Translations under genes and position numbers: made by a program
The notes under the pieces: model-generated
Seen by the model: only the letters and a program-made list of their open reading frames with translations
The model's database searches: none
What the model was told of the DNA's origin: nothing
DNA from: Polyangiales bacterium
GTDB taxonomy: Bacteria; Myxococcota_A; Polyangia; Polyangiales; Ga0077539
Reading direction: 5' to 3'
DNA: 64,000 nt
Assembly (NCBI GenBank): GCA_044229975.1
Contig: JBGARZ010000006.1
Span: 288,001 to 352,000 of the forward strand
Part shown: piece by piece, positions 1-64,000 of the stretch
How the letters are laid out: each line of letters starts with the position of its first letter
How positions within the stretch are numbered: the first letter of the stretch is position 1

Positions 1-564
1 TGGGGTCGTCGCTCGACGCTTGCGTGACCGCTCGACCAACAGCCTTGCCAGCGATCGCCGGTTGGACGTCGCGGCTGCGCCGCTGCCCTGGTGCGTGGCG
101 AGCTCGCGGCGCACCTCGATCTCCTTGTCGGGCATCTCGCGCTCGGCGCAGAGACCGGCCATGGCCTCCAGCACCGGGACCTTCTTCGCGGGCGAAATGG
201 CCTTGTCCAACAGGCGCTTGTAGACGGCCTCGGCCTGCTCGCCGCGGTGCGTGCGGCGAAACACCGTCGCCGTCCCCAGCAGCGCGCCGTCGTGATGGGG
301 CTGGGCTTCGAGGACCTGGTTCCAGAGCTTGAGGGCCTTGGGGTCGTCGCCGACCTTACTTGACCACGTAAGCGCCGCGCGGTGCAGCAGCTCGACGGAG
401 CTTTCGGGAGTGCGTCGTCGGCCGGCGACCTTTTCGAGGAGCATGGCGAGCACCTCGTGTTCGCCGCGGCCGTCGAGCTCGCGGCAGAGGGTCTCCACGG
501 CCTCGCGGTCTTCAGGGTCGCGGTCGAGGCGCTGAACGAGCGGAATCAGGGATGGGTCGAGCAT
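1..564 (-). CDS. TPR-like helical protein, N-terminal part (runs off the left edge)
   Basis: Not in the ORF track because there is no stop inside the window. Manual translation from the ATG at 564 is open to base 1: MLDPSLIPLVQRLDRDPEDREAVETL...KALKLWNQVLEAQPHHDGAL...AEAVYKRLL, a TPR-like pattern with host-like codon usage. Confidence 0.65.
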   Translation of the reverse strand, partial: MLDPSLIPLVQRLDRDPEDREAVETLCRELDGRGEHEVLAMLLEKVAGRRRTPESSVELLHRAALTWSSKVGDDPKALKLWNQVLEAQPHHDGALLGTATVFRRTHRGEQAEAVYKRLLDKAISPAKKVPVLEAMAGLCAEREMPDKEIEVRRELATHQGSGAAATSNRRSLARLLVERSRKRRATTP

Positions 565-591
565 GTACGGAGGTCCCGACCCGGGACGCTA

Positions 592-1488
592 TCACGGTGC
601 CGCGGCGGGTCTTTCGGTCGGCGTGAGCGCTGCGGTCCAGGCGAGGGTTCGGGCGACGAAGTCCTCGGGTTCCTGGAGCATCGGGGTGTGGCCGATGGAG
701 GGGAGCTCGGCGTAGGTGAAGTCCTCGCGGCGCTTCGCGACGGCGCGGGCGTTGCCGACGTTGACGAGGCGGTCGAGGGTTCCGTGGATGAGCAGCGTTG
801 GGGCGCGCACGCAGCGGAGGTGTTCTTCGAAGCGGGAGCGCTTGAGGATGAGGAGCTGGAGGATGGAGCGCGCGGCGCCGAGGAAGGTCGCGTCGGTCCA
901 CGGGAGGTCGCGCCGGTAGCGGTGGACGGCGCGGTGGGCGTCGAGGACGTCGTCGGGCATGGCCTTGGGGTCGAGGCCGCAGATCTTGAAGAAGTAGCGG
1001 ATGGAGGCGTCGGCTGAGGCGCGGCGCGCGACGTTGCGGAAGTAGAGCTCGCCCACGCCGGGGATCGCGTAGATGGTGAAGATGGTCCCGATGAGGCGGT
1101 CGATGGGCGCGCCGGGATAGGTGGGGAGCGCCGGGTTGACGAGCACGAGGCCGCGCACGAGCTCGGGGTGCTGGGCGGCGACGAGCAGCGAGACGAGGCC
1201 GCCCATGGAGTTGCCCACGAGCACGGCGGGTTCGCGGATGTGCTGGCGGAGCAGCGCGGCGAGGACGGAGACATAGCCGTCGAGCGTGGGCGGACGACCG
1301 GCGGGCGGAGAGCGACCGAAGCCGGGGAGGTCGACGGCGTAGACGTGGTGGTCGCGCGTGAGGGCGTGGGCGACGCGGAGCCAGTTCTCGACGGAGCCGC
1401 CGAGGCCGTGGACGAGGAGCATCGGCGGGCCGGAGCCGCCGTGGTCCACGAGGTGAAGCGGCCCGAAGACGTCGACGAGGGAGTTCAT
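592..1488 (-). CDS. Alpha/beta hydrolase
   Basis: VHGLGG oxyanion motif, DLPGFGRS, nucleophile elbow GNSMGG, HGTLD acid and GHTP histidine. ATG at 1488 chosen; the ORF track extends to a GTG at 1506. Confidence 0.9.
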   Translation of the reverse strand: MNSLVDVFGPLHLVDHGGSGPPMLLVHGLGGSVENWLRVAHALTRDHHVYAVDLPGFGRSPPAGRPPTLDGYVSVLAALLRQHIREPAVLVGNSMGGLVSLLVAAQHPELVRGLVLVNPALPTYPGAPIDRLIGTIFTIYAIPGVGELYFRNVARRASADASIRYFFKICGLDPKAMPDDVLDAHRAVHRYRRDLPWTDATFLGAARSILQLLILKRSRFEEHLRCVRAPTLLIHGTLDRLVNVGNARAVAKRREDFTYAELPSIGHTPMLQEPEDFVARTLAWTAALTPTERPAAAP

Positions 1489-1513
1489 CGACGCGGGAGT
1501 GTACACGCGAGCG

Positions 1514-2386
1514 TTAGAGGGAGACGGAGCCGAGCAGCGGGAGCGCGCCGATGCGGACGCTGGGGTCGACGCGGGTGAGGCCGTCGACGAGCCGCGGGAG
1601 CTGCATCGCGGGGAGAATCTGCGCGCCCGCGGACATCGGCGAGAGGAAGTTGTCCCAGTGCGACAGCAGGATCGCCCGCGGCGTGAACGCGCGCATCACG
1701 CGGTCGGTGAAGCGCGGAGTGGTGGTCCAGCCGGCGACGCACATGAGGAGGAGGTCGATGTTGCGGGGGGCGCGGGCGTCGAGGAGGTCGGCGCTGCCGA
1801 GGTGGTAGAGGGTCTTGTCGGCGACGCGCAGCTCGACGCCGAAGACGGCGCCGCAGCGGTAGCGGTGGGTGCGGAGCGGGAGCTGGTCGCAGTCGCTGAT
1901 GTCCCCGGGGAAGGGGATGCGGCCGAGCATGAAGGCCGAGTGAACGCTGGGGATGAAGCGGAGGGAGAAGGGCCCGACCTCGGCGCGATGGGGCTCTCCG
2001 CGCATGGCGGACTCGACGTCGACGACCTGCGAGCTGGCGACACCGGCCGACTGGCAGAGGGCGACGCAGGAGCGTGATCCGAAGACGCGGGCGCCGGTCG
2101 AGCGAGCGATGGCGGGGACATCGAGCACGTGGTCGAAGTGGGTGTGCCCGGCGACGATGGCGTCGGCGCGCGGGGCGTGGCGCGCGACGGCGGCGGGGTC
2201 GCTACGGAGGGGCGCGGCGAGCAGGCTCGGGATGGACGCGCGGGTGAGGTACGGGTCGATGAGCACGGTGGTGTTGTCGTGCTCGATGGAGAAGCCGGCG
2301 GTTCCGAGCCAGGTGACGCGGACGGGGCCGCGGCTGGTGGGGATGTCGAAGTCGGCGGGCTTGAAGTGCAGGTCGGTGGGGCGCAC
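1514..2386 (-). CDS. MBL-fold metallo-hydrolase (UlaG-like)
   Basis: WLGTAGF, LIDPY, HTHFDH (HxHxDH), SVH and SHWD motifs. Confidence 0.85.
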   Translation of the reverse strand: MRPTDLHFKPADFDIPTSRGPVRVTWLGTAGFSIEHDNTTVLIDPYLTRASIPSLLAAPLRSDPAAVARHAPRADAIVAGHTHFDHVLDVPAIARSTGARVFGSRSCVALCQSAGVASSQVVDVESAMRGEPHRAEVGPFSLRFIPSVHSAFMLGRIPFPGDISDCDQLPLRTHRYRCGAVFGVELRVADKTLYHLGSADLLDARAPRNIDLLLMCVAGWTTTPRFTDRVMRAFTPRAILLSHWDNFLSPMSAGAQILPAMQLPRLVDGLTRVDPSVRIGALPLLGSVSL

Positions 2387-2427
2387 GGCGGGGATCAGGG
2401 TCTCATCGGTGGCGGGGGGACGGGGGT

Positions 2428-2500
2428 GGGGACGGTTTCAGCTTTTCACGTTGTGACGAAGTTCGAGGGAGTGACAACGTGAAAAGCTGAAACCGTCCCC
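2428..2500. repeat. Perfect 27-bp inverted repeat with a 19-bp spacer (REP/MITE-like) in a divergent intergenic region
   Basis: GGGGACGGTTTCAGCTTTTCACGTTGT (2428-2454) is the exact reverse complement of ACAACGTGAAAAGCTGAAACCGTCCCC (2474-2500). Confidence 0.9.
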
Positions 2501-2529
2501 GGCCGTCACCTCTATGGCACGATGCCGCC

Positions 2530-3477
2530 ATGCTTCGACCTCTGGCCTTGGTGATGACGTTGGGCTTGCTGGGCTGTGGTTCGACGCCCGCCGCACCGAC
2601 GGACGCGTCGGTTCAGTCGGACACCTCGGACGCCGCTGGTCCGTGGCGTTGCGAGCGTCGTCGACCCACGCAACCCGCCGCGCCAGCGGTCTGCAACGGC
2701 GCCGCGGACCGCTGCTCCCGACGGCTCGACCAGGTGGTGTTTCCGACGACGCACAACGCGATGTCCAACCGCGAGGAGCGCTTCACCCTCCCCAACCAGG
2801 AACGCTCGCTTCAGCACCAGATGCAGGACGGCATCCGCGGCTTGATGCTCGACCTGCACATGTACGAGGGCGAGGCCAACCTCTGCCACGGCCCCTGCAC
2901 CATTGGCCATCGTCGGCTCGCCGAGGGGCTCTGCGACATCGGTCAGTTCATGGACTCGCACCCCGGCGAGGTGATGGTGCTCATCCTGGAGAGCTACATC
3001 GAAGGCCCCGCGCTGGAGGGTGCGATGCGCGAGGCCGGCCTGCTCGACGACGTTCACACGCAGGCGCGCGGCGCTCCGTGGCCGACGCTCGGCGCGATGG
3101 TGACCGCCAATCGCCGCCTCGTGGTGCTCGACGACAACGCCGACGCGGCCCTCCCGTGGGACCTCCCGGTGTGGTCGTTCGCGCAGGAGACTCCCTTCAG
3201 CGCCGAGACCCCGGCCGACCTCGACTGCCGCACCAACCGCGGCGACTCGGCCAACTCGCTCTTCATCTTCAACCACTTCCTCACGGCGCCCGCGGCGCTC
3301 CCGCGGCTCGCGGAGATGGTCAACCACAACCCCTTCCTCATCGATCGCGCGCGTCGCTGCTGGCGCGAGCGAGGTCGGCTGCCCAACTTCGTGACCGTCG
3401 ACTTCTACGAGACGGGTGACGTCCTCGCCGCGAGCGCGACGCTCAACGACGAGGCACTCAGCGATGGTGGGATGTAG
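2530..3477 (+). CDS. PI-PLC X-domain-like phosphodiesterase lipoprotein
   Basis: Lipobox LLGC; TTHNAMS, NQ, GIRGLMLDLH, LCHG, FNHF and PNFVTVDFY motifs typical of PLC-like phosphodiesterases. Confidence 0.8.
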   Translation: MLRPLALVMTLGLLGCGSTPAAPTDASVQSDTSDAAGPWRCERRRPTQPAAPAVCNGAADRCSRRLDQVVFPTTHNAMSNREERFTLPNQERSLQHQMQDGIRGLMLDLHMYEGEANLCHGPCTIGHRRLAEGLCDIGQFMDSHPGEVMVLILESYIEGPALEGAMREAGLLDDVHTQARGAPWPTLGAMVTANRRLVVLDDNADAALPWDLPVWSFAQETPFSAETPADLDCRTNRGDSANSLFIFNHFLTAPAALPRLAEMVNHNPFLIDRARRCWRERGRLPNFVTVDFYETGDVLAASATLNDEALSDGGM

Positions 3478-3530
3478 ACGGTGAGGAAGGCACCGGCGCC
3501 TTTGGATGGGCGCCGGTGATCGGGTGACGG

Positions 3531-6500
3531 TCAGTACGAGGCGGACTGCACCTGGAAGTTGATGCCCAGCGACTCGCGCAGCGAGAAGTACGTCTCGCTC
3601 ATCGAGAAGAGGATCACGTCCTTCAGCTTCTCCGCCGGCGCGAGGTCGCCCGGCAGGCCCGGCTCCAGCGCGAGCATCTTGCGGGTGATCTCCAGGTCGC
3701 CGCACATCAGGAAGCCCGCGCGGGCGGCCGTGAGCTCGACGGACTGGTACCACTTCTTGATGTTCGACGCGCCGCCCTGCTCCAGGAAGTAGCGCACCAC
3801 CTTGCGGAGCCCTTCGACGGCCACCGGGTCGGAGGCCATCAGCGGGGCGAGCGTCTGCGCGGCCTGCGCCGACTCCACCGGGACGTCCTGGTCGGACTTC
3901 ACCAGCTTGATCGCCGCGAGCAGCATGACCGTGAGCTCCTGCGTCGTCGGCAGCAGCACGCGGATGTAGTGCTCGTTGCGGTAGTAGCTCATGTGCTTCG
4001 CCGCCACGAAGGCGAGCTCCTCCGGGCGAAGACCCGAGAGCAGACCCGCGCCCGCAAACGACGCGATGGGGTCGGCCGGCACGTACCCGAGGCCGCCCTG
4101 CTGCTGCGGCTTCAGGAAGATCGACGGCAGCGGCAGGTTGAGCGCCTGCGACGACGTCGCGAGCGAACGAACCAGCGCGACGGTGGTGTTCTGCGGGTTC
4201 TGGAGCTCGGCCTGCGTGAAGCCGAACTGCGCGAGCGGCTTCACCTTGGCGCGGCGCACCGCCCCGAGGATCGACGCGAAGATCTTCCCCACCACCGGGT
4301 CTTCGTTGGGGTGGAAGAGCTGCTTGACCCAGTGCTCCTCGGTGAGACGCCCGGTCGGCTGCAACGCCTTGCGCGGGCGGTACTGCTCGAAGAACGCCCG
4401 CAGGTCTTCCCGCGCGCGATCGCGCAAGAGGAAGGTGGTCGTCGCCGCCACGCACCACGCCTTGTCGTGCTGATGGGCGTTGTAATAGAGGTCGTAGATC
4501 GCGTGGAGGGCCTCGGCGTTGCCCATGTCCTGCGTGGCGATGGTCTGCCAGCGCGAGATGGACTCGTTGGCGTCGCCCATCTTCGCCGCGAGCTCGGCGA
4601 TGATCTTGTGCTCCGTCAGGTCGTCGGGCTTGCGCTCCGACGCCAGCTTGAACACCGCGAGCGCCTTGTCGTTCTCCCCGAGACGATCACGGTAGATGAG
4701 GCCGAGCGGGTGCAGGAGGTTGTACTCGAGGTCGCGGCTCTCGGGCTTGCCCGCGACGCGCTCGATCATGCGCTTGTAGGCGCGCGACAGGTTGCGCCAG
4801 TCGCGGCGCGCCGTGAGGATCTCGTTGACCTTCGCGAAGGGCTTGAGCTCGTTGGGGTTGAGGTCCAACGCCTGCCCGTAGAAGGTCAGCGCCTCGTCGG
4901 GGTTCTTGAGCTCCTTGTTGTAGATCGTCGCGATCGTGTACGCGTACACGGCCTTGCGATCGTTGTTGGTCTCGAGGTCGCTGATGCGCTGCGCGGTGTC
5001 GATGACCTTCGACCACTGCTTGCCCTCCGTGTAGAGCGGCAGCAGGCGGTTGAGCAGCGCGCGGTCCTTCGGCTTCAGCTCCGAGGCACCCGCGAAGGCC
5101 TGGATGGCCTTCTGGTTGTTCTTGGCCTTCTCCTGCCAGAGCGACCCGATTTCGAGGAGCATCGCGAAGCGCTTCTCCTCGTCGTCCTCCATGTCGAGGA
5201 GCTGCGAGCGGTACCCGATGGCGGGCTCCCACTCGTTGCCCGCGGCGTGCGTGTCGATGAGCGCGCCGAGCGCCGGGCGATACCCCGGGTACTCCTCCAG
5301 CGACTTCTCGAGGAAGTTCACCGCGCGGCGACGGTCACCCTGCGCGGCCTTCACCACGCCGAGGCGGTGGTAGAGGTCGGCGCGCTGCTCGGCGTCGAGG
5401 TCGTCCTTGTGATGGACGAGCAGCACTTGATAGTGCTTGAACGCGTTGTCCCAGTCCTGCTTGTCGAAGTAGGCGAGCGCCAGCGCGGAGATGGCCTCGA
5501 CGTTGGCGCGGTCGAGCGTCTGCGCCGCCGTAAACGCCTTGATCGCGCGGTCGCCCTTGCCGATCTTCACCGCGACGCGGCCCATCATGAGCTGGATCTG
5601 GAGCTGCTCCGCCGGGTCGCGCCGTGACGCGCGGCGGGTGAGCATCTCCACCAGCGGCTCGGCCTCGGCCCAGCGCTGGTTGGCGACGTAGTAGTTGGCG
5701 AGGGGCCACGCGGCCTCCTCCTGATCGGCGTCGTTGCGCAGCGCCTCTTCGTAGCAGCGGATCGACTGCTCCTCGTCGTCGAGGTACTGCGCCTGGATGC
5801 GCCCGAGCTCGGTGAGGAGCTTCGCGCGGGTGCGCGGGAGCGCCGTCGCCGCCTGCTCGCGGTCGAGGTAGCGGGCCACCTCGTACCAGTCCTCGCGGCG
5901 CGTCGCGATGGCGCGCAGCGCTTCGAGCGCGGGCAGGTGCTCCTGGTCGAGGTCGAGCGCGGCCTGGTACTGCTCCACCGCGCGGAGCTCGTCGCCCAGC
6001 GAGGTCTCGGCGATCTTGCCCACGCGGACGCGCAGCTCGACGGCCTTGCCCACGTCCCCAGCGACGTACTGCGCGAGCTGCTCCAGGGTGTCCGTCGCGC
6101 GGTGCCAGTCCTGGCGCGACTCGTAGATGCGCGCGAGCGAGTCGAGCGCGTCGGTGTTCTCCTGCTCGATCTGGAGCACGTTGAGGAACGCGTCCTCCGC
6201 GTGGTCGAGGTCGCGCCGCTCGTCGGCGAAGACGTGGCCCATCTGGAGGAAGATCGGCACGCGGTCGCGCCGCTCGGTGGTCGCCGTGAGGTGGCGCTCC
6301 AGGGTGGAGATGAGCTCGTTCCACTGGCCGGTGGCGCGGTAGAGGCGCTCCAGGGCGCGCAGCGACGGGTCGTGCGAGGGGTCGATCTCCAGCACGCGCT
6401 CGAAGCGCTCGATGGCCAGCGCGGGGCGGACGAACTCCTCCTCCAACATCCCGCCGATGCGGGTGAGCAGCTTGATGCGCTCGCGCTCCGTGGCGACCAC

Positions 6501-9500
6501 TTCGAGCTGCTGTTCGAGGATGCCGAGCAGCTCCTGGCTGCGGCCGAGGCGGGCGTAGATGCCCTCCAGGCCGCGCAGCGCCGCGAGGTTCACCGGGTCG
6601 GACTGGAGCACCAGCGCGTACTCCGCGGCCGCGCCCTCCTGGTCGTTGATGCGCTCTTCGAGCACCGAGCCCACGCGCATGCGCAGCTCGGCGGCCTCGG
6701 CCGGATCCTGCGTCGAGTCGATGTGGCGCCGCAGCACCTCCACCAACGCAGGCCAGTCCTCCGCCGCGGCGTGAACACGCGCCAGCGCCGTGAGCGCCGC
6801 GCCGTCACCACCATCGATCGCCAGCGCCGCGTGAAACTGCTCCACCGCCTGCGACGGCTGCTTGAGGTTCTTCTCGTAGACCTCGCCGAGCTGGACGTGG
6901 GCGGTGCGGCGGTCTTCCGGCGAGCGGGCAACCTCCACGGCTCGTTGCAGGGTCTTGGCGAGCGGCTGCCATTGACCGAGCTTGCGGTAGAGGTCCGCCT
7001 GCGAGCGCAGCGCGTGCAGGTTGCTCGGCTCGGCCGCGAGGATCTGGTTGTAGATCGGGATCGCCCACTCGGGGTGCCCCAGCTCCAGGCCGTACCACTT
7101 GGCGGCGTGCAGACCGAGCTGCGTCTTGCGCGGCCCGACGGGCTCCGCGCCGTACGCGTCCATGGTGGTCTTGAGCAGCTCGTTCCAGCGGCTGAGCGTG
7201 CTGGTGATCTTCTCCAGCGTCTCCACCGCCTCGGCGTTGGTGACGTCCTCCTCGAACGCGATCTGCGCCGCCGCGTACGCCTGCTCGTGGTCGCCCAGCT
7301 CGGTCTCGAACACCCGCGCCGCGCGCACCATGAAGGGCACCGCCTCGGCGACCTTCTCGTCCTCGACCAGCTTGTCGTGCCGGGCGACGTAGAGCCCCGA
7401 CAGCTCGTCCCAGCGCGCCGCCTCGCGGTGCAACGACTCCAGCGCCGTAAACGCCCGCCCGTGCAGCGCCTCGGCCTCCAGCACCGCCTCGTACGAAGCG
7501 CGCGCGCCATCCGGCTCCTGGATCCGCTCCTCCCACACGTCCGCCGCCGCGAGGTGCAGGGCCACCTTCTGCGCCGCGTCGTCCGTGTTGGCGGCCTGCT
7601 TGCCAAGCACGTCCACCACGTCGCGCCACTCCTCGCGCGCCGTGTGGATGGTCAACAGCGCCGACAGCGCCGTCGCGTCCGTGGGCTCCACTTCAAGAGC
7701 GTTGCGCCACGCGTCCACGGCCTCGTCGCCGAGCCCGAGGGTCATCCAGTAGAGCGTCCCGAGCTCCGACCACGCGCCGCGGATCTCGTCGTTGGACAGC
7801 GTCGCCGTCCCCAGCGAGATGAGCGTCTGGAGCGTCTGCACCAGCTCGTCCCAGCGCTCGCCCGCGCGGTAGATCGCCGCCAGCGCCCGCAGCGCGTCGA
7901 AGCTCGCCGACTCGATGTCGAGCACGCGGCGGTAGCTCTCGATGGCCCGCTCCGTGTCGCCCAGCTTCTCCAGGTAGACGGCCGCCACGCGCAGCGCGAT
8001 CTCCACGCGCTTGTCCGAGTCGGCCTCGCTCCCGAGCTGCCGCTCGAGCACGTCGATGAGCTCCTGCCAGCGGCCCGCCGCCTCGTGCAGCGCGGCGACG
8101 GCGCTCAGCGTCTCGGCCTCTTCGCCGCGGATCACCAGCACCTGCTCGTAGAGCTTCACCGCGTCGTCGGGACGCTGGAGGTACGACTCGGCGATGCGCG
8201 CCATGCGGGTGTACGTGTCGGCGCGCTCGTCGTCCGAGTCCGCCGCGTCGAGCTTGCGCTCCTGCACCGCGTACAGGTCGGGCCAGCGCTGCTGGTTGGC
8301 GTAGATCGCCTCCAGCGCGTCGAGGCTCGGGCGGTTGCGGGCGTCGATGTTCTCGACCACCGCGCGGTACTGCACCACCGCGTCGTCCACGCGGTCGAGG
8401 TCGTTCTGGAGGATGCCCGCGAGGCGCAGCGTGTGGCCGACCTTCTCCTCGGGGTCTTCCGTGATGCGCGCGCGGCGCTCCAGGATGGTGACCAGCTTCT
8501 CGGCCTCACCCGAAGCCGTGTGCAGCCGGTCGAGCGACTCCAGCGCGTCCGCATCCAGCGGCGCCACGTCCAGCACGAACTGGTACGCGCCCTCCGCCGA
8601 CGGGAGATCACCGCGCTCCTCCTCGTGCACCCGCGCGAGGCGCTTGCCGATGGCCACGCGAATCGCGTCGTCCGAGGTCTCGGCCTCCACGACGTCGGCG
8701 TAGACGTTGGTGAGCTCGTCCCACGCACCGGTCGCCGCCGCGAGGCGCTCGACCTCGGTCAACGATCGGTCGTCGAGCGGCGCTTCCTTCACCGCGCGAC
8801 CGAGCCACCCGAAGGCGCCCGCCGCGTCGGCCCGCTTCTCCTCGAGAATCTCCGCGATGCCGCGCATCGCCAGCACCCGCGCTTCGGCGTCGGGCAGCAG
8901 GTCGAGGGTGCGCGCTTCGAGGTCCGCGAGCTTCTCCCAGTCCTCGTACATGCGGTACAGCGGGTCGAGCGTCGCCGCGACCTCCGACCGCAGCACGCCC
9001 CGCGTGAACATCGCTTCGAGCGCGGCCACGGTCTCCGCGTGGTCGGCCTGCACATCGATGATCTCGCGGTACACCGCGAGCGCACCCGACGCGTCGTTGA
9101 GCCGATGCTCCAGCACCTGGCCGAGTCGGTAGCGCAGGGTCACCGCGTCGTCGGGCGAGAGGTCCGACAGCGTGAGCTCGCGGCGCAGGACCTCTGCCAC
9201 CTCGGGCCAGCGCTCCAGCGCCTCGTAGAGCCGATCGAGGGCCCGCAGCGCGCCCGCGTTGGTCGCGTCCACTTCGAGCACCGAGCGGTACCGCGCGATG
9301 GCGGCGTCGGCGTCGGCGCGCTGCACCTCGTGGATCTGCCCGATGCGAAGCAGCAGCTCGACGTGGCGGTACGGATCGTCCGCCAGCGTATCGACAGCGC
9401 CGTCGTACACGGCGACGACGCGGTCCCACTTGGAGAGACCCTCGGCGAGGCGCTCGAAGTTGCCGAGGTTGTCGTCGACGCGCGGGTCGAGCGCCACCGC

Positions 9501-12500
9501 GCGGGCGAGCGCCTCGAAGGCCGCCTCCGGGCGATCGAGCGCCGACTCGTTGACCTCCGCGATGCGCTGGAGCAGCTCCAGCTTGTGCGGCACGTCGTCG
9601 GTGTGGCGCGCCTGGACTTCGAGCACCTCCACCAGCGACTCGAACGACCCCGCCGCAGAGTGCACGGGCTCCAGCACCGCCGCCGCCGCGAGGGGCGCCT
9701 GCGTGCCGCGGAGGATGACCGTCAGCGCACCGAGGGAGGGCGCGTGGTCGGGGATGGTCTCCACGATCTCGCGGTAGATCTCCACCGCGCGCGGCACGTC
9801 GGCCAGGCTGCCTTCGTGCAGCTTCGCCACGCGGAACCGATACGACGCCACCTCGTCGGGGTCGGCGGCGAGCTCGGCCTCGCGCTCGAGCACCGAGAGG
9901 AGGTCCTGCCAGCGGCCCTGCGCCGTGTAGAGCGCGTCGAGCTTCTGGATGGCGAGCAGGTCGGTCGGGTCGAACTCCAGCACGCGGTTGTACGCGTCGA
10001 TGGCGCGGTCGTTGTCCTTGAGCTCGCTCTCGTGGACGGCCGCGACCTCGAAGAAGAGGCGCTTCTTCTCGTCGGCGTCGCTGATGAGCTCGGCCTTCTT
10101 CTCGTACGCCGCGAGCAGCTCGGTCCAGCGCTGCGCCGTCACGAAGATGCGGATGAGCGAGTCGAGCGCGGCGACCTCGCTGTCGTCGATCTCGACGATG
10201 CGCCGGTACGTGCGAACCGCCCCCTCGACGTCGTTGAGAACCGTCTCCTGGATCTCCGCCGCGCGCCACAGGTACGCCTTGCGCTCGTCGACCTCGGCGA
10301 GAATCTCCGCCTTGCGGATGAGCGTCTCGGTGAGCTCCTTCGGCCGATCGGTGAGCTGGTACAGCCGCTCCAGGGCGCTGACCGCGTCCAGGTTTTCGGG
10401 CTGCACCGCGAGCGCCGCGACCTCGTGGCCGATGGCGCGATCGAGGTCCTGCAAGCGCTCCTCGGCGACGGCCGACGCGCGACGGTGCAGGGCGACGCGA
10501 ACCTCGGCGTCCTCCTCGCCCAGCGTCGCGATGCGCGCCTCGATCACCTCCACGAACTGCTTGTCGACGTCGAGCGAGCGCGCGAGCCGATCGAGCCCGT
10601 TGAGCGTGTCGTCCCGCGACGGGTCTTCCGTCAGCGCCTGCGAGAGCGCCTCGAAGGCACCCGCGCCGTCGTCGAGCGCCGTCTCGCGCAGCTCGGCCAC
10701 CCGATGCAACAGGTCGACCTTCTGGGCGCGCTCGGAGAGCCCCGCCTGCACTTCGAGCGCAAGCACCAGGCGGTCCCACGCACCCGTCGCGCGGTACACC
10801 GGCTCCAGCGTGTCGACCACCGTTGCGGTGAAGGTCTTGTCGCCGAGCATGCCTTCGAGCGCCGTCGCCGCGCGCTCGGACGCCTCTTCGTGCGTCACCA
10901 CGTCGCGCAGGATCTCGATGGCCGCCTCGCGGTTGCCGAGCTTCTGGTCCTGCACATCCGCGAGCCGGAACTGCAGCGCCGCGCGGCTCTCTCCGTCGGG
11001 CGCCAGCGTCACCTGCTGCACGAGGTTGTCCGCGAGGTCGGACCAGCGCCCGAGCCGCGTGAAGGTGCGGTCGAGGGCGGCGAGCGCGATGGCGTTGGTG
11101 GGGTCGCGCTCCAGCATCTCGCGGTACGTCGAGATGGCCGCGTCGGCGTCGTTGAGCCGCTCGTCCTGCACCACGGCGATCTCCGCGTGCACGCGGTCGT
11201 ACTCCTCCGGGTCGGAGGTCACGTCGAGCCGACGGCGCAGCGTCGTGAGAACGTTGGGCCAGCGGTTGGCCGAGCGCCACGTGCGCTCCAGGGCCTCCAG
11301 CACCGCCACGTCGCCGGGGTTGGCATCGAGCACGCGCTCCAGCGCGGTGACCGCGTTTTGCACGTTGCCGAGGAAGCGCCCCTCGATCTCCGCCACGCGC
11401 ACGTAGAGGTCGCGCGCGAGGGGTGTGCCGGCGTGCTGCTCGGCCGCCTCGCGGAAGAGCACCACCACCTGCGACCAGCCGTCGACGGCCTCGGAGACGC
11501 GCATGAGCGTCTCGGTCACCTCGGCGTTGGACGGGTCTTCCTGGAAGGCGCGGCCGTACGCTTCGAGCCCGCGCGTCGGCTGACCGAGCTCCGTCGCGCA
11601 CACCGCGCCGATGCGCTGGAGCAGCGCCACGCGCTCGGCCTTGTTGTCCCCTTCGGCGACGAGAATCTCCAGCGCGCGAACCAGCGCCTCCCAGTCGCCG
11701 CGCAGCTCGTACACGGGCTGGAGCACCTCGGCCGCCGCGTGCCGCAGCGACGGGTCACGCAGCAGACCTTCCAGCGCGACGCGGGCGCCGTCATGGTCGG
11801 GCGCGGTCGCCAGCACCGAGCGGTACAGCTCCAGCGCTTCGCCCGCCTGGCCGAGCCGCGACTGCGTCACCGTCGCCAGCTGGAACCTGATCGCCGTGAC
11901 CTTCGCCTCGTCGCCGAGGACGTCATGCACGTCGAGCTCGCGACGCAGCACCTCGGCCAGCTCGGGCCACTGCTCCTGCTTCTCGTAGAGCCGCGAGAGG
12001 GCCGCGAGCGCCTCGGGGTCGTCGCCGAACTCCGCCACGATCGCCGTCGCTGCCGACACCGCGCGCGGGAGGTTCTGGAGCTTCTCCTCCGCGACGTGCA
12101 CCACGTCGAGGAGCAGCGCCTTGCGGGTCTCGCCGTCGGTGACGATGTCGAGGCGCCGATCGAGCACATTGAGCAGCTCGGCCCACTGGCCATGCGCGCG
12201 CAGCAGCCCGTCGAGCGAGGCGAGCGCCTCGGGGTGCGCCGGGTCGCCCGCGAGCACGGAGCGATACTGCGCCACCGCGCCGTCGACGTCGTCGAGGTGC
12301 GCCGCGAGAATCGCGCCCGCCCGCAGCCGCAACGTGACCCGCGCGGCGTCGTCCACCGCGTCGGTGGCGATGGCGATGGCGATGGCCGTCTCCGCCTCGC
12401 GCCAGCGACCCGTGAGGGCCGCCGCACGCTCCAGGTCGACCACCGAGCGCGCCTCCGACGGGGCCTGCGCGAACGCGTCGCGGTACCGCTCGAAGGCGAG

Positions 12501-13658
12501 TCCGCCCTCAGCCCGCGGGCCCTCGTAGAGCTCGCCGAGCTTGCGCAGCGTGTCGACCTGCTCGGGGCCGCGCGCGTCGCCGAGGCGCTTCACTTCGAGC
12601 GCCGTCGCGAGCCGCGTCGGGTCGGCCGTGTACATCGGGATCAGCCGCAGCGCCGCGTCGCGGTTGGCCGGGTCGATCTCCAGCACCTTCTCCAGGTTGC
12701 GCGCCGCGCGGTCGACCTTCTCCTTCCGCACCTCCCAGAGCTGCGCGACCTTCGAGAACAGCGACACCTTCGTGGCGTCGTCCGCCGCGGGGTTCTCGGC
12801 CTCGCGCTCGAGCAGTCGGATGAGCTCGTCCCACTTGCCGCTCTCTTCGTAGAAGCGCTCGAGGTCGTCCCACGCGTGCATCGCGAGGTAGCGCTTCTTG
12901 AGCGCCTCCTGCGCGCGACGGTCATTGGGGTCGAGCACCAGCACGCCGCGCCACGCCTCGACGGCGATGGTGTCGTCGTTGAGCCGGTCGCCCGCGATGA
13001 GCCCGAGCTTCACGAGCAGCGCGATGCGCGCCGGGACGTCGGCTGTCATGGCCGCCTGCGAGCGCAGCACGTCGGCGAGCTTGGCGTACTCCTTGGACTT
13101 CTCGTAGAAGCCCGCGAGCTGCGTGAGGGCCTCGGGGTGCCCCGGGTCGCGCTTGAGAACCTCCTCCCACATCTCCGTCCCGACCTCGGGGCGCTTCACC
13201 TTCTCGGTGACGAAGCGCGCGAGGCCGAGGTACTGCTCCAGCTGCTGCGAAGCGGGCGCGGCGGCGGCCTCGCGACGCAGGATGCGCAGGAGCTTGTCCC
13301 AGTCCTTGCGCTTCTCGTACATCGACTTGAGGTAGTCGATGGCCTTCGCGTTTTCGGGGTCGACGTCGAGGATCTGCTCGTTGGCCTTGATGGCCTCGGC
13401 CTGGTTGGAGAAGCGCTCCAGGTAGATGCCCGCGATGCGCTCCAGCAGCGCGACGCGGTCTTCGGTGACGTCGAGCAGCTCGGCCTTCGCCTGGAGCGTC
13501 TTGATGAGGTCCTGCCAGCGCTTCTGGCCCTCGAACTTCGCCGCGGCCTCGTCGAGCTCGCGCAGGCGATCGGGGTCGGGCGGCGGGCGGAGCGTGGCGG
13601 GGCCCTCGGTGAGGTCGGTCGTGCCGTCGGTGCCCAGGATGTCGTCGGAGTTGCTCAT
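3531..13658 (-). CDS. gltI: Giant (3375 aa) TPR protein, adventurous gliding motility AgmK/GltI-like
   Basis: Continuous TPR-like repeats (...ALEALERLY...W.EL..VL); C-terminal ELTAARAGFLMCGDL...LFSMSETYFSLRESLG domain typical of myxobacterial giant TPR proteins; last gene of a glt cluster. Confidence 0.75.
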   Translation of the reverse strand: MSNSDDILGTDGTTDLTEGPATLRPPPDPDRLRELDEAAAKFEGQKRWQDLIKTLQAKAELLDVTEDRVALLERIAGIYLERFSNQAEAIKANEQILDVDPENAKAIDYLKSMYEKRKDWDKLLRILRREAAAAPASQQLEQYLGLARFVTEKVKRPEVGTEMWEEVLKRDPGHPEALTQLAGFYEKSKEYAKLADVLRSQAAMTADVPARIALLVKLGLIAGDRLNDDTIAVEAWRGVLVLDPNDRRAQEALKKRYLAMHAWDDLERFYEESGKWDELIRLLEREAENPAADDATKVSLFSKVAQLWEVRKEKVDRAARNLEKVLEIDPANRDAALRLIPMYTADPTRLATALEVKRLGDARGPEQVDTLRKLGELYEGPRAEGGLAFERYRDAFAQAPSEARSVVDLERAAALTGRWREAETAIAIAIATDAVDDAARVTLRLRAGAILAAHLDDVDGAVAQYRSVLAGDPAHPEALASLDGLLRAHGQWAELLNVLDRRLDIVTDGETRKALLLDVVHVAEEKLQNLPRAVSAATAIVAEFGDDPEALAALSRLYEKQEQWPELAEVLRRELDVHDVLGDEAKVTAIRFQLATVTQSRLGQAGEALELYRSVLATAPDHDGARVALEGLLRDPSLRHAAAEVLQPVYELRGDWEALVRALEILVAEGDNKAERVALLQRIGAVCATELGQPTRGLEAYGRAFQEDPSNAEVTETLMRVSEAVDGWSQVVVLFREAAEQHAGTPLARDLYVRVAEIEGRFLGNVQNAVTALERVLDANPGDVAVLEALERTWRSANRWPNVLTTLRRRLDVTSDPEEYDRVHAEIAVVQDERLNDADAAISTYREMLERDPTNAIALAALDRTFTRLGRWSDLADNLVQQVTLAPDGESRAALQFRLADVQDQKLGNREAAIEILRDVVTHEEASERAATALEGMLGDKTFTATVVDTLEPVYRATGAWDRLVLALEVQAGLSERAQKVDLLHRVAELRETALDDGAGAFEALSQALTEDPSRDDTLNGLDRLARSLDVDKQFVEVIEARIATLGEEDAEVRVALHRRASAVAEERLQDLDRAIGHEVAALAVQPENLDAVSALERLYQLTDRPKELTETLIRKAEILAEVDERKAYLWRAAEIQETVLNDVEGAVRTYRRIVEIDDSEVAALDSLIRIFVTAQRWTELLAAYEKKAELISDADEKKRLFFEVAAVHESELKDNDRAIDAYNRVLEFDPTDLLAIQKLDALYTAQGRWQDLLSVLEREAELAADPDEVASYRFRVAKLHEGSLADVPRAVEIYREIVETIPDHAPSLGALTVILRGTQAPLAAAAVLEPVHSAAGSFESLVEVLEVQARHTDDVPHKLELLQRIAEVNESALDRPEAAFEALARAVALDPRVDDNLGNFERLAEGLSKWDRVVAVYDGAVDTLADDPYRHVELLLRIGQIHEVQRADADAAIARYRSVLEVDATNAGALRALDRLYEALERWPEVAEVLRRELTLSDLSPDDAVTLRYRLGQVLEHRLNDASGALAVYREIIDVQADHAETVAALEAMFTRGVLRSEVAATLDPLYRMYEDWEKLADLEARTLDLLPDAEARVLAMRGIAEILEEKRADAAGAFGWLGRAVKEAPLDDRSLTEVERLAAATGAWDELTNVYADVVEAETSDDAIRVAIGKRLARVHEEERGDLPSAEGAYQFVLDVAPLDADALESLDRLHTASGEAEKLVTILERRARITEDPEEKVGHTLRLAGILQNDLDRVDDAVVQYRAVVENIDARNRPSLDALEAIYANQQRWPDLYAVQERKLDAADSDDERADTYTRMARIAESYLQRPDDAVKLYEQVLVIRGEEAETLSAVAALHEAAGRWQELIDVLERQLGSEADSDKRVEIALRVAAVYLEKLGDTERAIESYRRVLDIESASFDALRALAAIYRAGERWDELVQTLQTLISLGTATLSNDEIRGAWSELGTLYWMTLGLGDEAVDAWRNALEVEPTDATALSALLTIHTAREEWRDVVDVLGKQAANTDDAAQKVALHLAAADVWEERIQEPDGARASYEAVLEAEALHGRAFTALESLHREAARWDELSGLYVARHDKLVEDEKVAEAVPFMVRAARVFETELGDHEQAYAAAQIAFEEDVTNAEAVETLEKITSTLSRWNELLKTTMDAYGAEPVGPRKTQLGLHAAKWYGLELGHPEWAIPIYNQILAAEPSNLHALRSQADLYRKLGQWQPLAKTLQRAVEVARSPEDRRTAHVQLGEVYEKNLKQPSQAVEQFHAALAIDGGDGAALTALARVHAAAEDWPALVEVLRRHIDSTQDPAEAAELRMRVGSVLEERINDQEGAAAEYALVLQSDPVNLAALRGLEGIYARLGRSQELLGILEQQLEVVATERERIKLLTRIGGMLEEEFVRPALAIERFERVLEIDPSHDPSLRALERLYRATGQWNELISTLERHLTATTERRDRVPIFLQMGHVFADERRDLDHAEDAFLNVLQIEQENTDALDSLARIYESRQDWHRATDTLEQLAQYVAGDVGKAVELRVRVGKIAETSLGDELRAVEQYQAALDLDQEHLPALEALRAIATRREDWYEVARYLDREQAATALPRTRAKLLTELGRIQAQYLDDEEQSIRCYEEALRNDADQEEAAWPLANYYVANQRWAEAEPLVEMLTRRASRRDPAEQLQIQLMMGRVAVKIGKGDRAIKAFTAAQTLDRANVEAISALALAYFDKQDWDNAFKHYQVLLVHHKDDLDAEQRADLYHRLGVVKAAQGDRRRAVNFLEKSLEEYPGYRPALGALIDTHAAGNEWEPAIGYRSQLLDMEDDEEKRFAMLLEIGSLWQEKAKNNQKAIQAFAGASELKPKDRALLNRLLPLYTEGKQWSKVIDTAQRISDLETNNDRKAVYAYTIATIYNKELKNPDEALTFYGQALDLNPNELKPFAKVNEILTARRDWRNLSRAYKRMIERVAGKPESRDLEYNLLHPLGLIYRDRLGENDKALAVFKLASERKPDDLTEHKIIAELAAKMGDANESISRWQTIATQDMGNAEALHAIYDLYYNAHQHDKAWCVAATTTFLLRDRAREDLRAFFEQYRPRKALQPTGRLTEEHWVKQLFHPNEDPVVGKIFASILGAVRRAKVKPLAQFGFTQAELQNPQNTTVALVRSLATSSQALNLPLPSIFLKPQQQGGLGYVPADPIASFAGAGLLSGLRPEELAFVAAKHMSYYRNEHYIRVLLPTTQELTVMLLAAIKLVKSDQDVPVESAQAAQTLAPLMASDPVAVEGLRKVVRYFLEQGGASNIKKWYQSVELTAARAGFLMCGDLEITRKMLALEPGLPGDLAPAEKLKDVILFSMSETYFSLRESLGINFQVQSASY

Positions 13659-13741
13659 CGTCGTTCCTTCAAGACCTCAGCGGCGCTGCGCGATCGCGCT
13701 CCGCCCTCGTAGCGGGATTCTGTCTGCGGAGTTGAGGGCGC

Positions 13742-14608
13742 TCAGTGCGCGCCGGGCGTCTGGAGCTGCGACAGCTTGTTCTGCGCGATGTCGATGTACT
13801 CGCGCGGCACCGTCGACGGGTGCGCCGCCAGGAAGCGCTGGAGGTACAAGATCGCCTGCGCGCGCCGCTCCGGGATGTCGGCGAGCGTGTAGCCCGCGGA
13901 GAACATCGCCTCGGCCATCTCCGGGTCTTCGCGCGTCGCGGCGACGAACTCCTCGACGGCCGGCTCGCGCTGCCCCTGATCGAGCAGGACGTTGCCGAGC
14001 ACGTTGTGCATCGAGCCGCGCTCGACGGCGCCCTCGGGCGCGATGCGGAGTCCTTCGCGGAGCACCTGCGCGGCGCGATCGAACTCGTGCACCTGGCGGT
14101 AGAGCCGGCCGAGGTGCGCGTACGAGCTGTAGCTGCGCGGCGCCTTCGTGAGCGCGGTGGTGTACGCCTGGAGCGCGACCTGCGGCTCATCGAGTCGCTC
14201 GGCCACGAGGCCCTGCCAGAAATACGCGAGGTAGTAACCCTGGTTGACCTGCGCCGCCTGCTGGAACGCCGCGCGCGCCTGCTCCCAGTGCTCCTGGTTG
14301 TAGTGCGCCTTGCCGAGTTGGAAGTGGTACTCGGCGTTGCGCGGGTTGCGCGCGATGGCGCGGGTGAGCGCCTCGGCGGCCTGCGCCCACTCGCGGTTGC
14401 GCACATGCACCAGCGAGAGGTTGTAGAGCGGCTGATCGAACTTCGGGTCGGCGTCTGCCGCGCGCTGGAACTTGTCCCTCGCATCGGTGAGGCGCCCCTG
14501 GCGCATCAGGCCCATCCCGGAGTTGTTATCCTGCACCGCTTCGCGGTTGTACTCGCTGCAGGCCATCGCGCTGACGACCAGGAAGACACCACACCAACGC
14601 TTCATCAC
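13742..14608 (-). CDS. TPR lipoprotein in the glt cluster
   Basis: Signal peptide ending in lipobox SAMAC, followed by about 6-7 canonical TPRs. Confidence 0.8.
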   Translation of the reverse strand: MMKRWCGVFLVVSAMACSEYNREAVQDNNSGMGLMRQGRLTDARDKFQRAADADPKFDQPLYNLSLVHVRNREWAQAAEALTRAIARNPRNAEYHFQLGKAHYNQEHWEQARAAFQQAAQVNQGYYLAYFWQGLVAERLDEPQVALQAYTTALTKAPRSYSSYAHLGRLYRQVHEFDRAAQVLREGLRIAPEGAVERGSMHNVLGNVLLDQGQREPAVEEFVAATREDPEMAEAMFSAGYTLADIPERRAQAILYLQRFLAAHPSTVPREYIDIAQNKLSQLQTPGAH

Positions 14609-14737
14609 GATCCTCGGGTGCTACGAGCCCGATGCGGACTCCGACGGCGCGCGATGATAGGTGGACGTTCATCGCGCCGACAATCGAAAAGCCGACGGAT
14701 TTATGGCCTCCGCAGAACTTCGCGCGCGGTCGTTCCT

Positions 14738-14902
14738 CGGGCCCACGCCGCAGCGTCAGCGCGGCGCGCAACGGTCACGCCCGCAGGCACCGGGCCTACG
14801 CCGCGGCGTCAGCGCGGCGCGCGATCTTCGCGGGCGACGGTCCAGAACGGGGACTGTGAATGTGGTGGATGCGCGCCGCGCTGACGTCGCGGCGTAGGCC
14901 CG
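14738..14902. repeat. Three copies of a 32-bp REP-like unit (two direct, one inverted)
   Basis: CGGGCC(C/T)ACGCCGC(A/G)GCGTCAGCGCGGCGCGC at 14738-14769 and 14791-14822. The inverted copy at 14871-14902 has 1 mismatch to copy 2. Confidence 0.85.
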
Positions 14903-14935
14903 AGGCGCAGGTCGCGCCCGATGGGACGGCGGGGC

Positions 14936-17044
14936 TTACTGATCGGCAGGCTGGAGGTTGAACGGATAGTTCACCGTCACCACGCCGCCGCCCTCGGGAG
15001 CCGGGAACTGCCAGCGCCGCACCGCGTTGGCGATGCACTCGCCGACGCTCGGCACCGGGATGGAGCTGTCGGCCACGTTGGAGCCGATGACCGTGCCCGT
15101 ACCGCCGATGACGAAGCGGACCACCACGCGACCCGCGATGTTGGGGCTCGTGGCGAGACCCTGCTCGTAGCAGTGGTTCACCTGGCCGAGGTTGCGGAGC
15201 ACCACGCGACGGATGGCTTCCGGCGACAGAAGACCCGACACGCTCGGGGGCGCCGCGCGCACCGTCGGACCACCGGTGCCACGGTTGCGGAGACCGCGAC
15301 CCGCGCCGGAGCCGTAGCCCTGACCCGATCCGGTGCCCGAGCCGTGGCCCATCGTCCCGATGTTGCCCATGCCGATGGTGCCTTCGCCGGTACCACCACC
15401 ACCCCAGCCCGTACCGGCGGCGCCGAGGCCGCCGAAGCCGAACGCATCACCGGTGGTATCGCCGGTCATGTTGCCGTTGGCGTTGGTGTTGTCGACGCCC
15501 GACTCGGTCATCGCGCCGAAGGGCGCCACGACGCCAGAGGCGCCGCCCGCCATGCCGCCGCCCGCCGCGCCGAGGGACGCGAAGATGCCGCGGTTCTGCA
15601 CGGCGTTGATGGCGGCCTGACGGGTGAGGTGCGGGGGCTCGCCGTTGTTCTTGATGGCGTAGCGGGCGTTGCGCGACGGCGCGTCACGCCGACCCATCTT
15701 GCCTTCGTCGCCGCGGTGACGGGTGCCCGTGCCGCCCTCCTGCTGGTCGTTCGCCTGCTGCTGCGGCGGGGGCTCGGGCTGGCGCTCCTGCTGACGCTGG
15801 ATGAAGGCCGCGAGCTCGCGCAGACGGTCGTCTTCGTTGCCCGACGAGAGGAAGCCCGAGTCGTCGCTGATGGCGAAGTGCATCGTGAGCACCGCCGCCG
15901 CGACGAAGAGGAAGCCACCCGCGACGGAGCCGATGAGGGCGTTGTCGCGCTTGACGTGCCCGGCCACCACGCGTCCCGGAGCCACCACCTTCGCGACGAA
16001 GGTGAGCCCGCCGACCTCCTGGCGATAGCGGCCGTCAGGCTGGATGTTGACCTCGAAGGCGCCCGGCACCGCGGACGACGGCCGCGCGTGGCCTTGGGCC
16101 TTGAGATCTTCGAGCGTGCGCTTCGAGCCCTGGAGCTCGACCTCGCCCGTGGCGCCCGGCAAGAACACGAAGCGCGTGCCCGAGCTGTTGACCACCACGG
16201 GGAGCTCGTTGGCCCCGCCGAGGATCTCCGACCCCACCGTGAACCGCGCCACGTCGGAAAGACGATCTTCGTTCTTGTGGCTGAGGTTGATGCCGATGCC
16301 CGAGCCGACCAGCGCGGTGAGGGCGCCGACGCCGCCGACGATGATGCCGCTGTTGTCGTTGAGGTGCTGCGGGTCGGCCTTGGCCGCGCCCACCGCCATG
16401 AGCAGTCCGCCGACGCCCCAGAGCGCGCCCGTCACCTTGGACGCGGGCGTCATCGCGAGGTCTTTCCCCGTGAGGAGGAAGCTCTGGTTGTCGCGCAGGT
16501 GCGCCACGTGGAGGATCGAGCTCTTCCACATCACCGAGATCTCGACGGCGTGCGAGCCGACCTCCTCGACCTCGTGGGGATTGATCTCGCCGCGCTTGAT
16601 GAGCTGGTAGATCTCGTCGCCTTCGCCCGCGAGCGCCGACGTGGTGATGGGCGCCGAGCCACCCTCCGCCACGACCACCGACGCAGCCGCGGCACCGAGC
16701 GGCGCAGCCACGGACGCAGGAACAAACGCCCCCGCCTCGCGCGCTTCGCCCACCGAAACGGTGATCTGCGTGCTGCCCAGGGTGATGACGTCGTTGGTGT
16801 GCAGCGCCGCCTTGCTGATGGCCTGCCCGTTGACCAGCGTGCCCGACCCGAGGTCGATGATCTGCACGTCGTCGGGCTTCACCTCGATGACGGCGTGCAT
16901 CCGCGTGACGCCTTCGTCGTCGATGCGGAGGTGGGACTTCTGGTCACGGCCGACCTTGATCACGTCCTGGGCAATGGTCTCGGTGCGGACCGAGGTGCCC
17001 TGAACGATCGTGAACGTGATTGGAACCACCATCTTCTGCGCCAT
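14936..17044 (-). CDS. gltG: GltG/PglI: FHA domain, TM helix, Gly-rich linker, TonB-C-like (AgmX/PglI) C-terminal domain
   Basis: N-terminal IKVGR...RMHAVIE...DLGS FHA; GEGKMG-like RHRGDEGKMG motif; C-terminal LSPEAIRRVV...CYEQGL...GRVVVRFVI...WQFPAPEGGGVVTVNYPF; lies downstream of gltF. Confidence 0.88.
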   Translation of the reverse strand: MAQKMVVPITFTIVQGTSVRTETIAQDVIKVGRDQKSHLRIDDEGVTRMHAVIEVKPDDVQIIDLGSGTLVNGQAISKAALHTNDVITLGSTQITVSVGEAREAGAFVPASVAAPLGAAAASVVVAEGGSAPITTSALAGEGDEIYQLIKRGEINPHEVEEVGSHAVEISVMWKSSILHVAHLRDNQSFLLTGKDLAMTPASKVTGALWGVGGLLMAVGAAKADPQHLNDNSGIIVGGVGALTALVGSGIGINLSHKNEDRLSDVARFTVGSEILGGANELPVVVNSSGTRFVFLPGATGEVELQGSKRTLEDLKAQGHARPSSAVPGAFEVNIQPDGRYRQEVGGLTFVAKVVAPGRVVAGHVKRDNALIGSVAGGFLFVAAAVLTMHFAISDDSGFLSSGNEDDRLRELAAFIQRQQERQPEPPPQQQANDQQEGGTGTRHRGDEGKMGRRDAPSRNARYAIKNNGEPPHLTRQAAINAVQNRGIFASLGAAGGGMAGGASGVVAPFGAMTESGVDNTNANGNMTGDTTGDAFGFGGLGAAGTGWGGGGTGEGTIGMGNIGTMGHGSGTGSGQGYGSGAGRGLRNRGTGGPTVRAAPPSVSGLLSPEAIRRVVLRNLGQVNHCYEQGLATSPNIAGRVVVRFVIGGTGTVIGSNVADSSIPVPSVGECIANAVRRWQFPAPEGGGVVTVNYPFNLQPADQ

Positions 17045-17203
17045 CGCACTCCCTGTCGCGTATGTCGTGACCCGTCTCGGTCACACAACGCTGGCCTTTC
17101 CAGCGAGCACATCGCTCGCCAGAAGCTTCGACAACAGACTCACCCGGAAGTTCCAGGGCGGGCGGCACTGTACCGACCCGCCCCGAGAACCGTCAACGCA
17201 TCC

Positions 17204-17473
17204 TCAGAGGTTCTCGACGGACTTGAGCATCTCGGGGACGAAGTGCTCGCGGATGCGGATGAGGCTGATGCCTGCGCTCCGCCGCCGCACCCGCGAGGTC
17301 TCGCCGTCCGGCCGCACCAGCTGGCCCTGCACGAGCTCGTCGGTGAAGTTGAACTCCTGCGTGCGACCGCCGCCCGCCGCTGCGCCGCCCGCCGCCGGCG
17401 GGGTCTGCGCCATCGCGCTCCCGCCGAGGGTCATCGCCGCGCCCATCACCACCATCGCCACGATCTTCTTCAT
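17204..17473 (-). CDS. gltF: GltF/CglF small secreted gliding-motility protein (89 aa)
   Basis: Signal peptide MKKIVAM...SAMAQ, then FTDELVQGQLVRPDG...SLIRIREHFVPEMLKSVENL, the CglF signature; lies between gltE and gltG. Confidence 0.88.
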   Translation of the reverse strand: MKKIVAMVVMGAAMTLGGSAMAQTPPAAGGAAAGGGRTQEFNFTDELVQGQLVRPDGETSRVRRRSAGISLIRIREHFVPEMLKSVENL

Positions 17474-17507
17474 AAAGTCTCTACGCCTCGATGTTTGTCG
17501 GTGAACG

Positions 17508-18962
17508 TTACGGGTTTGCCGCAGGCGCCGCCGGCTGTCCAGCAGCGGGCGCTGCGGCCGGGGCCGCGGCGGGGGCCGCACCTGCCGCGGGAGCAGGCGT
17601 GGCTTCGGGCGTGGGGGTCGCGCCCGGGGCCGGGGTTGGGGTCGTGCCGCCGCCCACGGCCTGGAGGGCCGTGATCGTCTGACCGATGTTGCGGATGTGC
17701 CGGTTGGCGTTGGTCACCGACGTCAGGAAGCGGGCGTTGGAGCCCGCCCGCTGCACGAACTGCTGCAACAGCTCCTGCGCCGTCCGCAGCACCGGGATGG
17801 TGCCGCCCATGTAGTTCATGTTGAGAACGCCGAGGTTGTAGTAGGCGTCGGGGCGGTTGGCGTCGAGGGTGCGCGCCCGCTCGTACTCCTGCTGGGCCCG
17901 GGCGAGGGTCTGCGCCCGCTCGGCGTCGGGCTGCGTGAGCGCGAGGCCGCGCAGCGCCACGCCGAGGCCGATGTGTGCGTCGTAGCTGTCGTCGCGCAGT
18001 GCGATGGCGTGCTCGAAGGCCTCCTTCGCGTCCTGGTACCCGCGGAACGACAGGTTGATCGTGCCGTAGTTGATCCACGCCTCGAACATCGTCGGGTTGA
18101 GCGTGTACGCGCGGCGGAAGTGCTCCAGCGCCTTGATGATCTCGTTGCGCCGGATGTCGATGATGCCCCACGTGTTGTAGACGTCCGCGCTGAACGTCCG
18201 CACGTCCGGCGCGAGGTCGGCGTTGGACGCCTGCGCCACCTGAGCAGCCTGCGCGCACACGAGGCCCGCGAGGAAGATCATGCGCGAGTTGGGGTCGTCG
18301 CCCGCCTGCTGGAGGTACGACAGCGCGAGCTGGTTGCGGGCCGGGATGTACCGGTCGTCGAGGGCCAGCGCCGAGCGGATGTTGCGCACCACGGGCGCCC
18401 AGTCCTGCGGCGTCGTGGGGTTGGCTTCGCGCAGCACCAGCGCGAGGTTGGTGTAGCCCTCCACGCAGTGCGTCGGGTCTTGCTGGATGGCCTGCTCGAA
18501 GGCCTGCCGCGCGCCCGCGACGTCGTGGCGGCGGTAGGCCATCACGCCGAGCTGCACCTTGGCGCGGCAGTAGTTGCCGTTGGCCGCGGTGAGCGCGCGG
18601 TTGAGCGCCGTCGCGGCCTGCTCGTTCATCCCGCAGCGGTCGAAGACCAGTCCGCGGTTGAACCACGCGTCGGGGAAGTTGCCGTTGGCCTGCGCGCCCG
18701 CGGCCTGCTCGAAGAGCCCCGCGACCTCGTTGCAGGTCTCCGGCGTCCAGTCGCCGCGGTTGCCGTTGGCCTCGTCGTGCGTGCGCATCGCCGTGGCCGC
18801 GCTGTTGAAGCGCGTGTTGGCCGTCTCGTTGACCGCCGTGCCGGCGGCCGTGGTGATGGTCTGCCCGTTCGCGGCGCGAGCGGGCGTGGTGGGGGTCGCG
18901 GGTCGGCTGCACGCGGCCAGCGAGAGGAGGGCGATCGCGCCGTGGATTGCTCGGTTCTTCAT
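17508..18962 (-). CDS. gltE: GltE/AglT TPR lipoprotein
   Basis: GGGAGAG RBS before ATG 18962; lipobox LSLAAC; TPR repeats; position between gltD and gltF. Confidence 0.8.
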   Translation of the reverse strand: MKNRAIHGAIALLSLAACSRPATPTTPARAANGQTITTAAGTAVNETANTRFNSAATAMRTHDEANGNRGDWTPETCNEVAGLFEQAAGAQANGNFPDAWFNRGLVFDRCGMNEQAATALNRALTAANGNYCRAKVQLGVMAYRRHDVAGARQAFEQAIQQDPTHCVEGYTNLALVLREANPTTPQDWAPVVRNIRSALALDDRYIPARNQLALSYLQQAGDDPNSRMIFLAGLVCAQAAQVAQASNADLAPDVRTFSADVYNTWGIIDIRRNEIIKALEHFRRAYTLNPTMFEAWINYGTINLSFRGYQDAKEAFEHAIALRDDSYDAHIGLGVALRGLALTQPDAERAQTLARAQQEYERARTLDANRPDAYYNLGVLNMNYMGGTIPVLRTAQELLQQFVQRAGSNARFLTSVTNANRHIRNIGQTITALQAVGGGTTPTPAPGATPTPEATPAPAAGAAPAAAPAAAPAAGQPAAPAANP

Positions 18963-18979
18963 CGTCGTCTCTCCCGCTC

Positions 18980-21900
18980 TCACTGCGCGCCCGGCGTCGC
19001 CGCCGCTGCCCCGCCCTGACCCTGCTCGGCCGGCTCTTCCTCGCCCTCGGCGGACGTCTGGAGCTGGTACACCGGGCGGCTGTTGGTCGCCCGCGAGAAC
19101 ACCAGGTTCGGCTCCACGCGCACCTCGTCGGCGAGCGGGAAGCGCACGCGGTCGATCTCGTAGAGCTCACGCTCGCAGAGCTGCGACCACTCGTTGAACC
19201 AGTGCACCTGCGTCGCCGTCCGGATGCAGCGCTGGAAGCCCTCGCTCGCCGTGTTCATGAACGGCTGCGTGCGCTGGTCGAGCACCAGTCGGTACGCGTC
19301 GAGGAGCTCGTCGTTGCGCTGGATGTCGGGCGGAATCGGCGCGTTACGGATCGTCTGCGCGAACTGGTAGTACATGTCCGCGAGGCGCGAGACCGCCGCG
19401 ATCTCCCAGTTGGGCACGTGCATGTTCACCACCTCGACGTACTTGGCCGTGGCCGAGTCGAGGAGGCCCTGGCGCGTGCGGATGTACGGGGTGAGCGAGC
19501 GCTCGACCCACGCGTCGAACGCGCGGCGGTTGGTGCCCGGGTTGCGCGGGAAGCGCTCGTTCTGGAAGCGCTGGTAGAGCACCTCGGCGAGGTAGAAGCG
19601 CGCCTCCGCGACGGAGTCCTTGCTGCGCTCGATGGCATCGCCAGCCTCGTCGCCGAGCTGCTGACGGATGGTCGCCTGGCCCGGCGAGGTCATCGCCGCG
19701 CCTTCGCCCGTCGACGGCCCCCAGGCGTCGACGGCCTGCTGGTAGTAGGCGGTCGCCTGACGGACGTTGTCGGTGTTCCAGTAGCCGCGCGCGAGGGCGA
19801 CGGCCCCCTGGATCTTCTGGTCGAGCGTGCCCTGCGCCGCGTAGGTGCGCATGAAGCCCTCGTAGTGGCGGACGAGGTCGTTCCACGCCTGGCGGATCTG
19901 CTGGTCGCGGGCGCGGCGCTCGTCCGTGCTCGTCGTCGCCGTGCGGCGCAGGCGCGCCACGCGGTCGGTGTAGATCTGCCCGATGGAGAACACCACGTTG
20001 GCGGCCACGCGGCGTCGCGCGGCGTCGTTGCCGAAGTAGCGCGCGAACTTCTGCGCGTTCTGGAGCGCGTGGTCTTCCTCGCCGAGGCCGATGCGGAAGA
20101 GCGTCGCCTGGCGGAGCGCGTCGGCGGCCTGCTGGACCGGGTCTTCGACCGGCGCGTTGGGGAGCAGCCGACGAGCCGCCTCGGCAGCCGCGACGGCGGC
20201 CTGGCGGTTGTTGTTCACGTACTCGGCGTACTGCTCGTAGAGGTCGGCCGCGCGGCCGAACACCTGGATCGCGTGGTTGTTGCCCGCGAGGCGGTAGAGC
20301 GCGCGCTGGGCCCACGGGCTGTTGCGCGGCAGGAAGATCTGCACGAGGCGCTCACGAACGCGCATCGCGCGGCCGAGGAGGAAGGCCGCGTCGTACTCGA
20401 TCGCGGCGTTGTAGAGCATCTCGTCGAGGCGGCCGCACTCGCGGTGCGTGCGGACGATCTGCACGTACTCGCGGGCCGACTCGGCGAAGCGGCCGGTGCC
20501 GTGGAGCGACTCCGCCTTCTTGCGGAGCACCTGGCACTGCAGCTCCTCCACGCGGCGGCAGAAGTCTTCGTGCTGCGGGCGCAGCGCGGCGGTGCAGAAG
20601 CGGGTCATCAGCTCCGGCAGCTCCTGCGCCATCGCGTCGTAGCAGGCGGGGCGCTGCGGGTTCCACATGTCGCCCATGACGTTGAGCGAGTCGAGGAAGA
20701 GGTCGGCCGAGATCTCGCGGAGGTTCTCCGGGTCGGGCACCGCGGCGTCGGAGTGCGCGATGTCCTTGAAGAGCGTCGCCGCCTCCTCGAAGTGGTTCGC
20801 CACGTAGTACACGTACGCGCGGCGGTACTTGATCGTCAGCATGATGGTGCGCGGGTCTTCCCCTTCGGGCCCACGCTGGGTGTTCTCGCCCACGAAGCAC
20901 GTGTAGCGGGTGAACGCCCGGAGCATGCCGGTCTCGCGCGGGTTGAGGTCGCGCGGCACCACACGGACGCGGTCGGCCGTGCGCCGCTGCGCGTCGGTCT
21001 GGCGCACGTTGGCGCCGGCGCCGTTCTGCCGACCCTGGTTACGCGCGGTCGCGTTGGTGTTGGTCGTGGTGAACGAGTCGTTGTAGCAAAGCACCGCCTT
21101 GTACGCGGCGTCTTCGGTGTACTCGCCGCCGGGGTTCATCTCGACGACGGCGTCGTAGGCGGGGCCGCAGCGCTCGTTGTCGCCCATGTCGCGGAGGATG
21201 TCGGCGCGGTAGTACGCGACGCGGTAGCGCGTCGGCCAGTCGCGGCGGTCGTACTCCTGGAACTCGACCTGATCGAACTCGGGGAACTCATCCAGGATCT
21301 TCTGGTAGAGGTCCGCCGTCATGCGCATCGTCTCGGGGTTGCGCGTGCCGCGGGTCTGCTGGGCGCCCTCGGCGCTGCGACCCACGGACTCCAGGTGCCA
21401 GTGCGAGGCGACGTCGAAGGTGACGCGCGCGGCCTGGTTGCGGCACTCGTTCTTGGCTTCGGTCGAGCGGCTGCTCTGACGGAAGGTGTTGTAGACGTCG
21501 ACGAGGCGGTTGACCTCGACGAGCTGCTCGGCCTTCGGGCGCGACGCGACGATGGCGCGGGCGACCTGCGCCTGCCAGAAGCAGAAGCGGTCGGAGTTGG
21601 CGCGGCGCTCCATGAGCGCGTGGTACGAGGCCACGGCGTTGGGCCACTGGCCGGCGTCCTGGTAGAGCTCGGCGAGCTTCTCGAACATCGAGTACGCGTT
21701 GTCCTCGTCCGCGGCGTAGCGCTGGAACGTGGTGAACGCGTTGGCGACGTTGAGCGGCCGCGCGGCGGTGCCGTAGACGGCGCCGTACACGGTCACGAGC
21801 TCCATGCGCGCGTTGCGGAGCAGCGAGGTGACCGAGCCCGCGTTGGGGTGCGCGCGGCCGTAGTCGATGACCTCATAGAACTTGTTGAGCGACCCCTCGA

Positions 21901-22861
21901 AGTCCTGCAGGTTGTAGAGGACCCACGCCATCTTGTAGAGGGCGTAGCCGTAGACCTGGTTCTCCTCGGACTGCACCGAGAGCACGCGCTCGTAGAACTG
22001 ACGCGCGTTCTCCATCTCGCCCTGCTCGAAGAAGTATTCGGCGAAGGAGAGGTAGGCGTTGGGGACGAACGGCGACTGCGGAAACCGCTGGATGAGCGTG
22101 CGGTAGACCGTGCGCGCGTTGTTGAAGTCGTTGCCGTCCTGGTACGCGAAGGCGAGGTAGAACAGCGCGCGGTCCATCTGCGCGTAGTTGGGGTGCGCGT
22201 CGACGAGGTTGCGGAAGGCCGCGATGAGCTGCTCGCGGTACTGCCGGGCCTCGGTGCGCGACGCCGTCTGCCGCGCCGTGATGGCGGCGACCTGCGCGTC
22301 GTTGTGCGCCTGACGTGCCTGGAAGAGATCGTCTTCCAGATCTTCCGCGGCGCCGTTGGCGATGGTGCCGAGCTCCTGATAGTCCTCGGCGAGGCGCATC
22401 AGGGTGTCGGGGCGGTGCGCGTCGGTCACGCTCATGCGCTGCACGAGCGTCGCCGTCAGACGGGCCTCGTTGACGAGCAGGTCGCGGGCGCGCAGCGCCA
22501 CGTCGCGACGGCGCATGATCATGTTGCGGTCGAGGGCCTGACCCGGCGCACGTCGCTCCGCCGCGTGGGCGGGGCGCTCGGTCGCGCGCGCCGCCGCGGG
22601 GGGCGCGGTGTCACGGTGCGAGCCGTAGCGCTGCGACCCGGCGGGGCACTCCAGCGCGCGAGCCCTCGCCTCGGGCGCGATGCAGACGTCCGCCGCCACG
22701 GTCGGAACCGTGGGGATGGGCGTCGCGTCCGTCGTCGCCGCTGCCTGAGTAGTCGCAGGAGCGTTGCCACGGCGAGGCTGCTGCCCGAAGGCCAGCGAAC
22801 CCACCATGGTCAACGTTGCCGCGAGGACCACCGCCACGCTTCGTTGCCTCACCCGAACCAT
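18980..22861 (-). CDS. gltD: GltD/AgmU periplasmic TPR protein (~1293 aa)
   Basis: GGAGA RBS before ATG 22861 (the ORF track over-extends to 23776); signal peptide; FYLAFAY...YRTLIQRFPQSPFVPNAYLSFAEYFF...YALYKMAW TPRs; C-terminal WFNEWSQLCE...RFP motif of AgmU. Confidence 0.85.
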   Translation of the reverse strand: MVRVRQRSVAVVLAATLTMVGSLAFGQQPRRGNAPATTQAAATTDATPIPTVPTVAADVCIAPEARARALECPAGSQRYGSHRDTAPPAAARATERPAHAAERRAPGQALDRNMIMRRRDVALRARDLLVNEARLTATLVQRMSVTDAHRPDTLMRLAEDYQELGTIANGAAEDLEDDLFQARQAHNDAQVAAITARQTASRTEARQYREQLIAAFRNLVDAHPNYAQMDRALFYLAFAYQDGNDFNNARTVYRTLIQRFPQSPFVPNAYLSFAEYFFEQGEMENARQFYERVLSVQSEENQVYGYALYKMAWVLYNLQDFEGSLNKFYEVIDYGRAHPNAGSVTSLLRNARMELVTVYGAVYGTAARPLNVANAFTTFQRYAADEDNAYSMFEKLAELYQDAGQWPNAVASYHALMERRANSDRFCFWQAQVARAIVASRPKAEQLVEVNRLVDVYNTFRQSSRSTEAKNECRNQAARVTFDVASHWHLESVGRSAEGAQQTRGTRNPETMRMTADLYQKILDEFPEFDQVEFQEYDRRDWPTRYRVAYYRADILRDMGDNERCGPAYDAVVEMNPGGEYTEDAAYKAVLCYNDSFTTTNTNATARNQGRQNGAGANVRQTDAQRRTADRVRVVPRDLNPRETGMLRAFTRYTCFVGENTQRGPEGEDPRTIMLTIKYRRAYVYYVANHFEEAATLFKDIAHSDAAVPDPENLREISADLFLDSLNVMGDMWNPQRPACYDAMAQELPELMTRFCTAALRPQHEDFCRRVEELQCQVLRKKAESLHGTGRFAESAREYVQIVRTHRECGRLDEMLYNAAIEYDAAFLLGRAMRVRERLVQIFLPRNSPWAQRALYRLAGNNHAIQVFGRAADLYEQYAEYVNNNRQAAVAAAEAARRLLPNAPVEDPVQQAADALRQATLFRIGLGEEDHALQNAQKFARYFGNDAARRRVAANVVFSIGQIYTDRVARLRRTATTSTDERRARDQQIRQAWNDLVRHYEGFMRTYAAQGTLDQKIQGAVALARGYWNTDNVRQATAYYQQAVDAWGPSTGEGAAMTSPGQATIRQQLGDEAGDAIERSKDSVAEARFYLAEVLYQRFQNERFPRNPGTNRRAFDAWVERSLTPYIRTRQGLLDSATAKYVEVVNMHVPNWEIAAVSRLADMYYQFAQTIRNAPIPPDIQRNDELLDAYRLVLDQRTQPFMNTASEGFQRCIRTATQVHWFNEWSQLCERELYEIDRVRFPLADEVRVEPNLVFSRATNSRPVYQLQTSAEGEEEPAEQGQGGAAAATPGAQ

Positions 22862-22911
22862 TGTCGTCTCCGTTGGGGAATCTGTGTGAAGGAGGGGGAA
22901 CGCGTGCGCGG

Positions 22912-24555
22912 TCAGCGACCGCAGCGCGATGCGACCTGCTGGCGGTAGAAGCCCAGCTCGTCGCGCCAGAACTCGCCGTTGAACGGCCAGAGGTTGTGCT
23001 CCTCGTCGGCGGTCACGCGGTTGGCGCGAGCGACGTCGACGGTCACCTGCTGCTGCTGCATCTCCTGCGAGAGCTGGCCGCGGCGGGCGTTGAGGATTTC
23101 GATGAGGATCGCGGTCGCCTGGTTCTGGAGGTCGCCGAGCTCTTCCACGGCGCGCGTGTAGCGGCCGCGGGCGAGGGTGCCGGCGTTCTCGATGGCGAAG
23201 CTCTTCGCGACGGAGATGTCCTGGATGATGCGCGCACCGACGGAGCTGTTGCGGAAGGCCGCGGGCATGCCGTTGTGACGACGCTCTTCGCTCTCGAGCT
23301 GCGCGACGTACTCCAGGTTGCGGAGCAGCGTGCGATCGCTGAACGCGGTCTCGACCACCGGGCGCAGACGGTTCGGCAGGTTGGCGTGACCCTCGCGCAC
23401 GTTCTTGAGGAACTGGAAGAAGCTCGGGTCGTCCTGGTACTGCTGGAGGTAGCGCTCGATCTCGGGGCGCAGGTCGCCGAAGCGCTCGTTGAACTGCGCG
23501 ACCACCTCCTCGGCCTCGTCGTAGCGGCAGTTGGAGAAGAGGATCACGCTCTTCAGCACCATCGCCTCGGGGTACCAGCCGTTGGAGAAGTACGGCGAGA
23601 ACAGCGTGTGGATGTTGCCGAGCGCGCGGGGGTAGTCCTGCTGGAGGAAGTACGCCCAGCTCTCCTCGAAGAGCGCGTCGAGCCAGTACTCGGAGTCGAC
23701 GTCCACGTGGTTCCACGCTTCGATGGCCGACTCGAAGTGGCGCGTCGAGTAGTAGAGGCGCGCGAGCTCGAGCCACGCGAGGTCGCTCATGCGGTCTTCG
23801 TCCTCGACGCCTTCGACACCCTCGTCGAGCGCGTGGAGCACCTCGTTGAAGGCTTCCACACCGGGCTGCGAGCGGCGCGCGTTGACGTGCGAGATGCCCT
23901 CGAAGAACTTCGCCTGCACGTAGTACGGCGACTGGCGCTGCACCTGGCGGAAGAGCGCGATGGCCTCGTCGTAGGCGCCGTCGCGGTACTTGCTCCGGCC
24001 CATGAGGTAGAGGAGCTGGTTGTACAGCCCGCGGCTCTCGTTGTTGTTGAACTGCTGGAGCGCCGTGGTCGGGTAACGACCGACGCGCCGGACGATGTCA
24101 GCGGGCTCGGGAAGCTGCGACGCGAGCTGCGCGAGCCACTGGAGCGTGGCGTTGAAGTAGAGGTGCGACGGACCACGCTCGACGATCTCGTCGAACACCG
24201 CGAGCGCCGACTGGTAGAAGCCCAGGTGGTAGAGGCTCTTGCCCAGGTGGAACTGCGCCTTCTGCTGGTTGGCCGGCGCGTCCTGCGTCTCGCCTTCGAC
24301 GACGCGCTGAAACTGCACCGAGGCTTCCTGGTAGCGCTCCTGCTGGTAGAGGCGCAGGGCGTTGGCGAGCGCCTCGCTGGGCGGGCCTTCGGCGGGCGGC
24401 GCGTCGGCGCTGTTGGTGAAGTCCATGCTGCCCTGAGCGGCCGGTGCCGGCTGACCGGCGGCGCGCGGCTGCGCCCACGCCGAACCCGCCAGACCCACGA
24501 CCATCGCGGCCGTCCCAGCACCCGTGAGCCACTTAGAGAATCGCCTGCGCACCAT
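22912..24555 (-). CDS. gltC: GltC TPR gliding-motility protein
   Basis: Signal peptide; AQFHLGKSLYHLGFYQSA; ALFEESWAYF...ALGNIHTL.SPYF; C-terminal WPFNGEFWRDELGFYR..V.SRC signature. Start at ATG 24555, preceded by GAGG. Confidence 0.85.
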   Translation of the reverse strand: MVRRRFSKWLTGAGTAAMVVGLAGSAWAQPRAAGQPAPAAQGSMDFTNSADAPPAEGPPSEALANALRLYQQERYQEASVQFQRVVEGETQDAPANQQKAQFHLGKSLYHLGFYQSALAVFDEIVERGPSHLYFNATLQWLAQLASQLPEPADIVRRVGRYPTTALQQFNNNESRGLYNQLLYLMGRSKYRDGAYDEAIALFRQVQRQSPYYVQAKFFEGISHVNARRSQPGVEAFNEVLHALDEGVEGVEDEDRMSDLAWLELARLYYSTRHFESAIEAWNHVDVDSEYWLDALFEESWAYFLQQDYPRALGNIHTLFSPYFSNGWYPEAMVLKSVILFSNCRYDEAEEVVAQFNERFGDLRPEIERYLQQYQDDPSFFQFLKNVREGHANLPNRLRPVVETAFSDRTLLRNLEYVAQLESEERRHNGMPAAFRNSSVGARIIQDISVAKSFAIENAGTLARGRYTRAVEELGDLQNQATAILIEILNARRGQLSQEMQQQQVTVDVARANRVTADEEHNLWPFNGEFWRDELGFYRQQVASRCGR

Positions 24556-24858
24556 CGTTGCCTCGCCTCGCTTCACGTCGCACGTCATCGCATCGACGAC
24601 CACCCGGTCGCCGTCGAGGGGGCGGACTCTACTCAATCACTTCGTGCAAGAGAAGCCGCTTCCCAAACAACGGGCGGAGGACGGTGCGTGTGACTCCGAG
24701 GGGGCCAATGGGACGACGGCGGGGCAGAGGGTCGACCGGGGGTGTTGTGATCGGTGGAGCGCACGCCGCGGGGGGATATAAGGTCTTGACGGGGTTCTTC
24801 GCGCGACGGTAGCGTCCGCTCCGCTCGCCGCTGCGGGCGCGAGGAGATCGGCAATCCC

Positions 24859-25308
24859 GTGAAGAGACTGGCATCGTTGGTGGGCATTGTGGTGATCGGT
24901 CTCCTCGGCGCGACCGGCTGCGCCACCGAGACCGTGGGTGACCCCTGCGCGCCGGGTCGCCCCGGCAACCAGCCGTGTAGCCCCGGCCGCGCGGACGGCG
25001 GCGCCGGGTGCTTCCTCGGCACCGAGATCTACATCGAGACGCAGTCGCTGGAGTGCCGCTCCCGCATCTGCCTCGTGTACCGCTACAACGAGAGCACCGA
25101 CACCAACGGCGCCGAGCGCCCGAAGCACGTGTACTGCACGTGCCGGTGTGGTGTTCCGCCGTCCCTCGCGTCGACCACCGAGGCCTCGGTGCTCTGCCAG
25201 TGCCCCGACAGCTACTCCTGCATCTCCATCGCGGGCGAGCAGTACAACGAGGGCGTCCGCGGTTCGTACTGCGTGCGTACCAGCACCGTCCCCGCCGCCA
25301 CCCGCTAA
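24859..25308 (+). CDS. cglC: Cys-rich lipoprotein, CglC/GltK (AgmO)-like
   Basis: Lipobox LGATGC; C...VGDPC, ECRSRICL, YCTCRC, CPDSYSC, YCV cysteine pattern; divergent from gltC. Identity rests on this pattern and the gene context. Confidence 0.5.
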   Translation: MKRLASLVGIVVIGLLGATGCATETVGDPCAPGRPGNQPCSPGRADGGAGCFLGTEIYIETQSLECRSRICLVYRYNESTDTNGAERPKHVYCTCRCGVPPSLASTTEASVLCQCPDSYSCISIAGEQYNEGVRGSYCVRTSTVPAATR

Positions 25309-25317
25309 GCGCTCCGC

Positions 25318-25680
25318 TTGAAGGCCGCGGGCAGCACCACCGCCCGCGGTCGCGCCGCCGAACAACTCGTCGCCGATCACCTCACCCGCCAGGGGTTCAT
25401 CCTCCTCGCGCAAGACCTCCGCGTCGGGCGCGAAGAGGTCGATCTGCTCGCGTGGGAGGGCGCGACGCTCGTCGTCATCGAGGTTCGCTCGCGACGCGCG
25501 GGCGCGATGGTCGACGCGCTCACCAGCGTGTCGCGCGCCAAACAACGTCGGCTGCGCACCGCCCTCGCTCGCTGCATGGTCGACCGCGGCGCGCGCGACG
25601 GTCGCATCGACGTGGCCGCGGTGGTCGACGGCGTGCTGGTGGAGTACCTCGCCGGCGCGGTGGATTTCAGCGAGACGTGA
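25318..25680 (+). CDS. yraN: YraN (UPF0102) family putative endonuclease
   Basis: GRAAE...L..QGF.LL, EVDLLA, VIEVRSR, KQRRL and RIDVAAV motifs. Confidence 0.88.
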   Translation: MKAAGSTTARGRAAEQLVADHLTRQGFILLAQDLRVGREEVDLLAWEGATLVVIEVRSRRAGAMVDALTSVSRAKQRRLRTALARCMVDRGARDGRIDVAAVVDGVLVEYLAGAVDFSET

Positions 25681-25683
25681 GGG

Positions 25684-26412
25684 TCAACGGCAGCGGCCGC
25701 TGGCGATGTTGCACCGCTGGCCCGCCGGGCAGGCGACGAGGAGCGAGCAGGGGACGCAGCCGCCGGTGACCCGGTTGCACGTCGCGCCGTTGGTGCAGAG
25801 CGCGGGGTTGGTCACGCAGCTTCCGCAGGTGTGCGTCATGGGGTTGCACTGCGTCGTGCCGCAGATGGAAGGCACCACCGTGCAGTCGGGGATGCACACG
25901 CCGTCGTTGGAGACGCGGCCCTCCGGGTCGGGGATGCACACATACGAACCCGCAGCCGCAGCGCCCACCTCGGACGGCGCCGCGCGGCACGGCGTGACCG
26001 CTCCTTCGCGGTAGGTGCAGCGTCGCACGCACGCCATGCGCGTCGGCGGAAACGGGAGCGTGATGCACGCGCCGAACTCCCCGCATGGGGCGTTGGAGGT
26101 GCACGCGAGCGTGGTGGTGTACCCGCCCGGAAACGTGGGGCCCGGGGCGCAGCACGCGCCGCTCGCCGCGCCGTCGGTGCAGAGGTTGGTGCTGCACGGA
26201 GCGCCCACCGTCGGGGTCGAGACGGCGGGGCACGTCGACGTGGAGCTGTCCGCCGGGCAGCAGCGATCGAGGCGGCACTCGAAGCCGCTGGGACAGAGGC
26301 CGAGCCCGCTGTCGTCGGCGGCGCCGCAGCGAATGACTCCCGTGCGATCGAGCTCGGGCACCGCGCAGCTCACGAGCATCGCGGCGATGAAGGTGTAGCG
26401 ACGGGCGCTCAC
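25684..26412 (-). CDS. Cys-rich lipoprotein of unknown function
   Basis: GTG start overlaps the stop of the upstream gene (GTGA at 26409-26412); lipobox MLVSC; more than 30 Cys in short EGF/dickkopf-like units. Confidence 0.7.
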   Translation of the reverse strand: MSARRYTFIAAMLVSCAVPELDRTGVIRCGAADDSGLGLCPSGFECRLDRCCPADSSTSTCPAVSTPTVGAPCSTNLCTDGAASGACCAPGPTFPGGYTTTLACTSNAPCGEFGACITLPFPPTRMACVRRCTYREGAVTPCRAAPSEVGAAAAGSYVCIPDPEGRVSNDGVCIPDCTVVPSICGTTQCNPMTHTCGSCVTNPALCTNGATCNRVTGGCVPCSLLVACPAGQRCNIASGRCR

Positions 26413-27196
26413 AGCGTTCCTCCGAGGCTGAGGCCCAACCCGTACGGCGCCACGCTGATGCGCGGAGCATCGCGCACCTCCACGCGCTGGCCAGGGCCGC
26501 GCAGCGCGAGCCACAGTGCGCCGCCCGCCGCGAGCCCGACGCCGAGCCCGCCGAGGATGTACGCCCGCGTGATGCCGCCCTGCGCGTCGCGCTGCGCCTC
26601 GGCTGCGGCCTGGCTCCACGCCTGCGTGCCGTTGTTGACGTCACGAAGGGTCGACACGTCGCCGTTGGCCACGACGGCCTGCACCACGCCCGCGACGCCG
26701 AGCCCGACGCCGAGCCCGAGCGTGATCCACGGGCCCACCGTGGAGATCGTGCTGCGGCGGTACTCCACGCGAAACCACCGCGGCTCGATGACCGAGCGCT
26801 CGACCGTTCGCTCCCGAACGATCACCTCCTGCGCCTGACCTGCGCGGCGCGCCTCGTCTTCGCGCGTGCGCTGCTGCTCGGCGAGCGGTCGGAGCTGCCC
26901 GAGCATCTGGTCGAGCGCGGCGCGGTCGAAGCCCGGCGCGCCGGCGCTGGCGAAGTCCTGGAGCGATTGCAGCGCGCCGACGTAGTCGCCCTGGCGTTCG
27001 AGGGCGCGCGAGAGGTTGAAGAGCAGCTCGGGGCGGTGCGAGATGGCGTGCGCCTCGCGGAAGGCGCGGGCGGCCTCGTCGTAGCGTCCCGCCGTGAAGG
27101 CGCGCGTGCCGTTGTCGGAGTAGGTCTGCGCGAGGGAGGTCTGCGCGGCGGCGGTGGCCGACGCGAGCAGTGTCGCGAGGGCGATCGCCGCGGCTC

Positions 27197-27200
<4 letters not shown>
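26409..27200 (-). CDS. Secreted TPR protein with hydrophobic C-terminal region (myxobacterial TPR/PEGA-type)
   Basis: GTG start overlaps the glyQ stop; signal peptide ...[20 protein letters not shown]...[15 protein letters not shown]; two hydrophobic helices and a terminal beta-strand [10 protein letters not shown]. Confidence 0.7.
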
Positions 27201-28144
<944 letters not shown>

Positions 28145-28197
28145 CGCGCGGACGGAGGTACCGCAGTCGGCCCCCGCGGATCAATGACCGCGCGTGC

Positions 28198-28482
28198 CTA
28201 CTGCGCGACCACCGACGCGCTCGCGCTCACCGACGCGCCCGGCGCGCCGACCGCGACGCCGACGCTGCCGTTGGGGTTCACCGTCGCAGTGGCCGTCGCG
28301 GGCTGGCCGTTGACGGTGACGCTGCTGGAGACGCCGGAGGTCGTCATCACGCCGCCGGTGCTGGCGACCACGGCGTGGGCAGGAGCGACCGTCGCGAAGG
28401 TGCCGGGCGCGATGCCCGCGCGGAGGAAGCAGCCCGTCGAAGCGAACATCGAGAGGACGGTGACGAGGATGAGCTTGCGCAT
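28198..28482 (-). CDS. Small lipoprotein (94 aa), Val/Ala/Thr/Gly-rich
   Basis: GGGAG RBS; MRKLILVTVLSMFASTGC lipobox. Confidence 0.6.
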   Translation of the reverse strand: MRKLILVTVLSMFASTGCFLRAGIAPGTFATVAPAHAVVASTGGVMTTSGVSSSVTVNGQPATATATVNPNGSVGVAVGAPGASVSASASVVAQ

Positions 28483-28649
28483 GGTGGTGACTCCCGGTTG
28501 ATGAAGCGACGCGATCGGCGCCGCTGCATCGACTCTGAGCAACCGCGATACCATGCACGAAATGCCGGGAATCGAAGGGGATTGGCGATGTGGTCGTCGC
28601 CGATCGACGCGGCCACGCCCCGCTGCGTAGCGCGGGCGCCACGCTCACT

Positions 28650-30539
28650 TCACGGCGTCGGAGCGACCGCCGCGCCGGGCGTCGGGTTGTGGCACTGACC
28701 CGCCGGGGTCGCCGCGCTCACGATGATGAACTGCACGCGACGGTTGGCCGCGCGCGCCTGTCGTCCCTGCCCCGGCAGCAGCGGGCAGTCGTTGCCGAAG
28801 CCGTGGCTCTGCAGCCGGCTCTCCTCCGCGCCGTGCGCCATCAGGTAGCGCCGCACGCTGAACGCCCGCCGGTTGGACAGGTCGCGGTTGTACGACGGCG
28901 TCCCGCGGTAGTCCGTGTGCCCCTGGATGTCCAACTGGATGCCCGGCATCGTCCGCAGGATCGACACCACCGAGTCGAGCACCTGGAAGCTCCGCGCCCC
29001 GATGATCTCGTCGCGGTCGGTGCGGAAGTTCACCTGCTGGAGGATGCGGATGCTCCCGCCGTCAGCCTGCGCCAGCGACTCGCCGTCGGGGCAGCCGTCC
29101 TCGTCGTCCTGGCCGTTGAAGGTCTCCGCCTGCGTCGGGCAGCGATCGGGCCCGTCCGGCGGATCAAGAATCCCATCGTGGTCGGCGTCCACCGCCGGGC
29201 AGCCGCGGCGCACCGTGCTCGGCCGCGGGCCCGCCGCGACGTCCACGCACTGGTCTTCGTCATCGAACACCGCATCGCCATCACGGTCACCGCGCGGGCA
29301 GCCGCGCCGCTCGGGACGCGGGTCGGGCGTCGCTCCCTGCGCCTCGTTGGGGCACACGTCGTCCGGGTCGCTCACGCCGTCGCTGTCCTGGTCGAGCAGC
29401 GGGCAACCCGCGCGGTTCGGGTCGGGGTGATCACCCTGTGGAACCGTCGGACACGCATCGGCGTGGTCCATCACGCCGTCGGCGTCTTGATCGGCCGCGG
29501 GGCATCCGCGTCGCTCGGCGCGCGGGTCAGGCGATGCGCCCTGGTGCTCGTCCGGGCACACGTCGTCGCCGTCGTTCACGCCGTCGTGGTCGCGGTCGCT
29601 CGGCGCGCGGCTCACCGGCGCGTACGCCACGGTGAACATCCCGCGACCCGCCGGGACGCCGCCGCCCTGCTCCAGTCCGATGCCTCCGCCGAGGCCGATG
29701 AGCACCGTGTCCGCTGCGAGGTAGTGCGCGCCGAGGATCGCCTCGCCGCCCCACTGGTCCTGCGCGAACAACGCCGACCCGCCGCTGTTGGGCAGGTCGC
29801 GCGCCGCCGTCAGCACGTACACCTCCGGGCCGATGGTGAGCCGCTCGTTGGCGAGCACCACGCCCACCGCCGCCGTGAAGCGCAGCTCGTTGCCGATGGC
29901 GAGGTTGACCTCGTCGATTGCGCTGCGCACCGCGAAGCCCGCGCCGAAGCTCCACCGCACCGGACCGCCGCGACCCGCGACCGTCAGCTTGGGCTCGACG
30001 CGCACCGACTCGTCGCCCGTGTTGTCCACGCGCGAGCCCGTCGGCAGCCACAGGTTGGCGCCGAGGTGCAGCGAGATCGGGTCGCGATCGGAGTGCCCGA
30101 ACAACCGCACGCGCAGCCCCACGCGGAGGTCACCGGGAGACGGCCCGTCGGCCGGGCCCAGCGAGGTGGTGCCCACCACGAGGCGCTCGCCGTCCTGCGT
30201 CAGCGAGACGGGCATCGACACGCTCAACCCGATGCGATCGATGAACGACACCGCCGCGCCGATGTGACCCGTGAGCATCCCCGAGACGAGCGAGCGCTGC
30301 GCCCCGTTGAGCGGCTGCACCACCAGCGGGTTGGCCGCGTAGTCGAGCGTGAGGCCCGCCGAGAACACCCGCGTCGACGAGTACCAGGGGTGCTCCGCCA
30401 TGAAGAACACGTCGCCCGACGGCGTCGGCTCGAAGCGGTTGAGCGCGAAGCCATCGGCGGTCTGCGCCGAGGCGGCGGACGAGGCCAGCGCCACGCCGAT
30501 CGCAGTGATGACGGCCGCGTAGGTTGTTCGTGTTCGCAT
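28650..30539 (-). CDS. TraB-like outer-membrane protein: beta-barrel, thrombospondin type 3 repeats, OmpA peptidoglycan-binding domain
   Basis: Signal peptide; GFALNRFEP and GDLRVGLR barrel region; D.D.DGV.D..D.CP...GCP TSP3 repeats; IQGHTD...LSNRRA.SV...NRRVQF OmpA domain. Confidence 0.85.
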   Translation of the reverse strand: MRTRTTYAAVITAIGVALASSAASAQTADGFALNRFEPTPSGDVFFMAEHPWYSSTRVFSAGLTLDYAANPLVVQPLNGAQRSLVSGMLTGHIGAAVSFIDRIGLSVSMPVSLTQDGERLVVGTTSLGPADGPSPGDLRVGLRVRLFGHSDRDPISLHLGANLWLPTGSRVDNTGDESVRVEPKLTVAGRGGPVRWSFGAGFAVRSAIDEVNLAIGNELRFTAAVGVVLANERLTIGPEVYVLTAARDLPNSGGSALFAQDQWGGEAILGAHYLAADTVLIGLGGGIGLEQGGGVPAGRGMFTVAYAPVSRAPSDRDHDGVNDGDDVCPDEHQGASPDPRAERRGCPAADQDADGVMDHADACPTVPQGDHPDPNRAGCPLLDQDSDGVSDPDDVCPNEAQGATPDPRPERRGCPRGDRDGDAVFDDEDQCVDVAAGPRPSTVRRGCPAVDADHDGILDPPDGPDRCPTQAETFNGQDDEDGCPDGESLAQADGGSIRILQQVNFRTDRDEIIGARSFQVLDSVVSILRTMPGIQLDIQGHTDYRGTPSYNRDLSNRRAFSVRRYLMAHGAEESRLQSHGFGNDCPLLPGQGRQARAANRRVQFIIVSAATPAGQCHNPTPGAAVAPTP

Positions 30540-30747
30540 GCTCAAGGTCTCAACGCTCCTCTCGCGCCGCTCATCAGCCGCGCACCGTGAGGTCGACCGT
30601 AACGAGGGACACGGTGTCGCAGCAACAGAACTTCGCGGTGCGATCTACGTCGTGTGGTGCCGTGTAGGGGCGATGATTCCGTTGCCTTTCGCGACCGCTC
30701 GGAGAGAATCGCGGAGCCCCGTCACTCCTTCCGAGAGGTCCTCCGCG

Positions 30748-33216
30748 ATGAACTCCAGACGTCTCCAAACACTCCGCGCGTTGGCCTTCGCGGTCGCGTG
30801 TGCGCCGCTCGCCGCCGACGCCATCCCGCTGATCAACGGCATGGGCGGCCCGGCCGGTTACGGCACCGGCGTCCTCGACCCCAACGACGACGGCTCCACC
30901 GGGAGCATCGACATCCGGCCCGCCTTCGGCACGCGCGGCGCGAACTTCTTCGGGACGTTCCAGACGGCGATGTTCGTCAACAACAACGGCAACATCACCT
31001 TCTCCGGCCCCGTCGGAGCGTTCACGCCGACGGCCTTCCCCATCTCGGCACAGCCGATGATCGCGCCGTGGTGGGGCGATGTCGACACGCGCGGCATCGT
31101 CGCGACCCCCGTGGGCAGCAACGCCACCTACTACGACGTGCGCCCCGGCCGCGTGACCATCACCTGGTACAACGTCGGCTACTTCGGCTCGCACGTCGAC
31201 CGGCTCAACGACTTCCAGCTCATCCTCACCGACCGCAGCGCCGAGCGCGTGGCCGGCGACTTCGACGTCGAGTTTCGCTACAACCGCTGCGAGTGGACGA
31301 CCGGCGACGCATCGGGCGGCTCCGGCGGCCTCGGCGGCACGCCCGCCCAGGCCGGCTTCGACGCGGGCAACGGCCGCGACTTCGTCATCCTCGACGGGTC
31401 GCGCACCGCCGCCATCGTCAACCTCTGCACCACCACCAACGTCACCGGCGGCGCGCCCGGCCTGTGGCGCTTCCAGATCCGCTCCGGCGGCATCGCCGAG
31501 TGCGGCAACGGCGTGCGCGAGTCCGGCGAGGAGTGCGACGACAGCAACACCACCCCGGGCGACGGCTGCTCCGCGTCGTGTCGCACCGAGCTCGCCCCCG
31601 GCGCCACCTGCTCCGCGAGCGACCAGTGCCGCTCGGGCTTCTGCACCGACGGCGTGTGCTGCGGCTCGCGCTGTGACGGTCAGTGCGAGGTGTGCAACGC
31701 CACGCCGGGCACCTGCACCGCCGTGACGGGCGCGCCCCGCGGTGGCCGCGGCGCCTGCATGGGCACCGGCACCTGCGGCGGCACCTGCAACGGAACGCTC
31801 CGCACCGCCTGCACCTACCCCACCGCGACGACCACCTGCGCCGCGGGCACCTGCACCAGCGGGTCGGCCACGAGCGCGGGCACCTGCAACGGATCGGGCG
31901 CCTGTTCTGCCGGGACGGTCTCGGCCTGCGCGCCGTACGTCTGCGGCGCGACGGCGTGCCGGACGGACTGCGGCACCGACGCCGACTGCACCACGGGCAA
32001 CTACTGCAACAGCTCGATGCGGTGCGTTCCGCTCCAGGCGCCGGGCGCGACGTGTGATCGCGTGGGTGCTTGCGCGAGCGGCAACTGCGTCGACGGCGTG
32101 TGCTGCGACACGGCGTGCGACGGCCAGTGCGAGGCGTGCAACGTGACGGGCAGCGTGGGCACCTGCGCGGCCTCGACGGGCGCGCCGGTCGGTTCACGCG
32201 CGGCCTGCGCGGGCGCGGGCACCACCTGCGGCGGCACCTGCAACGGAACGCTCCGCACCGCCTGCACCTACCCCGGCGACGCGACGTCGTGCCGCGCGGC
32301 TTCGTGCGCGGAGGGCTCGGCGACGCTGTCGGCGGTGTGCGACGGCGCGGGCGCGTGCCCGGCGGCGAGCGTCTCTCCGTGCGCTCCGTACGCGTGCGGC
32401 GAGAGCGGCTGCCTCACGGCGTGCACGAGCAGCGCGCAGTGCGCGGCGGGCAACGCGTGCATCGGCGGGATGTGCGTCGGTCGCCGCCCCAACGGCGGGA
32501 TGTGCGCGTCGACGGACGAGTGCACCTCGGGTCAGTGCGTCGACGGCGTGTGCTGCGACACGGCCTGCGAGGGCCAGTGCGAGGCGTGCAACGTGCCGGG
32601 CATGCTGGGCACCTGCTCGCCCGCGACGGGCGCGCCGGTCGGGTCGCGCACGGCGTGCGCGGGCACGGGCACCTGCGCCGGGGCGTGTGATGGGACCAAC
32701 CGGGCGGCGTGTGCGTTCCCGGGGGCGACGACGGAGTGCGCGGCAGCGGGCTGCACGGCGGGCGTGGCGACGTCGGCGGCGAGCTGCAACGGCTCGGGCG
32801 CCTGCGGGATGGCGACGATGAGCCCGTGCATGAACTTCGCGTGCGGGACGACGGCGTGCCGGACGACGTGTGAGTTCGACACCGACTGCGCCGACGGCTT
32901 CGTCTGCGCGGGCGGGACGTGTGTGCTGCCGACGCCCGACGCGGGCATGGTGGCGGTCGACGCGGGCGTGCCGGTGGTGGACGTTCCGGTCGTGAGCGAC
33001 CTGGGCGTGCAGACCGACGCGGGCATGAAGGGCGTGGACGTCCAGGTGGCCGACGCGGGCGTCGGGATGGACGGCTCCATCATCGGCACCATCCGCGGCG
33101 ACGGCTGCGCGTGCTCGACGCCGGGTACGCGCGGTGGGTCCAGCAACGGCGCGGTGGCAGCGGGCGTGCTCGCGGGCCTCGCGCTGGTGACGACGCGGCG
33201 CCGCCGCCGTCGCTGA
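30748..33216 (+). CDS. Surface adhesin: nidogen-like (NIDO) domain, Myxococcus Cys-rich repeat, three ~150-aa Cys-rich modules, MYXO-CTERM
   Basis: GAGAGG RBS; signal peptide; NDDGS...VNNNGNITF...IAPWWGDVDTR...NDFQLIL...WTTGDASGG...AGFDAGN (NIDO); CGNGVRESGEECDDSNTTPGDGCSASC; C-terminus GCACSTPG...LAGLALVTTRRRRRR. Confidence 0.85.
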   Translation: MNSRRLQTLRALAFAVACAPLAADAIPLINGMGGPAGYGTGVLDPNDDGSTGSIDIRPAFGTRGANFFGTFQTAMFVNNNGNITFSGPVGAFTPTAFPISAQPMIAPWWGDVDTRGIVATPVGSNATYYDVRPGRVTITWYNVGYFGSHVDRLNDFQLILTDRSAERVAGDFDVEFRYNRCEWTTGDASGGSGGLGGTPAQAGFDAGNGRDFVILDGSRTAAIVNLCTTTNVTGGAPGLWRFQIRSGGIAECGNGVRESGEECDDSNTTPGDGCSASCRTELAPGATCSASDQCRSGFCTDGVCCGSRCDGQCEVCNATPGTCTAVTGAPRGGRGACMGTGTCGGTCNGTLRTACTYPTATTTCAAGTCTSGSATSAGTCNGSGACSAGTVSACAPYVCGATACRTDCGTDADCTTGNYCNSSMRCVPLQAPGATCDRVGACASGNCVDGVCCDTACDGQCEACNVTGSVGTCAASTGAPVGSRAACAGAGTTCGGTCNGTLRTACTYPGDATSCRAASCAEGSATLSAVCDGAGACPAASVSPCAPYACGESGCLTACTSSAQCAAGNACIGGMCVGRRPNGGMCASTDECTSGQCVDGVCCDTACEGQCEACNVPGMLGTCSPATGAPVGSRTACAGTGTCAGACDGTNRAACAFPGATTECAAAGCTAGVATSAASCNGSGACGMATMSPCMNFACGTTACRTTCEFDTDCADGFVCAGGTCVLPTPDAGMVAVDAGVPVVDVPVVSDLGVQTDAGMKGVDVQVADAGVGMDGSIIGTIRGDGCACSTPGTRGGSSNGAVAAGVLAGLALVTTRRRRRR

Positions 33217-33500
33217 CAGGCTGATGAGGCGACGGGCGTAGCAACGACCCGTCGCCAGCAGCCTCCGCTCCCTCCCTGAATCGATTCGATCCGTTTCCAG
33301 CAGCCTCTCCACCCTCCTGAAGACGGCTCGAACCGTTCCACGCTGCCTCCTGGGGCGGTGCGTCACGGTTTGCGTCATCTCCCGCTCCCTCGCCTGCCTT
33401 CTTTTTTCTTCGCGAGCCACGAAACCTCGCCGGGGCTCCGTCCCGAAGACACCCCGCGCCGCGGATCACGTCGATCCCCCTGACGGCGCAGGAGGCCCCC

Positions 33501-34298
33501 ATGAAGCTCGACATCATCCTGTCCAAGTCGTTTCGCACCAACAGCCCGGCCCGCGCCTTCGCGCACTTCCGCCGCGAGGCGGAGGCCGTCGAGGTTCCCG
33601 CCGACTACTGCTTCCGGCAGGACGTCGCCGTCGGCCGCCACAACGTCGACCGCGCGATGGCCGTCATGATCGACCGCCTCCCCGACGTCGCCCGCGCGCT
33701 CCCCAGCGCCGACGTGGTCGCCCTCGCCGAGCTCCCCGCGCTCGCCCTCGCCGTCGTCCACGCGCAGGACCGCGTTCCTGCGTACGCTCCCTCCACGCGC
33801 GAGGTCGACGCGGCGCTCGCCGTCGTCCGCCCGCTGCGCGCGCTCGCGCTCTCCTATCTGGAGATCGTCGCCGCGCTCGGTCTTGTTCCGGTCGGTCGGG
33901 TGCGCGCCATCCGTGAGGGTAGCGGCAAGCTCGACGAGGCCCGCGACTGCGTGGCCATCGTCGCCGTCTTCGACGAGCACCGCGAGGCGCTCGCGCAGAA
34001 GCACCCCTTCACCGCGGAGCAGCTCAAGACCCTCGCCGACAAGGGCGCGTGGCTCGTGCAGAACATCACGCCCAGCAACGCCTCTCCCATCACCGCCCCG
34101 CGCCGCAGCCCCGAGTCCATGGAGCGCGACCGCCTCGTGAGGCTCCTCGAAGAGCGCTACGAGCAGCTCCGCACCGCGGCCGTGGTGTGCTTCGGGCTGC
34201 GCGACATCGACGCGAGGGTTCCGCCGCTGTGGTCGTCGACGCGGCCGAGCGCCGCGCCGGTGGAGGAGCCCGCGCCGGAGCCGTCGCCGGAGGGGTGA
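33501..34298 (+). CDS. Hypothetical alpha-helical protein
   Basis: Strong AGGAGG RBS before ATG 33501; host-like codon usage; no motif recognised. Confidence 0.7.
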   Translation: MKLDIILSKSFRTNSPARAFAHFRREAEAVEVPADYCFRQDVAVGRHNVDRAMAVMIDRLPDVARALPSADVVALAELPALALAVVHAQDRVPAYAPSTREVDAALAVVRPLRALALSYLEIVAALGLVPVGRVRAIREGSGKLDEARDCVAIVAVFDEHREALAQKHPFTAEQLKTLADKGAWLVQNITPSNASPITAPRRSPESMERDRLVRLLEERYEQLRTAAVVCFGLRDIDARVPPLWSSTRPSAAPVEEPAPEPSPEG

Positions 34299-34322
34299 GG
34301 TCCACGGTTGCGAGCCCCCGCA

Positions 34323-35840
34323 TCACCCCCCGAGCTTGTACCAGTCGTCGAAGGGCGCGAGTGACCACATCACCGTCTTCCACGTGAGGTACGTCTCCAC
34401 CGCCTGCGGCCCGCAGTCCCGCCCGAAGCCCGACGACTTCACCCCGCCAAACGGCGCCTCCACCGGCGTCGGGTTGTAGTTGTTGATCCACACGTAGCCC
34501 GACTGAAGCTCCGTCGCGCACCGCAGCGCGCGCTGCACGCTCGTCGTCCACGCCCCCGCCGCCAGCCCGTAGTCCGTCGCGTTCGCCAGCGCGATGGCCT
34601 CGTCGTCCGTCTCGAATTTCGTCACCGTCACCACCGGCCCGAAGATCTCCTCGCGGAAGCACTCGTGCGTCGCCGCCACGCCCGTCAGCACCGTCGGCGC
34701 GTACCAGTGGCCCTGCTCGTACACGCCGCCGCGCAGCACCTCGCCACCACACGCCACCGTCACACCTTCGGCCCGCGCGCGCTCCACGAAGCCCGCGACC
34801 TTGTCCCGGTGCGCTCGCGAGATCATCGCGCCCATCTGGCTCGCTTCGTCCAATGGCGAGAGCACCCGCAGGCCCTTCGCGTACTTCACCAGGCCCGCCA
34901 TGTACGCGTCGTAGACCTTCGACTGAACCAGGATGCGTGAGCCCGCGTTGCAGTTCTCTCCCTGGTTGTAGAAGATGCCGAAGGCCCCGCCCGCGATGGC
35001 CTGCGAGAGGTCGGCGTCGTCGAAGACGATGTTGGGAGACTTGCCACCAAGCTCCAACTGAACCGGTCGCACCCGCTCGGCGCGGGCGTGCAGGACCTTC
35101 TTGCCGGTGATGGTTCCGCCCGTGAAGGCCAGCACGTCGACGTCGGCGTGAGACGCGAGCGGCGCCCCCGCCTCCTCACCCGTCCCGCACACCACGTTGA
35201 ACACCCCGGCCGGAACCCCCGCCTCCAATGCGAGCTCCGCGGCGGCGAGCATGGTGAGGCTGGTGAGCTCCGACGGCTTGAGCACCACGCTGCACCCGAC
35301 GCACAGCGCCGGCGCGAACTTCCAGGCGCCCACGAAGAGGGGGAAGTTCCATGGGGTGATCTGGCCGACGACGCCGGCGGGCTCGCGCAGCACCATCCCG
35401 AGCGCCTTGCCCGGCAGCGGCATCGTCTGGCCGAACACCTTGGTCGCGAGGCCCGCGTAGTACTCGAGGATGTCGGCGGTTCCGATGATGTCGGCGCGCG
35501 CTTCGACGATGGGCTTGCCGCTGTCGCGGGTCTCCACGTAGGCGAGCGCCTCGCACTGCTCGCGGAGCTTGCGCGCCAGCTCCCACAGCACGCGCCCACG
35601 GTGGCTCGGGTCGGCCCGCGACCAGTCGCCCTGGCGGAAGCTCCGCCTCGCGGCCTCGACGGCGCGGTCGATGTCGGCGGCGCTGCCTGCCGGGATGCGG
35701 GCGAAGGGCTCACCCGTGGACGGGTCTTCGACGGGCAGCCAGCGCCCATCAGCCGACGGAACAACCTCGCCATCGATGACGTGGCCGCGAGGGTGGAGGA
35801 AGCGCTCGGCGCCCGCGGGCGCAGGGTGGGAATGGCTCAT
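34323..35840 (-). CDS. Aldehyde dehydrogenase
   Basis: ITPWNFP, LKPSE, FTGGT, LELGGKSP, NQGENCNAG (catalytic Cys), EEIFGPV, PFGGVKSSG. Start taken at ATG 35840; the ORF track over-extends. Confidence 0.95.
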   Translation of the reverse strand: MSHSHPAPAGAERFLHPRGHVIDGEVVPSADGRWLPVEDPSTGEPFARIPAGSAADIDRAVEAARRSFRQGDWSRADPSHRGRVLWELARKLREQCEALAYVETRDSGKPIVEARADIIGTADILEYYAGLATKVFGQTMPLPGKALGMVLREPAGVVGQITPWNFPLFVGAWKFAPALCVGCSVVLKPSELTSLTMLAAAELALEAGVPAGVFNVVCGTGEEAGAPLASHADVDVLAFTGGTITGKKVLHARAERVRPVQLELGGKSPNIVFDDADLSQAIAGGAFGIFYNQGENCNAGSRILVQSKVYDAYMAGLVKYAKGLRVLSPLDEASQMGAMISRAHRDKVAGFVERARAEGVTVACGGEVLRGGVYEQGHWYAPTVLTGVAATHECFREEIFGPVVTVTKFETDDEAIALANATDYGLAAGAWTTSVQRALRCATELQSGYVWINNYNPTPVEAPFGGVKSSGFGRDCGPQAVETYLTWKTVMWSLAPFDDWYKLGG

Positions 35841-35922
35841 GGCCGCGGAGTGTACCGAAGCGACGAAGCTCGCGACGTTGGACATCACCCGCGGAGCGGA
35901 GACCGTTGTATCGTCCCCGCCC

Positions 35923-37191
35923 ATGGTGACCAATCGGTGGGTAGCGTGGTTTGCACTGGCGACGGTGCTGTCCGCAGGCTGTGGCGGCGACGACCCGGTG
36001 CTGGAGCCCGACACGGGCACGGCCGTCGACACCGGTGAGGTCACCGAAGACACCGGTGAGGTCGCCGAAGACACCGGCAACCCCGCGACCGATGTCCCCA
36101 CGACGCCCACGGACGTCCTCAACGAGGGCGACGTCATGGTGGTGCGACCCGACGTCCCGGTCGGAACCGACGCGGGCTTCACCCCCGCCGACGTGGGCTT
36201 CACCACCGATGTCCCGGTTGGCACCGACGCGGGCTTCACCACCGATGTCCCGGTCGCGCCCGCCGACGCGGGCTCTGGCACCGACACGGGCGTGGCGCCG
36301 ATGGATGTTCCGGTCGCCACCATGGATGTGCCTTCGACGATGGATGTTCCGCGAGCCGACGCGGGCACCGCCGCCGACGTCCCGGTCGACACGGGCCGAC
36401 GCGACACGGGCACCACCTGCGGCGCGCCGGGCCAGCCCTGCTGCGCGCGGCTCACCTGCGAGGCCGGCTCCGAGTGCTCGGGCGGCATCCTCGGCGCCAA
36501 CATCTGTCAGGCGTGCGGCGGGGCCGGTCAGCGCTGCTGCCAGCGCACCACGCCCGCGTGCGGAACCTCCCTCACCTGCGGCCGCGACGAGGTCTGCCAG
36601 GCGTGCGGTGCGCCGGGCCAGCCCTGCTGCGGCACCACCTGCGCGGCGGGCGGCGTGTGTTCGGGGGGCGTGTGCGCGTCGTGCGGGGCGCCCGGTCAGC
36701 CGTGCTGCGCCTCGCGCACCTGCGCGGACGGCAACCAGTGCTCGGCCGCGGCGAACATCTGCCAGGCGTGCGGCGGGGCGGGGCAGCCCTGCTGCGGGGC
36801 GAGCAGCACCTGCGGGTCGGGGCTCGTGTGTCGGTCGAGCCTCTGCCAGGTGTCGCTCTGCGGCAACGAGGGGCAGGTCTGCTGCGCGGGCAGCGCGTGC
36901 AATAGCGCCACGCTCGCCTGCAACGCGGGGAGCTGCGTGGCGTGCGGCGGCAGCGGCCAGCGGTGCTGCGCGGGCAGCGCGTGCAACCCGGGCTACGGTT
37001 GCGGGACGAGCGGGATGTGCGGGAGCTGCGGCGCCGCGGGGCAGACCTGCTGCTCGGGCAGCACCTGCAACATTGGCCTGGGGTGCTCGGTGGCCAACGT
37101 GTGCGGCAGCGCGTGCGGCGCCCGGTTGCAGCCCTGCTGCGCGGGCAACCGCTGCACCACGGGGACGTGCCTCGCCGGGTTGTGCCGCTGA
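35923..37191 (+). CDS. Cys-rich repeat lipoprotein (tandem CG..GQ.CC modules after an Asp/Thr/Pro-rich linker)
   Basis: Lipobox LSAGC; DTG/DVP-rich linker; about nine CG..GQ.CC...C...C...C modules. Confidence 0.8.
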   Translation: MVTNRWVAWFALATVLSAGCGGDDPVLEPDTGTAVDTGEVTEDTGEVAEDTGNPATDVPTTPTDVLNEGDVMVVRPDVPVGTDAGFTPADVGFTTDVPVGTDAGFTTDVPVAPADAGSGTDTGVAPMDVPVATMDVPSTMDVPRADAGTAADVPVDTGRRDTGTTCGAPGQPCCARLTCEAGSECSGGILGANICQACGGAGQRCCQRTTPACGTSLTCGRDEVCQACGAPGQPCCGTTCAAGGVCSGGVCASCGAPGQPCCASRTCADGNQCSAAANICQACGGAGQPCCGASSTCGSGLVCRSSLCQVSLCGNEGQVCCAGSACNSATLACNAGSCVACGGSGQRCCAGSACNPGYGCGTSGMCGSCGAAGQTCCSGSTCNIGLGCSVANVCGSACGARLQPCCAGNRCTTGTCLAGLCR

Positions 37192-37379
37192 CGGGCTGAG
37201 GCGTGGGCGACGCAGGTGGTGTGTGGGTGCGTTCGCACCGGTCACGCGCCTTGCGTCGGGATGGACGGATCGGTAGAGCGTCTGCTGTGATGATCGGTCT
37301 GACGTGCGCGCCTGGCATGGTCGCTCGCTGCACTGTCTGATCGCAGACGAACGTGATGGGCGGGGATGAAGGCTTGACC

Positions 37380-38117
37380 ATGGCGGATACCAGTGCGGCG
37401 AAGCGAGGCGAGGCGGGCGTGGACGACGGCACCTACGCCACGCGGTTGGTGCACCAGGTCAACAACCCGCTCTCGTCGGTGATGGCCAACGTGGCCTTCG
37501 CGGTGGAAAACCTTGAGGCGCTGCGCGGGGCGTTTTCGACGGGGAGCGCCGCGCTTCGATCGGCGGAGAGGGCGCGTCTGCTGGGGGTGATCGACGAGGT
37601 GTGCGCCGTGCTCGACGACGCGTTTCGCAGCTCGGCGCAGGTGCGCGAGATCATCCGGCAGGTGGGTCGCGTCGGCCGCGCCGATGGGGCCGCGGACGAG
37701 GCGGCGCCCCAACCCGGCAGCGACGCGGACAGGGACAAGATCGCGACCCCGCGCCGCGGCAGGGTGTTGGTGATCGACGACGAGCCCGCCGTCGCGCGCT
37801 CGGTCGAGCGCATCTTGCGTGGGCAGCACGACGTGCGGGTGGAGACCGACCCCCAGGCGGCGCTGGCCCTGCTGTTGGCGGGTGAGGATTTCGACGTGGT
37901 GTTCTGCGACCTGATGATGCCCCCGCTCAACGGGATGGGCCTCTACGACGCCCTCGCCGACGCGCGGCCCGAGATGGCGTTGCGGGTGGTGTTCCTGACG
38001 GGCGGCGCGACGACGACGCAGGCGGAGGCGTTTGTGGAGTCCACCGAGCGCCCGGTGATGACCAAGCCGTTCACCGTCAACGGCCTGCGCGCCATGGCCG
38101 CGGACTATGTGAAGTGA
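37380..38117 (+). CDS. Response regulator receiver fused to a HisKA-like helix pair, with no ATPase domain
   Basis: LVHQVNNPL H-box-like motif; receiver VLVIDDE...VFCDLMMP..NG...FLTGG...KPF. Confidence 0.8.
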   Translation: MADTSAAKRGEAGVDDGTYATRLVHQVNNPLSSVMANVAFAVENLEALRGAFSTGSAALRSAERARLLGVIDEVCAVLDDAFRSSAQVREIIRQVGRVGRADGAADEAAPQPGSDADRDKIATPRRGRVLVIDDEPAVARSVERILRGQHDVRVETDPQAALALLLAGEDFDVVFCDLMMPPLNGMGLYDALADARPEMALRVVFLTGGATTTQAEAFVESTERPVMTKPFTVNGLRAMAADYVK

Positions 38118-40306
38118 GCTCCGCGCTGCGGCGCTCGGTCGCCCTCGTGGCGCTGGCGCTGGGCTGCGAGTCGTCGACCACACCGACGCCCATCGACGCG
38201 GCGGTCGATCGTCCCGATGTCGCGGCGATGGATGTGCCGCGCAGCTATGTGCCGGAGCCCTTCGCGGCCACCGCGGCGACGCGGGCTTACTGCGGTTCGC
38301 GTGACGCCGACGCCGTCGAGGCGCGCATCACGACGATGCTGGCGACGCTCACCCCGGAGGAGAAGGTCGCGCTCATGCACGGCGCCTCGCTGCTGCTCAT
38401 CGAGCGGAGCTGGCGCGTGGCGGGCAACGAGGCGCACGGCATCCCGGGGCTGCGGATGTTGGACGGTCCGCGCGGGTTGAGTGTGTTCACGCGGACGCCC
38501 GCGACGGCCTTCCCGGTGGCGATGATGCGCGGCGCGACGTGGGACCCTGCGCTGGAGCGTCGGGTCGGCGCGGCCATCGCGACGGAGGTGCGCTCGCTCG
38601 GGGCCGACGTGCTGCTCGCGCCCACGATGAACCTGCTCCGCCACCCGCGCTGGGGTCGCGCGCAGGAGACGTACTCCGAGGACACGCACCACACCGGGGC
38701 GATGGCGGTGCCGTTCATCGAGGGGGTGCAGTCGGTCGGGGTGATCGCGAGCGCCAAGCACTTCGCGGCCAACAGCATCGAGGACAGCCGGCATCGGGTG
38801 GACGTTCGCATGGACGAGCGAACGCTCCGCGAGGTGTACCTCCCGCACTTCCGCCGCGCGGTGGTGGAGGCTCACGTGGGCTCGGTGATGAGCGCGTACA
38901 ACCGCCTCAACGGCGACTGGTGCGACCAGAGCACGCACCTCCTGCGCGACGTGTTGAAGGGCGAGTGGGGCTTCGCGGGCTTCGTGGAGTCCGACTGGGC
39001 GTCGGGCACGCACGGCGATGCAGTGTCGGTGCGCGCCGGGCTCGACATCGAGATGCCCACGCCGGTGAACTTCCGTCGGCTGCCCGCGGCGCTGGCGCGC
39101 GGTGACATCAGCGAGCGGGAGATCGACGCGTCGGTGCGGCGCATCGTTCGGGCACAGCTCTGCTTCGGGCTCGACGAGCGCACGCGTACGGACGACCCCA
39201 CGCAACGACTGTCGACGGAGCACCTCGCGCTGGCGCGGGAGGTCGCGCGGCGGGGACTGGTGCTCTTGCGCAACGAGACGGTGCGGGGGAGCGCGGCGCT
39301 GCCGTTGGGTGCGGTGCGGCGCCTGGTGGTGATGGGACGCAACGCCGACGTGGAGAACCTCGGCGACCGCGGGAGCAGCAACGTGCTGGCGGGCGAGGTG
39401 GTGACGGCGCTGGAGGGGATTCGCGCGCGGGCCGGGGCGGGCGTGGAGGTGACGCACGTGGCGGGCGCGACGCTCGACGCGACGGCGATGGCGGCGGTGC
39501 GCGCGGCCGACGCGGTGGTGGTGGTGACGGGCCTGCAAGCGGACGACGAGGGCGAAGGAGAGGTCGGCGCGGGCGACCGCGAGGGGCTCGAACTGCGGGC
39601 GTCGGAGGTGGCGTTGATCCGCGCGGCGTCGGCGCTCAACGATCGGGTGGTGGTGGTGCTGGAGGGCGGCGCGGCGATTCTCACGAGCGGGTGGCGCGAG
39701 GAGGTCGAGGCGGTGGTGATGGCGTTCTATCCGGGGGCGATGGGCGGGAGCGCGCTGGCGGATGTGCTCTTCGGCGACGCGGCGCCGTCGGGTCGATTGC
39801 CGTTCTCGGTGCCCGAGCGGGAGGCTGATCTGCCGGCGTTCGACAACACGGCCGACACGGTGACCTACGGGTACCTGCACGGGTATCGACACCTGGCGCG
39901 CATGGGGACGGCGCCCGCGCATGCCTTCGGGAGCGGGCTGTCGTACACGACGTTTGGGTATGGGGAGCTGGCGCTGTCGGCGCCGACGATGCGCGCGGGG
40001 CAGGCCGTGACGGCGACGGTGACGGTGACCAACCGCGGGACGGTGCGGGCCATCGAGACGGCGCAGTTGTACGTGACCGCGCGGGGCTCGCGGGTGGAGC
40101 GCGCGCCGCGGGATCTGCGGGCCTTCGCGCAGGTGGAGCTGGGGCCGGGAGAGAGCCGGGCGGTGACGCTCACGCTGCGGGCGGACGACCTGGCGTACTG
40201 GGACGCGGCGACGGCGGCGTGGGTGCTGGAGCCGATCGAGTACGAGGTGATCGTGGCGCACGACGCGGCGGACGCGGGCGTGCGGGCGGTGTTGCGGGCG
40301 GAGTGA
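38114..40306 (+). CDS. GH3 beta-glucosidase lipoprotein with Fn3-like C-terminal domain
   Basis: Lipobox ALGC; DGPRG, RWGRAQETYSED, KHFAAN, MSAYN, VESDW (nucleophile Asp), PSGRLPFS, FGSGLSYTTF, ETAQLY. Confidence 0.93.
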   Translation: MSSALRRSVALVALALGCESSTTPTPIDAAVDRPDVAAMDVPRSYVPEPFAATAATRAYCGSRDADAVEARITTMLATLTPEEKVALMHGASLLLIERSWRVAGNEAHGIPGLRMLDGPRGLSVFTRTPATAFPVAMMRGATWDPALERRVGAAIATEVRSLGADVLLAPTMNLLRHPRWGRAQETYSEDTHHTGAMAVPFIEGVQSVGVIASAKHFAANSIEDSRHRVDVRMDERTLREVYLPHFRRAVVEAHVGSVMSAYNRLNGDWCDQSTHLLRDVLKGEWGFAGFVESDWASGTHGDAVSVRAGLDIEMPTPVNFRRLPAALARGDISEREIDASVRRIVRAQLCFGLDERTRTDDPTQRLSTEHLALAREVARRGLVLLRNETVRGSAALPLGAVRRLVVMGRNADVENLGDRGSSNVLAGEVVTALEGIRARAGAGVEVTHVAGATLDATAMAAVRAADAVVVVTGLQADDEGEGEVGAGDREGLELRASEVALIRAASALNDRVVVVLEGGAAILTSGWREEVEAVVMAFYPGAMGGSALADVLFGDAAPSGRLPFSVPEREADLPAFDNTADTVTYGYLHGYRHLARMGTAPAHAFGSGLSYTTFGYGELALSAPTMRAGQAVTATVTVTNRGTVRAIETAQLYVTARGSRVERAPRDLRAFAQVELGPGESRAVTLTLRADDLAYWDAATAAWVLEPIEYEVIVAHDAADAGVRAVLRAE

Positions 40307-40318
40307 GGCGGGGCGGTG

Positions 40319-41713
40319 TCAGGCCGCGGAGGCCAACGGCTGAAATCCTGCGAGCGCATTCTGTGAGCTCGCGACCAAAGCGGCGTACGGATCGTACTTC
40401 GTCGACTTCATCTCACCGGGACGGGCCGCGGCGATCGCTACGAGGTTTTCTCGAACAACGACATCTTCCGGCTGGGAGTCGGCCAGGCTTCTGAGAATCG
40501 TCTGGGCTTCTTCCTCACGACCAACGCGCGCGAGCGCAATGGCGAGGTCGTTGAGAGCAGGCAGGTCAAGAACCCCTTGCTCGACTCCTCCACGTCGGAA
40601 CGCCTGGATGGCGTCGTCCCAATAACCACCGCGGACGAGCAGTCGTCCTGCGGCGCGCCACTCGGCCTTCGAGAGCGCTTCGGGGTGAACCGCAAGCGGA
40701 CGTCGGAGCGCGGCGATCGCGTCCGTGTGACCAAGGTCGAGCGCGATGTTCGCGCGCATCAACCTCAACCCCAACTGCGTCGGCATGCGCGTGAGCGCTT
40801 CGTCGAGCACCGTCAGGGCTCGCGCGTGTTCGCCTCGGCGTGCAAGAGCCCACGCGGCGATTTCCAGAGCGAAGACTCGATGGGGTTCGTCCCCGACCAT
40901 CGCGCGTTCGAGTTGCAATATCGGATCGATCAGATGCGTCGGGTCGAGCGCGCCGACCGCCAGTTCGGGTCGTTCGTTGGCCAGGTACAAGGCCCCGGCC
41001 TGCACCACCATCGAGGCGTCGAACCAACCGAGTGCCCGCTCTCTCGTCCGATTGCCGTCGTCTGCCGACGAGCCGCAGTTCGCCGTGAGGGCCAACCAAC
41101 GCTTGGCGAAGTGTTCCTCGACAGGCATCGCCAGACACGCAGCGAGCGCGTCTCGAAACGCGAGCGACAGTTCGTCCAGGGCGCTGTGAGCGAAGCTGCG
41201 GAGGTAGAGCGAGAACCGAGACAAGCCAACATCATCAGCTTCCGTCTCGTTGAGCAGGGTACGCGCGGCATCCAGGTAGCCATGGATCACGACCCCGTCG
41301 CTCAGCGACCACAGCCGGGCCTGGGTTCTCTCGAACAGCTCTCGGGCGAGTTCGTAGCGTTGGCTCGCCTCGCGGTAGAAGCGTGCGTGTGTCGGGCCCA
41401 AGCCCCGCCAAGTCGTGAGGATCTCGCCGACCAGACCCCAATCTCCAGAGCGTTCCGCGAGCGTCAGGGCTGAATGAGCGCAGCGCTGCTTGTTCTGGAT
41501 GGTTCCGCCGTCGTGAACGAGGAGCCATTGCTCCCAAACCGCAGCGCCATGGTCGCAAGCAAGCGCCAGCAACCGCTCCTCGGCATCGTCACCAACCGCG
41601 GCGTGTAGCGCGTTTGCCTGGAGCAGCAGACGACTCTTGTGAGCGCGCACGTCTTCGACGCACTTCGATGCGGGCCACGGCTCCAACGCTCCGATGAACT
41701 CCAGGACACTCAC
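40319..41713 (-). CDS. Hypothetical helical/TPR protein
   Basis: 464-aa ORF whose GTG start overlaps the upstream stop; C-terminal TPRs (ALNDLAIALARVGREEEA...PEDVVVRENL); visibly more A/T-ending codons than the flanks. Confidence 0.7.
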   Translation of the reverse strand: MSVLEFIGALEPWPASKCVEDVRAHKSRLLLQANALHAAVGDDAEERLLALACDHGAAVWEQWLLVHDGGTIQNKQRCAHSALTLAERSGDWGLVGEILTTWRGLGPTHARFYREASQRYELARELFERTQARLWSLSDGVVIHGYLDAARTLLNETEADDVGLSRFSLYLRSFAHSALDELSLAFRDALAACLAMPVEEHFAKRWLALTANCGSSADDGNRTRERALGWFDASMVVQAGALYLANERPELAVGALDPTHLIDPILQLERAMVGDEPHRVFALEIAAWALARRGEHARALTVLDEALTRMPTQLGLRLMRANIALDLGHTDAIAALRRPLAVHPEALSKAEWRAAGRLLVRGGYWDDAIQAFRRGGVEQGVLDLPALNDLAIALARVGREEEAQTILRSLADSQPEDVVVRENLVAIAAARPGEMKSTKYDPYAALVASSQNALAGFQPLASAA

Positions 41714-42267
41714 AGGATCACCTCGACCCTCAACTGGGGTCCACCGAAGGCTACGACACCGATACGCCCCGGAGAAACCTTGGCGGCGCGAACCTTCCTG
41801 CGCTTCGCCTCTGCGACATCCGACGTGTACCGACCGCTGGTGCCCGCGAACTCGATGACACCGGCCTTCGTGCCGTCCGGCCCCACGAGCGTGTAGTCCG
41901 TCTTCGAACCGATCTGCTGCACGTCGCCGATCCGAAGACCCGACCGTTCAAGTAGCACCGCCGCGATGACGGCGATGGCCCCGAACTCGACCCGGTCTTG
42001 GGGGGCAACCGACGTCTTCTCGAAGCGAGCCATCTTCAACGGGTCGATCGTCATCGAATGTGCGACCTCGCAAGGCTCTTTGGTCTCGTCGCCGCCAACC
42101 TCGTCGACGAACACTCCTTCAAAAGGAGTGACTTCCAGCGCCGCTGCGCCTGCGGACGAAGCCGCGCTGTAAGCGAACAAGGCCCCCGGAAAGAGTCCGC
42201 TGTCATCGCCCGCCACGTCGTCGATCCGGTACATCACCATCGCCGCCACCATAGGGCATCCCGACAT
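41710..42267 (-). CDS. Hypothetical protein, possible PD-(D/E)xK-fold nuclease
   Basis: Motif order E-F-G-A ... GSKTDY ... IEFAG ... K ... VVAFGGP is compatible with a restriction-endonuclease-like core. Start codon uncertain (42267 or 42240). Confidence 0.55.
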   Translation of the reverse strand: MSGCPMVAAMVMYRIDDVAGDDSGLFPGALFAYSAASSAGAAALEVTPFEGVFVDEVGGDETKEPCEVAHSMTIDPLKMARFEKTSVAPQDRVEFGAIAVIAAVLLERSGLRIGDVQQIGSKTDYTLVGPDGTKAGVIEFAGTSGRYTSDVAEAKRRKVRAAKVSPGRIGVVAFGGPQLRVEVIL

Positions 42268-42430
42268 GTCCTGGCTGGCAAGGCCGCCAGCGCCACCATC
42301 CCGAGCGCACGAAGCACCATCGGACCCTCCGTCCTTCTGTGGACCAACACGCGCGCGATTCGTCGACGCGTCAACCCTCCGTCATCGCGCTCCGTTGACG
42401 CCCATCCCCGCCGTGCGCTAGCGCTCGACG

Positions 42431-43444
42431 ATGCTTCGCAACGCGTCCCATACCCATCTCCTCGCCCCGCTGTCCCTCCTCGCCGCGCTCGCCGGGTGTG
42501 GCGCGCGTGGCAGCGGCGGCTTCACCGACCCCGACGCCACCGCGTCCGTCGACACCGGATCGCCCGCGGACGCCGGCACCCCGGTCGACGTCTCAACACT
42601 GCCCACGGATGTCGGTACCTCGCCCTTGGACATCTATACCCCGCCCTTGGATGTCGGTATCCCGCCCGCCGATGTCGGTACCCCGCCCTTGGATGTCGGT
42701 ACCCCGCCCGCCGATGTCGGTACCCCGCCCGTCGACGTCGGTACCCCGCCCGTCGATGTCGGTACGCCCCCCGTCGATGTTCCTGTCGATACGGGCGTCA
42801 CGGCGGGCTACGTCCGCACGACCACCTCCGCCACGCTGGTCGAGGCGTGCACGCTGCCGGGCGCGCAGCGCGTCCTGGTGAGCGCCGACGACGAGTCGAC
42901 CACCATCTTCGCGCCCTTCGATCTGCGCTTCTACGGCATCACCGTGCCGCAGAGCCTCGGCATCCAGATCTACTCCAACGGCTTCATGAGCCAGACGGCG
43001 GAAGACCCGGCGGCGACCTTCGGCGGAACCATCCCCAGCGCGGCGGCGCCCAACGGGATCATCGCGCCGTACTGGGCCGACCTCATCACCGGCACCGACG
43101 GCGTGTGCGTCGTGACGGTCGGCAGCGCCCCCATCCGCCGCTGGATCATCCAGTGGAAAAACGCCCAGTTCTACTCCGGCGTGGCGACCGCTCCCAACGT
43201 CGGTAGCGCGTCGTTCGAGCTCATCTACAACGAGTCCGACCGCTCCTTCGACTTCATCTACGAGACCATCTCCGGCCAGCCGACGACCGCCCCTACCATC
43301 GCCGCCGTCGGCGTCGAACACCCCAACGGCATCGACGCCTTCGCCGTCTGCAATGGTGGCCGCCGCGACCGCGCCCCCGTCGCCACCGAGTGCACCACCG
43401 TCACCTCTGGAACACGCTTCCGCCTCGCGCCCACCGGCGACTGA
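42431..43444 (+). CDS. Lipoprotein with a DVGTPP repeat linker and a C-terminal NIDO-like beta domain
   Basis: Lipobox LAGC; PF.LRFYG...YSNGF...IIAPYWADL...FELI motifs. Confidence 0.75.
   Translation: MLRNASHTHLLAPLSLLAALAGCGARGSGGFTDPDATASVDTGSPADAGTPVDVSTLPTDVGTSPLDIYTPPLDVGIPPADVGTPPLDVGTPPADVGTPPVDVGTPPVDVGTPPVDVPVDTGVTAGYVRTTTSATLVEACTLPGAQRVLVSADDESTTIFAPFDLRFYGITVPQSLGIQIYSNGFMSQTAEDPAATFGGTIPSAAAPNGIIAPYWADLITGTDGVCVVTVGSAPIRRWIIQWKNAQFYSGVATAPNVGSASFELIYNESDRSFDFIYETISGQPTTAPTIAAVGVEHPNGIDAFAVCNGGRRDRAPVATECTTVTSGTRFRLAPTGD
42608..42775 (+). repeat. 21-bp tandem repeat x8 (coding DVGTPP[LAV])
   Basis: Eight imperfect copies of GATGTCGGTACCCCGCCC(TTG/GCC/GTC). Confidence 0.9.
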
Positions 43445-43456
43445 GACCCTGACGCC

Positions 43457-44530
43457 GTGTTCGCCATCGACATGCTCCCCGCCGAGCACGGCGACTGCCT
43501 CTGGATCGAATACGGCCCCGCCGCCAACCCCCACCGCATCCTCATCGACGGCGGAACACCCGGCACCTTCCGCACCCTCCGCGCCCGCATCGCGGCGCTC
43601 CCCGCGGCGCAGCGTCGCTTCGAGCTGCTCGTGGTCTCGCACATCGACGCCGACCACATCGGCGGCGCCATCGAGCTCCTCGAAGACACCGCCCTCGGCG
43701 TGTCGTTTGGCGACATCTGGTTCAACGGCCATCGCCATCTTCCCACCCCCGAAGGCACTCGCGGCGTCGCGCAGGGAGAGGCGCTCTCCGACCTCCTGCG
43801 CACCCGCAACCTCCCCTGGAACCGCGCCTTCCACGGCGCCGCCGTCATGGTCCCGACGGAGGGTCCGCTGCCGCGCGTCACCCTCGAAGGCGCGATGACC
43901 CTCACGCTGCTCTCCCCGTGGCGCCCCGGCCTCGAACGCCTCCGCACCACCTGGGACAAGGAGTGCCGCGAGGCTGGCATCGCGCCGGGAGACACCCGCC
44001 GTCGTGCGCTCGACGACGCGCCTCGCAAGCGACGCAAGCGCGGTGGTGATCCCGACGTGGAGAAGCTCCTCGACGTGGCCTTCGCGCAGGACACGGCCGA
44101 GGCCAACGGCAGCAGCATCGCGCTGCTGGCCGAGCACGACGGCAAGCGCGCGCTGCTCACCGGCGACGCCTACCCCGGTGTGTTGATGGACGCCTTCGAG
44201 CGCCTCTTCGACGAGCGCGGTGGTGAACCGTTGCGACTCGACGCGATGAAGGTCTCGCACCACGGCAGCCGCGCCAACACCACGTGGCCGCTGCTCTACC
44301 GGGTCGAGTGCGGGCGGTATCTCTTCAGCACGGACGGGAGCGTCTTCGATCACCCCGACGACGAGTGCGTGGCGCGCGTCGTGGCGCACGGCGGACCGTC
44401 GCCGACGCTGTGCTTCAACTACCGTGGACCGCGCACCGAGGCGTGGGCCGACCCGGCGCGCGCGAAGGCCCTGGGTTACACCGCGGTGTATCCCGCGGAC
44501 GGGGCCGAAGGGCTGCGGGTGGTGCTGTGA
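43457..44530 (+). CDS. MBL-fold hydrolase, ComEC/Avs1a-like
   Basis: MLPAEHGDCLWI, ILIDGG, SHIDADHIGG, ANGSSIA, LLTGDA, KVSHHGS, FSTDG..FDHPD. Confidence 0.85.
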   Translation: MFAIDMLPAEHGDCLWIEYGPAANPHRILIDGGTPGTFRTLRARIAALPAAQRRFELLVVSHIDADHIGGAIELLEDTALGVSFGDIWFNGHRHLPTPEGTRGVAQGEALSDLLRTRNLPWNRAFHGAAVMVPTEGPLPRVTLEGAMTLTLLSPWRPGLERLRTTWDKECREAGIAPGDTRRRALDDAPRKRRKRGGDPDVEKLLDVAFAQDTAEANGSSIALLAEHDGKRALLTGDAYPGVLMDAFERLFDERGGEPLRLDAMKVSHHGSRANTTWPLLYRVECGRYLFSTDGSVFDHPDDECVARVVAHGGPSPTLCFNYRGPRTEAWADPARAKALGYTAVYPADGAEGLRVVL

Positions 44531-45774
44531 CGAAGCGCGCCCTCTGCATCGGCATCAACCGCTTCACCGACCGCGAGCTGCCTCCCCTCCGCGGGGCGGT
44601 CAACGACGCCCGCACGCTGTCGCTGATGCTCATGCGGGACTTCGGATTCGAGCCGCGGGACGTGCGCGTGCTCACCGACGAGCGGGCGACGAAGGCCGCG
44701 CTCGTAGGGGCCATCGGCGCGCTCATCGACGGGTCGCGCGCGGGCGACGAGCTGGTGCTCTTCGCGTCGACGCACGGCTCGCACGTGCCCGATCAGGACG
44801 GCGACGACGAGGACGGCTACGACGAGGTGCTCGTCGCCCACGACCACGACTGGGAGCGCGCCGTGCTCACCGACGACGACCTCGCGCGGCTGCTGGCGAG
44901 GCTCCCGGATGGTGTTCGTCTGGCGGCGCTCTGGGACACCTGCCACGCGGGGACGATGCAGGACACCGCCTCGCAGAGCTACCGCACCCGCAGTGTCGAG
45001 CGCCCCAGCGGGCTCGCCGATGGCGTCGAGGTGATGGGCTACCGCTACCTGCCGCTGCCCGACCGCTACGACGTCCCGCGCGGTGCGACGAAGGGTGTGC
45101 GGAAGAAGCCGCCGGCGCCGACGCGCAAGAAGAAGAAGCCGCCCGCGGGCGCCGACCATGGTGCCCTCGGGGCGCTCGTGCACGACGCGTTTCCCGCGGT
45201 GTCGCTGTCAGGCTGCGCAGACGACGAGACCTCCGCCGACGCGAGCTTCGGGGGCATCTACGAGGGAGCTTTCTCGCACGCGATGCTGGAGGTGCTGCGG
45301 CGCACGAAGGACGAGCTCACCTGGGAGCAGCTCCACAACCTCACGCGCGCGCAGATGAAGAAGCTCGGCATCAAGCAGACGCCGCAGCTCCACCTGCCGC
45401 GACGCGCGCAGGGCGTGCCGGTGTTCGGTGGGAGGGCGCGGCGCTCGACGGTGATGGTGAGCGTCCCGGCGGTGACGGCATCGGCGCCGACCATCGCGGT
45501 GGTGGATGTTGGTGCGGTCGACCGCGAGATCGCGGCGCACGAGCAGGCGGGGCGCTGGGCCGAGGCGGTGGCGGCGTGCTGGCGGCGCGTGGCGCTGGTG
45601 CGCGACGTGGCCGAGAAGGTGCGAACCATCGAGCATGTGGTGAGCATCCACCGCGTGGTGCTGCGCGACGAGGCCGCGGCGGTGCGGGCCGCGGAGGAGG
45701 TGCTGCGGGTCGATGCGGGGCACGCGGGGGCGCGGGAGTATGTGCGCGCGGCGAAGGGTCGGGATGGGGTATAG
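44527..45774 (+). CDS. Metacaspase (peptidase C14) with C-terminal TPR-like segment
   Basis: GTG start overlaps the MBL stop (GTGA); KRALCIGIN, L.GAVNDA, catalytic dyad STHGS and DTCHAG, SGC..DETSAD, GAFS, QTPQL. Confidence 0.9.
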   Translation: MTKRALCIGINRFTDRELPPLRGAVNDARTLSLMLMRDFGFEPRDVRVLTDERATKAALVGAIGALIDGSRAGDELVLFASTHGSHVPDQDGDDEDGYDEVLVAHDHDWERAVLTDDDLARLLARLPDGVRLAALWDTCHAGTMQDTASQSYRTRSVERPSGLADGVEVMGYRYLPLPDRYDVPRGATKGVRKKPPAPTRKKKKPPAGADHGALGALVHDAFPAVSLSGCADDETSADASFGGIYEGAFSHAMLEVLRRTKDELTWEQLHNLTRAQMKKLGIKQTPQLHLPRRAQGVPVFGGRARRSTVMVSVPAVTASAPTIAVVDVGAVDREIAAHEQAGRWAEAVAACWRRVALVRDVAEKVRTIEHVVSIHRVVLRDEAAAVRAAEEVLRVDAGHAGAREYVRAAKGRDGV

Positions 45775-45783
45775 AGGCACGCG

Positions 45784-46539
45784 ATGAACGAGCCGCCGTG
45801 CAAGGGGCTGAGCCGGGTGAACGCGCTGGAGCAGCTTGTCGAGCGCGACCGCAACCACGACTGCGGCGGTTTCGGGGTGCACCAGGTGTGCGTGAAGGTC
45901 GACGCCGTGGCGAAGCTTCCGACGCGCTTCGGTGACTTCCACATCGTCGCTTTCTGGAACAACCGCGACGGCAAGGAGCACATCGCCCTGGTGCACGGGG
46001 ACGTGATGGGGGCGGAGGATGTTCCGACGCGGCTGCACTCGGAGTGTCTGACGGGTGATGCGCTGGGTTCGCTGCGTTGTGATTGCCGCGACCAGCTCGA
46101 AGCGGCGCTGCGGAGTCTCGCTTCGATGGAGCGGGGGGTGTTGCTGTATCTCCGTCAGGAGGGGAGAGGCATCGGGCTGGTGAACAAGGTTCGCGCGTAC
46201 GCGCTGCAGGAGCAGGGGCTCGACACCGTCGACGCCAACCGGGCTCTCGGCTTCCGTGATGACCTGCGCGACTACGCGGTGGCGGCGCACATGCTGGCGA
46301 GCCTCAACGTGGGCTCCGTGCAGCTGATGACCAACAACCCCGACAAGATCCGGCAGCTCGAAGAGCACGGCATCACGGTGAGCGGGCGGCTGCCGCACGT
46401 GATGGCGCCCAACGAGCACAACCGCTTCTACCTGGAGACGAAGGCCGCGCGGTCGGGGCACTTCATCGACCTCGACAAGGCCACGCCGCTGCCCGAGCAG
46501 GACGATCGGGCCATCGTCGAGCCGCCGCCCAAGGGATAG
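45784..46539 (+). CDS. ribA: GTP cyclohydrolase II
   Basis: LPTRFG, RLHSECLTGDALGSLRCDC, YLRQEGRGIGL.NK..AY.LQ, DTVDAN, LMTNNPDK. Confidence 0.96.
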   Translation: MNEPPCKGLSRVNALEQLVERDRNHDCGGFGVHQVCVKVDAVAKLPTRFGDFHIVAFWNNRDGKEHIALVHGDVMGAEDVPTRLHSECLTGDALGSLRCDCRDQLEAALRSLASMERGVLLYLRQEGRGIGLVNKVRAYALQEQGLDTVDANRALGFRDDLRDYAVAAHMLASLNVGSVQLMTNNPDKIRQLEEHGITVSGRLPHVMAPNEHNRFYLETKAARSGHFIDLDKATPLPEQDDRAIVEPPPKG

Positions 46540-46553
46540 GCGCGTCGCTGCCC

Positions 46554-47933
46554 ATGAGCTGGTTCAGCGCACCGCCCTCGCCTTCGCCCGACGCCTACGT
46601 CGGCGACCACTCCTCCCGCTCCGACGCGCACACCCGCAAGATCGAGCGCGTGGTGCGGCAGCTACGAAATCACCGCGGCGACCGGCCGTTGTCGTTGAAG
46701 AAGACGTCCGTGTCGCACCAGGTGCCGAAGCGCGGCGACCTGCGGCTGCACGACGACAAGATCGACGTCAGCGACCTCGACCAGATCATCGCCATCGACC
46801 CGACGACGATGACCTGCGTGGCCGAGCCCGGCGTCACCTTCGTCGACCTCGTGCGCGCGACGCTGCCGCTTGGTCTTGTTCCGATCGTGGTGCCCGAGCT
46901 GGAGACCATCACCATCGGCGGCGCCGTCGCGGGCTGCTCGCTGGAGTCGATGTCCTTCAAGCACGGCGGCTTCCACGACACCTGCCTCGCGTACGAGGTG
47001 GTCACCGCCGCGGGCGAGGTGCTCCAGTGCACGCCGGACAACGACAACGCGCTCGTCTTCCAGATGATCCACGGGTCCTTCGGGACGCTCGGCATCCTGA
47101 CGAAGCTGACGTTTCGGTTGGTTCCGGCGAAGCCCTTCGTGCGGGTGACGTACGAGACACACCGCTCGGTCGCGGCGTACCGGAGGGCCATCGAGCGGCG
47201 CTACGTGAGCGGCGACGTCGACTTCATGGACGGCATCATCCACTCGCCGACGCAGTGTGTGCTGAGCCTCGGGGAGTTCGTCGACAGCGCGCCGTACACG
47301 CATCGGTATGACTGGGTGACGCCGTACTTCGAGACCACCGCGCGGCGCCGGAAGGACTACCTCAGCACGAAGGACTATCTCTTCCGTTACGACCGCGGCG
47401 TGACCAACCCGACGCCGAAGAGCGCGGTGGGGCGGCTGCTGGTGGGGAAGTTCCTCGACTCGGCGACGCTGCTGCGGCTGGCGGAGAAGCTCAACCGCTT
47501 CCTGCCCGCTGAGCGACCGGGCGTCACGCTCGACCTCTTCCTCCCGATCTCGCAGATGGAAGACTTCCTCGCGTGGCACACGAAGGAGCTCGGCCACTAT
47601 CCGTTGTGGTGTGTCCCGTACAAGCGCGTGCACGACTACGAGTGGATCGCGCCGGGCTTCTATGACGGGACGAAGGACGAGCTCTTCGTCGACCTCGCCA
47701 TCTACGGAATGGCCCAGCCCGTGGGGCGCAACATCTACCGCGAGCTGGAGGTGGCGCTGCCGCGGTTCAATGCGATCAAGACGCTCATCGCGTTCAACTA
47801 CTACTCGGAGGAGGAGTTCTGGCAGGTGTTCAACCGGCCCAACTACGACGCGGTGAAGCGCGTCACCGACCCCGACAACCGCTTCCGCGACCTCTACACG
47901 AAGACCTGCCGCACGGCGCGGGGGCTGGTGTGA
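46554..47933 (+). CDS. FAD-binding (VAO/PCMH-type) oxidoreductase, delta(24)-sterol reductase-like family
   Basis: EP.VT..DLV, VVPELETITIGGAVAG..LES.SFKHG.FH, GSFGTLG, YLFRYDRG, PLWCVP, C-terminal DP.NRFRDLY.K. Confidence 0.8.
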   Translation: MSWFSAPPSPSPDAYVGDHSSRSDAHTRKIERVVRQLRNHRGDRPLSLKKTSVSHQVPKRGDLRLHDDKIDVSDLDQIIAIDPTTMTCVAEPGVTFVDLVRATLPLGLVPIVVPELETITIGGAVAGCSLESMSFKHGGFHDTCLAYEVVTAAGEVLQCTPDNDNALVFQMIHGSFGTLGILTKLTFRLVPAKPFVRVTYETHRSVAAYRRAIERRYVSGDVDFMDGIIHSPTQCVLSLGEFVDSAPYTHRYDWVTPYFETTARRRKDYLSTKDYLFRYDRGVTNPTPKSAVGRLLVGKFLDSATLLRLAEKLNRFLPAERPGVTLDLFLPISQMEDFLAWHTKELGHYPLWCVPYKRVHDYEWIAPGFYDGTKDELFVDLAIYGMAQPVGRNIYRELEVALPRFNAIKTLIAFNYYSEEEFWQVFNRPNYDAVKRVTDPDNRFRDLYTKTCRTARGLV

Positions 47934-47949
47934 CTGGCGGTGGGCCGCG

Positions 47950-48172
47950 CGGAGTTCGCGTGGGCCCATGAGCCGAGGTGCGGTCGCTCACTCCGGGCTA
48001 TTTCACGCGGTCACCTCGCTGCGCGAGGTTGCAGCATTGGCATCGAAGAACAAGTCCATCGGCTTGCTCATCGCCAGTCGAGAGTCCCTGCAACCTCGCG
48101 CAGCGAGGTGACCGCGTGAAATAGCCCGGAGTGAGCGACTGCACCTCGGCTCATGGGCTCACGCGAACTCCG
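47950..48172. repeat. 85-bp inverted repeat with a 53-bp spacer (REPIN/MITE-like) between convergent genes
   Basis: Arms 47950-48034 and 48088-48172 are reverse complements with 2 mismatches (both G-T). Each arm contains an internal hairpin (ACCTCGC-TGC-GCGAGGT in the left arm). Confidence 0.92.
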
Positions 48173-49082
48173 GCCCAGCGCGCGTGTAGCCGTCGAGCAC
48201 GAAGCGGTACATAGCCTCCGGGCGCGTCGAGCCGCACGTCAGCAACGCCGTTCGTCCGTCGCGCTCTCGCCGAACCTTCGTGGTGTGCAGTGATCCGGTC
48301 GCGTCGGCGAAGGTCACCACGCGCGCCTCGCCGTCACCCGTACACGAGCGGAAGCGCAGCTCACGCGCACCCAGCGGCGGACCATCGCGTCGCACGAAGC
48401 ACTCGGCCGCCTGAACGAAGCGCCCGTAGAGGCAGCGCCCGCGGTAGAGCGCCGGCTCGACGTGGTCGGCCAGGTAGCCGTCGAGGATCGAGCGCCCCGT
48501 GGCCTCGTCCACGCGCCCGAAGTAGAGGCCGTCGGGGAGGCACACGAGGTTGGCGGCGAAGCGGTCACCGCCGACGTGCGTCGACTGCCACACCTCGATG
48601 CCGGGGTGGTCTTCGAGCGCGTGGTAGAGCGCGGCGCCGTAGCGCGCGCAGCACGCGTCGTGGCGGCCGTGGGTGCATACGAGCGCGACGCGTCGGTCGG
48701 TACGGAGATGGTCGAGCGAAGGGTCGCGACGGACGAAGGCGGCGATGTCGAGCTGGGTGATCTCGGCGTAGTCGGAGAAGGAGACGCGATAGAGCACAGG
48801 GTCGCGCTCATGGGGGACGGCCACGAAGAGTGAGCGTATGGGACCGGGCTCGGGCGCGCGTTGGATGAGCTGGATGCGCAGGCCGTCGATCTGGTCTTCG
48901 GCGCGGCGGAGGTGCTGCTTCACGCGCTCGTCGAGGCGCTCGGAGCCCTCGACGGCGTCGTGCGTCCACGGACCCGGGCACTCGATGAGCAGCCACGCGT
49001 CGACAATGGAGGCGGTGGCGGTGAGTGACTCGTCGTTGGCCCGCGAGGTCTCTGCGCAATAGACGTGAGGAGCGCGACTCAC
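48159..49082 (-). CDS. Sucrase/ferredoxin-like (thioredoxin-fold [2Fe-2S], Apd1/Aim32-related) protein
   Basis: GTG start overlaps the JmjC stop; WLLIE.PGPW, VCTHGRHDACCA..G, WQSTHVGGDRFAAN..LP.G.YFGR, YRGR, C-terminal LTC. Confidence 0.88.
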   Translation of the reverse strand: MSRAPHVYCAETSRANDESLTATASIVDAWLLIECPGPWTHDAVEGSERLDERVKQHLRRAEDQIDGLRIQLIQRAPEPGPIRSLFVAVPHERDPVLYRVSFSDYAEITQLDIAAFVRRDPSLDHLRTDRRVALVCTHGRHDACCARYGAALYHALEDHPGIEVWQSTHVGGDRFAANLVCLPDGLYFGRVDEATGRSILDGYLADHVEPALYRGRCLYGRFVQAAECFVRRDGPPLGARELRFRSCTGDGEARVVTFADATGSLHTTKVRRERDGRTALLTCGSTRPEAMYRFVLDGYTRAGPEFA

Positions 49083-50272
49083 GGCTCTTCGACGGCGACG
49101 AGGCCCGCCTCGACGAGCTCGCGGATGAAGACACGCAGCGTGTCGGGAGGCAGTGACGAGACCTCGCGCAGCGCACCGAAGCCCACGCGGCGGGTCTCGG
49201 CGAGCGCGCGCAGCACGGGGAGCGCGGCGGCGGCGAAGGTCCAGCGACGGCCTCCGGCAGCGATGCGTACGGCGCCATCGGGGTCGGGCTCGACGCGATC
49301 GATGCGAGACGGAATCCAGCGCAGCGACGCGCCATGGGGGATGGGCGAACGTGCGGCGGCGAGGGGCAGGCTCATGCGGGTGCGGAGCTCGGCGGCCGTG
49401 TCGAGCTCGGCGAAGTAGCGTTCGAGGAGGTCGTCGGAGAGGAGGTCGACGAGCGCGCCGCGGAGCTCGCGCAGGTGGGCCGAGCGCGCCGCGGAGTCGC
49501 CGAGACGCGGGAGGTCGCGGCGAAACGCGGGCTGCGAGCGGAGCTCGTCGGCGCACCAGTGGAGGAGGTCGACGCCGGTGCGGGCGGTGGCGCCGAAGCT
49601 GAGGTGCAGCGTGGGCTCGCCGAGGGCGACGGCGCCGTGCCAGCAGCCACGCGGGAGGTAGAGAACATCGCCCGCCGAGAGATCTCCCTCCCAGATGGGT
49701 TCGGTCGGCGCGACGTCGTTGGGTTCGACGTCGTGGGTGAGCGGAAACTCGCGGGCGAAGCCGTACACGCGCCAGCGCTTGCGGCCCGTCACCTGGAGCA
49801 CGAACACGTCGTGGTCGTCCCAGTGAACGCCGAAGCCGTGGGTGGTTCCGAAGCCCGCGTAGGCGTTGACCTGGAAGCGCTCGCGAAACACTCCCTCGAA
49901 GCTCTCGGCGAGCTCGCCCACCGGGTCGACGAGCTCATCGACGGCGTCGAGTACCAGCGTCGCCCCACGGCGCAACTGCTCTTGCAGCAGCGCGTGGTCG
50001 ACGCGACGGTTGGCTGCGCTGCGCCCGCGGTGTGATGTCTGGATGTACTTGTTCTCGGGGACGGAGCCGCCGTCGAGCGCGAGACGCAGACGTGGTGCGG
50101 GCAGGCGGTGTGTGCGGAGCACCGTGTTGAGCGTCTCCCACGGGAGCAGGTGGGCGAAGCGGTCGGGGTCACCCGCGACGTGGAGGTGCCGTCGCCCCCA
50201 CGCGTCGCGGACGAACTCATCGAGGCTGGTGCGACCGAAGAGGCCGCGGAGGATGTCCTCCGGGCGAGCCAC
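49079..50272 (-). CDS. JmjC/cupin 2OG-Fe(II) hydroxylase (ROXA/YcfD-like, Cupin_4)
   Basis: GATLVL, VNAY, FGVHWDDHDVFVLQVTGRKRW (HxD plus 2OG-binding Lys), GDVLYLPRGCWH (distal His), LHLSFG, C-terminal winged-helix-like tail. Confidence 0.92.
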   Translation of the reverse strand: MARPEDILRGLFGRTSLDEFVRDAWGRRHLHVAGDPDRFAHLLPWETLNTVLRTHRLPAPRLRLALDGGSVPENKYIQTSHRGRSAANRRVDHALLQEQLRRGATLVLDAVDELVDPVGELAESFEGVFRERFQVNAYAGFGTTHGFGVHWDDHDVFVLQVTGRKRWRVYGFAREFPLTHDVEPNDVAPTEPIWEGDLSAGDVLYLPRGCWHGAVALGEPTLHLSFGATARTGVDLLHWCADELRSQPAFRRDLPRLGDSAARSAHLRELRGALVDLLSDDLLERYFAELDTAAELRTRMSLPLAAARSPIPHGASLRWIPSRIDRVEPDPDGAVRIAAGGRRWTFAAAALPVLRALAETRRVGFGALREVSSLPPDTLRVFIRELVEAGLVAVEEP

Positions 50273-50277
50273 GGCGG

Positions 50278-50586
50278 TCAGGCCGGGCTGCGGCCGTCGG
50301 TGCCGTCGGCGTCGCGGTGCGGGGTTCCATCGGTGCCGTCAGCGTCGCGGCCGGGCTTGTTGTCGGTGCCGTCGGTGTCACGGCCGGGAGCGCCATCGGT
50401 GCCGTCGGCGTCACGACCGGGCTTGTTGTCCGTTCCGTCAGCGTCGCGACCGGGCTTGTCCTTCCCGTCAGCGTCGCGGCCGCTCGCCCTCGCGTCGTCA
50501 CGAGCGCCCACGCGCTCGACGTTCAGGATCAGCCCCGAGCTCTCGTCCCCGCCCTGCGCCCCGTTGCTCGTCTCGTTCTTGTCCAT
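50278..50586 (-). CDS. Asp/Gly-rich repeat peptide (102 aa), putative RiPP-like precursor
   Basis: AGGAGGAG RBS before ATG 50586; N-terminal region with LILNVERV, then six RD(A/T)DG(T/K)D cores; stop lies 5 nt before the JmjC start. Confidence 0.8.
   Translation of the reverse strand: MDKNETSNGAQGGDESSGLILNVERVGARDDARASGRDADGKDKPGRDADGTDNKPGRDADGTDGAPGRDTDGTDNKPGRDADGTDGTPHRDADGTDGRSPA
50296..50478 (-). repeat. ~33-bp imperfect tandem repeat x6 encoding (PG)RDADGTD(NK/GA)
   Basis: Repeated GTCGGTGCCGTC(G/A)GCGTC(G/A)CG on the + strand, with synonymous variation between copies. Confidence 0.85.
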
Positions 50587-50630
50587 GACCAACTCCTCCT
50601 ACGGATGTCCGTACGCAGCCTGTTGACCTG

Positions 50631-50701
50631 GGCGCTCAACGTCAACGACCGACCTTCCGTCGCTCGTGTTCTGTGGTCCATCATCGCTGTCCCTCCCGAT
50701 G
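50631..50701 (+). repeat. Direct repeat, left copy (duplicate of the nth upstream region including its ATG)
   Basis: First 55 nt are 54/55 identical to 53176-53230; both copies end in CCCTCCCGATG. Confidence 0.92.
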
Positions 50702-50795
50702 GCTTGGGGAGCGTGGTCTTCGATCGGCGATGTCGATCGTGTGATCGTGTCGATGGCCGGTGCGGGGTGGAGCGATCGTGTACCTTTGGGGCGCC

Positions 50796-52010
50796 ATGGA
50801 TCGGCTCAACCGCTACCGCGAATTCATGCGCCAGCTCGATCTGACGGACGCCGAGGAGGTGATCCGAAAGGGGATGTACGTCGCGCCCGCGGAGGGTGGG
50901 GTGGCCGAGCGCCTCGTGCCGTCGGTGGCCCTACGCCCGTACGCTTCTCACGTTCTGGTCGGGGGCATCGGCTCGGGCAAGACCACGCAGCTTCTCGTCG
51001 CGGCTGACCTCATCGAGGCGCGCTGTCCGGACACGTGGGCGGTCTACGTGGACGTCAGCAGGCGACACCGGTTGGCCGAACTGGCTCCGGGGGTGCTGGT
51101 TGCGCTCGCGGGTCTGGTGATCGAAGGCATCGTGCGTCCCAATGTTATCGCGCCGAGGTTTACGGAGCGGCCATCGGAGGTTCATCGCGCGCTGGAGCGC
51201 GTGCGGCGATGGGCCAAAGGCGAGCATGTAGATCCGGCGTATCTCGACGAAGGAGTGCACGAAGGTGACGGGGCAGTGTGGGTGGACGGCCTGCTCAAAT
51301 CTCCAGAGCCCTTGAGAGAGCAGTTGTCGGAGAACCTCGATGACATCGAGACCCTCCGCAACGCCCTGCCGAAGGAACGGCAGAACGTGACGATCCTCTT
51401 CGACTCTCTCGACCGCCTCGACGATGTCGACACTTTCGTCAGGTGCGTCGAACAGGACCTTCGCGCGCTCCGGCGACTCGGGATTGGCGTCGTGATGACT
51501 GCTCCGCTTCAGGCTATGTTCGGTGCGAAGCGCGCCGACCTGGATCGTTTCGACGTCGTCCTTCAACAGTCGGCGGTCGATGTAACGAACGACACGACCG
51601 GGCTCGCGTTTCTCTCCGATGTGCTCTTCCGACGGGCGCCCGCTGGACTGCTCTCCCCAGACGCCGCCGCGGCCCTCTCGCACGCCTCGGGTGGCGTGTT
51701 GCGCGACCTCATCGGGCTTGCTCGCTCGGCCGTGGAGGAAGCGTACATGCGGGGCGCCGACGTCGTCGACGTCGCCTCGGTGAGGCTCGCGATCGACCGC
51801 TTCGGCCGCAAGCGCATGCTGGGACTTCGCTCCAACGAGATCGACCTGCTCGATCGGGTGCGCCGCACGGGGCGCTTCGTTCCGACGACGGACGACGAGG
51901 TCGCGCTGCTCGTGACCCGCCGCGTCCTGGAGTACGAGGAGGACGGAGTGCGCTTCGCCGTGCATCCGACGCTCGTCCCGCTGCTCGAGTCCTTGAAGGA
52001 CGCGGCGTGA
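50796..52010 (+). CDS. P-loop ATPase (AAA+/STAND-related)
   Basis: Walker A GGIGSGKTT, Walker B ILFDSLD, lid motif SGGVLRDLI, C-terminal LEY...FAVHP. Confidence 0.85.
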   Translation: MDRLNRYREFMRQLDLTDAEEVIRKGMYVAPAEGGVAERLVPSVALRPYASHVLVGGIGSGKTTQLLVAADLIEARCPDTWAVYVDVSRRHRLAELAPGVLVALAGLVIEGIVRPNVIAPRFTERPSEVHRALERVRRWAKGEHVDPAYLDEGVHEGDGAVWVDGLLKSPEPLREQLSENLDDIETLRNALPKERQNVTILFDSLDRLDDVDTFVRCVEQDLRALRRLGIGVVMTAPLQAMFGAKRADLDRFDVVLQQSAVDVTNDTTGLAFLSDVLFRRAPAGLLSPDAAAALSHASGGVLRDLIGLARSAVEEAYMRGADVVDVASVRLAIDRFGRKRMLGLRSNEIDLLDRVRRTGRFVPTTDDEVALLVTRRVLEYEEDGVRFAVHPTLVPLLESLKDAA

Positions 52011-52012
52011 CG

Positions 52013-52597
52013 ATGTCGCCTGGCGCCCTCTCGCTCGGCGAGTTCGCCATGGGCGTGGCGCTGCGGTTCGGGACGCGCGACTGGTCGGTGCTCCTGGTGA
52101 CGGAGGCGAGCCGCTGCGAGACGGTGGCGCGCCAGCTCGCGGATGAGATCGAAGCCCAGGTCGAGGTACTGCCGGTGATCGCTGAGGTGGCGGAGTCACT
52201 GATCGAGGTCCTCCGTCACGAGAACCGTCCAGTGGTCGTGGGGTATCAGGGCGCGAGGGCGCTCGACGCCGTGTGGTCGTCGCTCGACCTTGACCGAAGT
52301 CGCCTGCCCGCCGCTCAGAGCGTGATGCTCGTGTTGACCCCGGCCGCCTTCGACCAACTAGAACGTCGCGCGCCGAACCTCGCAAGCTGGCTCGGCGCGA
52401 CGGTGTCGCTTGCCGATCTCGACGCGGGGCTGCTCACCGACGACGAGCGGGCGATGATGCTGGAGGGCTTCCGGACGAAGTTCGCGATGACCGACGAAGA
52501 GTTGCTCAAGGCTGCCGCGGAGGGACGGGCGCCTGCGGAGCCCGAGGTCGCGACGTGGCTGGTGCTGTTGGGACGAGGGGATCTTCTTGGGGCGTAG
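52013..52597 (+). CDS. Hypothetical protein (degenerate NTPase-like N-terminus plus short helical C-terminal domain)
   Basis: Coupled to the ATPase stop; WSSLDLDRSRL...LVL...RAPNLASW; C-terminus LEGFRTKFAMTDEELL...G...EVATW. Confidence 0.65.
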   Translation: MSPGALSLGEFAMGVALRFGTRDWSVLLVTEASRCETVARQLADEIEAQVEVLPVIAEVAESLIEVLRHENRPVVVGYQGARALDAVWSSLDLDRSRLPAAQSVMLVLTPAAFDQLERRAPNLASWLGATVSLADLDAGLLTDDERAMMLEGFRTKFAMTDEELLKAAAEGRAPAEPEVATWLVLLGRGDLLGA

Positions 52598-53162
52598 CGA
52601 CTTCACGGCCTTGCGGGTCAACATCCAGAGCCGCCTGCTCGGGGTCGAGAGGCCGGGACTGCCAGACACCGCGCGTGCCCTCCAACAGGAGGTCACGAAG
52701 CTGCTGGTTGGATTCTCGAATGATGGACTCCTGAAGAACCCGCCCCGTGAAGTCTATGGACTGTTGAAGCGGACCAAACCCACGGCGGACCGGGTCGCGT
52801 TGGCCGTCTGCTCGCCCGCGAACTTCCGTAGGGAGCGCTCGCTTCCTCACTTTGAGCGCGACGACGGAGCGTGGTTCGACTTCCACCTCGACGTTCGGGA
52901 GCGCGGTCGACAGCCGGTCGAGATCGTCGCCTACGGCTTCGAGTTGAGGTTCGACGCGAACGCTGGAGCGCCCGCGTGGGTGCGCTTCGACCTCAACCCA
53001 CCGGGCACCGACAACGACCGTCGAGGCGTCCGATCGCACCTCCACCCGGCGACGGATGACTGGTCGGTTCCGTCTCCCGTGTTCACGCCGATCGAGTTGC
53101 TCTCGATCATGGTGCTCGGGATGCGACCCGAAGACCCGGAACATCCGCGCAAGGTCGAGTAG
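52587..53162 (+). CDS. Hypothetical protein with RFD...HxH motif (possible toxin/nuclease)
   Basis: TTG start overlaps the upstream gene; WVRFDLNPP...RSHLHP...VPSPVFTPIELL. Confidence 0.6.
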   Translation: MGRSDFTALRVNIQSRLLGVERPGLPDTARALQQEVTKLLVGFSNDGLLKNPPREVYGLLKRTKPTADRVALAVCSPANFRRERSLPHFERDDGAWFDFHLDVRERGRQPVEIVAYGFELRFDANAGAPAWVRFDLNPPGTDNDRRGVRSHLHPATDDWSVPSPVFTPIELLSIMVLGMRPEDPEHPRKVE

Positions 53163-53175
53163 GGAAGAACCAGCC

Positions 53176-53245
53176 GGCGCTCAACGTCAACAACCGACCT
53201 TCCGTCGCTCGTGTTCTGTGGTCCATCATCACCGCCCTCCCGATG
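53176..53245 (+). repeat. Direct repeat, right copy (native nth 5' region)
   Basis: GGCGCTCAACGTCAACAACCGACCTTCCGTCGCTCGTGTTCTGTGGTCCATCATCACCGCCCTCCCGATG; the final ATG is the nth start. Confidence 0.92.
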
Positions 53246-53911
53246 ACCACCCGCGCCGACAAGGCAGCCCGCATCCAGGCGCAGCTCGACGAGTTCTTCC
53301 CCGACCCGGAGATTCCCCTCGACCACGTCGATCCGTTCTCGCTGCTGGTCGCGGTGGTGCTCTCCGCGCAGACCACGGACAAGAAGGTCAACGAGGTCAC
53401 GCCCGCGCTCTTCGCCCGCGCCCCGACGCCCGAGCGCATGCGCGCGCTGCCCGTCGCCGAGATCCGCGAGCTCATCCGCCAGGTGAACTTCTCGCCCGCC
53501 AAGGCGAAGCACCTCCATCGCCTCTCGGAGATGCTCTGCGACCTGCATGGTGGACAGGTTCCGCGCGACTTCGACGCGCTGCTCGCGCTGCCGGGCGTCG
53601 GTCGCAAGACCGCCAACGTGGTCATGTCGCAAGCCTTCGGTGAAGCGTCGTTTCCGGTCGACACGCACATCTTCCGGCTGGCCCACCGGTGGGGTCTCTC
53701 CAACGGCGCCACGCCCGACGACGTCGAGCGCGACCTCACCCGCGCCTTCCCCAGGTCCGCCTGGAACAAGCTCCACCTCCAGATCATCTACTTCGGTCGC
53801 AGCTACTGCCCCGCGCTGCGCCACGACCTCACGTCGTGCCCCATCTGCTCGTGGGCCGCATCGAAGGCACGCATCGCCAGCGAGGCGAAGCACGGACACC
53901 GGGGAGCATGA
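53243..53911 (+). CDS. nth: Endonuclease III
   Basis: LLVAVVLSAQTTDKKVN, HhH LPGVGRKTANVV, VDTHIFR, C-terminal YC...CPIC. Confidence 0.93.
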   Translation: MTTRADKAARIQAQLDEFFPDPEIPLDHVDPFSLLVAVVLSAQTTDKKVNEVTPALFARAPTPERMRALPVAEIRELIRQVNFSPAKAKHLHRLSEMLCDLHGGQVPRDFDALLALPGVGRKTANVVMSQAFGEASFPVDTHIFRLAHRWGLSNGATPDDVERDLTRAFPRSAWNKLHLQIIYFGRSYCPALRHDLTSCPICSWAASKARIASEAKHGHRGA

Positions 53912-54468
53912 CGATGGCCGCGCGGTACTTCCTCATCCAGGCGCGCACCAACCGGCTGATGAACCACCGGCTGCACGCCGCGGTGTCGTCACTTTCGCAG
54001 GCGGACTTCGTGGCGCCGCGGGTGGGCTTCTTCCCCAGCCTGCACGCGACGCTCAACCACCTCCTCACGGTCGACTGGTACTACGTCGACGCGCTGGAGC
54101 AGGGCGGCCGCGGGCTCCGCGTCTTCGACGACGAGACGCCCTGCGCGACGGCCGCCGACCTCGCGCGCGAGCAGGCCGCGGTCGACCGGCGGCTCGTCGA
54201 CTTCTGCGGGCGCCTCACCGACGAAGACCTCGCGCGCGACGTGGGCTGCGACCGCGGTGCGAAGGGCCTCGTCATGGACCGCATCGACCGAACGCTGCTG
54301 CACCTGTTCATGCACCAGACGCATCACCGCGGTCAGGCTCACGCGATGCTATCGGGCACGCCGGTGAAGCCGCCGCAGCTGGACGAGTTCTTGATGCGCG
54401 GGGACGCGGTGTGGCGCGCAGACGACCTCGCGGCCTGCGGGTTCACCGAGGCCGACCTCGCTCCCTGA
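53908..54468 (+). CDS. DinB family protein
   Basis: ATGA overlap with nth; N.RL, FFPSL.ATLNH...D, HLF.HQTHHRGQ.H.ML..PP.LD. Confidence 0.9.
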   Translation: MTMAARYFLIQARTNRLMNHRLHAAVSSLSQADFVAPRVGFFPSLHATLNHLLTVDWYYVDALEQGGRGLRVFDDETPCATAADLAREQAAVDRRLVDFCGRLTDEDLARDVGCDRGAKGLVMDRIDRTLLHLFMHQTHHRGQAHAMLSGTPVKPPQLDEFLMRGDAVWRADDLAACGFTEADLAP

Positions 54469-54565
54469 TTCGCGCGAACCCACGCAACCTCCGTCCACTC
54501 GCCTCCCGACAACGCGCCTGCCTCCGGGGAGACCCCTCCATTCCCTCCCCTGGCGGCGGAGCCCC

Positions 54566-55828
54566 ATGCACCTCTCTCATTGCCTCATCGCGGTCTCCCT
54601 CACGCTCGTCGCCTGCGCGCCCGGACCCGCGCCCTTCGTCGTCGACCCCGTCAGTTACACCGTCCTCCTGTCGCCAACGCCTCCCGCGCGTCCCTCCCTC
54701 GTGCCCGCCCCTCTCGTGCCCGCCCCTCTCGTCTTCCCCACCACTCCGATCGTCCGCTCTCCCGCCCGTGACGACCTTTCCGGCGACGGCCACCCCGACC
54801 CCGCCGTCGGCGCACCCGCGCATCGTCGCGTCACCATCTACATCTCAGGCGCCGCGCCCATCGTCCTCGACAGCGCGCTCGACGGCTTCGGCGCGACCCT
54901 CGCCTACGTCGGTGACCTCGACGGCGACGGCTTCCACGACCTCGCCGTCGGCGCTCCCGGCTCCGATGCCGTCGTCCTCTTCGCGGGTAGTCCCGCCGGC
55001 ATCACCACGCTGCCCAGCGCCATCCTCTACGGACCAATGGGCAGCGGCTTCGGCGCGACCCTCATCGCTGCGGGTGATCTCGACGGCGACGGTCTCTCCG
55101 ACCTCGTCATCGGCAGCCCCGCCAACAGCACCATCTCCCTCGTGCGCGGCCGACCCGCCGCGATGCCCACGCGCGTCGACGCCACCTTCGCAGGACCCGC
55201 CGACGAGGGCTTCGCGACCGCGCTCATCGCCTGCGGTGGCGGCCGCATCGCGGTCGGTGTCCCGGGCGAAGGGGCGGTGCTCGTGATGACCGCGCGCGAG
55301 GCCGTCTTCCGCGAGCGCGCCCGACTGATCGTCTCCGAGACGCCCATCACCGACCTGGCCATGGTCTCGCTCGACGCCAACGGCGACGGCCTCCTCGACC
55401 TCGCCTTCGCGGGCGGCGGCCTCGCTGGAATCGTCTGGGTGCGCGGAACCTCCGATGGCTTCGGCGCTCCCATCGCTGGCCCCGGCGGATCTGGCGCCGG
55501 AACCATCCTCGCCAACGCCACCGACCTCGATCACGACGGCGACGACGAGCTGCTGCTCGCTTCGGGCGCGGGCCTCTGGGTCATCCCTGGTGACGCGACG
55601 GGCACCGCGTCGCCCATTCCCTGGGACGTCGCTCGCAGCGGAACCACCCGCGCCATCAGCGTCTATCGCGACCCGTCGCAGGGCGGCCGGGCGATGGTGT
55701 TGCGTGGCGTTCCGAGTGAGGACGTCGCGCAGGTGCTGGGCGTCGATCGTGACCTGCGGTCGCTGACGCTGTTGGAGACTCTTGTCGGCGACGCGGGGTC
55801 GATGTTTGGTCTGGCCGTCGCGCGGTAG
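54566..55828 (+). CDS. FG-GAP repeat lipoprotein
   Basis: Lipobox LVAC; repeated FG.TL..GDLDGDG..DL.VG.PG. Confidence 0.8.
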   Translation: MHLSHCLIAVSLTLVACAPGPAPFVVDPVSYTVLLSPTPPARPSLVPAPLVPAPLVFPTTPIVRSPARDDLSGDGHPDPAVGAPAHRRVTIYISGAAPIVLDSALDGFGATLAYVGDLDGDGFHDLAVGAPGSDAVVLFAGSPAGITTLPSAILYGPMGSGFGATLIAAGDLDGDGLSDLVIGSPANSTISLVRGRPAAMPTRVDATFAGPADEGFATALIACGGGRIAVGVPGEGAVLVMTAREAVFRERARLIVSETPITDLAMVSLDANGDGLLDLAFAGGGLAGIVWVRGTSDGFGAPIAGPGGSGAGTILANATDLDHDGDDELLLASGAGLWVIPGDATGTASPIPWDVARSGTTRAISVYRDPSQGGRAMVLRGVPSEDVAQVLGVDRDLRSLTLLETLVGDAGSMFGLAVAR

Positions 55829-55889
55829 GTAGCGCACCGAGCGCGCGGTGGTGTAGGCCATCGGCGATGAACCGTGGAGTCACGAACTG

Positions 55890-56420
55890 ATGTCTGAAGG
55901 CATCGACCTGCCGCCCGTCGCGCGCGGCGTGCTGCTCCCCGAGGCGGCGCGGCTGGAGCGCTTCGACGCGGCGCTGCCGCAGGTGCGAGCGGCGCTGGAG
56001 GGCGAGACCGACGCCGTCGCGCTGCAAGCGACGCTGGCGTGCCTGTTGTGGCAGGTGTTTCCGCAGGCGAGCTGGTGCGGGTTCTACCGTCGCGTGGGCG
56101 AGTCGACGTTGGCGGTAGGCCCGTACCAGGGGCCGATGGGATGCCTGCGCATCGACTTCGCGCGCGGCGTGTGCGGGGCGGCGGCGCGCACGGGTGAGAC
56201 GCAGCTCGTGCCGGACGTCGAGGCGTTTCCGGGGCACATCGCCTGCGACGGAGCGAGCCGGTCGGAGCTGGTGGTTGCGGTGCGCGATGGCGACGGCCGG
56301 GTGCGCGCGGTGCTCGACCTGGACTCGCACTCGCTCGCGGGGTTTGGAGCGGACGAGGCGTCGCGGTTGGAGGCGTTGCTGGCGGAGGTGTTCACGCACC
56401 GCGTTGGCGTGGTCTGGTAG
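55890..56420 (+). CDS. GAF-domain protein, free methionine-R-sulfoxide reductase (MsrC)-like
   Basis: W.GFY, VGPYQG..GC..I....GVCG, VPDV..FPGHIACD..S.SE.V, VLDLDS. Confidence 0.85.
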   Translation: MSEGIDLPPVARGVLLPEAARLERFDAALPQVRAALEGETDAVALQATLACLLWQVFPQASWCGFYRRVGESTLAVGPYQGPMGCLRIDFARGVCGAAARTGETQLVPDVEAFPGHIACDGASRSELVVAVRDGDGRVRAVLDLDSHSLAGFGADEASRLEALLAEVFTHRVGVVW

Positions 56421-56438
56421 ACGGATGCGGGCGACGAC

Positions 56439-57068
56439 ATGACGGGCTGGGTGATCTTCCTCGGGGCCGCGCCGGTGGTCGGATGGATCGCGAGCCGTCA
56501 CGGTCGCAGCGCCGTCGCGTGGGGGCTGATCGCGCTGGTCGTCTCCGGGGTGGTGTCCGCGCTGGGAGTGCAGTTGTCGGCGTCGTTGCTGGAGCGCTCG
56601 GAGTCGGAAGCTCTCGCGGCGATCGTGCTCGCGCCGCTGCTCGGGCTCATCGCCGTGATCGCGATCGGTGTGCTCGCGGCGCGCGATGTGGAGGCGGTCG
56701 TCGACAGCGCGCCCGCGGTCGAGGCCGAGCCGGACGAGGGCATCGCGATGGTTCACCTGCGCGACGAACCCAACGCCCGTGAGGCGGGAGCGCCGTACCG
56801 CGCGGAGAGCCGCTGCCGCCTCGTTCTTGGCGCGAAGATGCTCACGCTGGAGGGGAAGCCGCCCGCTCGCACCTCGCTCGCCTACCACCTCGTCGCGGCG
56901 ACGGCCGTCGATGGGGACGTCCTGCGGCTCGCGTGGACCAACCGCGATGGTGAGGACGTAGTGGTGCTGCTACGGCCCGCCGACGCCGACGTCGATCAGC
57001 GGGCCAACGTGGTGAGCACGGTGGTCCAGCGAGTCGCGGCGCAGAACGAAGACCAGCCGCGGGCTTGA
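56439..57068 (+). CDS. Hypothetical membrane protein
   Basis: Three N-terminal hydrophobic helices with a GRS...W motif and a soluble C-terminal domain. Confidence 0.65.
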   Translation: MTGWVIFLGAAPVVGWIASRHGRSAVAWGLIALVVSGVVSALGVQLSASLLERSESEALAAIVLAPLLGLIAVIAIGVLAARDVEAVVDSAPAVEAEPDEGIAMVHLRDEPNAREAGAPYRAESRCRLVLGAKMLTLEGKPPARTSLAYHLVAATAVDGDVLRLAWTNRDGEDVVVLLRPADADVDQRANVVSTVVQRVAAQNEDQPRA

Positions 57069-57090
57069 GCACGACGACCCCGTCGTCGGC

Positions 57091-58647
57091 CTACAGCAGA
57101 ATCTTCGTGACGGCGTTTCCCCGCGCCGTCGTGACCGCTTCGACCTTCAAGCGCTCGGGTAGTTCGGGCTGCCCCGAGCGCTGGTCGAAGCGCACCAGCC
57201 ATCCCCGCTTCGTGCCGATGCTCGCGAGGTACTCGTCGAGCTGATCGACGCCCGCGTCCGCCGGGTCGGCGCGCTTGTCGGAGTCGCGCCAGGTCTTCAC
57301 CTCGACGCCGAGCCGGTCGCCCTTGTACTCGACGCACAGGTCCAACCGCTTCGACCCGATCGCGAACTCACGATCGACCCGACCTCCGCCGTTCACGATG
57401 CGGTGCAGGAAGGCCATCAACACCAGGTGCGCCGCGGCCTCGTTGTACGGCGAGCTGCCGAGCAGCGCCTCGCCGTTCTGCAACCAGAACGCGACGAACA
57501 CCTCGCGCAGCCGCGTCCAGTCGATCGCCCCGCTCTCGCTCAACCACGACGGCGCGAGCCGCGGGAGCGACGCGCGCACGTGGGTCGTGAGCGAGCGCAT
57601 CGCGATCTCGCGGTAGATGGGGTTGGCGATCTCGATGACGCCGTCGCTCGCCTGCACGACGAGCCCGAGGTCGAGCACGAAGCGCAGGTCGTCGGGTGAC
57701 GCCGAAGCGAGCCGATCGCCGAGGATCATCGGCTCGATGACCGCGCGCACCCGCGGGTCACGCAGCCGCTCGGCGAGCGAGTCGAGGTGCGTGTCTTGTC
57801 GCTCGATGAGGATGTCGCGCGCCCGGTCGACGTCCGCCGCGGTGACCGGCGTTGCGCGATCCGGAACGACGACCTGCACCAGTTGCCGTGCGAGTGCGTT
57901 GACGATCCAGGGCTGACCTCGCGTCACGTCGAAGGCGCGCGCCAGCGCTTCGGGCGCGAAGCGCTGACCGGTCTCGGCGGTGTGCTGGGCGTAGAGTTCG
58001 GCGACCTCGTTGGCCGTGAAGTCGCGCATCGTCAGCGACTCGACCTTGATGTTGAAGGGCGACGCGGTGTGCAACAGCTCGCTTCCCCCAGACGCGACCT
58101 TGTAGTCGCGCACATCACGCAGACCCACCAGCGCGAGCGACCATGGGAAGCCCGCGGGCCGCAGGCGGTGTCCGTCGCGGAGCTGTCGCAGCACCGCAAG
58201 AAGCGTCTGGTCGCGGAGCGCATCGATCTCGTCGAGGAAGATCACCAGCGGTCGCGGCGACGCCTTCGCCCACGCCTGCAACGCAGCGCTTATGCGCGAC
58301 CCGGGCGAGGCTTCGGGCCACGGTGGCGGTTGCAGCTCGGGCGGCAACGCGGCTTGGATGGAGCCTCGCCAGACATCAAGGATGGCGTCTTCCGCCGCCC
58401 CGATGTCGTCGCTGTGAGGCGCCCCGACCTCCATCGACACCAGCACGGCGGAGTAGCGACCCTCGTCGGTGAGCGAGCGAGCCATCGCCGTCAGCGCCGT
58501 GGTCTTCCCCACCTGCCGCGGCGCGTGCAGGATGAAGTAGGCCATCTGTTCGACCAGCCCTCGAACCTCGGGCACGCGCCGTTCGGGCGGCAGCATGTAG
58601 TGGACCGACGGAAGGCACACGCCGCCGGTGTTGAAGTGACGGGTCAT
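57091..58647 (-). CDS. AAA-like ATPase (AAA_35-type) with C-terminal PD-(D/E)xK nuclease-like domain
   Basis: FNT.G.C....HYM, HAPRQVGKTT, FLDEID, SPFNIK, GQPW.VNAL; C-terminus REFAIG..RLDL...VEVK.W...QLD.YL. Confidence 0.88.
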   Translation of the reverse strand: MTRHFNTGGVCLPSVHYMLPPERRVPEVRGLVEQMAYFILHAPRQVGKTTALTAMARSLTDEGRYSAVLVSMEVGAPHSDDIGAAEDAILDVWRGSIQAALPPELQPPPWPEASPGSRISAALQAWAKASPRPLVIFLDEIDALRDQTLLAVLRQLRDGHRLRPAGFPWSLALVGLRDVRDYKVASGGSELLHTASPFNIKVESLTMRDFTANEVAELYAQHTAETGQRFAPEALARAFDVTRGQPWIVNALARQLVQVVVPDRATPVTAADVDRARDILIERQDTHLDSLAERLRDPRVRAVIEPMILGDRLASASPDDLRFVLDLGLVVQASDGVIEIANPIYREIAMRSLTTHVRASLPRLAPSWLSESGAIDWTRLREVFVAFWLQNGEALLGSSPYNEAAAHLVLMAFLHRIVNGGGRVDREFAIGSKRLDLCVEYKGDRLGVEVKTWRDSDKRADPADAGVDQLDEYLASIGTKRGWLVRFDQRSGQPELPERLKVEAVTTARGNAVTKILL

Positions 58648-58669
58648 CGCCCCGGCACACTACCGCCCA

Positions 58670-59662
58670 TCACCCGATCTCGTCCCTCCGCACGAACACC
58701 GCGTCGTCCCAGCGCAACATCACCAACCCGTCGGTCCACCCATCCATGGACACCTCGGGGTCTCTCCCCAACGCCCACCCGATGAGCCAGTCCGGGTAGC
58801 GCGCGCCCGCCGCCGCCGCCAACGGAAACCCCCCGCCAAACCGCGGGTTGATCTCGATGAACTTCACCTTCCGCTCCGCCGTCAGGAACAACTGCACCGT
58901 CATGCAGCCCACCGCGCCGGGCAGCGCCTCCACTACGCGCCGACCCGCGTCGATGAGCAGCGGGTCCTTCACCGTCACGCCCTTGGACACCTCGCCCGCG
59001 CGCGTCTCCAGCCGCAGCCGCGGCACCACGCACCTTACCTTGCCGGTAAAGTCCGCCAGCACGTCGAGCGTGTACTCCTCGCCCTTCACGTACTCCTGCA
59101 CCATCGCGTTGGCCGTGTGCCGCGCGTGAAACGCCAGCGACTCCGCGTCGTCGATGCGCGTCGCCCCGATGGAGCAGCTCCCGTCCGTCGGCTTCAGGAA
59201 GTACGGGTAGCGCGCCCCCGCGTCCGCGAGGATCGCCTCCGCATCGAGCACCGCCGGCGTGTCGAAGCCGTTGGCCACGAAGAAGTCCCGCGTGCTCCGC
59301 TTGTCGAGCGACAGCTCCGTCGTCGCGGGCGACGACACCACCAGCGTGATGCCCTTCGCCGCGAAGGCCTCGCGGTGCGGCGCCAGCAGGTGCAGCTCCG
59401 TGTCGATGAGCGGCACCACCATGCGAACGCCCTCGCGCTCGCACAGCTCCAGCAACCGCGGCACGTACTCCGGCGACGTCACCCGCGGCACCAGCACGCC
59501 CGCGTCGGCCGCGTGGAAGGCCGCCGCGTTTCGTCGCAGGTCGGCCACCAGCACGCGACCCGCGACCCCCAGCCGCTGCAACGCCGCCTGGAACTCCTTC
59601 ACCAGCGCCACGCGCCGCCCGCCGCTGGTGAGCAGCACCGTGTAGCCGTGGTCGGCCGTCAC
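58670..59662 (-). CDS. ATP-grasp protein (carbamoyl-phosphate-synthase-like, of the type found in polysaccharide loci)
   Basis: LLTSGGRRV.LV, PLIDTEL, DK, KP.DGS.S, QEY..GEEYT.D, VPR.RLE.RAGEVSKG, EINPRFGGG.P. Confidence 0.88.
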   Translation of the reverse strand: MTADHGYTVLLTSGGRRVALVKEFQAALQRLGVAGRVLVADLRRNAAAFHAADAGVLVPRVTSPEYVPRLLELCEREGVRMVVPLIDTELHLLAPHREAFAAKGITLVVSSPATTELSLDKRSTRDFFVANGFDTPAVLDAEAILADAGARYPYFLKPTDGSCSIGATRIDDAESLAFHARHTANAMVQEYVKGEEYTLDVLADFTGKVRCVVPRLRLETRAGEVSKGVTVKDPLLIDAGRRVVEALPGAVGCMTVQLFLTAERKVKFIEINPRFGGGFPLAAAAGARYPDWLIGWALGRDPEVSMDGWTDGLVMLRWDDAVFVRRDEIG

Positions 59663-61863
59663 GCGCTCGCCTCCGCCTCCACCGCCGCCGCGCTCGTCTC
59701 CTCCGCCGTCGTCGCCTCGGTCGCCATCTCGGTCAGCGTCACCGGCAGGCCCTCGCGCAAGCTACGAACGGCCATCAGCGTCGCGAGCGCCGTCCCGTAG
59801 GTCTCCTCCCACGAGATGGGCCACGCGCCGCCGTTGCGCACCGCCTCGACGAAGGCCTTGAAGCCCGCGCCGTGCCCCTTGTCCTTGTGGGCGTTTTCGT
59901 CGGTGCGGCGCTCACCCTTCCAGAGCGCGATGGTGTCCCACTCGTCGATCACCGCCGTGCGACCACCACCGAACACTTCTACCCGCTCGACCGGTCCCGC
60001 GCGGTCACCACCCGCCTGGTACGAGATGTTCGACACCCCACCATTCGCGTGACGAACCGTGATGAACACCTGGTCGTCCGTGGTCTCCAACCCCGGGTTC
60101 ATCGCCACCGATTCCGCGTAGACCTTCACGGGCCCGCTGCCCTGGAGCGCCACGCACGCGTCGATCGCATGGCACGCCTCGCCCACGATGCGACCGCCGC
60201 CCACGTCTTCATCCTGCGGCCACGCGTTGGCGGGGATGCTCCCCGGCGCGAAGCGGAAGCTCACCGTGCGCGCCCCCACATCACGGAAGAACCCGCGCAC
60301 CCGATCGAGCCCCGGCGCGAACCGCCGGTTGAAGCCGACCATCACCACCGGGCAGTCCTTGCCGAGCTCGTCGACCGTCGCCTTCACGCGCGCGAGCTCG
60401 TCCTCGGTGATGCACAGCGGCTTCTCCACGAAGACGTGCTTGCCCGCCTTCAGCGCGCGAATCACGAGGTCGGCGTGCAGGTCGTGCCGCGTCGCCACGA
60501 ACACCGCGCGCGTCCCCGGATCGCGGAAGATCTCCTCGACGTCGGTGGTGGCGAAGTCGAAGTCCATCTTGCGGCCCGAGTGCTCGGCGTTGAGGCCGCG
60601 CGCCGTCCCGAGGCCGCGCCAACGAACGGGACCCAGCTTCGCAAACGCCGGCATCATCACCAGCCGCGCGTAGTTGCCCGCGCCGATGAGCGACACACCC
60701 AGCTCCGATGATCCCTGACCGCGCGCCGACCGCAGCTCCACCCGCCGCGACGGAACACCCTGCAACGCTGGATAGGTCAGCACCGCGCCGAGCACCGGGG
60801 CGTTGCTGGTGATGAGGTCGTAGGCCTCGGCCGCGCGGTCGATGGCGAAGCGGTGCGTGGTGAGCTTCTCCACCGGCAGCTTGCCCTGCGCGATGAGGTC
60901 GAGGATCGACTCCATGTTGCGCTGCGCCGTCCACCGGACATGCCCGAAGGGGTAGTCGATGCCCTTCTCCTCGTACGACGGGTCCATGCGGCCCGGGCCG
61001 AGCGAGGAAGAGACGGTGAACTCCAACTCCTTCATGAAGAAGGGAGCGCGCGGGAGGTTGAGACCCACCACGCCGACCAGCACGATGCGGCCCTTCGCGC
61101 GCGTCACTTCGGCCGCGAACTCGATGGGCTCGTTGCTCTGCGTGGCCGCCGTGATGACCACCGCGTCGACGCCCTGCGCGCCCGCGAAGTCCCGCACGGC
61201 CTGCCGCGGCGACCCGATGCCCACCGCGTCGGCGCCGAAGGTCTTGGCGAGCTCCAGCTTGGCCGGGTCGATGTCCGTTCCGAAGACGCGGCACCCTTGG
61301 GCCTTCAAGAGCGCCACGCAGATCTGCCCGATGAGCCCGAGGCCGATGACCAGCACGCGCTCGCCGAGCGTGGCCCGCGCGAGACGAACGCCTTCGAGGC
61401 CGATGCTGGCGACGCTGGTGTACGCGGCCTGCTCGAAGGTGACGTTCTCCGGGATGCGCGCCACGAGGTTGCGCCCGACGCTCACCACGCCCGCGTGCGG
61501 ACCGGCTGTCGCGACGCGGTCGCCGGGCTTGTACTCCTGCACGCCGCGGCCGCACTCGACGATGACGCCCGCCGACGAGTAGCCGAGGGGCATGGGCTCG
61601 TCGAGCTTGGCCATCACCTGCTGCGCGGTGGTGACGAGGCCCTCCTGCTTGAGCTTCTGGAGCACGCGTCGAACGTGGTCGGGCCGCTCGCGGGCCTTGC
61701 CGATGAGGCTCTTGCGCGCGAGCTCGACGACGTAGCGCTCGGTGCCCGCGGAGACCAGCGACGCCGACGTGGCCACCACGACCTGCCCCGCAGACGCGAC
61801 CGGAGCCGGAATCTCCCGCACGCCCGTCTTGCCCGAACGCACCTCCTGAACCACCTGCTTCAT
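59659..61863 (-). CDS. Bi-domain oxidoreductase (zinc-binding ADH-like plus Gfo/Idh/MocA), of the type found in surface-polysaccharide loci
   Basis: SLVSAGTE, PLGYS..G, GLGLIG, GPGR.D..YEE.G.DYP...VRWT..RN; second domain IGAGNY, ATRHD.HA, FVEKP, VGFNRRF.P, GGRIVGE.CH.ID. Confidence 0.9.
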   Translation of the reverse strand: MKQVVQEVRSGKTGVREIPAPVASAGQVVVATSASLVSAGTERYVVELARKSLIGKARERPDHVRRVLQKLKQEGLVTTAQQVMAKLDEPMPLGYSSAGVIVECGRGVQEYKPGDRVATAGPHAGVVSVGRNLVARIPENVTFEQAAYTSVASIGLEGVRLARATLGERVLVIGLGLIGQICVALLKAQGCRVFGTDIDPAKLELAKTFGADAVGIGSPRQAVRDFAGAQGVDAVVITAATQSNEPIEFAAEVTRAKGRIVLVGVVGLNLPRAPFFMKELEFTVSSSLGPGRMDPSYEEKGIDYPFGHVRWTAQRNMESILDLIAQGKLPVEKLTTHRFAIDRAAEAYDLITSNAPVLGAVLTYPALQGVPSRRVELRSARGQGSSELGVSLIGAGNYARLVMMPAFAKLGPVRWRGLGTARGLNAEHSGRKMDFDFATTDVEEIFRDPGTRAVFVATRHDLHADLVIRALKAGKHVFVEKPLCITEDELARVKATVDELGKDCPVVMVGFNRRFAPGLDRVRGFFRDVGARTVSFRFAPGSIPANAWPQDEDVGGGRIVGEACHAIDACVALQGSGPVKVYAESVAMNPGLETTDDQVFITVRHANGGVSNISYQAGGDRAGPVERVEVFGGGRTAVIDEWDTIALWKGERRTDENAHKDKGHGAGFKAFVEAVRNGGAWPISWEETYGTALATLMAVRSLREGLPVTLTEMATEATTAEETSAAAVEAEASA

Positions 61864-62052
61864 CGACGTCTCCTCGTTGGAACCGACCGCGGGTTAGTCC
61901 ATCCGCGGGTGACCATCAAGCGTTGCCCATCCGTCGCCGGACGTTCGATCAGCGAGGAAGAATGGGTCGCACGTCGGGACGAACTCTCGCGCTGTCAGGC
62001 TATGTCAACAGTGGGTTGATGGGCGCTTGCCATCCGTGCCAGACCGGCGCCG

Positions 62053-63012
62053 ATGCAGAAGCCATACGACTTGATGGCGAAGGGGCTGCTCGAAGGAGCC
62101 CTCCAGGGGCCTTGCGAGGTGCGCGTCGAGGAGCAGGTGGTCGCCGACGCCCGCGCCATCGACACGGTGGTGGTGCCCGACCCGAGGCGGCGCGGTGAGC
62201 TCACATCGCGTGGTGTCCTGGGCGACATCGCGGCGGACTTCTGTGTGATCGAGGCGTTTCATGACGCCCCCGGCGTCAATGAGGTCGACGAATGCCAGTT
62301 GAAGACCCTGGCGCTGCACGCCCGACAGCGCGCCGCGTGGCAGGCGTTGCCCACGACCGAGCGAGGCCCGGTGCCTCCGCGACCGCGCCTGTGGATCCTG
62401 AGCGCGGGCGACCCGGAAACACTGCGTGAGGCGTGGGCGATGGTCCCAATGCCGTCGTGGCCATCGGGATGTTTCTGGACGGGTAGTGCACTGGCGCCGC
62501 ATGTCGTCGTGATCCGTTCGTTGCCACGAATTCGTGACACGCTGCTGCTCCGACTGCTCGGAGCGGGCGACACACTGCGCGCCGCGTACGACGACCTGCG
62601 CGCGTTGCCCGACGACGCGTGGGAGCGAGGGATGTTGACGCCGCTCCTCACGTTGCTGCGACTGGAGCTGCCGCGCATGGGAATCGGGGAGTACGATCCG
62701 AAGGAGGAAGCGATGCGATACCAGGAAGCCGTCGAGATCTATCAGCGCGAGAAGGCCGAGACCCGCGCAGAAGGGCTGCGCGAAGGGCTGCGCGAAGGGC
62801 TGCGCGAAGGGCTGCGCGAAGGGCTGCGCGAAGGCATGGCGCCGTTGCAGAGGCTCTATCAACGCAAGCTCGGTCGCGAACTCACTTCGGCCGAACAGGA
62901 GACGTTGTTCGCTCGACTCGCGACCGTGGGCGCTGTTCGTCTGGGCGATGTGGTGCTCGACCTCGATGGGCCCGCACTCGACCGCTGGCTCAACGATCCG
63001 AACGCGGCCTGA
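62053..63012 (+). CDS. Rpn/YhgA-related protein (degenerate PD-(D/E)xK N-terminus, EGLR repeats, DUF4351-like C-terminus)
   Basis: KPYD...K.LL, RAID, IEAF, PRLWILSAG.P, LP..RDTLLLRLLG, (EGLR)5, C-terminal L..WL..P. Confidence 0.7.
   Translation: MQKPYDLMAKGLLEGALQGPCEVRVEEQVVADARAIDTVVVPDPRRRGELTSRGVLGDIAADFCVIEAFHDAPGVNEVDECQLKTLALHARQRAAWQALPTTERGPVPPRPRLWILSAGDPETLREAWAMVPMPSWPSGCFWTGSALAPHVVVIRSLPRIRDTLLLRLLGAGDTLRAAYDDLRALPDDAWERGMLTPLLTLLRLELPRMGIGEYDPKEEAMRYQEAVEIYQREKAETRAEGLREGLREGLREGLREGLREGMAPLQRLYQRKLGRELTSAEQETLFARLATVGAVRLGDVVLDLDGPALDRWLNDPNAA
62701..62715 (+). promoter_or_regulatory. Internal Shine-Dalgarno and in-frame ATG within the Rpn-like gene
   Basis: AAGGAGG at 62701-62707 lies 5 nt before an in-frame ATG at 62713, which would give a 99-aa C-terminal product. 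Confidence 0.6.
62770..62835 (+). repeat. 12-bp perfect tandem repeat x5.5 (EGLR)
   Basis: GAAGGGCTGCGC five times, followed by GAAGGC. Confidence 0.95.
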
Positions 63013-63031
63013 GTCTCTGCGCTGATCTTGA

Positions 63032-64000
63032 TCAGCGGACGGTCGTTGGCGTTGCGCTGTCGGTCGCCGCACCGTCCCCGAGCTGCCCCACGCTGCTGCT
63101 GCCCCAACAGCGGACCGTGCGGTCGGTGCGTCGGGCGCAGCTCGTGTCGAGCGCGAGAGCCAGCTCCGCCACGGAGGTCAACGCCACGACCGCCACCCGT
63201 GTGAGCCTCGTCTCGCGCGTTCCGTCCCCGAGCTGTCCGGCGGTGTTGTCGCCCCAGCAGCGAACGGCGCCGTCATCAAGCAGCGCGCACGAGTGCCGCC
63301 CACCGAGCGAGATGCTCGTGACGTGCGAGAGCCCGACCACCGTCACTGGCGTAGCCCGGTCGTCGCGGGTGCCGTCTCCGAGCTGTCCCGCAGAGTTGTC
63401 GCCCCAGCAGCGAACGGCACCATCGGCGAGAACCGCGCACGCGTGGGTGGCGCCGCATGCGATGCGCGTCGCGCCGGTGAGTCCGATGACCGCTGCGGGC
63501 GTCGCGAGCATCCCGACCGTCCCGACGCCCGCTTCCCCTTCTGAGTTGTAACCCCAGCAGCGCACCGTTCGGTCGGCGAGGCGGGCGCAGGGTGTGGCGC
63601 CGCCCAGCGCGAGCTCCACCGCGGGAGATACACCCGGCACCGTCGTCGGTTGATTGGTGGCGCGGAGCGTCCCGGTTCCGAGCTGTCCGAGTCGCCCGTC
63701 GCCGAGGCACTGCACGGTGCCGTCGGCAATCAATGCGCAGGTGAGGTTGGAGCCCGAGGCCACGGTCACCACGTCGCGCAAACCAGGAACGACGTCGGGA
63801 AGATCGTGACGCCCGGGACTGCCGAGCTCACCGAGGAAGTTGTAGCCCCAGCAGCGGACGGTGCCGCCTGCGAGGCGCGCGCAGCCGTGCGATTCGAGCG
63901 ACACCTGCGTCGCGCCGTCGAGCTCGGGGAAGGGGCGCGGTGAGGTCACGCGCTCGACCGTTCCGGAGGGGAAGTGCGCGCCGTTGCCGCCCCAGCAACG
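63032..64000 (-). CDS. RCC1/BLIP-II repeat protein, C-terminal part (start lies beyond the right edge)
   Basis: Repeated G..H.CA...DG.VRCWG.N..GQLGDGT.....P..V; the frame stays open to the window edge. Confidence 0.9.
   Translation of the reverse strand, partial: RCWGGNGAHFPSGTVERVTSPRPFPELDGATQVSLESHGCARLAGGTVRCWGYNFLGELGSPGRHDLPDVVPGLRDVVTVASGSNLTCALIADGTVQCLGDGRLGQLGTGTLRATNQPTTVPGVSPAVELALGGATPCARLADRTVRCWGYNSEGEAGVGTVGMLATPAAVIGLTGATRIACGATHACAVLADGAVRCWGDNSAGQLGDGTRDDRATPVTVVGLSHVTSISLGGRHSCALLDDGAVRCWGDNTAGQLGDGTRETRLTRVAVVALTSVAELALALDTSCARRTDRTVRCWGSSSVGQLGDGAATDSATPTTVR

What the first reader, a model, noticed from the sequence alone, without database searches (positions are those of the whole stretch)
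48159..50586. Candidate undescribed RiPP-like system: RDADGTD-repeat peptide, JmjC hydroxylase and sucrase-ferredoxin
Seen: three tightly coupled minus-strand genes (5-nt gap, then GTGA overlap). The first has a strong AGGAGGAG RBS and encodes 102 aa: a ~35-aa non-repetitive N-terminus with one hydrophobic/acidic patch (GLILNVERV), then six RD(A/T)DG(T/K)D cores spaced 10-11 aa apart by KPG/APG/TPH linkers. Synonymous variation between the DNA repeats suggests selection on the peptide. Established: ROXA/YcfD-type JmjC enzymes beta-hydroxylate residues in proteins; leader plus repeated core beside a modifying enzyme is RiPP architecture; beta-hydroxy-Asp is an Fe(III) ligand in NRPS siderophores; sucrase-ferredoxin (Apd1/Aim32-like) proteins carry [2Fe-2S]. 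Inference: the JmjC hydroxylates Asp (or Arg) in each core to make a ribosomal metal-binding peptide, with the ferredoxin as redox partner or metal reductase. No signal peptide, protease or exporter is adjacent, so it may act inside the cell (metal storage or buffering). From memory, unverified: similar Asp/Gly-rich ORFs auto-labelled 'BatC' occur beside cupin and sucrase-ferredoxin genes in actinobacteria, with no function known to me.
Basis: partly seen in the sequence, partly recalled or inferred. Interest (0 to 1): 0.9.

Follow-up and report, generated by a model that had tools for sequence, protein, structure and literature searches.

The report
Asp-repeat peptide, hydroxylase, altered ferredoxin
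A small gene for an aspartate-rich repeat peptide sits in front of a protein hydroxylase and a ferredoxin-like protein whose usual histidine ligand is replaced by aspartate; the enzyme likely hydroxylates the peptide's aspartates, which might make an iron-binding peptide inside the cell, and I found no paper on this trio.

Summary
Observation confirmed: 102-aa peptide (six RD[AT]DG[TK]D cores), ROX-type JmjC (PF08007) and sucrase-ferredoxin (PF06999), tightly coupled. The cassette is conserved. Among 80 Acidobacteriota JmjC homologues, 79 have an upstream acidic peptide and 78 a downstream ferredoxin; every miss lies at a contig end. The peptides share a leader motif, SGL(L/I)L.

(1) Arg is not conserved, and single-core relatives narrow the unit to D-x-D-G-x-D, so Asp is the likely target. 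(2) Cassette ferredoxins carry HxGGD (110 of 110), stand-alone ones mostly the Aim32-type HxGGH (33 of 35). (3) The same leader and enzyme group occur with other cores (Trp-rich; single-core with an aldo-keto reductase). (4) The JmjC ends in a predicted RRE-like domain.

No protease or exporter is conserved nearby. Chemistry, leader binding and metal binding are untested; co-folding was unavailable. Leader-dependent JmjC-type RiPP hydroxylases are known (PhaI, CzlI, BipG, MppG); I did not find this trio in print. This scan noted the same kind of cassette before on other DNA (8 notes listed). Verdict: new variant of a known kind; interest 0.62.

The parts
50593..50600 (-). Shine-Dalgarno AGGAGGAG, 6 nt before the peptide ATG
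   Evidence: sequence
50278..50586 (-). Precursor-like peptide, 102 aa: leader plus six Asp-rich cores; no signal peptide by inspection
   Evidence: 434 homologues at E<=0.001; no Pfam or NCBIfam match
50509..50541 (-). Leader motif (residues 16-26, family consensus SGLLLSVEPL); predicted enzyme-binding strand
   Evidence: S17 and L19 invariant in 47 peptides; a profile built without this peptide scores it 15.9, above all 8000 background ORFs
50296..50478 (-). Core region, six D-x-D-G-x-D units (residues 37-97); predicted modification sites
   Evidence: DADGTD is the commonest unit in homologues; single-core relatives
49079..50272 (-). ROX/NO66-type JmjC Fe(II)/2-oxoglutarate oxygenase, 397 aa; H150, D152, H212 and K165 invariant
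   Evidence: model pLDDT 89.8; full-length match to NO66, Z 27.1, rmsd 6.1, 375 aligned
49088..49327 (-). C-terminal winged-helix domain of the JmjC (about residues 316-395), strands then three helices; predicted RRE-like leader-binding domain
   Evidence: secondary structure of the model; W344, E385, L386 invariant; 14 of 47 homologues match PqqD weakly, best E 0.0016
48159..49082 (-). Sucrase/ferredoxin-like protein, 307 aa, with a thioredoxin-like ferredoxin domain (residues 128-222)
   Evidence: model pLDDT 91.6; Aquifex [2Fe-2S] ferredoxin 1f37 Z 10.4, rmsd 2.9, 95 aligned
48564..48677 (-). Predicted Fe-S ligand motif C136-X8-C145...H169-X3-D173, with Asp where Aim32 has His
   Evidence: invariant in 46 aligned proteins; Asp in 110 of 110 cassette copies covering the motif

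Best explanation
The three genes are a conserved unit in which the JmjC enzyme likely grips the peptide's leader with its C-terminal winged-helix domain and likely beta-hydroxylates an aspartate in each D-x-D-G-x-D core, while the Asp-substituted ferredoxin would act as the redox partner on the product. With no conserved protease, signal peptide or exporter, the modified peptide probably stays in the cytoplasm. There, clustered hydroxy-aspartates would bind Fe(III) or another hard cation, and the ferredoxin would reduce bound iron to release it. Shown: gene coupling, conservation, leader and core motifs, catalytic residues, the His-to-Asp swap. Inferred, with my step odds: peptide is the dedicated substrate 0.85; target is Asp and the first reaction is beta-hydroxylation 0.55; leader binds the winged helix 0.65; product is an intracellular metal ligand served by the ferredoxin 0.3.
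For: Coupling: peptide in 79 of 80 and ferredoxin in 78 of 80 Acidobacteriota loci, all misses at contig ends. In metagenome loci, 66 of 70 scored a peptide; 3 of the 4 misses have a leader peptide on inspection and 1 has the leader fused to the JmjC. One-to-one pairing in this genome: each of its three strongest PF08007 genes has its own upstream D-x-D repeat peptide, and the TD.D.G repeat type occurs in only those two other ORFs genome-wide. Leader constant, core variable across three core types. Only Asp positions recur in all types. Intact metal and 2OG residues and full ROX architecture. Precedent: PF08007/JmjC hydroxylases act on RiPP precursors (PhaI, PMC8784127; CzlI, PMC11575548; BipG, PMC12707348); MppG has a C-terminal RRE and is leader-dependent (bioRxiv 10.64898/2026.10.04.756588); PF08007 proteins with RRE-like folds and RiPP-like contexts were noted in PMC12710340 (all read as passages). 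Iron link: 3 of the 4 annotated stand-alone sucrase-ferredoxin regions I opened lie among siderophore or iron uptake genes (not), and those three group with most cassette ferredoxins in a FastTree tree (long branches).
Against: No chemistry, binding or expression datum exists. The winged helix is a general ROX feature, also present in ribosomal-protein hydroxylases; a profile of it did not find this genome's PqqD-family genes at E<10, and PqqD matches are below cut-off in strength. The characterised JmjC RiPP enzymes I read about hydroxylate ornithine, Phe or ring residues, not Asp. No iron-uptake or metal-regulator gene is conserved beside the cassette (the only frequent neighbour is a GAF histidine kinase in 29 of 80 kin loci). 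Single-core peptides with a ferredoxin (L180, L222) cannot act as multi-site stores, and Trp-rich variants have no ferredoxin. 2OG oxygenases do not need a ferredoxin for turnover (established knowledge). The ferredoxin's His-to-Asp change may mean it does something other than its siderophore-linked relatives, which keep His (L143, L144) or have Cys (L121). Most loci are kin and some metagenome loci duplicate genome loci, so the counts are not independent.
Confidence: 0.45

Rival explanations
1. Two-step chemistry: the JmjC oxidises an Asp (or the backbone next to it) and the partner enzyme finishes the job. An Fe-S cluster with a labile Asp ligand could act as a Lewis-acid dehydratase or lyase, and an aldo-keto reductase could reduce a keto product. 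The end product is then a dehydro, keto, epimerised or cleaved peptide rather than a hydroxy-Asp chelator.
For: The slot after the JmjC is filled either by the Asp-type ferredoxin or by an aldo-keto reductase, with a phosphotransferase-like gene nearby. The His-to-Asp swap tracks the cassette. Single-core precursors look like classic RiPP precursors. Oxidative cleavage would explain the absence of a protease.
Against: Trp-rich variants have neither partner next to the JmjC. No catalytic role is reported for this ferredoxin family in what I read (PMC8482512, passages and section 6). Gly is not invariant in the core, which weakens a Gly-centred cleavage. One stand-alone ferredoxin also has Asp (L124).
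Confidence: 0.22
2. The peptide is processed by general proteases and exported by unlinked transporters as a small signal, antagonist or extracellular metallophore.
For: Repeats with regular spacing resemble multi-core precursors; basic or Pro-Gly linkers separate the cores here. Related JmjC genes in this genome follow peptides with a twin-Arg-like hydrophobic N-terminus, and ABC transporter genes lie convergent to some Trp-rich variants (L220, L226). Reductase variants sit on plasmids and phage-like contigs.
Against: No conserved protease, exporter or receptor in 80 loci; linkers are not conserved, so there is no shared cleavage site; the partner ferredoxin has no signal peptide by inspection.
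Confidence: 0.13
3. The JmjC modifies another cellular protein, as RoxA does uL16, and the acidic peptide is a regulator, decoy or metal chaperone rather than the substrate.
For: Closest solved structures are ribosomal oxygenases NO66, MINA53 and YcfD over the full length. In L216 the leader motif is fused to the enzyme itself.
Against: Identity to solved ROX is about 20%; RoxA lies on a long branch outside the group; the RoxA neighbourhood (phoPQ, purB) is not this one; distribution is patchy (close homologue in 1 of 401 genomes of its own phylum; 1 of 301 Acidobacteriota), unlike a housekeeping enzyme; cores vary in type while the leader stays.
Confidence: 0.1

Closest known systems
Ribosomal oxygenases (ROX): human NO66 and MINA53, E. 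coli RoxA/YcfD, B. subtilis YxbC
   Same: PF08007 JmjC with HxD...H triad and 2OG Lys; JmjC, helical and winged-helix domains align over the whole length.
   Different: About 20% identity; far apart in a quick tree; always coupled to a small peptide gene; patchy distribution; substrate unknown.
JmjC-type RiPP hydroxylases PhaI (phaeornamide), CzlI (curacozole), BipG (biphenomycin), MppG
   Same: Fe/2OG hydroxylase encoded with a precursor peptide; PhaI is PF08007; MppG has a C-terminal RRE that takes the leader as an added strand (passages).
   Different: Those are tailoring enzymes in larger clusters with cyclases and other maturases, acting on ornithine, Phe or rings. Here the JmjC is the main enzyme, the core is an Asp repeat, and the only partner is a ferredoxin-like protein.
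Apd1/Aim32 thioredoxin-like ferredoxins (PF06999)
   Same: Same Pfam family, CX8C motif and thioredoxin-like ferredoxin fold.
   Different: The CX8CXnHX3H motif (PMC8482512, section 6) reads HX3D in all 110 cassette copies that cover it; extra invariant Cys near both ends (C9, C283); fixed beside a JmjC.
Bufferins and other ribosomal metallophores; beta-hydroxy-Asp siderophores
   Same: Possible logic: a ribosomal peptide modified by a non-haem iron enzyme to bind metal (bufferins: search listing only). Hydroxy-Asp as an Fe(III) ligand is recalled knowledge.
   Different: Bufferins are made by MNIO enzymes; siderophores are non-ribosomal and exported. No metal binding is shown here, and there is no export machinery.

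Membership tests
RiPP biosynthetic system | Gene-encoded precursor with conserved leader and variable core | tested here: met
RiPP biosynthetic system | Co-encoded maturase with intact active site | tested here: met
   H150, D152, H212, K165 invariant in 47 sequences; coupling in 79 of 80 loci
RiPP biosynthetic system | Leader recognised by an RRE or equivalent | tested here: inconclusive
   strand-then-helix C-terminal domain; weak PqqD matches in 14 of 47; no match to the genome's PqqD genes
RiPP biosynthetic system | Post-translational modification of the core demonstrated | not testable with these tools
   needs co-expression and mass spectrometry
RiPP biosynthetic system | Leader-removing protease or exporter in the cluster (common, not universal) | tested here: not met
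   no conserved protease or transporter among neighbour clusters of 80 loci with up to 4 kb flanks; unlinked genes were not examined
Ribosomal oxygenases (RoxA/NO66) | JmjC plus dimerisation plus winged-helix architecture | tested here: met
Ribosomal oxygenases (RoxA/NO66) | Orthology to RoxA and its gene context | tested here: not met
   RoxA outside the group on a long branch in a quick tree; different neighbourhood; no NCBIfam family matched
Ribosomal oxygenases (RoxA/NO66) | Hydroxylates a ribosomal protein | not testable with these tools
   needs an assay
Apd1/Aim32 bis-His [2Fe-2S] ferredoxins | Thioredoxin-like ferredoxin fold with CX8C | tested here: met
   C136-X8-C145; 1f37 Z 10.4, rmsd 2.9, 95 aligned
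Apd1/Aim32 bis-His [2Fe-2S] ferredoxins | HX3H pair of His ligands | tested here: not met
   H169-X3-D173; Asp in 110 of 110 cassette copies
Apd1/Aim32 bis-His [2Fe-2S] ferredoxins | Binds a [2Fe-2S] cluster | not testable with these tools
   needs EPR or Moessbauer spectroscopy
Ribosomal metallophores (bufferin-like) | MNIO maturase | tested here: not met
   the enzyme is a mononuclear JmjC
Ribosomal metallophores (bufferin-like) | Modification-dependent metal binding | not testable with these tools
   needs binding assays

The most novel reading that the evidence does not exclude
A ribosomally made, intracellular poly-hydroxy-aspartate iron chelator with its own release enzyme: a leader-guided JmjC writes several Fe(III) ligands into a disordered acidic peptide, and a ferredoxin with a Cys2-His-Asp [2Fe-2S] site reduces the bound iron or chemically finishes the residue. 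It is one branch of a wider leader-defined family whose cores and redox partners are swapped between Acidobacteriota and Actinomycetota.
Probability: 0.25. Interest if true: 0.85.

Novelty: new variant of a known kind. Interest (0 to 1): 0.62.

Why it matters
It gives a testable substrate for a large orphan group of bacterial ROX-type JmjC enzymes, and a testable partner for the sucrase-ferredoxin family, for which I found no assigned bacterial function. If the His-to-Asp swap is a real ligand change, it is an unusual [2Fe-2S] coordination tied to a specific pathway. A short leader that steers one hydroxylase onto cores as different as DADGTD and Trp-rich repeats would be a handy tool for multi-site peptide hydroxylation. 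If metal binding holds, it would be a simple three-gene way for soil bacteria to buffer iron or other cations inside the cell.

Tried and rejected
Co-folding of JmjC with the leader and first cores was not available, so leader binding is untested. The protein atlas gave no answer. NCBIfam: no family for the three proteins and only chance-level matches for 47 peptides. No solved-structure sequence match for the ferredoxin; Foldseek gave no E<=0.001 match, with thioredoxin-like ferredoxins on top. The wide fold search of the whole JmjC model was filled by the catalytic domain and could not test the RRE idea. No sigma-70 promoter or intrinsic terminator by consensus scan. Viral contigs gave no ferredoxin loci. 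Rejected: Arg as general target (not conserved); RoxA orthologue; chance repeat or spurious ORF; a canonical EF-hand loop (Asp spacing is 1, 3, 6, not 1, 3, 5; the EF-hand pattern is recalled); the neighbours ribA-like GTP cyclohydrolase II, FAD-binding protein and P-loop ATPase as members (not conserved beside homologues). Further precursors with this leader elsewhere in the genome: none above noise. The careful JmjC tree did not finish; only the quick tree on 66 chosen rows was read. In the ferredoxin tree the window's own protein was dropped by de-duplication and L150 stands in for it. I could not sample Actinomycetota chromosomes, so the actinobacterial cassette rests on three high-GC metagenome loci, plasmid and phage-like records, and earlier scan notes. 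Literature: 10 searches listed no paper on this trio; 'sucrase ferredoxin' with 'cupin' gave 0 papers. The library lacks most subscription papers, the original Apd1/Aim32 ligand paper was seen only as cited in PMC8482512, and I opened no supplements; those of PMC12710340 and PMC2938197 could list such neighbourhoods.
Full report
Observation. The three minus-strand ORFs are as described: peptide 50278-50586 (102 aa), JmjC 49079-50272, sucrase-ferredoxin 48159-49082, with a 5-nt gap and a GTGA overlap. Pfam gives JmjC_2 (E 5e-28) and Suc_Fer-like (E 2.5e-23) and nothing for the peptide; NCBIfam gives nothing for the three. The six cores are spaced 10-11 residues apart and differ by 9 synonymous and 2 non-synonymous codons; homologous peptide pairs vary mostly at third positions (0.242 against 0.125 and 0.084; 17 pairs). 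GC3 of the peptide gene (0.85) matches its neighbours. The genome is 10.0 Mb, about 70% GC in this window, and holds one PF06999 gene; its gene content looks myxobacterial to me, which is an inference and was not tested.

Conservation. Of these, 79 have an acidic peptide directly upstream (the miss has 34 bp upstream), 74 show the leader pattern, and 78 have the ferredoxin directly downstream (both misses at contig ends). Cores are 32% Asp, 16% Gly, 14% Ser, 11% Ala, 11% Thr and 1% Arg; DADGTD is the commonest unit and the median is six D-x-D-x-x-D per peptide. A metagenome scan (best 80 of 516) gave 66 of 70 evaluable loci with a scored peptide and 49 of 56 with a downstream ferredoxin. Of the 4 peptide misses, L180, L221 and L223 have a leader peptide on inspection and L216 has the leader motif fused to the enzyme. 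These loci are kin and partly duplicate the first set. The closest homologue, L148 (74%), has DADATD repeats and the ferredoxin, so Gly is not essential. The cassette is patchy: a close JmjC occurs in 1 of 401 sampled genomes of the window's phylum (itself) and 1 of 301 sampled Acidobacteriota (the centre genome).

Leader and core types. Alignment of 47 peptides gives the consensus SGLLLSVEPL with S17 and L19 invariant. A profile built from the 46 Acidobacteriota rows alone scores the window's motif above all 8000 background ORFs. It also scores 17 of 21 variant loci in the top 1% of that background (best of three frames, so somewhat flattered), and none of 6 comparison loci (five twin-Arg-type, and RoxA). 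The variants are: single-core peptides ending in D-N-D-G-S-D (L180 and L222 with ferredoxin; L223); short peptides ending in R/K-S-D-x-N-D, followed by an aldo-keto reductase and often a phosphotransferase-like gene, on Streptomyces plasmids, phage-like contigs and in metagenomes; and Trp-rich D-G-W repeats without a ferredoxin (L190, L199, L221, L226, L227). In a quick tree of 66 chosen rows these fall in one 38-row group (SH-aLRT 81, weak), with the Trp-rich type nested among ferredoxin-linked ones and E. coli RoxA on a long branch outside. The residues common to all types are aspartates, mainly the pair D-x-x-D. This is my basis for naming Asp as the target; it is inference from conservation.

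Pairing inside this genome. Two more ROX-type JmjC genes (contigs C39, C25) each follow their own peptide with T-D-x-D-x-G repeats and a twin-Arg-like hydrophobic N-terminus; family relatives show the same. Those two ORFs are the only ones in the genome with two or more such repeats. So all three strongest PF08007 genes here carry a private D-x-D repeat peptide.

The enzyme. H150, D152, H212, K165, N136 and Y138 are invariant; in the alignment to NO66 the HWD motif lines up with HYD. The model (pLDDT 89.8) has full ROX architecture. Its last 80 residues are strands followed by three helices, with invariant W344 on the last strand of the sheet and E385/L386 on the third helix, where RREs bind leaders (RRE binding mode as described in passages of bioRxiv 10.64898/2026.10.04.756588). 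Fourteen of 47 homologues match PqqD weakly and 7 match ROXA-like_wH, but a profile of the domain did not pick up the genome's own PqqD-family genes. Leader binding is therefore plausible and untested.

The ferredoxin. The model (pLDDT 91.6) has a thioredoxin-like [2Fe-2S] ferredoxin domain at 128-222 and a cystatin-like C-terminal sheet. Aim32 uses CX8CXnHX3H (PMC8482512, section 6). Among 120 distinct ferredoxins in loci with a cassette JmjC, the 110 that cover the motif all read HxGGD; 10 are truncated. Among 35 without such a JmjC in the fetched flank (1.5 kb for 29, 5-6 kb for 6), 33 read HxGGH, one has Cys and one Asp. Many rows in both sets are kin. In the FastTree tree the cassette label needs three changes, and Asp appears in two separate places. 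Three of four annotated stand-alone examples lie among siderophore or iron uptake genes (one search does not; searches had no annotation). That is the only link to iron, and it is indirect.

Mechanism. I commit to leader-guided Asp beta-hydroxylation of the cores, with the ferredoxin as a dedicated redox partner and an intracellular metal-binding product as the most likely single purpose. Step odds are 0.85 (substrate), 0.55 (Asp beta-hydroxylation), 0.65 (winged-helix recognition) and 0.3 (metal function). The strongest rival is two-step chemistry, because the slot after the JmjC swaps between an Asp-type Fe-S protein and an aldo-keto reductase.

What is known. JmjC-type hydroxylases in RiPP pathways are established: PhaI (PF08007, ornithine; PMC8784127), CzlI (Phe; PMC11575548), BipG (ornithine; PMC12707348), MppG (C-terminal RRE, leader-dependent). 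PMC12710340 notes PF08007 proteins with RRE-like folds whose bacterial homologues lie in RiPP-like contexts. PMC2938197 surveys bacterial JmjC neighbourhoods and has no occurrence of 'ferredoxin' in its main text. Hydroxy-Asp in a RiPP is also made by an MNIO (PMC13060819). All were read as passages only. Ten searches listed no description of the peptide-JmjC-ferredoxin trio. Earlier notes of this scan describe the same kind of cassette in other genomes, mostly Actinomycetota; they are unchecked AI notes and are not counted as support.

Verdict. A real, conserved, apparently undescribed three-gene peptide-modification cassette: a new variant of a known kind (JmjC RiPP-like maturase with precursor), with a distinctive ferredoxin. 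Chemistry and function are open but directly testable. Interest 0.62.

Noticed in passing
G000 C39 (L140) and C25 (L142); relatives L130, L135, L137, L139: Two further ROX-type JmjC genes each follow (L137: precede) a peptide with a twin-Arg-like hydrophobic N-terminus, a Cys, and T-D-x-D-x-G...A/S-D repeats with GRG linkers: possibly an exported or lipid-anchored sister class without ferredoxin.
   Followed up: partly
L145-L147, L168, L202, L243-L248: Same leader and JmjC group with a short single-core peptide, an aldo-keto reductase and a phosphotransferase-like gene, on Streptomyces plasmids and phage-like contigs; L168 has a divergent sucrase-ferredoxin instead of the reductase. No paper held all five search terms.
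   Followed up: partly
L190, L199, L221, L226, L227: Trp-rich D-G-W repeat precursors with the same leader and a nested JmjC subgroup, no ferredoxin; ABC transporter genes convergent in L220 and L226.
   Followed up: partly
L216:1107-2549: Leader motif fused in frame to the N-terminus of the JmjC, with no separate acidic peptide; could be a natural leader-enzyme fusion or a lost stop codon.
   Followed up: no
L121, L143, L144: Stand-alone sucrase-ferredoxins lie among TonB-receptor and iron-siderophore ABC genes in a Bacteroidota and two cyanobacterial plasmids; a ferri-siderophore reductase role seems worth testing.
   Followed up: partly
window 47950-48172: 223-bp palindromic element (85-nt arms, 98% complementary) overlapping the last 14 nt of the ferredoxin gene; 88 BLAST segments genome-wide, so a dispersed REP/MITE-like repeat.
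   Followed up: partly
window 50631-50701 and about 53176-53245: 71-nt direct repeat (94%): one copy upstream of the peptide gene (opposite strand), one just before the endonuclease III gene. The copies bracket the P-loop ATPase and hypothetical genes, suggesting an insertion with duplication.
   Followed up: no
window 40319-42267, 43457-45774, 50796-53162, 57091-58647: Several defence-like or mobile-looking genes: TPR protein with small partner, metallo-beta-lactamase-fold protein next to a caspase-domain protein, and P-loop ATPases with no Pfam match for 50799-52007.
   Followed up: no
L231/L232 (G402), L249, L250, L251: More distant ROX-type cupins also sit beside small ORFs: tandem cupins in G402 and on a Mycolicibacterium plasmid, a cupin with an ABC transporter on 7.9-kb E. 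coli plasmids, and a cupin near asparagine synthase and Asp/Asn beta-hydroxylase genes in Azospirillum.
   Followed up: no
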